A program made the position numbers and the translations under genes. DNA of 35,232 bases from Candidatus Gottesmanbacteria bacterium RIFCSPHIGHO2_02_FULL_39_11. GTDB taxonomy: Bacteria; Patescibacteriota; Microgenomatia; 2-02-FULL-39-11. Position 1 is the first letter of the stretch. Each line of letters begins with the position of its first letter. Below, in pieces: positions 1-35,232 of the stretch. Below the pieces are notes generated by a model. That model made no database searches and was not told the origin of the DNA. It saw only the letters and a list, made by a program, of their open reading frames with translations. The stretch is taken from contig MFJL01000044.1 of NCBI GenBank assembly GCA_001779195.1, forward strand, positions 19,199 through 54,430, in the 5' to 3' direction.

Positions 1-2447
1 ATCTCCTCATTCCTCTGATTCAAAAAGGAAGATAAATCGAGGTGAGAGAGGTCAGATCTGTTAAAGCCTAATTCTTCCCCGACTTCAGCCAATAACTCGA
101 GGGCCAAACTGATATTTTTAGTAAAAGTAAATTTATATAATTCCCGCGCTTCAATAGATCTTTTGATAAACTTTAAAAGTTTTTCCCCGTCTGAATTTAT
201 TTTATGGAAACTACACGCTTTGGATATTTTGGTTATAACATGAGCATCTAATTTTCTACTGATTTGATCGATTCTCCCTGTGTCCGCCTTTTTATCTGAA
301 ATATGAATCATATCGGAATTTGAAACAAGATAAGATGCGTTTTTGCTGTACGGTAATTTAGTAATGTCAAAAGTTCCCGGCCTTAGATGGCCGTATTTCT
401 CAAGAAAACTCCCTATTTTGATTTGTTTCTTTCTAAGCTTAATAAAATCCATATCTAAATCTGTTGCAACGGTGGATATCGAAGACATAAAGAAATCAAA
501 TTCAACAGGGGAAATTATACCAAGATGTTTAAGGCTTCTAAGGAGAGCATTCCCGAAAAAAGCCATCCTGGCAGCTTGCGAAAACTGAAAAGTTCCTAAT
601 TTCCGGCAATCGTCAATTAACCGGTCAATAAAATACAATTTATCCCTCCAATTTTTCGCCAGTCTCAACTGCTTTCTGATCACGGTGTATTTTTGCCCAA
701 GCTCTTTTATATCCTTATCGTCCGTATCAAAAAAGTCGTCAGAGTGTATTAATACGTAATTGGTAAGTCTAAGTAAGGATTTTTTTAATAAATCAATCTC
801 TTTAGAACTGAATTTATCCATAAGCTCTCTTATTCTTTCTTCAAAATCAAACGTATAGCAATTGTACGCGATTTCAAATTCAATTTTGTCATGCAGCTGG
901 GGATTTTTTTTAAGCTTCTCATTATAAAACACTAAAAGTTTCTTTTTTAAATAACCAGGAATATCTTCAGGCAGAAGACTCAAAAATGAATAGCATGTAT
1001 TTATATACGGCTTGTTTCCGATGTTTACCATCAATCCTTCCGTTACTTTGGTGTATCCCAGAGGTACCAAAGCGCTGTTCCAGTTGGATTTCAGTATCAA
1101 ATAGTTGAGAAGCGAGTAATCTAAATAATTAGGTCTGTCTCCAATCAGCTCAGCCGGATTCCAAAAAGCCATATCGCTAAGAATAAGCTCTTTGGTCAAC
1201 ATGTTTTTTCCGTTTTTAATATCGGTATAACTTTTTCGGCATTCCGCGATGCTTTTCCTCACCAAGTCATCATCGATTGACAGGAATCTGGAGTTGGCCG
1301 CAAGGGGTCGGACCTGGAAGATAACAATCTGATTGTTCTTTTTAATTGCGAACTCAATATCGAGTGCAACACCGGAAAAAAATAGTTCTATTTCTTTGAT
1401 GACGGATATAAACTCCTGCCACTCCCGGTTTATTTCATGAAGAGGCAGATCACGCGCTATTTCCACTTTCTTATTCGCCATTCCCCCGGTTACTGCGTCT
1501 GTCTTCTTTCCCATTTCATCATAATTTATGAGGTAATAGGGCGTATTGGTCCCAAGATTTCGGGTAAATACAACCCCGCTTACCTTTACATCTCCGGTCT
1601 GCTCCTGCACCAAAATCTGATCCCTGTCCGAGAACCCTTCATTTTTTTTGTAGCTCTCAATTACCTCGGTAATACCGTCAGTAACTGCACTTCTGTTTTT
1701 TGAATGAATATCCAAAATACTTTTATAATGCCCTGCGTTGGAATATGCGACTGAATCCTCATTCAGACTTGAGCTTCTAATAACAATTTTTTTGTCTTTA
1801 AATAAATCGCTTATTTTATCCAGAATTCTTTCTTTATCTTTTTTCCAATCTGCCAGAATAAATACAAATTCCTTTTCAATTACCGCTTTCTTGAGCTGTG
1901 TTTTCAATTTTTTTAGCGTGTTTGCTTTTGTAGAAAAGTGCTTCTGCAATAAATCCATATTTCCTATTTTGATAGAGTTGAAGGAATAATCAGAAAGCTT
2001 TCTTTCTTCTATAAAAGAATTAAAAAACTTCTTGGCAATATTTTCCCGTGATAAATTCGGGAAGTATTTGTGGGGGACAATCTCTCCGCTGATTTGCTTA
2101 ATGACATCTGAACCGAGTATATCTCCCCACAGCAAATGACTTTGGACCAAAAGAATTTTTGCATTAGGATACTTCTTGTGAATAATTTTAAGATTTTCTG
2201 TAGGATCCATCGAATCCTGAATCATCACCTGATCTACATATAAGATTTTTTGTAGTACTGCTTTTCTTTCCTCACATGAACTGAGAAGCGGAGAGGTCCA
2301 TTTCTTTGCAACGTCATCGCTTATCACACCGCATATATGGAAATCGGCACTCTTTCTTGCTGTTTCCAGCATTTTCAAATGTCCATAATGCAGAAGATCT
2401 CCGATTAAAAAACTGTAAGCGATTTTTTTATTTCCCTTCTTGATCAT
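1..2447 (-). CDS. Fusion of N-terminal HxGH cytidylyltransferase and Cj1418-like L-glutamine kinase (PPDK-family ATP-grasp/PEP-utilising enzyme); 3'-partial
   Basis: Absent from the ORF track because no stop occurs before the window edge. ATG at 2447 overlaps the upstream TGA (ATGA). Manual translation: MIKKGNKKIAYSFLIGDLLHYGHLKML...ERKAVLQKILYVDQV (CTP_transf_like), then FSTKANTL...VIRSSSLNEDSVAYSNAGHYKS...LVQEQ...SGVVFTR...LDIEFA...IFQVRPL (PPDK nucleotide-binding domain), then DMAFWNPAELIGDRP...PQLHDKIEFEIAYNCY...IDDCRKLGT...KYGHLRPGTFDI...EARELYKFTFTK, matching the Cj1418 central domain as I recall it. The phospho-His domain would lie outside the window. Confidence 0.88.
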   Translation of the reverse strand, partial: MIKKGNKKIAYSFLIGDLLHYGHLKMLETARKSADFHICGVISDDVAKKWTSPLLSSCEERKAVLQKILYVDQVMIQDSMDPTENLKIIHKKYPNAKILLVQSHLLWGDILGSDVIKQISGEIVPHKYFPNLSRENIAKKFFNSFIEERKLSDYSFNSIKIGNMDLLQKHFSTKANTLKKLKTQLKKAVIEKEFVFILADWKKDKERILDKISDLFKDKKIVIRSSSLNEDSVAYSNAGHYKSILDIHSKNRSAVTDGITEVIESYKKNEGFSDRDQILVQEQTGDVKVSGVVFTRNLGTNTPYYLINYDEMGKKTDAVTGGMANKKVEIARDLPLHEINREWQEFISVIKEIELFFSGVALDIEFAIKKNNQIVIFQVRPLAANSRFLSIDDDLVRKSIAECRKSYTDIKNGKNMLTKELILSDMAFWNPAELIGDRPNYLDYSLLNYLILKSNWNSALVPLGYTKVTEGLMVNIGNKPYINTCYSFLSLLPEDIPGYLKKKLLVFYNEKLKKNPQLHDKIEFEIAYNCYTFDFEERIRELMDKFSSKEIDLLKKSLLRLTNYVLIHSDDFFDTDDKDIKELGQKYTVIRKQLRLAKNWRDKLYFIDRLIDDCRKLGTFQFSQAARMAFFGNALLRSLKHLGIISPVEFDFFMSSISTVATDLDMDFIKLRKKQIKIGSFLEKYGHLRPGTFDITKLPYSKNASYLVSNSDMIHISDKKADTGRIDQISRKLDAHVITKISKACSFHKINSDGEKLLKFIKRSIEARELYKFTFTKNISLALELLAEVGEELGFNRSDLSHLDLSSFLNQRNEE

Positions 2448-3193
2448 CTTTTATACTTTCTAAGAAACTTAAAGGTTGCGTACTTATTTTCTAGTTTTAA
2501 GTTGGAATAATAAAGAGAAAATATCAGATATAAAAATAGGAGCCGCAGCAAGATGAAAAAACCGAATATAATATAGGTGACGTGCAGTATATTAAAAAAT
2601 ATTCCTATAAGTAAATAATATTTGGCGGTAAAAAATACAGAATAAATAAGATTAGAGGGGATAAGCATATTTTTAAGAAAATTATCAGCGAACGATTTTC
2701 TGTATGTGAATAATTTATAAAGCTGCTCATTTCCTGCGGCAAAGTCTAGTCCAAATTCAGAGTTTAATTTCTGCCCCAGCATATTCGCCATCGACTGTCC
2801 CAATAATGGAAGCAAAGCCAAATACTTCCAGTTCTCACCGCTATACTGTATGAGGATATGAAGCGTAATGCTAAAAAGAATGATCATTTGAGTCAGGGGA
2901 TCAAAACCGTTTTCCATCCATTCACCTAACTTAGACTGCATATTTTTTTTCCTTGCTAATCCTCCGTCTAAAACATCAAAAAAAGTGTTGATTACGATAA
3001 TAAACAAGGCCAACATATTATTCCAAAATCCCCCAAGAAAAAATAAGTAAGCCAGAATCGGCGTAAAAATTATAAAATTCAAAAAAGTGATTTGATTTGG
3101 CGTGATAGTTGATTTTGACAGTACCGTAACGAATGGATCCGCTACTATCCTGAATACGGCTATCATAAAATCGTTTGTTCTTCGTTTTTTCAT
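2444..3193 (-). CDS. CDP-alcohol phosphatidyltransferase family membrane protein
   Basis: ITPNQIT helix; motif DVLDGGLAR-x8-GEWMENGFD (canonical DxxDGxxAR...GxxxDxxxD with one Asp replaced by Glu); multiple TM segments. Confidence 0.85.
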   Translation of the reverse strand: MKKRRTNDFMIAVFRIVADPFVTVLSKSTITPNQITFLNFIIFTPILAYLFFLGGFWNNMLALFIIVINTFFDVLDGGLARKKNMQSKLGEWMENGFDPLTQMIILFSITLHILIQYSGENWKYLALLPLLGQSMANMLGQKLNSEFGLDFAAGNEQLYKLFTYRKSFADNFLKNMLIPSNLIYSVFFTAKYYLLIGIFFNILHVTYIIFGFFILLRLLFLYLIFSLYYSNLKLENKYATFKFLRKYKR

Positions 3194-3197
3194 ATCG

Positions 3198-3932
3198 TTA
3201 TGATTTGTCCGCTTTTATCCAGATAAAAGCCGAGAAATTTTTTATTAGGGGAGTTTTGACCAATAATTTGTTCAGAGATATAATCGGAGGAATAATAGTA
3301 CCGACCCGGGATGGAATAACGGCATATCTTTCCAGGATAATATTTTTGAAGCCGCTAAGATGAAGTAAATTCTTCAGTTTTTTCGGAGTGCTGTTTAAAA
3401 ACTCCTTCTCCACTTCCCATCTGCCTGTATCTGTTCCGGTTATTTCCTTAAGTAAATACCAGGGATAGTATAAAAGACAAAAGGGGTTTGGCTCAATAAT
3501 TGCAATCTTACCTCCTCTTTTTAATGCAGAATGGATATTCTTCATAATCAAAAGCTTGGTATCAGGATTCAGATGATGAATTATATTGCAGCAAATTGCG
3601 ATATCAAATTTATTTCTGAATTCCGGTTTTTCCAAACTGGTTTTCTTCAGTGTCAAGTTTTTTATTAAATTTTCTTTTCTTGCTATATGTGCAATCTCCG
3701 TTATATTTTTTTCCGCTATCTCGGTACCCGTCACTTCGTACCCTTTTTTCAGTAGAGGGATGGTCAGCCTCCCTCCGCCGCATCCCACATCCAGTATTTT
3801 TGTTTTTCCGAGCAAATTAATAAAATTAAAAAAGTTTTCAAGCTCTATTATTGCTGGCACAGTCATTTTTGTACGGGCTATATCATATGCTTCCTTATTC
3901 CAATATTTTTCCTGCCTGGTATTATGATTCAT
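3198..3932 (-). CDS. Class I SAM-dependent methyltransferase
   Basis: KILDVGCGGGR motif I; FDIAICCNIIHHL; LKRGGKIAIIEPN. Confidence 0.9.
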   Translation of the reverse strand: MNHNTRQEKYWNKEAYDIARTKMTVPAIIELENFFNFINLLGKTKILDVGCGGGRLTIPLLKKGYEVTGTEIAEKNITEIAHIARKENLIKNLTLKKTSLEKPEFRNKFDIAICCNIIHHLNPDTKLLIMKNIHSALKRGGKIAIIEPNPFCLLYYPWYLLKEITGTDTGRWEVEKEFLNSTPKKLKNLLHLSGFKNIILERYAVIPSRVGTIIPPIISLNKLLVKTPLIKNFSAFIWIKADKS

Positions 3933-3977
3933 AAGAGAATTTTTTTAAAAATCCTTTCTTTAAAATTTATTAAAATT

Positions 3978-5117
3978 TCAGTAGCAATTTACAATAGCCG
4001 TTACATTTTTTTCGCTGAATTTTTTCAATGCATACAGTCTAGATGATTTTGTCATCTGATTGAGTAAAACTTTGTCATGATACAGCTTTTTAATTGCATT
4101 ACCAATTTCAACCGGTTCAGGATTAACCAAAAATCCAACAGATTTATCCATAAGGGAAGGAATCGCTCCCAAGTTTGAACCTATTACAGGAGTTCCGCAC
4201 GCAAAAGATTCTACAACAGTTCGTGCGGCATTTTCAGAATACCGGGACGGGATAACAAACACATCTGCCGCGGCATAATATTCCCGTAATTTTTCATACT
4301 CCATCCCTTCGATAAACAGTATATTCCTGCTATTTTTACTCTCGTTTCTTAAAACATCAACCATCGGCCCGTCCCTGGAAATAAAAACAAAAGTGATATC
4401 CATTTTTTGCAGCCTTTTTGATGCGTCTATCACTATATCGGCTCCTTTTATTTTTATAGCTCGTGCAACAAACAAAACGATAAAATTGGACGGAAGATTC
4501 AAATTCCTTTTTGCCAGCTTTTTATTTAACGGTTTAAACATATCCAGATCGACCCATTCTACAAAGGTAGTTATCTTATTTTCCGGAATGCCGATTCCCA
4601 CTAATTCTTTTTTAGACGCCTCACTTTCGGCGATTACGTGGTCTGCGCGGGAAAGTGTCCATGAAACCACTCTCGCAAAAAGGGAGCCGGGCTGAAAATC
4701 ATACAGAGACATAATACTTGCTACCGCACGCTTCCTGAATAAATATCTGAAGATAACGGCGATGAAAGAACTATTAAGCCCCTGTGCATCAATAACATCA
4801 ATTTTCTTATGATTCCACAGCATCCACCAGAAAGAACGGATGAATAAATAAGGAGTTATATAGGCAAACAGAAACAGAGGATATTTTTCAAGCTTGTGAA
4901 ACCAATTATCTCCTATCCACTGGAAACGCCGTATTTCCAGATTTTTTCCTTTTTCTAAGGATTCTCCTTTTTGATTGCCGGAAATGGGCTGGTAGGTCAA
5001 AACATAGACGAAATAGTTTCGCTTTCTGAGTGCCTCCGTCAGCTCATTGGCGTATGTTTCTGCGCCTCCTACATTCGGCCTGAAAACAAATGTTAGAATT
5101 AAAACTTTTTTAATCAC
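3978..5117 (-). CDS. Glycosyltransferase family 4 (GT-B)
   Basis: FRPNVGGAE N-terminus; ADVFVIPSRYSENAARTVVESFACGTPVIGS (Ex7E). Start moved to GTG 5117, which overlaps the upstream TGA (GTGA); the ORF-track extension to 5216 lies inside the upstream gene. Confidence 0.88.
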   Translation of the reverse strand: MIKKVLILTFVFRPNVGGAETYANELTEALRKRNYFVYVLTYQPISGNQKGESLEKGKNLEIRRFQWIGDNWFHKLEKYPLFLFAYITPYLFIRSFWWMLWNHKKIDVIDAQGLNSSFIAVIFRYLFRKRAVASIMSLYDFQPGSLFARVVSWTLSRADHVIAESEASKKELVGIGIPENKITTFVEWVDLDMFKPLNKKLAKRNLNLPSNFIVLFVARAIKIKGADIVIDASKRLQKMDITFVFISRDGPMVDVLRNESKNSRNILFIEGMEYEKLREYYAAADVFVIPSRYSENAARTVVESFACGTPVIGSNLGAIPSLMDKSVGFLVNPEPVEIGNAIKKLYHDKVLLNQMTKSSRLYALKKFSEKNVTAIVNCY

Positions 5118-7681
5118 AGTAAGCGAGAAGATTTCAACTTTATAAGATAAACCGATGCAATAATCAGTGTAAGAATCGAAACGGCAGTGCCGCCATAGAC
5201 TAGCCGTTGAGGCCAATATTCTATGACTAATTCAATTTCATAACTCCCGTCTGAGTTTTTTAGACACAGATTTGATGTTTTTGGATTCTTTTTCTGTGAA
5301 CATAGATCATTAGGATCAATTATCCAGCTATTGGCAAAACCATTTACTTTCAGATGATTCTTCTCATCTAATAATTTTCTAAACCATGTTTCCAATAAGA
5401 ATCCGTCGGGTAAATTATTATTTTGTATTGTATACTGAAAATTCTTGGATATAAAGTCAATCCTATTTTTGCTGCCCTCTAAAGCAGATACCCATCCTTT
5501 GTCCAGAAAACCTTCCAGCTCATTCTTATTTGCCTGATCTTCAAGATTTCTTTCTTCAGGTTTATAATTTTCCAGATTTATTTTTGGATTTTGGATTTTG
5601 TCCGCCGGTTGGCGGATTGGATTTACTATGTATGCTTTCCATCCGTTATCATAAGACTCAGAAAAAATAAGAGGGAAAACACTCTTTGCCTGATGAACTC
5701 TTATTCTTAATTTGGTTGGGTTAACTGACTTATATTCTAATATCGGCTGTTCGGCAAACTCTTCCGGAAGGATTTCCTTTTTTTCTTTTCCTGAATTATC
5801 TTTGGAAAAATAAATAGCGGATGAAACTCCATAATCCAGCTGCGAAGCCACCTGGAGCAAATGATCAGACGTCTCTTCAGAAAAGAAAATTTTCTTCGGT
5901 GTATATATATAGGGAACAGAAAGAGAGGGATCAATTTTATAAAATTTAAGATAGCTTAATTCCTTCACACGTTTTATTTTATGATCATCCGTCTGCGTTT
6001 CAATTTTTTTAAGGCTGGAGTAGAGGAAAGAATTGCTGTCCCTGCTGCTATCGGTTACTATATAGCTGATGTTGAAAAGTGGAAAAACTTTTAACAATAC
6101 ATTGAGATCATCATACGTATAATCCGTTAAGCCGAAGGGAAGAGTTACCATGGTGGGATAGTTGAAAATCCTTGAAAGCATAAAATCAGTACCGTATCCC
6201 CAAAAATGACTTGTTCCCTTACTTCCGTCAGGAGTGAATGGAAAAAGAATTATTCTGCCTGATTTTTTTTCTTTCTGAAGCCAATCTCCGGCAATAAAGT
6301 AATCTTCAGGAATTTTTATATGCTTCGATTTTAAAATTCCCCTTTCGCCTTGTATTATGTCTCCTGTCCAAAATGGTAACGCATTGATTATAAAAAAGAT
6401 AATAAAGACTAAGAAAAGAAAAAATATGCTTACTATCTTCCCGCCTTTATTTTCAACCTTGATATACATATGGGAAATAGTCCACCCGAAAAGAATGGAA
6501 TATCCAAATACAAGAACGGTTCCGAATTTTTCGTACTGTGAGCGAAACATGCTAAATCCGGGAATGGAGAAAAAAAGCCATCTATTGAATTGTCCAAACG
6601 GCTCATGAACGCCTTTTACAAGAAAAAGTGCCATTAATGAAAGAAAAGAAAAAAAAAGCAGGAGACCTTTTATTTTTCTCTCTATTTTCTTCATAAAAAA
6701 AGAAATAAAGAGTATTAAGGGAACCGTCAGAGATATAAGTTCTAAAGGAACAGAAAGGTATTTCTGGAAAACCCCCGGGTAGTAAGGGTCTCCTTGCCAT
6801 TGGTCTTTCAGTGCCCAAAACCCCATGAGTCTAAAAATATTAAAAAAACTTGTATCCAGACTATTTACTTCTGTTGTTTCACCAAAGCTTTTAATACCGG
6901 AGGTGACTTTAAAAGTGTCTTTATACTCTCGGCTTATATCATGTATATAAGGGAATACAAGCCAAGCGTTTAAAAAAACAACAAGCAAAATGAATTGAAA
7001 AGTAAATAATAGGGAGTGTTTGAATTTATTTCTGTCCCAGTATAATAAATTATGAAAAATAAAATAGAAAAAAAGGACAATAAATATCAACAATGGATAG
7101 GTAGGAGTAGTAGATGAAGGAGCTACAAGGAAAAAAGTGATAGCTCCGGCAAAAGCATATAATAATCCCTTACGAGATTCCAAACCTTTCATATAGAACA
7201 ACAGACTAAGAGGCAGGAAAATATATGCAAACATAGACTGAAGCTGGTTTGGCCATTTGAAAAAGAGAGTATACGTATTAAACATGTAAAAAAGTGATGC
7301 AACAAAAGCAGCAAGATCATGCGTTTTGCTGCTACGAAAAGCATACCTAACCAGAAAAAACATGGTCAGTCCGGAAATGGACAGGATAAGGTAAAAAAAT
7401 ATTTTTTCCAGCGTAAAAAGAGATAAACCTACCATACTTCCAAATGCAACTAATAATTCATAGGGGAAAACCTCTGCTATACCTTTGGACGGTATTCCCA
7501 GTCCGTTTCCTACAAATCGGTCCCAGACGTATAAATCGTTTACCAATTCATTCACGGGGCGGAAAGGAGGTTTAAAATCTCCAGCATAAATCAGATGGTC
7601 TTTTTTAAACCATAAAAAAGTTACACAAGCCAATAATAAAATAGCAGATATAAAGAAAACCGGGATTAATTTTTTTCTCAT
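5114..7681 (-). CDS. Large multi-TM membrane protein, GT-C-like (AftD/YfhO-type) with extracellular C-terminal domain
   Basis: About 12 hydrophobic segments in the N-terminal ~440 aa (AGDF, SLFYMFN, FRLMGFW, MFRSQYEKF), LIFSESYDNGWKAY and HLKVNGFANSW motifs typical of YfhO-like C-termini, final TM helix. Confidence 0.65.
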   Translation of the reverse strand: MRKKLIPVFFISAILLLACVTFLWFKKDHLIYAGDFKPPFRPVNELVNDLYVWDRFVGNGLGIPSKGIAEVFPYELLVAFGSMVGLSLFTLEKIFFYLILSISGLTMFFLVRYAFRSSKTHDLAAFVASLFYMFNTYTLFFKWPNQLQSMFAYIFLPLSLLFYMKGLESRKGLLYAFAGAITFFLVAPSSTTPTYPLLIFIVLFFYFIFHNLLYWDRNKFKHSLLFTFQFILLVVFLNAWLVFPYIHDISREYKDTFKVTSGIKSFGETTEVNSLDTSFFNIFRLMGFWALKDQWQGDPYYPGVFQKYLSVPLELISLTVPLILFISFFMKKIERKIKGLLLFFSFLSLMALFLVKGVHEPFGQFNRWLFFSIPGFSMFRSQYEKFGTVLVFGYSILFGWTISHMYIKVENKGGKIVSIFFLFLVFIIFFIINALPFWTGDIIQGERGILKSKHIKIPEDYFIAGDWLQKEKKSGRIILFPFTPDGSKGTSHFWGYGTDFMLSRIFNYPTMVTLPFGLTDYTYDDLNVLLKVFPLFNISYIVTDSSRDSNSFLYSSLKKIETQTDDHKIKRVKELSYLKFYKIDPSLSVPYIYTPKKIFFSEETSDHLLQVASQLDYGVSSAIYFSKDNSGKEKKEILPEEFAEQPILEYKSVNPTKLRIRVHQAKSVFPLIFSESYDNGWKAYIVNPIRQPADKIQNPKINLENYKPEERNLEDQANKNELEGFLDKGWVSALEGSKNRIDFISKNFQYTIQNNNLPDGFLLETWFRKLLDEKNHLKVNGFANSWIIDPNDLCSQKKNPKTSNLCLKNSDGSYEIELVIEYWPQRLVYGGTAVSILTLIIASVYLIKLKSSRLL
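5582..5624. repeat. TTTTGGA heptamer repeats with embedded palindrome TCCGCC-GGTT-GGCGGA (5601-5616), in frame within a CDS
   Basis: Sequence ttttgga ttttgga ttttg tccgccggttggcgga ttggattt; encodes NPIRQPADKIQNPK on the minus strand. Confidence 0.6.
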
Positions 7682-8763
7682 AAAAGTTTTATTTCTTCAA
7701 GTTTATCCAGAATCGTTTTTCCCGCTAAGCCGTTCCCAAACGGGTGTTTCCAGGTCTTTTTCTTTTTCAGCATCTTATCTACCGAATCAAGAATACCATT
7801 CGGAGAGACGCCTGCTAATATATTGCCTCCTGCTTCTATCGTTTCCGGCCTTTCCGTATTATTCCTTAACGTAACACAGGGAATCTGGAGAATACAGCTT
7901 TCTTCTTGTATGCCTCCGGAATCAGTCAGAATAAGCTTGGCATTAACCTCCAAAGTCAGAAAATCCAAATATCCGACGGGATTAATCATTCGAATTGCTG
8001 AATCAACGGTCAATTTGAATTCCTGTATTTTTTTTCGTGTTCTTGGATGGATGGGACAAACAGCAGGAAAATTATACTTTTTAGCGACTAATTTCAAACC
8101 ACTCAATATACCTATTAGCCTTTTTTTATCATTTGCATTTTCCTCCCGATGGACTGTGACTAAAAAATATTTCGTTTTTGCTAATCCGTAATTTTCCAAT
8201 ATTTTTGATCTCTTTTTCGCCAGAATAAGATTCTGATAAACAGCATCAACCACAGTATTTCCTGTAACATAAATTTTGTTTTGTGGTATACCCTCATCTA
8301 ACAAGATACTTCTTGCTTTATCAGTAGGCGCAAATAAAAAATCGGAAATATGATCTGTAATAATTCTATTTATTTCTTCCGGCATTCGCCTAGAATAAGA
8401 ACGCAGTCCTGCTTCGATATGAGCGACTTTAATGTGAAGTTTTGAAGCAGCAAGAGCTCCTGCCAGAACAGTGTTGGTGTCGCCTTCAACAACAGCAACA
8501 TCCGGCGCTTCTCTTAAAAGTACTTCCTCTATTCCGATCAGGAGCTTTGCAGTCTGAATAGCATGTGTAGCGGAGCCTACTTTTAAATTGTATCGCGGTT
8601 GAGGGAGCTTCAGCTCTTCAAAAAAAACTTTATCAAGATTTGCAGAATAATGCTGGTTGGTATGTAAAATAAAAAAGTCGGTTTTACGCTTCTCACACTC
8701 CCGAATAAGGGAACTCATTTTTATAATCTCGGGTCTGGTACCAAGAATAATGCAGATTTTCAT
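7678..8763 (-). CDS. wecB: UDP-N-acetylglucosamine 2-epimerase (non-hydrolysing)
   Basis: GTRPEIIK, HTNQHY, VEGDTNT, HIEAGLRS, MPEEINR, TDSGGIQEE, TERPE motifs. Confidence 0.95.
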   Translation of the reverse strand: MKICIILGTRPEIIKMSSLIRECEKRKTDFFILHTNQHYSANLDKVFFEELKLPQPRYNLKVGSATHAIQTAKLLIGIEEVLLREAPDVAVVEGDTNTVLAGALAASKLHIKVAHIEAGLRSYSRRMPEEINRIITDHISDFLFAPTDKARSILLDEGIPQNKIYVTGNTVVDAVYQNLILAKKRSKILENYGLAKTKYFLVTVHREENANDKKRLIGILSGLKLVAKKYNFPAVCPIHPRTRKKIQEFKLTVDSAIRMINPVGYLDFLTLEVNAKLILTDSGGIQEESCILQIPCVTLRNNTERPETIEAGGNILAGVSPNGILDSVDKMLKKKKTWKHPFGNGLAGKTILDKLEEIKLL

Positions 8764-9920
8764 GAATTTTCAATAAATTTTATCTCTTGCAGAGCTATCT
8801 TTTTCCAATCAAATTGTTTTACGTATTTAAATCCCATTTTACCTTGAGAAATTGATAGATTTCTATTACTTAAATATTTAATTATTTCTCCAGCAAAAAA
8901 ATCTTTATCCCCAATAGGAATATGAACGAAGTTTTTCTTCCAAACCATAACCAGTTCCGGCAGATTGTAAGCTAAAACAGGCAAGCCACAGGCCATGGCT
9001 TCTCCTATTACAATAGCCCAATTCTCCTCGTAGCTTGGTAAAACAAAAAGTTTGCTTTTCTTTAACTCAGAAAACTTTTTTTTCTGATCTAATATTAGAC
9101 CTCTCAGAAAAATATTTTTTTCGAGTTTAAATTCTCTAATTTTCTTTTTCATCTCAGCCTCGAGAGGACCAGTACCTATTATGATTAGGCGGGCAGTTTT
9201 TATCTTATGAACAACCATTCTCCAAATATCTACCAGATCAAGCATTCCTTTGCCTTCCTCTAATCTTTTTATACAAACGGCTTCATATTGCTCTTGGTTA
9301 ATACTCTCGGTAAATTGCTGAATTTTATCGAAATTTACTCCGCATAATACCGTTTTATACCTGGCTTTTTGGATACCTACATCTTTGAGTTGATTAGCCG
9401 TGCTTTCTGAAACCGGCAATATTATATCCGCAAGCCTCTTTACTAAAAAGAATCCGCTTCTTTGCAAAAGTAAAAAGGCAAGCGCGAAAAAAAAATTGGA
9501 GCGTCTCTTCCACCAAACCAGTGGAGGCAGCCAGTGGACGACGCAAGCCCACTTAATCTTATCCTTATTTATTATTTTTAAAAAGGCAGCAGGAAAAACA
9601 TTGGTAAAACCCTCAGTCGGAGTATACACAATGCCTTTAAATTTCCATAATGACTTGGGAGGAAAAATGAGTCTTGATATCAAGAGAATATAGGTACTTT
9701 TATTCTGATTATCTACTTTGAGAGTGAAACTTTTGTGAAAAAAGTACTTGATTTTATACCCATCAAAAAGCTCTTTACCAGCCAAACCAGACCACAGATG
9801 TATCTGGTAACCTGATAAACTCCAATTCCTCACTATTTCTGCAAGACGAATTTCATTACCGGATACACCGCTTAATTTATTTCGGAAAGAAATGTTAAAA
9901 ATAATCAATATCTTCTTCAT
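8760..9920 (-). CDS. Glycosyltransferase family 4 (GT-B)
   Basis: SGNE near the N-terminus; LFVLPSYEENWAIVIGEAMACGLPV (Ex7E). Start set at ATG 9920 (MKKILIIF), 7 nt after the upstream stop. Confidence 0.88.
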   Translation of the reverse strand: MKKILIIFNISFRNKLSGVSGNEIRLAEIVRNWSLSGYQIHLWSGLAGKELFDGYKIKYFFHKSFTLKVDNQNKSTYILLISRLIFPPKSLWKFKGIVYTPTEGFTNVFPAAFLKIINKDKIKWACVVHWLPPLVWWKRRSNFFFALAFLLLQRSGFFLVKRLADIILPVSESTANQLKDVGIQKARYKTVLCGVNFDKIQQFTESINQEQYEAVCIKRLEEGKGMLDLVDIWRMVVHKIKTARLIIIGTGPLEAEMKKKIREFKLEKNIFLRGLILDQKKKFSELKKSKLFVLPSYEENWAIVIGEAMACGLPVLAYNLPELVMVWKKNFVHIPIGDKDFFAGEIIKYLSNRNLSISQGKMGFKYVKQFDWKKIALQEIKFIENS

Positions 9921-9927
9921 ATCAGAT

Positions 9928-11610
9928 TTACTTTGTAAGAACTGCTTCAAAAAGTCTGTAAAACCCTGCAAAACGGTCAATTTTAGTGAATCTTAAGACA
10001 AGAAGCGAGATCTTAATAAGCTTATTGCGTTTGAGCGCTGAAGGCATATAGTCTTGAAAAATCTTATCAGAATAGCACAGGGTTTTTAAGGAAACTATAT
10101 TAAATTTTTGCTTTTTCATGAATTGAGTAAAACTTGCTAACGTAAAGAAATTCAACCAGTATTTGTATTCTTTTATTTTATGAAAAAAAAGTTTATAGAT
10201 GAAATTTTCCAATAATAAGTGACTATTTTCGTTGTCTCCTATAAAAAGATATCCGTCAGGCTTTAATATTCTTCTGACTTCCTTCATAAAAATATTTGGG
10301 TTTTTGATATCTACTAAAACAGCATCTATATTGATAACGTCAAAAAAATCATCGGGATATCCTGCACAGGTGAGCTCTCCGTGAAACATTTTCAAAGGAA
10401 AACCCTTTTCCCGTGCAATTCTACAGGCATTTTCTGAAACCTCTACTCCAAAAACACGGAAGCCTTCCTTTTGCGCTAATTGAAGAAGATCTCCTGTGGA
10501 ACAGCCGATATCCAAAAAAGTCTTATTTGAAGACTCCCGAAGGAACTTTTTGATCAGTCCGATTTTATATTTTTTCAATACCGCACGATTCTCTTCGCGC
10601 TCTTTTATATCTTTCAATTTATAGTGACCATAATCTTCATCTGAATAGACGTCTTTAACTTCTGATTCGACAAAATCAAGAGAGTTGTTGTAAAGCATAC
10701 CGCAGTTAGAACATCGAACTACTTCAGCATATTCATCTTTTAAAATTACTTCTATTTTTTCCACTCTCCCTTTCCTAGACGAACAAATGAAACAAACTCT
10801 CGTTTTTTTTGCTTGAGTACTAATAAATTTTCGTTTAATTTCAGTAAAGAAATATCTGATGCAGAGAATAGGAAAATCCCTTATTCTAGGTATACCGTAA
10901 TGTTTTCCAAAGCTTGAAAGTTTAATAATCTTAAATCCCGGTGAATTTATTTTTTCTATAGATTTGGAAAATGTAGGGATAAGAAGTTTACTTATTAATT
11001 TTGCAACTTCTTCGTAAGAATGACAATTTCTGATATCAGCACGTTCTTCATAAAACAAGCTGCCTTTATCCAGTCCCTCATTTAATTTTTGAACTGATAT
11101 ATTTATGTATTTTTCGTTGTGTAAATATGCTTCCAAAGTAGAAGAGAAACCGCGATATTTTCTTAAATCTCCTGTGTGGTAACTTAAAACACCTGCCGGG
11201 GTACATCTTAATATTTCACCCTGTAATATGCCAAAACCGCGCCGGAAGACAAGATCAATCTTCTTAGTTTTAATTTTCTTTATAGTTTCTTCGGGTAAAG
11301 CGGTACCGTGTTTTCCTGATTTGATAGCAGAACTGTAATAAATTTCACTTTTATTAAATAAACTCAAATTATTGATTGATATTCTTTCAGCTAATTCTAT
11401 CTGCCATCCGATAATGTCTCTTATCAGAGTAATTATTTTTTGTATAAATTTTTTTTGAAAAGATAAATCATAGTCTTTAACATGCACTTTTTTGATGATT
11501 ACTAGAGGGATAGAAATATTATTTTCCGATACGGCTTTTTGAAGCGCCAGAGCTACCCACTTCATTATTTTAGGTTCATCCAGTAATAAACATATTTTTT
11601 TAACTTTCAT
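9928..11610 (-). CDS. Formyltransferase-like domain fused to Zn-ribbon class I SAM methyltransferase
   Basis: N-half: DLVFRRGFGIL...GVLSYHTGDLRKYRG...VQKLNEGLDKG (Formyl_trans_N pattern). C-half: CFIC...CSNC, then FLDIGCSTG, VFGVEVS, ILKPDGYLFI. Confidence 0.75.
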   Translation of the reverse strand: MKVKKICLLLDEPKIMKWVALALQKAVSENNISIPLVIIKKVHVKDYDLSFQKKFIQKIITLIRDIIGWQIELAERISINNLSLFNKSEIYYSSAIKSGKHGTALPEETIKKIKTKKIDLVFRRGFGILQGEILRCTPAGVLSYHTGDLRKYRGFSSTLEAYLHNEKYINISVQKLNEGLDKGSLFYEERADIRNCHSYEEVAKLISKLLIPTFSKSIEKINSPGFKIIKLSSFGKHYGIPRIRDFPILCIRYFFTEIKRKFISTQAKKTRVCFICSSRKGRVEKIEVILKDEYAEVVRCSNCGMLYNNSLDFVESEVKDVYSDEDYGHYKLKDIKEREENRAVLKKYKIGLIKKFLRESSNKTFLDIGCSTGDLLQLAQKEGFRVFGVEVSENACRIAREKGFPLKMFHGELTCAGYPDDFFDVINIDAVLVDIKNPNIFMKEVRRILKPDGYLFIGDNENSHLLLENFIYKLFFHKIKEYKYWLNFFTLASFTQFMKKQKFNIVSLKTLCYSDKIFQDYMPSALKRNKLIKISLLVLRFTKIDRFAGFYRLFEAVLTK

Positions 11611-11617
11611 AGTTTTA

Positions 11618-12721
11618 CTACTTCGTAACAGCTTTTTTTATCAATGTGATTATTTTATCAACTATGCTAAGCGATAAAGTAGAATAAATCGGCAGACAAA
11701 GAATACTGTTGGCGATATCCTTTGCAACTCTTAGATCACCTGCAGCTTTTTTTGCAACAGAATTCTTGTAAATAAAGTCAAAATCCGAGGTCAGCGGATA
11801 AAAATACTTCCTTGCTTTAATATGATGATTGAGTAGATATTTAAAAACCCGATCCCGTGTTTTCTTACTACTAAAACAAACCGGCATATAGGAATAGTTA
11901 TATAAAGAAGCAGTCAATTTTTGAAATTTGAGTGAAGGAATATCTCCCAGTTCTTTCACATATCTATTATAAATTTTTTCTCGCAACGAGATATTTTTAT
12001 CTACTGCTTTTAAATTACACAGACCCATGACAGCCTGGAATTCGTTCATCTTAGCGTTTATACCCGGCAGAGTTATTCTTTCCTCTGAAAGAATGCCAAA
12101 ATCTTTTAACAATTCAAGCTTCTCTGATATTTTTTGATCCCTGGCAATAACAGCTCCTCCTTCTATCGTGTGAAATATTTTAGTCGCGTGAAAGCTTAGC
12201 GTGGAGATATCCCCGTATCTTAGAATTGGTTTCCCGTTATAGTGGACGCCAAACGCGTGGGCTGCGTCATATATGATTCTGATTTTATATTTCCTGCCTA
12301 TAGTTTCCAGTCTAACAACATCACAGGGATTGCCATATACATGCACTGCCAGAATAGCGGAAGTTTTTTTTGTAATTTTTTTCTCTGCATCTTCCGGACT
12401 TAAGTTAAACGTATGCGGATTTATATCGGCAAAAACGGGGACTGCACCCCCCCATAAAATTGCGTTTGTGGTTGCGGCAAAGGTAAACGGAGTTGTAATA
12501 ATCTCACCGTGAAGATCCAAAGCTTTTATGGATAACTGAAGAGCTAACGTACCATTGGCAACTAATGAAATGTTTTTTACACCCAAATATTTTGACAGCT
12601 GTGAGGTTAGTAATTGAACATGTTCTCCGTTGTTTGTCACCCAGCCGGACAGCCATATTTTTTTAAGATATTTGTTGTATATGCTTAGACTCGGTAAATC
12701 AGTTTTGGTGACGTTTATCAT
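11618..12721 (-). CDS. vioA: DegT/DnrJ/EryC1/StrS PLP-dependent NDP-sugar aminotransferase (VioA-like)
   Basis: INVTK...WVTNNG, ANGTLAL, TTPFTFAAT, YDAAHAFG, SFHATKIFHTIEGGA (PLP lysine), GINAKMNEFQA, RKYFYP. Confidence 0.85.
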   Translation of the reverse strand: MINVTKTDLPSLSIYNKYLKKIWLSGWVTNNGEHVQLLTSQLSKYLGVKNISLVANGTLALQLSIKALDLHGEIITTPFTFAATTNAILWGGAVPVFADINPHTFNLSPEDAEKKITKKTSAILAVHVYGNPCDVVRLETIGRKYKIRIIYDAAHAFGVHYNGKPILRYGDISTLSFHATKIFHTIEGGAVIARDQKISEKLELLKDFGILSEERITLPGINAKMNEFQAVMGLCNLKAVDKNISLREKIYNRYVKELGDIPSLKFQKLTASLYNYSYMPVCFSSKKTRDRVFKYLLNHHIKARKYFYPLTSDFDFIYKNSVAKKAAGDLRVAKDIANSILCLPIYSTLSLSIVDKIITLIKKAVTK

Positions 12722-12728
12722 TTTCAGA

Positions 12729-13580
12729 TTATAACCTATGCTCCTCGTTTTTTAATCGTCCGGCAATCCGGATTAGGGAATAATTCGCTCCGACAAGAAA
12801 TTTAAGCACGAACACCGCAAACATAAAATGAGGGTATCGTATCCATTTTTTCCATTTTCCGTTTTCCGTAAAAACATCAAAATACCTGTACTTCAAACCC
12901 AGCTGTTTACGGATAATGGGATCATCCCTGCCCCATTTTTTAATATATTTTAAAATATCCTGCGCGTAATATGCCTTTTTCTTAAGGTATTTCTTAAAAC
13001 TAAAGTTTCTCTCGCTATGGAACAAGACGGACGCGGTGACTGTTGTTTTTCCTATCGCTGCTAATCTTCTATCCAGATCCCAATCTTCAGCGGCTATTAA
13101 AGACTCATCGAAACCTCCCAGTTCTTGCCATATTTTTTTAGGAAAAAATCTTACGCAATCGATAACCGTTCCGTTATAAAAACTTCTTTCAAAATTCCTG
13201 ACTTTCCCCCAAAAGGAATTGCCGGTCATAATCTCAGGAATGTAGAGACCGGCAAAAATGCCGTCGCTTATCCGTTCCACACAATCCTCTATCAGTTTCG
13301 GAGATAAGCTCATATCGGCATCAAGAAACATGACATAGTTTCCCTTTGCCTTTTTTATTCCGAAATTTCTTTGAGCTGAACGTTCCGGGCCTTTGTTAAA
13401 AACAGAATCCGTATATGTCTTTGCAATTTCCACTGTCTTATCTGTCGAATTATTATCGACAACAATAATTTCTATTTTCTGTTCCGGATACGTTTGGTTT
13501 TTTATTGATTCCAGGCATCTCCCGATGTTTTTCTCTTCGTTTTTGGTAGTAATTACGACAGAAACAGAATTTTTTATCAT
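12729..13580 (-). CDS. Glycosyltransferase family 2
   Basis: VSVVITTKNEE, VVDNNSTD, FLDAD (DxD), GGFDE...EDWDL. Confidence 0.92.
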   Translation of the reverse strand: MIKNSVSVVITTKNEEKNIGRCLESIKNQTYPEQKIEIIVVDNNSTDKTVEIAKTYTDSVFNKGPERSAQRNFGIKKAKGNYVMFLDADMSLSPKLIEDCVERISDGIFAGLYIPEIMTGNSFWGKVRNFERSFYNGTVIDCVRFFPKKIWQELGGFDESLIAAEDWDLDRRLAAIGKTTVTASVLFHSERNFSFKKYLKKKAYYAQDILKYIKKWGRDDPIIRKQLGLKYRYFDVFTENGKWKKWIRYPHFMFAVFVLKFLVGANYSLIRIAGRLKNEEHRL

Positions 13581-13598
13581 CTTAAATCTTTATATCTT

Positions 13599-14240
13599 CT
13601 ATAAATTCGTGAGAAACTGCATTCTATCTTCTTCGTAAAAATGATAGGGCATATCAGCAGGTATGATTCTTTTAAATTCCTCTTTGGAGTATTTATATGC
13701 ACCCGGACAGTTTTGTAGCTTCAGATAGATAAGATGAAAAAAGTTTATCAGGGATAATTTTTTTTCCGGAAAAGAGAAAAAGAATTTTTTGCCTTTCAGC
13801 TTTTTAAAAAGTAGTTTCAGTTCTTCCTCTGATAAATAATCAATAAAACCAAGTCCTACAGCATAATTGAAGTAGGGAAGATTGCTTTTGGCTATATCTT
13901 TTTGAATAAAAAACAAATTCTTCGATATACCTTGGGAAGCAGCTTTCCGTGAGGCTTCCTTCACTGCAACTGAGGATATGTCCATGCCGATTATTCTCTG
14001 AGGTTTACATCTTAAGATGCGGAAACAAAATTCCCCCGTCCCGCAGCCGAAATCGGCAAGTATTTTATCCTTAACTAAAGGACATAAAAATTTATACGCT
14101 ATAAGTAGTCTGCCGTTTATTGGACCTCTGAAAAAACCGGCTATATACTCAATCAGGTTAAATTGGCCATTCCTGCGGCGGTAGGAAGAATCGCTCCAAA
14201 TTTTAATTTTATTGTCCCAATATTTTTGCTGAGAACTCAT
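13599..14240 (-). CDS. Class I SAM-dependent methyltransferase
   Basis: LADFGCGTG, IIGMDIS, GLGFIDY. Confidence 0.85.
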   Translation of the reverse strand: MSSQQKYWDNKIKIWSDSSYRRRNGQFNLIEYIAGFFRGPINGRLLIAYKFLCPLVKDKILADFGCGTGEFCFRILRCKPQRIIGMDISSVAVKEASRKAASQGISKNLFFIQKDIAKSNLPYFNYAVGLGFIDYLSEEELKLLFKKLKGKKFFFSFPEKKLSLINFFHLIYLKLQNCPGAYKYSKEEFKRIIPADMPYHFYEEDRMQFLTNL

Positions 14241-14242
14241 AA

Positions 14243-15061
14243 TCAGGATTTAAGAATATTTTGCATTTTTGATATTTCAAAATTAGAAAGAAGATATTCA
14301 AAGACACTCTGACAATTTTTCATATACGGAATATATAGGGGGTGCATCAGGATATATTTCGCATCAGGAAATAAGGCATGTGAAGGAGGAACTATCTGCC
14401 AATTATGTATAAAAGCTACAAACGGACTGCCCTGTTTATTGATTAAAGAATATATCTTTCCTATTGTCCTGCCGAAAGCAGCAATTAAGTAGCCGGATCC
14501 GACAGGAGGCTCCGTGAAAAGCAGTTTCGCACTTAAACTTCTTGGAAACATCATTTGCGGTTTACCGATTAACGGGTAGGTGGAAACGGGCACCTCCTGT
14601 ATCTGTCCATACGTCCTCTTGAAAGAGTAAGGACCATAGATAGATGAATCATAAGTGAAACCATGTTTTTTTAATATTTCAAGATATTCTTTTTGCATTA
14701 TTATTTCCGGTGCACGAAATCCGCACGGGTGAAACTTTTCAATAAATCTGTTCGATCCCCTTAATGAATCAGTTAAGACTTTTTGGCCGGTTAAGCTCTC
14801 ATGCCGGTGGGTATGATAGGCTAATTCATGACCTTCTTTTGCCATTGCATCAAATACATCCGGGTACCATTCGTATAATTCTCCTAGTATAAAAAAGGTT
14901 ATTTTTACTTTATATTTATCCAAAATCTTAAGAATTTTCTCCGCTGACTCCCTGACAAAGCCTTTATCCAAAATCTTCCGTTTTTCACTAGTCAGGGTTA
15001 TGAATTCCGGTAAATTAGGATATGCCCATGATTCAAAATCAATCGAGAGGTAATTAACCAT
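14243..15061 (-). CDS. Polysaccharide deacetylase (CE4/NodB family)
   Basis: LSIDFESW, KITFFILG, GHELAYHTHRH, GFRAP, GFTYDSS, FIHNW. Confidence 0.88.
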   Translation of the reverse strand: MVNYLSIDFESWAYPNLPEFITLTSEKRKILDKGFVRESAEKILKILDKYKVKITFFILGELYEWYPDVFDAMAKEGHELAYHTHRHESLTGQKVLTDSLRGSNRFIEKFHPCGFRAPEIIMQKEYLEILKKHGFTYDSSIYGPYSFKRTYGQIQEVPVSTYPLIGKPQMMFPRSLSAKLLFTEPPVGSGYLIAAFGRTIGKIYSLINKQGSPFVAFIHNWQIVPPSHALFPDAKYILMHPLYIPYMKNCQSVFEYLLSNFEISKMQNILKS

Positions 15062-15162
15062 ATCTACTTATTTTACTCGGTATATGTATGAAGTGAAAGC
15101 TCAGTCTTTCCCTAGTCCCAAATGCCCATTTTAAAAACGGGCAATGTTTCGTAAAATAAGAT

Positions 15163-15813
15163 ATGAATATAATTCAGACGGCCAAAGTATTAAGCATCCG
15201 CATCCTGACTGAATCAACCTATATTCTCAGAATCGAACGCAACAAATTCAAATTTATCCCCGGTCAATGCGTGAATATCGGACTTGTCGGAAGTGCCGTA
15301 AATAGGGAATATTCCACCTATTCCGGTACTAAGGATACTTATCTCGAGTTTCTCATAAGAAAAATTAATGGAGGAGCTGTATCTGTTGGCCTGAGCCAGC
15401 TAACACCCGGAGAAGAGGTAACTTTAGACGGAGCTTACGGCACATTTACTATAAAAAAACCTGCTAAGATAGGAAAATATATTTTTGTAGCATCCGGAAC
15501 AGGAATTGCTCCATTTCATTCTTACGTAAAATCCTATCCTAAAATCGATTATCGGATTATCCATGGAATTCGTTTTGATTCGGAACAATATGATAAACAG
15601 GATTATGGAAAAGGCAGGTACGTCAGTTGCATATCACGGGGAAAAGGCGGCGACTTTTCCGGCCGGGTAACTGATTATTTAAAAAAAATACCTATTCCTC
15701 TTGATACCCTTTACTATCTATGCGGCAATAGGGCAATGATCAATGACGTCTATGATATATTAAGAATAAAAGGAGTAAACGGGAGTAATATCATTACAGA
15801 AGTTTTCTTTTAA
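15163..15813 (+). CDS. Ferredoxin/flavodoxin-NADP+ reductase-like FAD/NAD(P)-binding oxidoreductase
   Basis: FIPGQ, REYS (RxYS), GAVS, ASGTGIAPF, YLCG, C-terminal aromatic EVFF. Confidence 0.88.
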   Translation: MNIIQTAKVLSIRILTESTYILRIERNKFKFIPGQCVNIGLVGSAVNREYSTYSGTKDTYLEFLIRKINGGAVSVGLSQLTPGEEVTLDGAYGTFTIKKPAKIGKYIFVASGTGIAPFHSYVKSYPKIDYRIIHGIRFDSEQYDKQDYGKGRYVSCISRGKGGDFSGRVTDYLKKIPIPLDTLYYLCGNRAMINDVYDILRIKGVNGSNIITEVFF

Positions 15814-15816
15814 CGT

Positions 15817-17322
15817 ATGAAGATCGCCATTTCCTATCCCCCAATTATCAACAAACGTGGACAAAAAGCCATGGTGTCCCAAAACCGCAACGTCCAGTTC
15901 TTCAAAACTCCCACTTATCTTTTGCCGATTATCCAGGCACAAGGGGCAACGTGGCTAAGAAACCTCGGATATGATCTGAGGTGGGATGACGGAAACGCCC
16001 AACTGAAAAGCTTAGAGAACTGGTTTGCCGAATTAGTTTCCTGGCAGCCTGATGTAGTTGTATTTGAAAGTACTACTCCCGTCATGAAATTTTACTGGGA
16101 AGTGACGAATAAACTTCGAAAAAAACTGCCCAAAACGATTTTTATTATGACCGGATACCATTCCATGAAACGGCCGGAGGAAACTCTGGAAAAATCAGCA
16201 ACTGATGTCGTAATAAAAAGCAATCACATAGATTTTGCCCTTATCAAACTCATTCCCTATATCGAGAAAAACCCGGATTGGAGGGTATCTTGCCAGATAG
16301 AGGGCCTCACTATCCGGGTAAACAAAACTAAAATACGCGATACCGGGGCATTCCGTCAGGTAGAGCCTCTTGAGAAATCACCCTTAGTAGATCGGGACCT
16401 TGTCGAGTGGAAAAATTATGCTTATGAGAATGGAAATTTTCTGCAGACTCCCGGCACCTACGCCACGAGTGTCATACGGGACTGTATGTTTGGTAAATGT
16501 ACATTCTGCCGGTATAACGGACCGGAATTTACCTTCTCCAAAATGTCCGTGCAAAAAAGCTTAGACGAATACGAAATTCTGATAAATAAATATCATGTCA
16601 AGGAAATTTTTGATGATTCGGGAGTCTGGTACCGGGGGTCTGATGCAAGGGAGTTTGCTCAGGGAATTATCGACCGGGGACTCCACAAGAAAGGATGTTA
16701 TTTTGGCTTTAATACCCGGTTTGAATACCTGGATGAAGAAACCATAAAACTTCTGGCAAAAGCCAATTTCCGCTTTGTACTTATCGGTCTTGAATCGGCA
16801 AGTGATGAGACATTAAGACGCCTAAATAAAGGATACCAAAATCAGTACATCATACCGTCTCTGAAATGGCTTACAAAATACGGACTCCACCCCCATCTGA
16901 CTATCATGGTAGGATATTATTGGGAAACCCAGGAAATGCTTGATAAAACGGTGAAGTTTGTAGAAAAACTGATGTTTGCAGGACTTGCCAGAACACTTCA
17001 AGTAACTATTTGTACGCCGCTTGATTTTACCCCGTATCATTTAGAATGCATCAGTCAAAAGGTTTTACTGACTAAAAATTATGACGATTTCGATATGAGT
17101 CGGGTAATTGTGAAAACTCCAATTCCCCACGAGCGGTATTATGAAGCTATTAAAAGAATGTATGGAATCGCTTTTCATCCGAGGTTTATTGTGAGACAAC
17201 TATTATTTCTGACTTCATTTCGAAAACGCGACTGGCAGTTTCTGTTTACTTATGGAGTTCGGGCAATTAGAAGAGTCCGCAACCACATGTTTAATCTCAC
17301 GGTTCACAGCAAAAATAATTAA
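15817..17322 (+). CDS. B12-binding domain radical SAM protein
   Basis: N-terminal cobalamin-binding-like domain (PDVVVFESTTP...MTGYH), RDCMFGKCTFC cysteine triad, EIFDDSG, IGLESA, LNKG, TIMVGY. Confidence 0.85.
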   Translation: MKIAISYPPIINKRGQKAMVSQNRNVQFFKTPTYLLPIIQAQGATWLRNLGYDLRWDDGNAQLKSLENWFAELVSWQPDVVVFESTTPVMKFYWEVTNKLRKKLPKTIFIMTGYHSMKRPEETLEKSATDVVIKSNHIDFALIKLIPYIEKNPDWRVSCQIEGLTIRVNKTKIRDTGAFRQVEPLEKSPLVDRDLVEWKNYAYENGNFLQTPGTYATSVIRDCMFGKCTFCRYNGPEFTFSKMSVQKSLDEYEILINKYHVKEIFDDSGVWYRGSDAREFAQGIIDRGLHKKGCYFGFNTRFEYLDEETIKLLAKANFRFVLIGLESASDETLRRLNKGYQNQYIIPSLKWLTKYGLHPHLTIMVGYYWETQEMLDKTVKFVEKLMFAGLARTLQVTICTPLDFTPYHLECISQKVLLTKNYDDFDMSRVIVKTPIPHERYYEAIKRMYGIAFHPRFIVRQLLFLTSFRKRDWQFLFTYGVRAIRRVRNHMFNLTVHSKNN

Positions 17323-18242
17323 CGTCTGAGGTGTCTTACAAACAAAAATCCCTGCATAAATCTGAGTCCGTACCAAAAGTGGGTTAGAAAGACAACCGGG
17401 ATAGAAATTGCGCCCTGAAATAAACTTCCGGATTTAGCAGTTATCCAAAGACTATTGATAATTAAAAGCAAACTATAAGATGGAATAACAACAAAGGGTA
17501 CAAAAAAGATTCCTAGTACCAGAAACGAAGGTAGAAAATAAACCAGACGAAAGGAAGTTTTTGGCAATGTCTTTGCAAAATAACCCCGGTGAAGACCATA
17601 ATTTCCGTTTTGCCGCAGGTGAGACATCCATACCTTTCGGCGGTGATGATAAACCAAAACTTTGGGATCATAGATAATTTTTTTACCTAATTTGTGGGTC
17701 AGATCCAGACATAGTTTAGTATCTTCTCCCGGCCAAAAGTTTGAGTCAAAACCGCCAACTTTGATAAAATCAGATTTTAAAACGGCGAGATTCATGGAAG
17801 GGTAATCATCTACAAAACGCTTTTTATACGGCAGGAACCGATACACATAAGGCCCGCCCCCTATAATAGAAGCTGAAAACCACCCTGACGCCTGTTCCCG
17901 CCATGAAACATCCGGGGGAGTTACGCCGGGACCTCCAACAGCTGCAACTTCCAAACCCTCAAAGTTACTCACCATATTCTTCAACCAGTTTTTATCAGGA
18001 TAAGCATCGTCGTCTATAAAAGCTAATATCTCCCCATTAGATTTTTTTGCCCCCATATCCCTTTTCTCAGCAGGACCGATCTTGCCGGTTGCAGCCACTT
18101 TAACTTTCTGATAATTAAAAACTTTTTTTTCATCCGGAAGTAAAATTACTTCGTAGTCTTTAAAGGTTTGTTTTTCCAAATAATTTAAGCACTTATAAAG
18201 ATATTCGGATGGTTCTTTAAAAGGAATGATAATGGAGATCAT
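17319..18242 (-). CDS. Glycosyltransferase family 2 with C-terminal TM helices
   Basis: ISIIIP, AFIDDDAYP, GGFD...PGEDT, VYHHRR; start 18242 overlaps the upstream stop (ATGA). Confidence 0.9.
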   Translation of the reverse strand: MISIIIPFKEPSEYLYKCLNYLEKQTFKDYEVILLPDEKKVFNYQKVKVAATGKIGPAEKRDMGAKKSNGEILAFIDDDAYPDKNWLKNMVSNFEGLEVAAVGGPGVTPPDVSWREQASGWFSASIIGGGPYVYRFLPYKKRFVDDYPSMNLAVLKSDFIKVGGFDSNFWPGEDTKLCLDLTHKLGKKIIYDPKVLVYHHRRKVWMSHLRQNGNYGLHRGYFAKTLPKTSFRLVYFLPSFLVLGIFFVPFVVIPSYSLLLIINSLWITAKSGSLFQGAISIPVVFLTHFWYGLRFMQGFLFVRHLRR

Positions 18243-19006
18243 AGTTTCTTCCATCCTCCGTTATCATCGTAATAATGCAAAATATAGAGCCTATAAAAGA
18301 TAGCCATCGTGTCTAGTGAAATATTGAAAATCGCATGAATTGTTGAAGAATGAATCATATCTGAAAAATTATATTTAAGTTTTATAGGAGCTTCATAAAT
18401 TCTTCTAAATCCTTGTCTTTTGGCTACAGCCAATAACTCTAAATCAAAAGCATATTTTTTGACAAGAAGTCGGGGTAAGATCTTTTCTAAAACTTTTCTC
18501 CTGAAAATTTTAATCCCTGCCTGAGTATCCCGAACACTCAGATGAAATAATAACCGAACTATCATTTGATAGCCAAAACTCAAAATCCTACGGTCTCTAG
18601 GATAATTCACAATCGAAGCAGGATGACGCTTGGACCCAACAATCACATCAGCGTTATACCATTCCATGTGTTCTAAAATCATGGAAATACCATTGGGATC
18701 TATCTCCATACCGGAATCGATAAAAGCTACATAGTCGCCTGTGGCTTTCCCCATCCCCAATCTTACTGCGTGACCTTTTCCCTGATTTTTCATGTATACC
18801 ATCACTTTTACGTTTAAAGACTTCATTTGCTTTGCCGCTCTATAGGTGCCATCACCATATCCGTCTACCACAACGATAATTTCATAAGAATATCGAATTT
18901 GGCTGAGTACTTTTTCAATTCTTCTGACATCCTTTACTATAGTTTTGGATTGATGATAGGCAGGAACAATTACCGAGAGCTTACGATGAACCAATTGATC
19001 AGTCAT
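18239..19006 (-). CDS. Glycosyltransferase family 2, polyprenol-phosphate glycosyltransferase (DPM1-like)
   Basis: LSVIVPAY, VVVDG, NQGKGHAVRLG, FIDSG, VIVGSKR, RDTQAGIK, FDLELL. Confidence 0.85.
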   Translation of the reverse strand: MTDQLVHRKLSVIVPAYHQSKTIVKDVRRIEKVLSQIRYSYEIIVVVDGYGDGTYRAAKQMKSLNVKVMVYMKNQGKGHAVRLGMGKATGDYVAFIDSGMEIDPNGISMILEHMEWYNADVIVGSKRHPASIVNYPRDRRILSFGYQMIVRLLFHLSVRDTQAGIKIFRRKVLEKILPRLLVKKYAFDLELLAVAKRQGFRRIYEAPIKLKYNFSDMIHSSTIHAIFNISLDTMAIFYRLYILHYYDDNGGWKKL

Positions 19007-20304
19007 ATCATATTTCTATGAATATTTTTCAGAAGTATATGAGTCAAAACCTTCTTTTCTTTCTGCCAAACAAAAAAAGAAGCGGCAGTAAAATATAACA
19101 AACTGACGAAAATATTTATCCAAATTATCTCCCTGATGGAATTGTGAATAAAGAAGATAAATACACTTTGGAGAAGTGAAATTAAAAAAAGAAAATATAT
19201 AGGTTTACCGGAAGAGATAGAAAGAAGAAAATAGGTGAGAATTGAATTAACCGAGAGCAAAGTTATAAAAAAAGAAAATATACCCATATAAGGAATTGCA
19301 CCGGCATATCTTCCGCCGTAAAGAATCGACAGTATGAGTCCCGGAAACAGAAAATAGGTGAATATTAAGAGGGATGAAATTCCCAAAGCGAATACTAATG
19401 TGCCCAAAAGGGGCATGATATAGGGTGTACCGTTACCGGCTCTTCCGGATACCAAAGGAAACATTACGCTTATAATCGGGCCAATAAGATAGTATATAAT
19501 CTTGCCGACAGTAGACAAAGCAACATATTCGCCGGCAACATCCGGAGCAAAAAAATGCTTCACCAAAATAATATCAGAGGTAAAAAATAGGGTTATGGTA
19601 AGACTCGTCAACAGCACCGGCAACGCAGTCTTCCAATTTAGCCATTTCGGCGCCTTTACGTTCTCTTCTGATGCATATTTGCTGAATAAAATACGAAGCT
19701 CGAGAACAGTAAGCAGATACCCTCCTACAGCCCCTATCAAAGTACCCATCATGGCTCCGACCAGTCCAAAATTCAATATGACCAAAAGTATTGACACAAT
19801 CAGTTTGAGTATTACCTCTACAATACTGTTTGCCGAAAGGTATGAAAACGACAGGGTACCCTGAAGAGTGGCGCGATTAAGAGTTGCAGAAAAACTTAAC
19901 ACGAAGATTAAAGAAATAATGATAAGAGGAAGTGCATTTTCCAACTGGAGAAAAATACTCAGCTTTCCGGCAAATAATATAGTTATTGCTGTCAGAAAAA
20001 TACCCAAGAGAAAAAGTCTCGGGGTTAAATCATGCAGTAAGAGCTTTACGACACCGGTCTTTCTCCCCCCCCAATAGAAAGAGATCGTCTTGACCATCAG
20101 CAACTGAAAAACAGAAAGAGGTATGGAAAAAATAGCTAAAATGGAAAGCGTTGCCCCCAAGTCTCCAAATGCATGCGGAGTAAGCATTCTCCCCATAAAA
20201 AGACTATAGAGGAAATTACCAAAATTTGCCGTGTTGTTGGCTATAAATACAAATAGGCTTCCTCGCACCAACCTACTTTGCGACATGCGTCTGAATATTG
20301 ACAT
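19003..20304 (-). CDS. Wzx-type oligosaccharide flippase
   Basis: About 12 TM helices; GRMLTPHAFG, LQG, DIILVKHFF..AGEY signatures; heads the glycan operon. Confidence 0.85.
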   Translation of the reverse strand: MSIFRRMSQSRLVRGSLFVFIANNTANFGNFLYSLFMGRMLTPHAFGDLGATLSILAIFSIPLSVFQLLMVKTISFYWGGRKTGVVKLLLHDLTPRLFLLGIFLTAITILFAGKLSIFLQLENALPLIIISLIFVLSFSATLNRATLQGTLSFSYLSANSIVEVILKLIVSILLVILNFGLVGAMMGTLIGAVGGYLLTVLELRILFSKYASEENVKAPKWLNWKTALPVLLTSLTITLFFTSDIILVKHFFAPDVAGEYVALSTVGKIIYYLIGPIISVMFPLVSGRAGNGTPYIMPLLGTLVFALGISSLLIFTYFLFPGLILSILYGGRYAGAIPYMGIFSFFITLLSVNSILTYFLLSISSGKPIYFLFLISLLQSVFIFFIHNSIREIIWINIFVSLLYFTAASFFVWQKEKKVLTHILLKNIHRNMI

Positions 20305-20314
20305 AACAGACTTT

Positions 20315-20320
20315 ATTATA
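20315..20320 (-). promoter_or_regulatory. Putative sigma70 -10 box of the flippase operon
   Basis: TATAAT on the minus strand, 10 nt upstream of ATG 20304. Confidence 0.5.
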
Positions 20321-20364
20321 AAGGGCCAGGTGAAGTTTTGTTAAGTGAGGTTTTTACCTTTCTA

Positions 20365-21069
20365 TTACTTTTTGAAAAATATCGAAAGGATGTTTTGCCA
20401 CAGATTCGTTTTCTTAACCGGTTGTGTTACTGGTGATGGTATAGCCGTGGGTTGAATCTCCTGAGGAGGAGGCTCATATGCCACAGCAACTGTATTTTCC
20501 TGCTGATTGGCATCCCCCAACCGCGGTTCTATATCCACACCCATTACTTCGGCTTCTACAACCGGTTTTCTTACAGGTACTACGTTATACGAGAGACCCA
20601 AAACAGAATTATTGGCGCTATACCCTACACCTCCCGGTCTTCCCGACCATTCCTGAGATAATGCTCCTGCTGCACAACCCTTTAAGGCTTGAACTGCGAA
20701 ATAAAAGGTTTTATTAGGTAAATAGCCTACGGTAAAATTTCCTGTATCCCCGATATTTACAGCTGAATAGATATAGTTTTTAGGTGTTAGCCCATAGTAA
20801 ATATTATACCCCGTGGCTCCCGGAACTTTATGCCAGTATAAGACGACTTCACCGTTTTTAGCTTTTTTAGGCAAAACCGGATGATTTGGCTGCAGAAGAA
20901 TAGGCGCTTTATCCGGCTGTGAATCAGTGCACTTAGGCGGCCCCTGATTGGAAAAATCAACTTGCGGACTCCATCCGTATGATTCAGCTTTTACATCCCC
21001 GGCAAACATAGATACGACTGCAATAAACAATAAAACTACAATACTGAAATTCTTGGCTTTGTTTTTCAT
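20365..21069 (-). CDS. Secreted fibronectin type III domain surface protein
   Basis: Signal peptide; VLYW..V.GATGYNIYYG...FTVGYL..TFYFAVQA Fn3 pattern; Pro/Thr-rich linker; amphipathic tail NLWQNILSIFFKK. Confidence 0.75.
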   Translation of the reverse strand: MKNKAKNFSIVVLLFIAVVSMFAGDVKAESYGWSPQVDFSNQGPPKCTDSQPDKAPILLQPNHPVLPKKAKNGEVVLYWHKVPGATGYNIYYGLTPKNYIYSAVNIGDTGNFTVGYLPNKTFYFAVQALKGCAAGALSQEWSGRPGGVGYSANNSVLGLSYNVVPVRKPVVEAEVMGVDIEPRLGDANQQENTVAVAYEPPPQEIQPTAIPSPVTQPVKKTNLWQNILSIFFKK

Positions 21070-21099
21070 AAATTGTATTCAATAATCTTTATTTATTTC

Positions 21100-21129
21100 A
21101 GAATAAAACGTATTGTCATGTCTTGTCAA
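21100..21129 (-). promoter_or_regulatory. Putative sigma70 promoter TTGACA-N18-TATTCT for the Fn3 gene
   Basis: Minus strand TTGACA (21129-21124) and TATTCT (21105-21100). Confidence 0.5.
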
Positions 21130-21155
21130 GGGGCAGACAAGACTAAAAATTAAGC

Positions 21156-21184
21156 TTGACGCAGGTTGTAGGAGCTGATATTCT
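21156..21184 (+). promoter_or_regulatory. Putative sigma70 promoter TTGACG-N17-TATTCT with TG extension
   Basis: TTGACG 21156-21161, 17-nt spacer ending TGA, TATTCT 21179-21184, ATG 10 nt downstream. Confidence 0.6.
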
Positions 21185-21194
21185 TTTCTCTCGT

Positions 21195-21578
21195 ATGAAT
21201 AATTGGTATACATCAAAAGTAATAAAAGGAAACCAAAAAGGGAGAGAAATCGGGTTTCCTACAATAAATTTGGATAATCCTTCCCTGTTAAAAGGAGAGA
21301 AAGAAGGAGTATATCTCGCCCAGGTGCGGGTACGGGATAAAAATCACTGGGGAATGCTCTACTATGGTCCCCGGTTAGTAGTTGATGAAACTCAAACTAC
21401 TTTAGAAATACACTTATTTGAATTTAATGAAGAATTATACGGACAGCAAATTCAGTTTCGGATATATGATTACATCCGGGGAGTTTTGAAGTTTAATTCA
21501 TTTGATGAACTAAAAAACCAACTGGAAAAAGATCAGAGAGAAGCCATAAACTTCATAAAAATGGTAGTAAGCGCCTGA
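21195..21578 (+). CDS. Monofunctional riboflavin kinase (RibF C-terminal domain only)
   Basis: VIKGNQKGREIGFPTINL, GVY, LEIHLFEFNEELYG, YIRG..KF.SFDELKNQLEKD. Start set at ATG 21195; the TTG at 21156 is the -35 box. Confidence 0.9.
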   Translation: MNNWYTSKVIKGNQKGREIGFPTINLDNPSLLKGEKEGVYLAQVRVRDKNHWGMLYYGPRLVVDETQTTLEIHLFEFNEELYGQQIQFRIYDYIRGVLKFNSFDELKNQLEKDQREAINFIKMVVSA

Positions 21579-21631
21579 TACTTCCAATCCTTCTCATATA
21601 TAGCCATTCCTGATAAAATACCATAGCAAGC

Positions 21632-21707
21632 GCCGACGTAGCTCAGTTGGTAGAGCAACGCTTTCGTAAAGCGTGGGTCATCGGTCCGATTCCGATCGTC
21701 GGCTCCA
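21632..21707 (+). tRNA. tRNA-Thr (anticodon CGT)
   Basis: 76 nt cloverleaf: acceptor GCCGACG/CGTCGGC, D arm GCTC-AGTTGGTA-GAGC, anticodon arm ACGCT-TTCGTAA-AGCGT, T arm ATCGG-TCCGATT-CCGAT, encoded CCA; TGATAAAAT extended -10 at 21611-21619. Confidence 0.95.
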
Positions 21708-21832
21708 TATCGGAATTATTTTTCGAAAGAGAGAATTTGTCCCGACTTGTCGACCCTTTTTCAGGTCCGAGCCGACCTTTTTCCTCATTGAACCAACTTT
21801 TGAGAGTAAATGCAAGTGGTTTTGAAAGTGTT

Positions 21833-22669
21833 TTATTTCTTGTTTTCGTCACCTAAAAGCCCCAGATTTTTGGCATTCAGTTTGGAAACAACTTTCTTGC
21901 CTGTCCTTTTCTCAATTTTTCTCCTGGCTGATCCGGCAATGGCTCCGCCTTCTCTGGCTACTCTCTGATTTTCATTGAAATTTTTCGGTTCGTCTTTCTT
22001 GGAAATTTCCGTAGTGGTTGCTTCGGCCAACATATTAAGCACCAATTCCAAATTGGTCATGTTGTCCCGCAAATTTTCTTTCTTTAAACCTTTAAATTGC
22101 TTGTAGTCTTTTGTCCTCATTCCTGCCCAGGCGAAAGTGATGATGTCAGTCAAAATAGCAAACTTACTGTTACCCTTTACTCCGCGAGTTTCCCACTCGT
22201 CAGTCAGTTCTTTTCTGACTTCAATGCTTTTTAGTCTTTGGTTTACCCAATCTTTGGAGTACCCGCGTTTTAAGTAAAAATGCATGGCTCTTTGGATGAC
22301 TTTTTCCGGATCTTCTGCCTCTTCAATTCGTTCATAACCAACCCGGGCAAGCCAAAGTTTAAATGGTTCAGCTTGCGGAGACGGGATTGACTGAATGATA
22401 CGAAGCATTGTTTCGGTGTCTGCCATGTCAGTCAAACGCATTTTTCCATCCGCTGCCAGCATTTTCAAAGCGTTACATTTTGTAACGGTTTCATCTGCTC
22501 CTTCATCTAGCAGTCTTTTTTTAAGCACCCGCCAGTAAACCTGCGGATTTGTACTATCAGAAAGCACAGCAACTATATCAACTACTGAAAACCACCACTT
22601 TTCATTTTCTTGATCCCACTGTCGGCGGATTTTCTTGCCCTCAAAAATTGCGATTTTTGTATCTTTCAT
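21833..22669 (-). CDS. Bro-N domain protein (phage antirepressor-like DNA-binding protein)
   Basis: IAIFEGKKIRRQWD...WWFSVVDIVAVL...YWRVLKKRL...ADGKMRLTD...RIIQSIPSPQAEPFKLWLA; C-terminal KGLKKENLRDNMT.LEL. Confidence 0.85.
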   Translation of the reverse strand: MKDTKIAIFEGKKIRRQWDQENEKWWFSVVDIVAVLSDSTNPQVYWRVLKKRLLDEGADETVTKCNALKMLAADGKMRLTDMADTETMLRIIQSIPSPQAEPFKLWLARVGYERIEEAEDPEKVIQRAMHFYLKRGYSKDWVNQRLKSIEVRKELTDEWETRGVKGNSKFAILTDIITFAWAGMRTKDYKQFKGLKKENLRDNMTNLELVLNMLAEATTTEISKKDEPKNFNENQRVAREGGAIAGSARRKIEKRTGKKVVSKLNAKNLGLLGDENKK

Positions 22670-22807
22670 CCTTATACGTTTGTATCAATTTCAAGCGTAA
22701 AACACAATAGAAAAAGACGACTAAAATTTTTCCGGCAAAACAAAGCGAGGCGACAGCTTCGAGCAATTTGGTACAATGGCTCAAGCATTGTGGGCAGGTA
22801 AAGTGTC

Positions 22808-22838
22808 GGGTCATCGGTCCGATTCCGATCGTCGGCTC
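22808..22838 (+). repeat. Duplicated 3' part of tRNA-Thr (att-like site)
   Basis: Exact 31-bp copy of 21675-21705; degenerate similarity (gtaaagtgtc vs gtaaagcgt) extends back to the anticodon loop; lacks CCA and the 5' half. Confidence 0.9.
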
Positions 22839-23029
22839 TATTTTTTGTCGGCTGCATAGTACTGGGATAAACCGCAGACATCGGTTCTCTGTCCGCAATC
22901 GCTTGTACGCTCAGACGCTTCCAAGCGGGGATTCCTAAAAGGGACTCAAGAGTAGCGTATCAAAAACGGCACCTGAGAATTTTAAAAGATTTATACAAGA
23001 GTAGGTGTGGACTCACTTCCACCCTCCAG

Positions 23030-23332
23030 GTGGAGGTTCTTATAATGAGAAGAACAAAATATTACCGGGTACCGGATGTCGGGAAACCAAATGAGTTGGT
23101 TAAAGACGTCATATACCGGTACATCAGAAATCCCATGTACTTATCCCAAATGCTTTTTTGCGGAGTGCTCATAATTAATTCATTTTCAATATATCGGTTC
23201 GGAGTTTATTTTTTATTCGTAATAAATTTTATTTTTAAAATTCAATACGAAGAAGTATTATTAAATGCGCATTTTAAGGAATTTGCAGCGTACAGAAAGA
23301 CATCCTGGAGGCTGATTCCCTTTATATACTGA
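23030..23332 (+). pseudogene. 5'-truncated isoprenylcysteine carboxyl methyltransferase (ICMT/PEMT) family gene
   Basis: LVKDVIYRYIRNPMY...EE..L..HF.EF..YRK...RLIPFIY C-terminal signature; only 100 aa, with no N-terminal TM helices. Confidence 0.6.
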
Positions 23333-23377
23333 TTAATCCTGCACAAATCTGATCAGTGAAAAGAAATACAGCAAAAA

Positions 23378-24250
23378 CTAAAAAGCGTATTTCTGAAGAA
23401 AAGAGAGGACGTGCTGTTTAAATTCAGCCGGGTGGGCACTGAAAACATCATGCAGGCTGTCTGCTTCCCAATATTCCTTGGGTGAATTTGCCAGTTCATA
23501 CAAATTCTTCGCGTCTTTCCAGTTTAATTCCTCATCTTGTTTTGCTGAAATTAACAAAATGGGAGATTTGATATTTTTAATAACCGTAGAGGGGGAGAAT
23601 CGCTCATAATCTCTTCCCAGTTCTATAAATGCAGCTATTTTCATAAACGGATAAAAGATAGTCGGAGAAAGACCGGCCGCTTTGATCTGAAAATGGAAAA
23701 GGGAGGAAAAATTTGCATACGGAACGGAAGCGATGACAAAATCCCCTTTCCCTGTTTCCCCTGCCGTTGTAAGGGCAGTAGTCCCTCCCATGGAAATGCC
23801 TAAAAAACCTATTTTCTTGCCTTTATTTTCGGAAAGAGATTTTATGTGATCAAAAACAGCTTCAACATCTTTCCATTCCGCAACTCCTAATGTTATTTTG
23901 TTTCCCTTACTCTCTCCGTATGATCGTAAATCCAGTAGTACCGTTGAATACCCAGCGTTGCGGAGATACTCCGCGTGCCCCAGCATTTGAGCTTTACCCC
24001 CCGGATTACTGTATCCGTGAATCAAAATGACAATTGCTTTAGGACCTGTTACCGGAAAATACCAGTAGGCAATTTTTCCTCCGTCGCGGTTAGTGATAAA
24101 AAATGTATTAGCCGTCCAGCCGGCCGGTAACGGTCTTTTATCGCTTGCCGCATGGAGATGAAGTTTTACACGAAGCCGATACCAAATATAGAAAAATAAG
24201 CTGAATAAAAGTAATGAAATAATACTGGCAAGTAAAATCAGAACTTTCAT
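23378..24250 (-). CDS. Membrane-anchored alpha/beta hydrolase
   Basis: N-terminal TM; LIHGY, DLRSYGES, GISMGG nucleophile elbow, AKQD, SLH triad. Start set at ATG 24250, 8 nt after TGG-TATACT. Confidence 0.88.
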   Translation of the reverse strand: MKVLILLASIISLLLFSLFFYIWYRLRVKLHLHAASDKRPLPAGWTANTFFITNRDGGKIAYWYFPVTGPKAIVILIHGYSNPGGKAQMLGHAEYLRNAGYSTVLLDLRSYGESKGNKITLGVAEWKDVEAVFDHIKSLSENKGKKIGFLGISMGGTTALTTAGETGKGDFVIASVPYANFSSLFHFQIKAAGLSPTIFYPFMKIAAFIELGRDYERFSPSTVIKNIKSPILLISAKQDEELNWKDAKNLYELANSPKEYWEADSLHDVFSAHPAEFKQHVLSFLQKYAF

Positions 24251-24359
24251 TAACCTAAAGTATACCAAAATCCGGTAATTTAGATAGATTTCTACGCGTT
24301 AGACTGTTAAACCAGAGGACCCGTCCGAATTTTGAAAGAATAAGTAGTATAATAAAAAC

Positions 24360-25079
24360 ATGCGGCCTACATCTTCTCACAGAATAAAAATTGAGGAAAG
24401 AAAACTGTATAAAAAAGCAGCACTTTTTATAGCTGCGATGATCGGGTTTGGAATTTTTATGATTTTTATCGGAGTTCCTGTATTTGCTCAGGCAATTTTA
24501 TTTATCTCAGGATTTAGAAAAGATAAGACTCCAGTTAATGTATCAGTTTCTGAAAATGCTCTTTTTCCTCCGTCTCTGGATCCCCTGTCTGAGGCAACCA
24601 ATACAGCAACCATCGCTCTTTCAGGATACGGAGAAAAAGACGCCTCCGTTGTTGTTTTCGTAAATGATAAAGAGACTAAAAAAGCACAGACAGACAGTAT
24701 TGGCAAGTTTTTTATTCTGAACCTACCTATTAAAGAAGGGAGTAACATCATAACTGCTAAAAGTATAAAAGATGATAAAGAAAGTTCTCCTTCCTCCTCT
24801 TTTACCGTTTCCTATCTTAATAAGCCTCCGAAGCTTGATATAGACAGTCCGCATGACGGAGATAAATTCTCATCAGAAAAAAAACAGGCTATAGTAAGCG
24901 GGATAACTGATCCGGATAACAGAATTACGGTAAATGACAGAATGGTAGTGGTAAACACCCAGGGTCAATTCAGATTTGCCTATCCCCTGTCAGAGGGAGA
25001 TAATGAGTTGACCATAAAAGCATATGATCCGGCGGGAAATTCAAGTGAAAAAAAGATTAAAGTCATCTATTATCCTTAA
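24360..25079 (+). CDS. Membrane-anchored protein with two bacterial Ig-like domains
   Basis: N-terminal TM; two beta-rich repeats (LSGYGE...EGSNIITAKS.D and VSGITD...EGDNELTIKAYDPAGN); TATAAT 6 nt before the ATG. Confidence 0.7.
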   Translation: MRPTSSHRIKIEERKLYKKAALFIAAMIGFGIFMIFIGVPVFAQAILFISGFRKDKTPVNVSVSENALFPPSLDPLSEATNTATIALSGYGEKDASVVVFVNDKETKKAQTDSIGKFFILNLPIKEGSNIITAKSIKDDKESSPSSSFTVSYLNKPPKLDIDSPHDGDKFSSEKKQAIVSGITDPDNRITVNDRMVVVNTQGQFRFAYPLSEGDNELTIKAYDPAGNSSEKKIKVIYYP

Positions 25080-25086
25080 AAAGGGA

Positions 25087-25590
25087 TTAAACAGGTTTTG
25101 CAATTACAAATCTTCTCTTGCTGTCCAAAAACCCGTCGCATGTATATAGTGTAAGCCTGTCATCATCTACTTTTACCAAAGTAAGGTCTGTAGAGACTAC
25201 ATCCCTGATATCAACAATCCTGTATTTTCTTATCCCCTCTTCTCCGGCAACACTTACGATTTCACCTGTACTCACATTATACAGTTCTGCGAAAAGCCCC
25301 TTTCTGTTATGAGCCCACATTACTATATTTCCTTTATCGCAAAGATTACTACCGGAATTAATATGCCAGGAAACAGCATCATCGTATGTAGTCCAATCAT
25401 TTCCTTTTACCTCTCCTGCTTTAAGTTTTAAGACAACAGAAGTATTTGAAAATGAAATGGTTTGGGGGATATTCAGGTTACAAAGAGGCTCAACAGCCGG
25501 TTTATAGGAATAAATAGAAGTATTGATCCTTAAAAAAAGATAAAAAATAGAGAATAGGATAATAAAAAACGGCAGGATTTTTTTAACCAT
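25087..25590 (-). CDS. Sortase
   Basis: N-terminal TM; GNIVMWAHN (His), LTLYTC (TLxTC Cys), KRRFV (Arg). Start set at ATG 25590; the ATG at 25611 lies in a hairpin. Confidence 0.88.
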   Translation of the reverse strand: MVKKILPFFIILFSIFYLFLRINTSIYSYKPAVEPLCNLNIPQTISFSNTSVVLKLKAGEVKGNDWTTYDDAVSWHINSGSNLCDKGNIVMWAHNRKGLFAELYNVSTGEIVSVAGEEGIRKYRIVDIRDVVSTDLTLVKVDDDRLTLYTCDGFLDSKRRFVIAKPV

Positions 25591-25602
25591 ATATATACTA
25601 AC

Positions 25603-25622
25603 CGGGACCATTACTGGTCCCG
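25603..25622. terminator. GC-rich hairpin CGGGACCA-TTAC-TGGTCCCG between the surface-protein and sortase genes
   Basis: Perfect 8-bp stem with 4-nt loop; weak U-tract, so a terminator role is uncertain. Confidence 0.4.
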
Positions 25623-25639
25623 AGTAACAATGTTATTTT

Positions 25640-25734
25640 ACTTGTCACCCTGAACTTGTTTCAGGGTCTTCATTAAAAAAGTCAGATGCTGAAACCTGCC
25701 TTGTCGGCAGACAGGTAAATTCAGCATGACAAGT
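25640..25734. repeat. REPIN/MITE-like palindromic element with nested palindrome at 25695-25715
   Basis: Terminal IR ACTTGTCA...TGACAAGT; arm 1 CCCTGAA-CTTGT-TTCAGGG; arm 2 TGCTGAA...TTCAGCA, interrupted by CCTGCCTTGTCGGCAGACAGG. Confidence 0.75.
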
Positions 25735-25740
25735 GATGAT

Positions 25741-26832
25741 TTATATAAATCTTTTCTTCAAAAGATATCCGAGAGAGATGGCTGCCAATGTGCCAACAGA
25801 TACATCTGTAATAGTCGTCACACTATCTCCTGTATCTGCAAGAACAGTAGGTTCAGCTCCTCCGATTCCGTATCCGGTGATAGGTCCGGGATCAGATGAG
25901 AGTTCGCTTGTCGGATCAGAAGGCTGACAGTTATTCAGCGCGTAGACAATAAAGTAATATTTCACATTGGGTGCTAGATTTCCGACTTCATAATGAGTTA
26001 CATCCCCAGTTTGGGCCACTCCATAAATATAATTTCCGGTCTGCAAACCATATGAAATCATATAATTGTTTGCTCCCGGAACTTTTGTCCAGTCCAAAAC
26101 TGCAGTTGTTGAGTTTTTATATGAAACTGCAATTAAAGTTGGGGTTCCCGGCTTTAAATCCGGACAAATCGGTGCTCCCCTGTTTCCACCATCATTACTG
26201 GATGCTGAACTATCATCTGGTACATCAGTTGGCGTTGGGACTATTGTACCGGTTAGAGTAGGAGAAGGCGTTACACCTGAGCCTCCGCATGAAGTACCAT
26301 CCGTAGCCATTACTCCGTCTACATCATAACCATCCGCATCCGGGTCGGCAAAATTAGCCGGATGACTAATATCGGTAAGCCTTACATATCGTGCGCAGGA
26401 GACAGTCCGAGGCATTGCAACGTATCCGTCCTGAACTACTGTTCCTGCATAATGCCATATCAGGTTATCATCAGATAATTCTACTTGTACCCGTTCAAAG
26501 GGATATTCGGGATTAGTTGCTTCTACAAGCACCACACCATTACTTATAGGGTTATCAAACTGCAACACCATGGATCCGCCAAATCCTAAAGAATAAAAAT
26601 TACCTTCAGTCGTATCATTTTCAGCAACACCAAGTGCTGAGGAAGGATTGCTTCTTAACGGATAAAATGAAGATACGGGTTGCCCATTTAAAGTAAGTCC
26701 CTGATTGGTTGAAACCACACTATCTGCCCAGGGACCGGAACCATCAGGAGCAGCTGCTAAAACTGGCGGGGAGTTAACAAACATAAAAAAAGAGGTGAAT
26801 AATACAGCCAAACCAAAAATTATTTTTACCAT
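25741..26832 (-). CDS. Sortase-sorted surface protein (signal peptide, beta-sandwich domain, PT linker, Fn3, LADTG sorting signal)
   Basis: Signal peptide ending PVLA; SLGFGG-containing domain; TPSPT...PTPT linker; Fn3 pattern; C-terminal LADTG, moderately hydrophobic stretch, KKRFI. Confidence 0.78.
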   Translation of the reverse strand: MVKIIFGLAVLFTSFFMFVNSPPVLAAAPDGSGPWADSVVSTNQGLTLNGQPVSSFYPLRSNPSSALGVAENDTTEGNFYSLGFGGSMVLQFDNPISNGVVLVEATNPEYPFERVQVELSDDNLIWHYAGTVVQDGYVAMPRTVSCARYVRLTDISHPANFADPDADGYDVDGVMATDGTSCGGSGVTPSPTLTGTIVPTPTDVPDDSSASSNDGGNRGAPICPDLKPGTPTLIAVSYKNSTTAVLDWTKVPGANNYMISYGLQTGNYIYGVAQTGDVTHYEVGNLAPNVKYYFIVYALNNCQPSDPTSELSSDPGPITGYGIGGAEPTVLADTGDSVTTITDVSVGTLAAISLGYLLKKRFI

Positions 26833-26894
26833 AAAAAATTAAATTTAATACTATTTAATAATTAGGTTTTGCATTATAACATATTTATATAGGA

Positions 26895-26923
26895 TTGCAA
26901 GTTCCGGGAAAGAATGCTAAAAT
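26895..26923 (+). promoter_or_regulatory. Putative sigma70 promoter TTGCAA-N17-TAAAAT (second TGATATAAT at 26925-26933)
   Basis: Consensus-like hexamers with 17-nt spacer and TG extension, upstream of the CDP-sugar operon. Confidence 0.55.
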
Positions 26924-26947
26924 ATGATATAATTGGATACTCTGATT

Positions 26948-28201
26948 ATGGAAAAAAATATTCACTCCAATTTGCACTGCAGGCTGTGTGATTCTCCGAT
27001 TGATTCGATTGTTATCGATTTAGGCCTTTCTCCAATTGCCAACGATTTAATTGCCATTGAAGATGCATATAAAGGAGAGACTTTTTTTCCGTTAACTATG
27101 TATCTATGTAAAGATTGCCTTTTGGCACAGGTACCTACTTTTAAAAAAGAAGAGGAAATATTTACGGATCATTATCCCTACTTTTCATCTTTTTCTTCCT
27201 CGTGGCTTCTCCATGCCAAAACGTATGTTGAGATGATGATTAAAAGGTTCAATTTGAACAAAAATCACAAAATAATTGAAATAGCATCAAATGACGGATA
27301 TCTCCTCCAGTACTTCAAGGAGAAAAATTATGACATTCTGGGAATTGAGCCGACACGAAATACGGCAGAGGTTGCCGTAAAAAAAGGAATTCCTACCCGG
27401 ATAGAATTTTTTGGGAAAGATTTAGCATTAAAAATGAAAAAAGAAGGCATAACGGCAGATATAATGATTGCCAACAACGTAGCAGCACATGTACCCGATA
27501 TAAATGACTTCCTGTCCGGCTTTCCAATTCTTTTAAAAGAAGAAGGTATACTCACAATTGAAGTACAACACCTCTATGAGCTTTTGAAAAAAAATCAGTT
27601 TGATACTATTTATCATGAGCATTTTTATTACTGGTCACTTCACAGCATAAAAAAAGCGCTTGAAACTCACGGACTGAAAGTTTTTGATTTTGAATCTCTC
27701 ACGACACACGGAGGTTCCATGAGGATTTTTGCCTGTAAAAAAGATTCGCGTACTCATAAAGTATCTTCCAATGTAAATAGAATGCTTCAAATTGAAAAAG
27801 AATTCGGAATAACATCGGACAAAGGATATAGAAATATTTCTAAGTGTGCTCAAAAAATACGGGTAGATCTTTTAAATCTACTCTATAAGCTCAAAAAAGA
27901 AGGAAAAAGAATCGCGGCATATGGAGCGCCCGCAAAAGGAAATACCCTTCTAAACTTCTCCTCGATACGAAAAGATTTTATTGATTACACCGTTGATGCC
28001 AATCCCCACAAACAGAATCATCTTCTGCCGGGAACACGGATTCCTATTTTTAATCCTGATATAATTAAAAAAGATAAACCGAATTATGTTCTTATCCTTC
28101 CGTGGAATCTAAAAGATGAAATAACTGACGATCTTTCCTTTATAAGAGAATGGGGAGGCAGGTTTATTATTCCCGTTCCAAGTGTAGAAATTGTCTTATG
28201 A
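26948..28201 (+). CDS. NDP-hexose C-methyltransferase (TylCIII/NovU-like)
   Basis: CRLC...CKDC zinc site, YPYFSS, IEIASNDGYLL, FDTIYHEH, THGGS, YGAPAKGNT, LPWN. Start set at ATG 26948. Confidence 0.92.
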   Translation: MEKNIHSNLHCRLCDSPIDSIVIDLGLSPIANDLIAIEDAYKGETFFPLTMYLCKDCLLAQVPTFKKEEEIFTDHYPYFSSFSSSWLLHAKTYVEMMIKRFNLNKNHKIIEIASNDGYLLQYFKEKNYDILGIEPTRNTAEVAVKKGIPTRIEFFGKDLALKMKKEGITADIMIANNVAAHVPDINDFLSGFPILLKEEGILTIEVQHLYELLKKNQFDTIYHEHFYYWSLHSIKKALETHGLKVFDFESLTTHGGSMRIFACKKDSRTHKVSSNVNRMLQIEKEFGITSDKGYRNISKCAQKIRVDLLNLLYKLKKEGKRIAAYGAPAKGNTLLNFSSIRKDFIDYTVDANPHKQNHLLPGTRIPIFNPDIIKKDKPNYVLILPWNLKDEITDDLSFIREWGGRFIIPVPSVEIVL

Positions 28202-28740
28202 AAATAATACCAACTAGTATTCGCGATGCATTTATTATAGAATCTGAACCCATTTCAGATGATAGAGGATTTTTTGCAAGCCTTTCAAACTCAAACGAAT
28301 TTAAAAAACAAAACCTCGAAACAGAGTATGATAGAATGGCAGTTTCTCAAAATAATAAGAAAGGTACATTAAGAGGCCTGCATTACCAGCTTCCTCCCAA
28401 GCAGGAAGTAAAGTTAATACGCTGCATTAAAGGAAAAATATATGACGTTATTGTTGATATAAGAAAGTCCTCTCCCTCATATAAAAAATATTTTGCGGTC
28501 GAGTTGACCCCTGAAAATTTGAAATCTCTTTATGCTCCGAAAGGAGTTGCTCATGCTTTTCTGACTCTTTCGGATAATACACAGGTACTCTATCAGATCA
28601 GTTCAGACTACCAACCGGATTTATACCGCGGAGTAAGATTTAATGATCCCGCGTTTGGAATTTTCTGGCCTATTGCACCCACCATTATCCATCCCAGAGA
28701 TGCCTCGTATCCTGACTTTACGGATAAAGACGCAGTGTAA
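28198..28740 (+). CDS. rfbC: dTDP-4-dehydrorhamnose 3,5-epimerase family (RmlC-like cupin)
   Basis: DDRGFF, GTLRGLHYQ, KLIRC..G.IYDVIVDIR, GVAHAF.TL, FNDP..GI.WP; ATGA overlap at 28198. Confidence 0.9.
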   Translation: MKIIPTSIRDAFIIESEPISDDRGFFASLSNSNEFKKQNLETEYDRMAVSQNNKKGTLRGLHYQLPPKQEVKLIRCIKGKIYDVIVDIRKSSPSYKKYFAVELTPENLKSLYAPKGVAHAFLTLSDNTQVLYQISSDYQPDLYRGVRFNDPAFGIFWPIAPTIIHPRDASYPDFTDKDAV

Positions 28741-28743
28741 TAT

Positions 28744-30012
28744 ATGATTTCAAAAAATATCGGCGCTTCGATATACGGTCTTATCTCTTCTCTATATCCA
28801 ATTAACCGGTCATTAACCGGACCGGGAGTTACCCAGACTCTTGAAATTCTTAAAAAACATATACCTATCTATATACATTCAATACCAACGGGTAACAAAG
28901 TTTTAGATTGGACTGTTCCTCAGGAGTGGACAATAACGGATGCGTGGATCAAAAATTCAAAAGGAGAAAAAGTTGTTGATTTCAAGGAAAATAATCTTCA
29001 TATCGTGGGATATTCAACTCCATTTAATGGAAAATTATCACTTACCCAGCTTAAAAAACGTCTGCATACCCTGCCTGAGAAACCGGATTGGATTCCTTAT
29101 AAAACTTCTTATTATAAGAAAACATGGGGATTTTGCTTAACTCAAAAAGTCTACGATAGGTTAACTGAAGATATATACGAAGTTTGCATTGATTCGACTC
29201 TCACAAAAGGATCGTTAAAATATGCAGAATTAATCATTCCAGGTGAAAGTGAAAAGGAAATTATCATCTCCTCTCATATCTGTCATCCCTCCCTTGCTAA
29301 TGATAATTTATCATCCGTTGCGGTATCTGTTTTTCTGGCTAAATATCTTTTGAAGAGGAAAAATAAATATACTTACCGGTTTATTTTTGCCCCGGGAACC
29401 ATAGGAGCAATCGTGTGGCTTAATAAAAATCAGAAAGAGATAAAAAACATTTTGGGAGGAATCGTGCTTGCCGGAATTGGAGATAAAGGAGCCCCTACGT
29501 ACAAAAAAACTCTCTCTGGCAACTCTGTTATTGATTATGCATTTGAAAAAGTTCTGAGTGAAAGAAATAAGAAACATTCCATTATTAATTATTTCCCCTA
29601 CGGGTATGATGAGAGACAGTACAATAGTCCCGGATTTAATTTGCCTGTCGGGTGTTTTATGAGAACACCCTGGGGAGAGTATCCGGAGTATCATACAAGC
29701 GCCGATAACCTGAAGTTTATATCACAAGCTAGTCTTGAAGATTCTTATGCTATAATCCTCGATGCCTTAGAGGAATTTGATACCCAGATCTTTTATAAAA
29801 ATATGCATCCTTTTGCCGAACCCCTGCTTTCCCGGCATGGATACTATGAATCCATTCCTTCATCTTTACATATGGCATGTCTCTGGACACTGGCCTTATC
29901 TGAGGGACGTACCCCTCTTTCTCTTGTCAGCTTGCGCTCGGGAATAGAAATAGAGAAGATTGAAAAATCAGCACAGCTTCTGGAAAAAATTTACTTGCTT
30001 AAAAAATGTTAA
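28744..30012 (+). CDS. DUF4910 family aminopeptidase-like protein of polysaccharide clusters
   Basis: LYPINRSLTGPG, DWTVPQEW, NLHIVGYS, IPYKTSYY...WGFC, HICHPSLANDNLS, GYDERQY.SPG, YPEYHTSAD. Confidence 0.88.
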   Translation: MISKNIGASIYGLISSLYPINRSLTGPGVTQTLEILKKHIPIYIHSIPTGNKVLDWTVPQEWTITDAWIKNSKGEKVVDFKENNLHIVGYSTPFNGKLSLTQLKKRLHTLPEKPDWIPYKTSYYKKTWGFCLTQKVYDRLTEDIYEVCIDSTLTKGSLKYAELIIPGESEKEIIISSHICHPSLANDNLSSVAVSVFLAKYLLKRKNKYTYRFIFAPGTIGAIVWLNKNQKEIKNILGGIVLAGIGDKGAPTYKKTLSGNSVIDYAFEKVLSERNKKHSIINYFPYGYDERQYNSPGFNLPVGCFMRTPWGEYPEYHTSADNLKFISQASLEDSYAIILDALEEFDTQIFYKNMHPFAEPLLSRHGYYESIPSSLHMACLWTLALSEGRTPLSLVSLRSGIEIEKIEKSAQLLEKIYLLKKC

Positions 30013-30740
30013 CCGAACAAATAATAGTCATCACAGGCGCGTATGGAGGAGTAGGAGAAGCAATCGCAAAAGATTTAGCTTCCCGGGGAGCAAATCTGTG
30101 TCTTACCGGAAAAGATGGGAACAAACTTGAGAGGTTGAAACTTAGCATATTACAAAAAAGAAAAAATACTTATCCTCATCAACATATTGAATGCTATCCA
30201 GCGGATTTGAAGGAACCACCCTGCATTGACGCGATGGCAAAAGAACTTACAGCCGTTCATCCGAAAATTCATGCTCTTATCCATACGGCAGGAATAATTT
30301 TCAGTGACGTTCAGATCGCTGCCTCTCCTCAACTGGAAAAGGAACAGCTTCAAATAAATACGGAAGCTCCTTCCCATTTAACCCAACTTTTGCTTCCTTC
30401 TTTGGCAGACTGTCAAAGTATTATTATTTTTATCAACTCATCTGCGGGCATACGCGAAAAAGAGGGTTTTGGGAAATACAGCAAGTCAAAATCACAATTG
30501 AAACAGGATGCGGACGATCTAAGAAAAACGATTAATCCCCGGGGAATCCGAGTAACAAGCGTATATTTAGGAAGAACCGCGACCCCCATGCAGAAAAGGC
30601 TACATAGAGAATCGAATCAGCCTTACCACCCGGAAAACCTCATTCAGCCTGATGATATAGCTCATCTTATTACCTTACTTCTTACACTTCCCAAAACGTC
30701 TGAGGTGACTGATATTCATGTCCGGCCGACCAAGAAATAA
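30006..30740 (+). CDS. Short-chain dehydrogenase/reductase
   Basis: ITGAYGGVG, HTAG, INSSAG, YSKSK (YxxxK), GRTATPMQ. Confidence 0.88.
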   Translation: MLTEQIIVITGAYGGVGEAIAKDLASRGANLCLTGKDGNKLERLKLSILQKRKNTYPHQHIECYPADLKEPPCIDAMAKELTAVHPKIHALIHTAGIIFSDVQIAASPQLEKEQLQINTEAPSHLTQLLLPSLADCQSIIIFINSSAGIREKEGFGKYSKSKSQLKQDADDLRKTINPRGIRVTSVYLGRTATPMQKRLHRESNQPYHPENLIQPDDIAHLITLLLTLPKTSEVTDIHVRPTKK

Positions 30741-30863
30741 GTATAATTTAAGTTCACTTCTATTTCGTATTTTGAGTTCTACACTTTATGAGTTATAATA
30801 AGCCGTTATAGATAAGTTATAGGTTTATTACTATTACAAACATATAAACGGTATAATTAATTT

Positions 30864-31805
30864 ATGATCTTAAAAAAGAACGGTCGAAAACTAAATATAA
30901 TCGCGGGTATCCCTGCAATGAATAATATTTCTTTTACTATCGGGATTCCTACTCGAAATCCTGATAAATTTTTGGTACATGCTACTGAGTCTGTTTCCAA
31001 AAGTACTCATCTAGATAAAGCAAGAATACTGGTTGTTTCAGATACTAGAAGTCCTGTTAAGCCTCATATCTTGAACTCTCTTAAAAAAAATGGAGCTGAG
31101 GTTATTTTCATCCCGGGAAATCACACTCAGACTGAGAAAATGAATATTATTTTTAAAAAAATTAATTCTGAAGTATTAATTCTCACCCAAGATGATGTTC
31201 AGTTCTCACCTGACGCTCTTTTTAAGATTCTTAGTATATTTAAAAAATCTCCCGAGATAACTATGGTTGGCGCAGATATTCTTCCCTTTCCAAAAGTTTC
31301 TTTGTTAAATAAAATCCTTGAAGTAGGACTTAGAATTGTCAGATATGTCGGGACTGAATTTAACAATGGAGATAATTACCTGATGGCAAACGGAAGATGT
31401 ATTGCTTTAAGAAAGAATATTTTTAAAAAAATAGAATTTCCAAACAATCTTATTAATGGAGACGCATACCTCTATTTTCAAAACAAAAAATTAGGAGGTA
31501 AATTCAAATTTGCAAAAGACGCTGTAGTGTACAATCAAACCCCTCATGTGTTATCCAAACAAATTAGCCAGAGCGAAAGGTTTCTTTTTTCCAAAAAAGA
31601 GCTTTCCAATTATTTTGACGAAATTAGGTCAGAGTATAAAATCCCGTACCTCCTTTTTGTAAGAGCACTCGTATCAGAATTTATAAGAACCCCGGTATAC
31701 TGTATACTTTATCTTCTTTTTAGGTGTATAAGTTACATCAAATACCATTTTTTCCCCAATAATCTTACTCCTTTTTGGAACAATACTTACTCAGGTAGTA
31801 AATAA
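30864..31805 (+). CDS. Glycosyltransferase family 2
   Basis: TIGIPTRN, VVSD, LTQDD, ANGRCIALR, GDAYLY; alternative start at ATG 30918. Confidence 0.82.
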   Translation: MILKKNGRKLNIIAGIPAMNNISFTIGIPTRNPDKFLVHATESVSKSTHLDKARILVVSDTRSPVKPHILNSLKKNGAEVIFIPGNHTQTEKMNIIFKKINSEVLILTQDDVQFSPDALFKILSIFKKSPEITMVGADILPFPKVSLLNKILEVGLRIVRYVGTEFNNGDNYLMANGRCIALRKNIFKKIEFPNNLINGDAYLYFQNKKLGGKFKFAKDAVVYNQTPHVLSKQISQSERFLFSKKELSNYFDEIRSEYKIPYLLFVRALVSEFIRTPVYCILYLLFRCISYIKYHFFPNNLTPFWNNTYSGSK

Positions 31806-31891
31806 AACACAATTTATCTTATGCAATTTTAAAAAATCACTGTATTTTTTATAACAATTACTATAAGCTTTATGATACAATTATATACCTT

Positions 31892-32668
31892 ATGAAAACA
31901 GTAATTCTGGCAGGGGGATTTGGGACACGGTTATCAGAAGAGACAGGCGTTCGTCCCAAACCCATGGTTGAGATAGGCGGGAGGCCAATTCTCTGGCATA
32001 TCATGAAAACTTATTCCCATTATGGAATTAATGATTTTATAGTATGTCTCGGATATAAGGGCCATATGATTACGGACTATTTTTCCCAATATTTTTTGCA
32101 GAATGCAGATGTGATGTTTGATCTAAGGAAAAACAGTGTAGAAATTCTTCAAAACAGATCAGAACCCTGGAAGATAACTCTGGTTGATACCGGAGAAGAT
32201 ACGATGACCGGAGGACGGTTAAAGAGAGTGTCAAGACATGTAGAGGGTGAACCGTTTTGCCTCACATATGGAGACGGACTGACGGATCTTAATATCAAAA
32301 CTCTCATTTCATTTCATAAATCACAAAAGACACTCGCAACTCTTACTGCTGTCCAGCCTCCCGGAAGATTCGGGGCATTTACTTTACCTGAAAAGAATTC
32401 AAAAGTTTCCCATTTTCAGGAAAAACCAAAAGGAGACGGTGCATGGATAAACGGAGGATATTTTGTTCTGGAGCCGGGAATTTTTGACTATATTGAGGGA
32501 GATAAAACTATTTGGGAACAGGATTCTCTCAAAAAACTTGCTCAGGATGGACAGTTGAGCGCCTATAAACACACGGGGTACTGGCAAAATATGGATACAC
32601 TTCGGGACAAGATTGTTTTGGATACATTGTGGAATGAAAAAAAAGCTCCGTGGAAGGTGTGGAAATAA
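31892..32668 (+). CDS. rfbF: Glucose-1-phosphate cytidylyltransferase
   Basis: VILAGGFGTRLSEET..RPKPMVEIG, VDTG..TMTGGRLKR, LTYGDG, WINGG, MDTLRDK, APWKVW. Confidence 0.95.
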   Translation: MKTVILAGGFGTRLSEETGVRPKPMVEIGGRPILWHIMKTYSHYGINDFIVCLGYKGHMITDYFSQYFLQNADVMFDLRKNSVEILQNRSEPWKITLVDTGEDTMTGGRLKRVSRHVEGEPFCLTYGDGLTDLNIKTLISFHKSQKTLATLTAVQPPGRFGAFTLPEKNSKVSHFQEKPKGDGAWINGGYFVLEPGIFDYIEGDKTIWEQDSLKKLAQDGQLSAYKHTGYWQNMDTLRDKIVLDTLWNEKKAPWKVWK

Positions 32669-32669
32669 C

Positions 32670-33692
32670 ATGAAAATTTTATTAACCGGAAATGAAGGAT
32701 ATATCGGAGCCATTCTTTCTGACGCGCTGTTAAACGAAGGGTTTGACGCGGTCGGTTACGACACAGGATTTTATAACCGGGGTTCCCTCTACACAGGACC
32801 TAAAAAGTTAAAAAGAACCATACGAAAAGACATAAGAGATATTGAAGAAAAAGACATGGAAGGAATTGATACGGTCATTCACCTGGCTGAACTTTCCAAT
32901 GATCCCTTAGGACAAAATAATCCTGAGTTAACTTATTTAATTAATCACGAAGGAACAAAAAAATTAATAGACGTCTGCAAAAAATCCGGAGTGAGCCGTT
33001 TTATATATTTTTCATCCTGCAGTGTATACGGGGCAAATGATGAGTATGTAGATGAAGACTCAGAAACACACCCGCTGACCATGTATGCTAAATGCAAAGT
33101 TCTAAATGAAAATTATTTACTCAAAAACTCAGACTCGCACTTTTCACCGATTATCTTCCGCAACGCAACCGTTTATGGTGCCAGTCCGAGGATGCGGTTT
33201 GATCTTGCCGTAAATAATTTGGCAGGAGTGGCATTCACGACACATGAAATAAAAATGGAGTCTGATGGGACTGCCTGGAGACCGTTTGTACATATACAGG
33301 ATGTTTCCCGGGCTGTAATTGCGGCTCTTAAAACTCCCAGTGAAATAACCCATAACCAAATAATTAATATAGGAAGCAAAAAGGGAAATTACCAGATCAA
33401 ATCAATCGCAGAAATAATCTCTGAGGTTTTTCCTAAGTGCCGCATCACCAAAAATTTAGCACAAGTTGATAAACGAAATTATAAAGTACATTTTGAAAAG
33501 GCGGAAAAGCTTCTTACAAGATTTTCATGTTCCTGGACCTTAGAAAAAGGCATTATTGAGCTTTTTGATAGGTTTAATACCATACATCTGACTAAAACAG
33601 ATTTTTATTCAAGTTCTTACACGCGTCTTGCAGAAATTTCACATCTGAAGAAAGAAGGAAAATTAGATAACACATTATTTTGGAGGAATTAA
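32670..33692 (+). CDS. NAD-dependent epimerase/dehydratase (extended SDR)
   Basis: LTGNEGYIG, HLAELSNDPLG, SSCSVYG, YAKCK, RMRFDL, WRPFVH. Start set at ATG 32670. Confidence 0.9.
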   Translation: MKILLTGNEGYIGAILSDALLNEGFDAVGYDTGFYNRGSLYTGPKKLKRTIRKDIRDIEEKDMEGIDTVIHLAELSNDPLGQNNPELTYLINHEGTKKLIDVCKKSGVSRFIYFSSCSVYGANDEYVDEDSETHPLTMYAKCKVLNENYLLKNSDSHFSPIIFRNATVYGASPRMRFDLAVNNLAGVAFTTHEIKMESDGTAWRPFVHIQDVSRAVIAALKTPSEITHNQIINIGSKKGNYQIKSIAEIISEVFPKCRITKNLAQVDKRNYKVHFEKAEKLLTRFSCSWTLEKGIIELFDRFNTIHLTKTDFYSSSYTRLAEISHLKKEGKLDNTLFWRN

Positions 33693-34501
33693 TGCCTACT
33701 AAACTTCAGCACTTTTTAATTAATGTCAGACACCTGTCTCAAATGATTCTTTCGGGATCTGTTTTTTCCACTATCATAAATTGGCCTGATTTTATACGTG
33801 AGTATTTTTATATGTCCCCCGGAAAAAAAGTTACCATAGTATTAAAAGACGGTACTAAATTTAAATTAAGAGCAAATTCGACAGACAAATGGTCCATACA
33901 TGAGATCATTCTCAGAGATGATTATAACATCACCAGACTTACCGAACAGAAACCTGTCATTTTAGACTTGGGCGCGGCCGAGGGTGTTTTTACGGTATAT
34001 GCTCTTAAGAAATATCCTAACGGACGAGTAATTGCGCTTGAGCCGACTAAAGAAAATTATAATCTTTTAAAAGAAAACGTCTCTCTTAACAGACTTGATG
34101 ATCGTGTCACAACATTACCGTATGCTTGTAGTTCTGAAAGCGGCTTTTCCCTTTTATATCTTAGTGTTGATAAAAGAGCACATTCTCTAATGGGATCCTT
34201 TTCCCAAGAAACAGTGACGATTCATACTATTTCTCTTCCTGATTTGTTTGCAAAATACCACCTGACATATTGCGACTTTATGAAAATCGATATCGAAGGA
34301 AGTGAATATGATATTTTTTATCACTTGCCATTTCCTTTTTTCAAAAAAATAAAACGAATCAGTATGGAATGCCACAATCTGGATAAGGACCAAAAAAATG
34401 GTGCTTTTCTTACACAATTCTTAAAAAAACAGGGATATTCCGTAGAGTATCATGAATCATTAGACGGATCCGTCGGGCAGCTCTTTGCACACCATTTCTG
34501 A
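33692..34501 (+). CDS. FkbM family methyltransferase
   Basis: ILDLGAAEG, ALEP, MKIDIEGSE, MECH; ATG 33692 overlaps the upstream TAA, with GGAGG upstream. Confidence 0.9.
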   Translation: MPTKLQHFLINVRHLSQMILSGSVFSTIINWPDFIREYFYMSPGKKVTIVLKDGTKFKLRANSTDKWSIHEIILRDDYNITRLTEQKPVILDLGAAEGVFTVYALKKYPNGRVIALEPTKENYNLLKENVSLNRLDDRVTTLPYACSSESGFSLLYLSVDKRAHSLMGSFSQETVTIHTISLPDLFAKYHLTYCDFMKIDIEGSEYDIFYHLPFPFFKKIKRISMECHNLDKDQKNGAFLTQFLKKQGYSVEYHESLDGSVGQLFAHHF

Positions 34502-34504
34502 TAT

Positions 34505-35232
34505 ATGAAAAAAATCAAAATACCACCTATTTTAGAAAAGGTAATCATCGGAGGTGTAATTATTCTTCTTTTCACAACACTTAAAGGAACACGCGGCAAT
34601 CCGTCACCTGAGTACATTTATGATCATCTTCGGTTCGCAGGACAGCCGTTTGAACTTTCTCCCGAGAGAAACCGATACTCTCAGCTTCTTTCTTTATGGA
34701 AATATCACTCATATACATTGCCTACGGAAGTCGCGCGAATTGTTGTTCCGGATTTGGGATACATAAATGGACATTATGTTTCGTTGTACCCTCCTGGGTT
34801 TCTCCTGCTTGCTACTCCCTTCTTTCTGATAGGAGACATGATTCAGGCTGCACAACTTTTTACTTCCTTATTGGTGCTCATATTTGGCTTTTTGTCATTT
34901 TTTCTTATTATCCGGATTTGTTCGGTATTGAAGATAAATAGACAAATAAGTTTCCTCTCTGCGTTTCTCTTTATTTTCGGGACAAATGCATGGGCATACA
35001 CCTCAAGCATATACCAACATCTTATTACAACAGTAATTCTACTTGGGATCATTCGTCTTCTCCTATGCAAATCTACTTTTATAAGAAATACAATTATCTG
35101 GTTTCTCTTCGGTCTTCTTATGATAACAGACTATCCGAACGCTATTATTGCCCTTCCTCTTGGAATGTTATTTTTTATGTCTAATGTCACCTATGAAAAA
35201 AAAGAAAGATCTGCTCGTGTGTCTCTTTTTTT
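34505..35232 (+). CDS. Multi-TM membrane protein, GT-C-like; 3'-partial
   Basis: Not in the ORF track because it has no stop. Manual translation is open to the edge: MKKIKIPP...PFELSPERNRY...PDLGYINGHYVSLYPPG...FIFGTNAWAYTSSIYQH...TDYP, with several TM helices. Confidence 0.7.
   Translation, partial: MKKIKIPPILEKVIIGGVIILLFTTLKGTRGNPSPEYIYDHLRFAGQPFELSPERNRYSQLLSLWKYHSYTLPTEVARIVVPDLGYINGHYVSLYPPGFLLLATPFFLIGDMIQAAQLFTSLLVLIFGFLSFFLIIRICSVLKINRQISFLSAFLFIFGTNAWAYTSSIYQHLITTVILLGIIRLLLCKSTFIRNTIIWFLFGLLMITDYPNAIIALPLGMLFFMSNVTYEKKERSARVSLF

What the first reader, a model, noticed from the sequence alone, without database searches (positions are those of the whole stretch)
1..3932. Candidate new phosphoramidate (P-N) surface-modification pathway: cytidylyltransferase-glutamine kinase fusion + CDP-alcohol phosphotransferase + methyltransferase
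Seen: three tightly coupled genes (4-nt gap, ATGA overlap) at the end of a glycan operon; the last is invisible in the ORF track. Known: in C. jejuni O-methyl phosphoramidate synthesis, Cj1418 phosphorylates the L-glutamine amide N, Cj1416 (a separate nucleotidyltransferase) adds CMP, Cj1417 and Cj1415 process the product, Cj1419/Cj1420 are methyltransferases, and Cj1421/Cj1422 transfer the group. Inference: here the kinase is fused to a different-fold HxGH cytidylyltransferase, and the transfer step appears to use an integral-membrane CDP-alcohol phosphotransferase. That could yield a (methyl)phosphoramidate on a lipid, lipid-linked glycan or polyol in an organism far from Campylobacter.
Basis: partly seen in the sequence, partly recalled or inferred. 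Interest (0 to 1): 0.9.

Follow-up and report, generated by a model that had tools for sequence, protein, structure and literature searches.

The report
Phosphoramidate-type surface pathway with membrane transferase
A tiny-genome groundwater bacterium carries the glutamine-kinase genes that Campylobacter uses to put a rare phosphorus-nitrogen group on its capsule, here wired to a membrane CDP-alcohol-type transferase that in a related gene cluster sits beside phosphonate genes instead.

Summary
Three minus-strand genes are translationally coupled: a methyltransferase (3198-3932), a CDP-alcohol phosphotransferase (2444-3193) and an HxGH cytidylyltransferase fused to a PPDK_N kinase (1-2447).

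The kinase scores 570 bits on NCBIfam NF004508 (cut-off 501), against 40 bits or less on PEP synthase, PPDK and rifamycin phosphotransferase models. Left of the window it continues into a phospho-His domain. The 23-N run there stands for 87 real, in-frame letters. A Cj1417-like hydrolase and a Cj1416-like cytidylyltransferase follow. So the fused domain adds to the Cj1416 type rather than replacing it: 19 of 22 fused loci keep both.

No APS-kinase (Cj1415-type) gene was found in the 92%-complete genome.

A CDP-alcohol transferase lies near the kinase in only 6 of 80 genome loci, but in scattered lineages. Its closest relative (48% identity, syntenic glycan locus) sits in front of a PEP-mutase/cytidylyltransferase phosphonate cassette instead.

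Best reading: CDP-activated phosphoramidate is made and passed by the membrane enzyme to a lipid or lipid-linked glycan. This is inferred, not shown. It is a new variant of a known kind. I could not compare directly with the Cj1418 sequence.

The parts
3198..3932 (-). Class I SAM-dependent methyltransferase, 244 aa. Candidate O-methylase of the transferred group; its substrate is not shown.
   Evidence: ORF. Pfam Methyltransf_12/25/11, E 1e-14 to 1e-17. NCBIfam hits are generic and all under their cut-offs. A methyltransferase also lies next to the CDP-alcohol transferase in L011 and L129 and two genes upstream of it in L095. The L095 one is only 30% identical over 117 aa.
2444..3193 (-). Integral-membrane CDP-alcohol phosphotransferase family protein, 249 aa. 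Proposed transferase of the CMP-activated P-N group.
   Evidence: Pfam PF01066, 54.2 bits against a cut-off of 22. Best NCBIfam hits are inositol-phosphate-type synthases, all under their cut-offs. Motif read: DxxDGxxARx8Gx3Ex3D, with Glu where I recall the family has its third Asp. At least 5 hydrophobic segments. 4-nt gap upstream and ATGA overlap downstream. 47.8% identical over its full length to the L095 protein that precedes a phosphonate cassette.
1..2447 (-). First 815 codons of a gene of about 963 codons: HxGH cytidylyltransferase domain fused to a glutamine-kinase-family ATP-grasp kinase. The gene continues left of the window into the phospho-His swivel domain.
   Evidence: NF004508, 570.3 bits, cut-off 501. 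The continuation L007:18818-19177(-) is PEP-utilizers (54.5 bits) and matches NF004508 positions 669-786 (171 bits). Contigs bridge the N run with 87 in-frame letters. 110 of the 120 listed homologues carry all three Pfam domains.
2148..2399 (-). CTP_transf_like (HxGH) nucleotidyltransferase domain, residues 17-100, with HYGH at residues 20-23.
   Evidence: Pfam PF01467, 44.7 bits against a cut-off of 21. The nearest solved structures are TagD, CCT, ECT and the Fom1 cytidylyltransferase domain. In 16 fused homologues G22 and H23 are invariant, and the first His is H in 13, N in 2 and T in 1.
1467..2030 (-). PPDK_N ATP-binding (ATP-grasp) domain of the kinase, residues 140-327.
   Evidence: Pfam PF01326, 54.9 bits against a cut-off of 27.
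3978..5216 (-). GT4 glycosyltransferase directly upstream. It is a conserved neighbour of this CDP-alcohol transferase clade. The true start may be downstream of the listed TTG.
   Evidence: Pfam Glycos_transf_1 and Glyco_transf_4. 41.6% identical (E 2e-98) to the GT4 that directly precedes the CDP-alcohol transferase in L095.

Best explanation
The genes sit inside a long minus-strand glycan operon of a Gottesmanbacteria-like (Patescibacteria) bacterium. They encode a variant of the Campylobacter O-methyl-phosphoramidate route.

Inferred steps:
1. The kinase part of the 963-aa fusion uses ATP and its phospho-His swivel domain to phosphorylate the amide N of L-glutamine.
2. A cytidylyltransferase makes CDP-L-glutamine. 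This is the Cj1416-like NTP_transf_3 protein, perhaps helped by the fused HxGH domain trapping the labile product.
3. The Cj1417-like class-I amidotransferase releases glutamate and leaves cytidine diphosphoramidate.
4. There is no 3'-phosphorylation by a Cj1415-type kinase followed by a Cj1421/22-type transferase. Instead the integral-membrane CDP-alcohol phosphotransferase lets an acceptor hydroxyl attack the beta-phosphorus. The acceptor would be a lipid or lipid-linked glycan made by the neighbouring GT4. CMP is released and an O-phosphoramidate is left.
5. One of the two methyltransferase-fold proteins of the operon may then O-methylate it.

Shown: gene order, domain families, family scores, neighbourhood statistics and the cassette swap. 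Inferred: every substrate and product.
For: (1) Kinase family. NF004508 scores 570.3 bits (cut-off 501) on the window part and 171 bits on the remainder. All PEP synthase, PPDK, Rph and PigC models score 40 bits or less. No PEP/pyruvate-binding domain was found. JGI of the 120 listed fused homologues 'glutamine kinase'. The best named Atlas cluster is PPDK_N with Campylobacterota as commonest phylum, score 0.98; this is a lead only.

(2) Conserved triad. The order kinase, then Peptidase_C26/GATase (best NCBIfam hit NF045546, gamma-glutamyl-CDP-amidate hydrolase, E 1.5e-22), then NTP_transf_3 is found here. It recurs in 19 of 22 fused and 18 of 58 unfused loci from bacteria and archaea.

(3) Missing Cj1415 step. 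No APS_kinase (PF01583) was found in this genome, while the control rang in 11 of 14 genomes. None over cut-off was found in the genomes of L076, L018, L009 and L011, which also pair the kinase with a CDP-alcohol transferase.

(4) Coupling. The transferase is translationally coupled to the kinase gene by an ATGA overlap.

(5) Recurrence. CDP-alcohol transferases of different subfamilies lie near the kinase in L009, L011, L016, L018, L029 and L076, with two tandem copies 35 bp upstream in L076. These loci are spread over the kinase tree.

(6) Cassette swap. L095 shares 8 genes with this glycan locus, including GT4 (41.6% identity) and the CDP-alcohol transferase (47.8%). There the gene behind the transferase is a PEP_mutase+NTP_transf_3 fusion carrying the EDKxxxxxNS motif, followed by a TPP decarboxylase and an Fe-ADH. 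That is a CMP-phosphonate donor cassette in place of the P-N cassette.

(7) Precedent in print. Ppm is fused to PF12804 (33%), PF01467 (23.6%) or both (PMC6697681, passages). Phosphonolipid clusters carry two cytidylyltransferases, one of them fused, plus phospholipid-type genes; this is the 'Burkholderiales_CDP-OH' group (PMC8942020, passages).

(8) No other phosphotransferase in the operon. fmt264 has a formyltransferase fold. unk335 has a methyltransferase fold, pLDDT 93.6.

(9) No PEP mutase was found in this genome. The P-N module is therefore the only donor-making cassette seen beside the transferase.
Against: I could not compare with the Cj1418, Cj1417 or Cj1416 sequences. There are no PDB entries and the Raushel papers are not held. 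The link from NF004508 to Cj1418 therefore rests on automatic names, the Atlas lead and gene context.

The C26 protein scores 80.6 bits on NF045546, against a cut-off of 250.

The CDP-alcohol transferase is a rare partner. It occurs in 6 of 80 genome loci. Three of the six are Woesearchaeota, so they are not independent. By my rough estimate a random 20-kb window would hold one about 3% of the time.

L029 and L016 have both an APS kinase and a CDP-alcohol transferase, so the two are not strictly alternatives.

The closest relative of the transferase works without any glutamine kinase. The enzyme could therefore use another CDP-alcohol here too.

A standalone set of methyltransferase, HxGH cytidylyltransferase and CDP-alcohol transferase exists on contig L129.

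The role of the fused HxGH domain is unexplained, because a Cj1416-like enzyme is also present.

The third acidic motif residue is Glu, not Asp.

The genome is 92% complete, so absences are provisional.
Confidence: 0.45

Rival explanations
1. The glutamine-kinase triad makes a phosphoramidate donor. The CDP-alcohol phosphotransferase and the methyltransferase belong to an ordinary CDP-alcohol branch of the same glycan operon, for example a polyol-phosphate or aminoalcohol-phosphate decoration. An unrecognised protein such as unk207, or a gene elsewhere, transfers the P-N group.
For: The closest homologue of the transferase (L095) has no kinase nearby. Contig L129 carries methyltransferase, standalone CTP_transf_like and CDP-OH_P_transf in the same order. 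Most kinase loci, 74 of 80, have no CDP-alcohol transferase in the fetched flanks, so other transferases must exist. An 8-locus family without a Pfam hit (c15) and an APS kinase accompany some triads. Both the NTP_transf_3 protein and the transferase hit the two halves of the bifunctional IPCT/DIPPS model, at 55 and 35 bits.
Against: The only cytidylyltransferases in the operon are those of the P-N module. In L095 the same position holds a donor cassette. The ATGA overlap ties the transferase to the kinase gene. No enzyme that would make another phospho-alcohol is recognisable in the operon. No c15 homologue or APS kinase was found in the genome.
Confidence: 0.3
2. The fused HxGH domain and the CDP-alcohol phosphotransferase form the working pair. 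The kinase phosphorylates a substrate other than glutamine, an alcohol or amine. The fused domain cytidylylates it and the membrane enzyme transfers it. No P-N group reaches the surface.
For: HxGH enzymes paired with CDP-alcohol transferases are the textbook arrangement (TagD-, CCT- and ECT-type hits). The substrate of the NF004508 family was not tested here, and the model is named 'hypothetical protein'. Twelve of 58 unfused kinase loci lack both C26 and NTP_transf_3, so the family may have other uses.
Against: A C26 amidotransferase follows the kinase in 21 of 22 fused loci and NTP_transf_3 in 19 of 22. That is only explained by a glutamine-derived intermediate. Only 4 of 22 fused loci have a CDP-alcohol transferase, so the fused domain does not depend on one.
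Confidence: 0.1
3. The adjacency is a by-product of gene shuffling in a horizontally acquired glycan island. The transferase is a lipid head-group enzyme with no tie to its neighbours.
For: NF004508 is over cut-off in only 2 of 401 sampled genomes of the phylum. The nearest kinase relatives are from other phyla. So the module was acquired.
Against: There is translational coupling on both sides. The GT4 + transferase pair is conserved in L095. The genome has a second PF01066 gene elsewhere. Adjacency recurs in unrelated lineages.
Confidence: 0.1

Closest known systems
Campylobacter jejuni O-methyl phosphoramidate (MeOPN) pathway, Cj1415-Cj1422
   Same: A PPDK_N + phospho-His kinase of the family annotated as glutamine kinase, followed by a class-I amidotransferase-type hydrolase and an NTP_transf_3 cytidylyltransferase, inside a surface-glycan locus with methyltransferases. 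The pathway is as summarised in PMC11800397 and PMC3907429 (passages read).
   Different: The kinase carries an extra N-terminal HxGH cytidylyltransferase domain. No APS-kinase-type Cj1415 was found in the genome. An integral-membrane CDP-alcohol phosphotransferase is coupled to the kinase gene. The host is a Patescibacteria organism. I did not compare with Cj1421/22 or Cj1419/20, because no sequences were at hand.
Phosphonyl-tailoring (Pnt) and phosphonolipid clusters: Ppm fused to PntC cytidylyltransferases, including the 'Burkholderiales_CDP-OH' group
   Same: The enzyme that forms the unusual P-X bond is fused to a PF01467 or PF12804 cytidylyltransferase, a second cytidylyltransferase is often present, and a CMP-activated donor serves for surface lipids or glycans (PMC6697681 and PMC8942020, passages). 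The window's NTP_transf_3 protein is 26% identical (E 3e-22) to the Ppm-fused domain of L095, and the transferases are 47.8% identical.
   Different: Here the bond is P-N, made by a kinase from glutamine, not C-P made by PEP mutase. No PEP mutase was found in this genome.
Fom1 of fosfomycin biosynthesis (HxGH cytidylyltransferase fused to PEP mutase)
   Same: An HxGH-type cytidylyltransferase domain at the N-terminus of the bond-forming enzyme. The Fom1 cytidylyltransferase domain (5x3d) is among the PDB sequence hits of the window's N-terminal domain, E 8e-5.
   Different: The partner domain is a PPDK_N/PEP-utilizers kinase. The substrate of the fused domain is unknown.
Cobalt Borg region of Methanoperedens elements (bioRxiv 10.1101/2024.11.05.622173)
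   Same: That preprint (passages read) reports Cj1418-, Cj1417- and Cj1416-like genes next to a PEP-mutase-cytidylyltransferase fusion, with a CDP-alcohol phosphotransferase a few genes away.
   Different: The authors assign the CDP-alcohol phosphotransferase to phospholipid synthesis, not to P-N transfer. The passages mention no HxGH-kinase fusion. The host is an archaeal extrachromosomal element.
IPCT/DIPPS (inositol-1-phosphate cytidylyltransferase / CDP-inositol phosphotransferase)
   Same: An NTP_transf_3 enzyme plus a small CDP-alcohol phosphotransferase acting in sequence. Both window-locus proteins hit NF041135, at 55.4 and 35.5 bits.
   Different: Both scores are far under the cut-off of 580. 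The two genes are separate and are split by the kinase and hydrolase genes.

Membership tests
Glutamine kinase family (Cj1418 type; NCBIfam NF004508/PRK05849) | Whole-protein score over the curated cut-off of the family model and far above sister families | tested here: met
   570.3 bits against a cut-off of 501 for the window part alone, plus 171.2 bits for the C-terminal part. PEP synthase, PPDK, Rph and PigC models score 40 bits or less.
Glutamine kinase family (Cj1418 type; NCBIfam NF004508/PRK05849) | PPDK_N ATP-grasp domain plus PEP-utilizers swivel domain with its His, and no PEP/pyruvate-binding domain | tested here: met
   PF01326. PF00391 with GGAGSHMAIR. No further Pfam domain was found. 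That the His of this motif is the phosphorylated residue is recalled family knowledge.
Glutamine kinase family (Cj1418 type; NCBIfam NF004508/PRK05849) | Direct sequence relatedness to the characterised Cj1418 protein | not tested
   No Cj1418 sequence could be fetched. There is no PDB entry, the papers are not held, and PRK05849 is in no held paper. Indirect support only: JGI names and the Atlas lead.
Glutamine kinase family (Cj1418 type; NCBIfam NF004508/PRK05849) | [quoted passage not shown] | not testable with these tools
   Needs an enzyme assay.
C. jejuni MeOPN pathway | Cj1417-type gamma-glutamyl-CDP-amidate hydrolase next to the kinase | tested here: inconclusive
   L007:18110-18805(-) is Peptidase_C26/GATase. 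Its best NCBIfam hit is NF045546, E 1.5e-22, but 80.6 bits against a cut-off of 250. The GICRGMQ and WHPE motifs are present (their meaning is recalled).
C. jejuni MeOPN pathway | Cj1416-type NTP_transf_3 cytidylyltransferase | tested here: inconclusive
   L007:17336-18106(-) hits PF12804 at 62.5 bits. The nearest structures are LicC and PntC. No specific model matched, and I made no comparison with Cj1416.
C. jejuni MeOPN pathway | Cj1415-type (APS-kinase family) cytidine diphosphoramidate kinase | tested here: not met
   PF01583 was not found in the 92%-complete genome, while the control rang in 11 of 14 genomes.
C. jejuni MeOPN pathway | Cj1421/Cj1422-type MeOPN transferase | not tested
   No reference sequence or model was at hand. 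A candidate family seen in other loci (c15) has no homologue in this genome.
CDP-alcohol phosphotransferase (PF01066) | Pfam model over the gathering score | tested here: met
   54.2 bits against 22.
CDP-alcohol phosphotransferase (PF01066) | Signature D(x)2DG(x)2AR(x)8G(x)3D(x)3D (recalled) | tested here: inconclusive
   The window has DvlDGglARx8GewmEngfD, with the third acidic residue Glu. L076 and L011 have Asp there. L018 and L029 have His at the last position.
CDP-alcohol phosphotransferase (PF01066) | Polytopic membrane protein | tested here: met
   A Kyte-Doolittle scan finds hydrophobic stretches at 34-80, 97-115 and 182-232.
HxGH nucleotidyltransferase (PF01467) | Pfam model over cut-off and an HxGH motif | tested here: met
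   44.7 bits against 21, with HYGH at residues 20-23. Across 16 fused homologues the first His is replaced in 3.

The most novel reading that the evidence does not exclude
CDP-alcohol phosphotransferase family enzymes serve as general installers of CMP-activated 'odd' phosphoryl groups. The same transferase clade, in the same glycan locus frame, takes a phosphonate donor in one organism and a phosphoramidate donor in another. Ultra-small bacteria and archaea (Patescibacteria, Woesearchaeota) would then carry phosphoramidate-bearing lipids or lipid-linked glycans made without the Cj1415 and Cj1421/22 steps. The P-N surface chemistry thought peculiar to Campylobacter would be widespread.
Probability: 0.35. 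Interest if true: 0.85.

Novelty: new variant of a known kind. Interest (0 to 1): 0.65.

Why it matters
Phosphoramidate (P-N) surface groups are known from Campylobacter capsules only. A 2022 review still calls the glutamine kinase 'C. jejuni-specific' (PMC9561416, passage read).

In this survey at least 571 stretches in species-representative genomes encode relatives. The kinase-hydrolase-cytidylyltransferase triad appears in bacteria and archaea from gut Lachnospiraceae to Woesearchaeota.

The locus offers a concrete, testable candidate for a second way of delivering the group: a membrane CDP-alcohol-type transferase using cytidine diphosphoramidate directly. It also ties P-N and C-P surface chemistry together through a shared cytidylyl-activation and transfer logic.

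If right, it predicts a new class of phosphoramidate lipids or glycans on the surfaces of episymbiotic ultra-small microbes.

Tried and rejected
Fetching Cj1418, Cj1417 or Cj1416 for a direct comparison failed.
- PDB sequence searches found none.
- The four Raushel papers (PMC5629633, PMC6643271, PMC5938751, PMC5938747) are not held.
- 'PRK05849' occurs in no held paper.
- The single genome-contig scan returned its best 80 loci without a Campylobacter.

Supplements are closed. Table S1 of PMC3907429 (accessions of Cj1416-18 orthologues) and the supplement of the Borg preprint may bear on the claim.

No RNA holder was listed for the stretch, so I say nothing on expression.

I rejected the idea that the fused HxGH domain replaces Cj1416.

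I rejected the idea that the second PF01066 gene on contig C32 forms a cytidylyltransferase pair. Its neighbour is CTP_transf_like+DUF359, and a Glucosamine_iso gene follows.

The idea that G213 is the Levybacteria genome of L076 failed: blastn found no match.

c15, a 438-aa family next to APS kinases in some loci, has no Pfam hit. The Atlas gave only an SGNH/GDSL-like lead. Its role as a Cj1421-like transferase stays a guess.

The first clustering, by single linkage, was spoiled by fusion proteins and antisense ORFs. I redid it with non-overlapping ORFs and 70% mutual coverage.

The window methyltransferase and the L095 methyltransferase share only the SAM-binding region. I do not claim orthology.

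Literature searches for the fusion or for a CDP-alcohol link found only the Borg preprint. That holds for the held library alone.

Full report
**What is there.** The window is G000:C44:19199-54430 of a 1.55-Mb, 46-contig genome that is 92% complete. Ribosomal protein L2 of this genome finds 8 organism-named rows among its best 120. All 8 are Candidatus Gottesmanbacteria, at 61-66% identity. The 400 sampled genomes of the same phylum are 0.8-2 Mb. The host is therefore an ultra-small Patescibacteria bacterium, far from Campylobacter.

Three minus-strand ORFs occupy 3198-3932, 2444-3193 and 3-2447. They are joined by a 4-nt gap and an ATGA overlap. Pfam assigns a class I methyltransferase, a CDP-alcohol phosphotransferase (54.2 bits, cut-off 22), and CTP_transf_like (residues 17-100, HYGH at 20-23) fused to PPDK_N (residues 140-327). 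The transferase has at least five hydrophobic segments.

**Beyond the left edge.** The window ends at a run of 23 N. On the far side the same strand encodes a PEP-utilizers swivel domain (GGAGSHMAIR) that matches positions 669-786 of the same NCBIfam model. Contigs of three public DNA runs bridge the N run with 87 letters. Together with the flanking bases read, this keeps the frame and gives a protein of about 963 aa. That is the size of its homologues.

Downstream on the same strand lie five more ORFs:
- A Peptidase_C26/GATase protein. Its best NCBIfam hit is gamma-glutamyl-CDP-amidate hydrolase (NF045546), at 80.6 bits and under the cut-off of 250.
- An NTP_transf_3 nucleotidyltransferase. 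The nearest structures are LicC and PntC.
- A 207-aa protein without a family.
- A 264-aa protein with a formyltransferase fold.
- A 335-aa protein without a Pfam hit. Its confident model (pLDDT 93.6) matches only class I methyltransferases.

Upstream the operon holds GT4, GT2, DegT, UDP-GlcNAc 2-epimerase, deacetylase, methyltransferase and formyltransferase genes. The three genes therefore sit in the middle of a long glycan operon, not at its end.

**Which kinase.** It does not. NF004508 scores 570.3 bits (cut-off 501) on the truncated protein, and those families score 40 bits or less. No PEP/pyruvate-binding domain is present. Five of the 120 listed fused homologues are named 'glutamine kinase' by JGI. 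The best named Atlas cluster is dominated by Campylobacterota, which is a lead only. I could not obtain the Cj1418 sequence itself. Membership in the characterised enzyme's family therefore rests on model scores, automatic names and the conserved neighbours.

**How common, and what travels with it.**
- 110 of the 120 best protein clusters share the three-domain fusion.
- In species-representative genomes at least 571 stretches encode relatives.
- Of the 80 best loci, 22 are fused. 19 of these have a separate C26 gene and an NTP_transf_3 gene, usually directly downstream. 2 have C26 only and 1 is a cut contig.
- Of the 58 unfused loci, 18 have both genes, 19 have the kinase and C26 in one ORF without NTP_transf_3, 9 have C26 only, and 12 have neither.

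The HxGH domain is thus an addition to the Cj1416-type enzyme, not a substitute. Its role is open. G22 and H23 are invariant in 16 homologues, but the first His is replaced in 3.

An APS-kinase gene (Cj1415 type) is in 11 of 80 loci. A 438-aa family without a Pfam hit is in 8. Neither was found in this genome. Within the host's phylum the family is over cut-off in 2 of 401 sampled genomes. On a FastTree of the kinase domain the window groups with Marinimicrobia and Woesearchaeota sequences, with support 92-93. The module was acquired horizontally.

**The CDP-alcohol phosphotransferase.** A profile built from 81 sequences finds such a gene in the flanks of 6 of 80 kinase loci:
- L009, L011 and L018 (Woesearchaeota).
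- L016 (Methanosarcinales, 8.6 kb away).
- L029 (Omnitrophota).
- L076 (Levybacteria, two tandem copies 35 bp upstream).

That is 4 of 22 fused and 2 of 58 unfused loci. They belong to different transferase subfamilies and lie in separate parts of the kinase tree. The association is rare but has arisen more than once.

The reciprocal scan of metagenomes with the transferase gave 80 loci, and 4 have the kinase triad nearby. L097 is the same sequence as L076, and L104 and L106 are alike.

**The cassette swap.** The most telling result is the closest relative, L095 (identical to L096). It shares eight genes with the window's glycan locus at 28-56% identity, including the GT4 (41.6%) and the transferase (47.8%, full length). 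The gene behind the transferase is a PEP_mutase+NTP_transf_3 fusion with the Ppm motif EDKxxxxxNS, followed by a TPP decarboxylase and an Fe-alcohol dehydrogenase. That is a cassette for a CMP-activated hydroxyethyl-type phosphonate. The same frame thus holds either a C-P or a P-N donor cassette. The window's genome has no PEP mutase.

**Fit with what is in print.**
- For C. jejuni, Cj1415-Cj1418 make 3'-phospho-cytidine diphosphoramidate from glutamine, ATP and CTP, and Cj1421/Cj1422 transfer MeOPN (PMC11800397 and PMC3907429, passages).
- For phosphonates, Ppm is fused to PF12804 in 33%, PF01467 in 23.6% and both in 2.9% of cases. Fom1's HxGH domain cytidylylates hydroxyethylphosphonate (PMC6697681, passages).
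- A large phosphonolipid group named 'Burkholderiales_CDP-OH' has two cytidylyltransferases, one of them fused, plus phospholipid-type genes (PMC8942020, passages).
- The Borg preprint notes Cj1416-18-like genes beside a Ppm fusion and a CDP-alcohol phosphotransferase, but assigns the latter to phospholipids (10.1101/2024.11.05.622173, passages).
- A 2022 review calls the kinase C. jejuni-specific (PMC9561416, passage).
- I found no paper in the held library that describes the HxGH-kinase fusion or proposes a CDP-alcohol transferase for P-N transfer.

**Mechanism proposed.**
1. ATP-dependent N-phosphorylation of glutamine by the fusion.
2. Cytidylylation to CDP-glutamine.
3. Hydrolysis to cytidine diphosphoramidate.
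4. Attack of a membrane-bound acceptor hydroxyl on the beta-phosphorus in the CDP-alcohol transferase, releasing CMP.
5. Possible O-methylation.

A variant is transfer of phosphoglutamine from CDP-glutamine, followed by hydrolysis on the acceptor. Every chemical step is inferred.

Weak points:
- The missing direct comparison with Cj1418.
- The sub-threshold hydrolase score.
- The rarity of the pairing.
- Two loci that have both an APS kinase and a CDP-alcohol transferase.
- The standalone methyltransferase, cytidylyltransferase and transferase set on L129.
- The Glu in the signature motif.
- The unexplained second cytidylyltransferase.

**Verdict.** It is best filed as a new variant of the known phosphoramidate pathway, with a testable alternative transfer step. 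My confidence is about 0.8 that the locus makes a CDP-activated P-N compound, and 0.45 for the whole chain including transfer by the CDP-alcohol enzyme.

Noticed in passing
left of window position 1 (G000:C44:19176-19198; L007): The 23-N run at the window's edge stands for 87 real letters in contigs of three public runs (X1, X3, X4). The kinase gene is continuous across it.
   Followed up: yes
L007:15951-17331 (-), outside the window: A 207-aa protein without a family and a 264-aa formyltransferase-fold protein form a pair. Relatives of the 264-aa protein appear beside the glutamine-kinase triad in 10 of the 80 loci, from Altiarchaeales and Methanosarcinales to Cohnella and Rhodospirillaceae. 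In L011 a 452-aa ORF carries the match. What a formyltransferase-like enzyme does in a P-N pathway is unexplained.
   Followed up: partly
L007:14932-15939 (-), outside the window: A 335-aa protein of a small family (141 representative clusters at E<=1e-3). None of the 57 members scanned has a Pfam hit. A confident model (pLDDT 93.6) has a class I methyltransferase fold. With the 244-aa methyltransferase this gives two methyltransferase-fold proteins, as in C. jejuni (Cj1419/Cj1420, recalled).
   Followed up: partly
L030, L033-L037, L039-L043, L047, L048, L051, L052, L054-L057, L071: In 19 of the 80 loci, mostly Lachnospiraceae and other gut Clostridia, the kinase and the C26 hydrolase are one ORF and no NTP_transf_3 relative is nearby. 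A further 12 unfused loci have neither partner and share a different conserved neighbourhood.
   Followed up: no
L086:3096-4427 (+): A Kiritimatiellae locus has a CTP_transf_like-PEP_mutase (Fom1-like) fusion about 5 kb upstream of an unfused glutamine-kinase homologue. P-N and C-P genes are side by side, as in the Borg region.
   Followed up: partly
L076:8388-9936 (+): Two tandem CDP-alcohol-transferase paralogues lie directly upstream of the kinase in a Levybacteria genome. The first has a degenerate signature (GE for DG, S for G, H for the last D) and gets no Pfam hit.
   Followed up: partly
window 5114-7681 (-): An 855-aa polytopic membrane protein without any Pfam hit lies between the UDP-GlcNAc 2-epimerase and the GT4. 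A 578-aa membrane protein of a similar kind lies at L007:10543-12279.
   Followed up: no
window 9928-11610 (-): A 560-aa fusion of a Formyl_trans_N domain and a class I methyltransferase domain lies in the same operon.
   Followed up: no
window 15163-17322 (+): An FAD/NAD-binding oxidoreductase and a B12-binding radical SAM protein are transcribed divergently from the glycan operon.
   Followed up: no
G000:C32:27449-30262 (L089): The genome's second PF01066 gene (214 aa) lies between a CTP_transf_like+DUF359 ORF and a Glucosamine_iso gene.
   Followed up: partly
L129:1-2014 (+): A 3.4-kb metagenome contig carries a methyltransferase, a standalone CTP_transf_like gene and a CDP-alcohol transferase with overlapping ends. 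This is the same order as in the window but without a kinase.
   Followed up: partly
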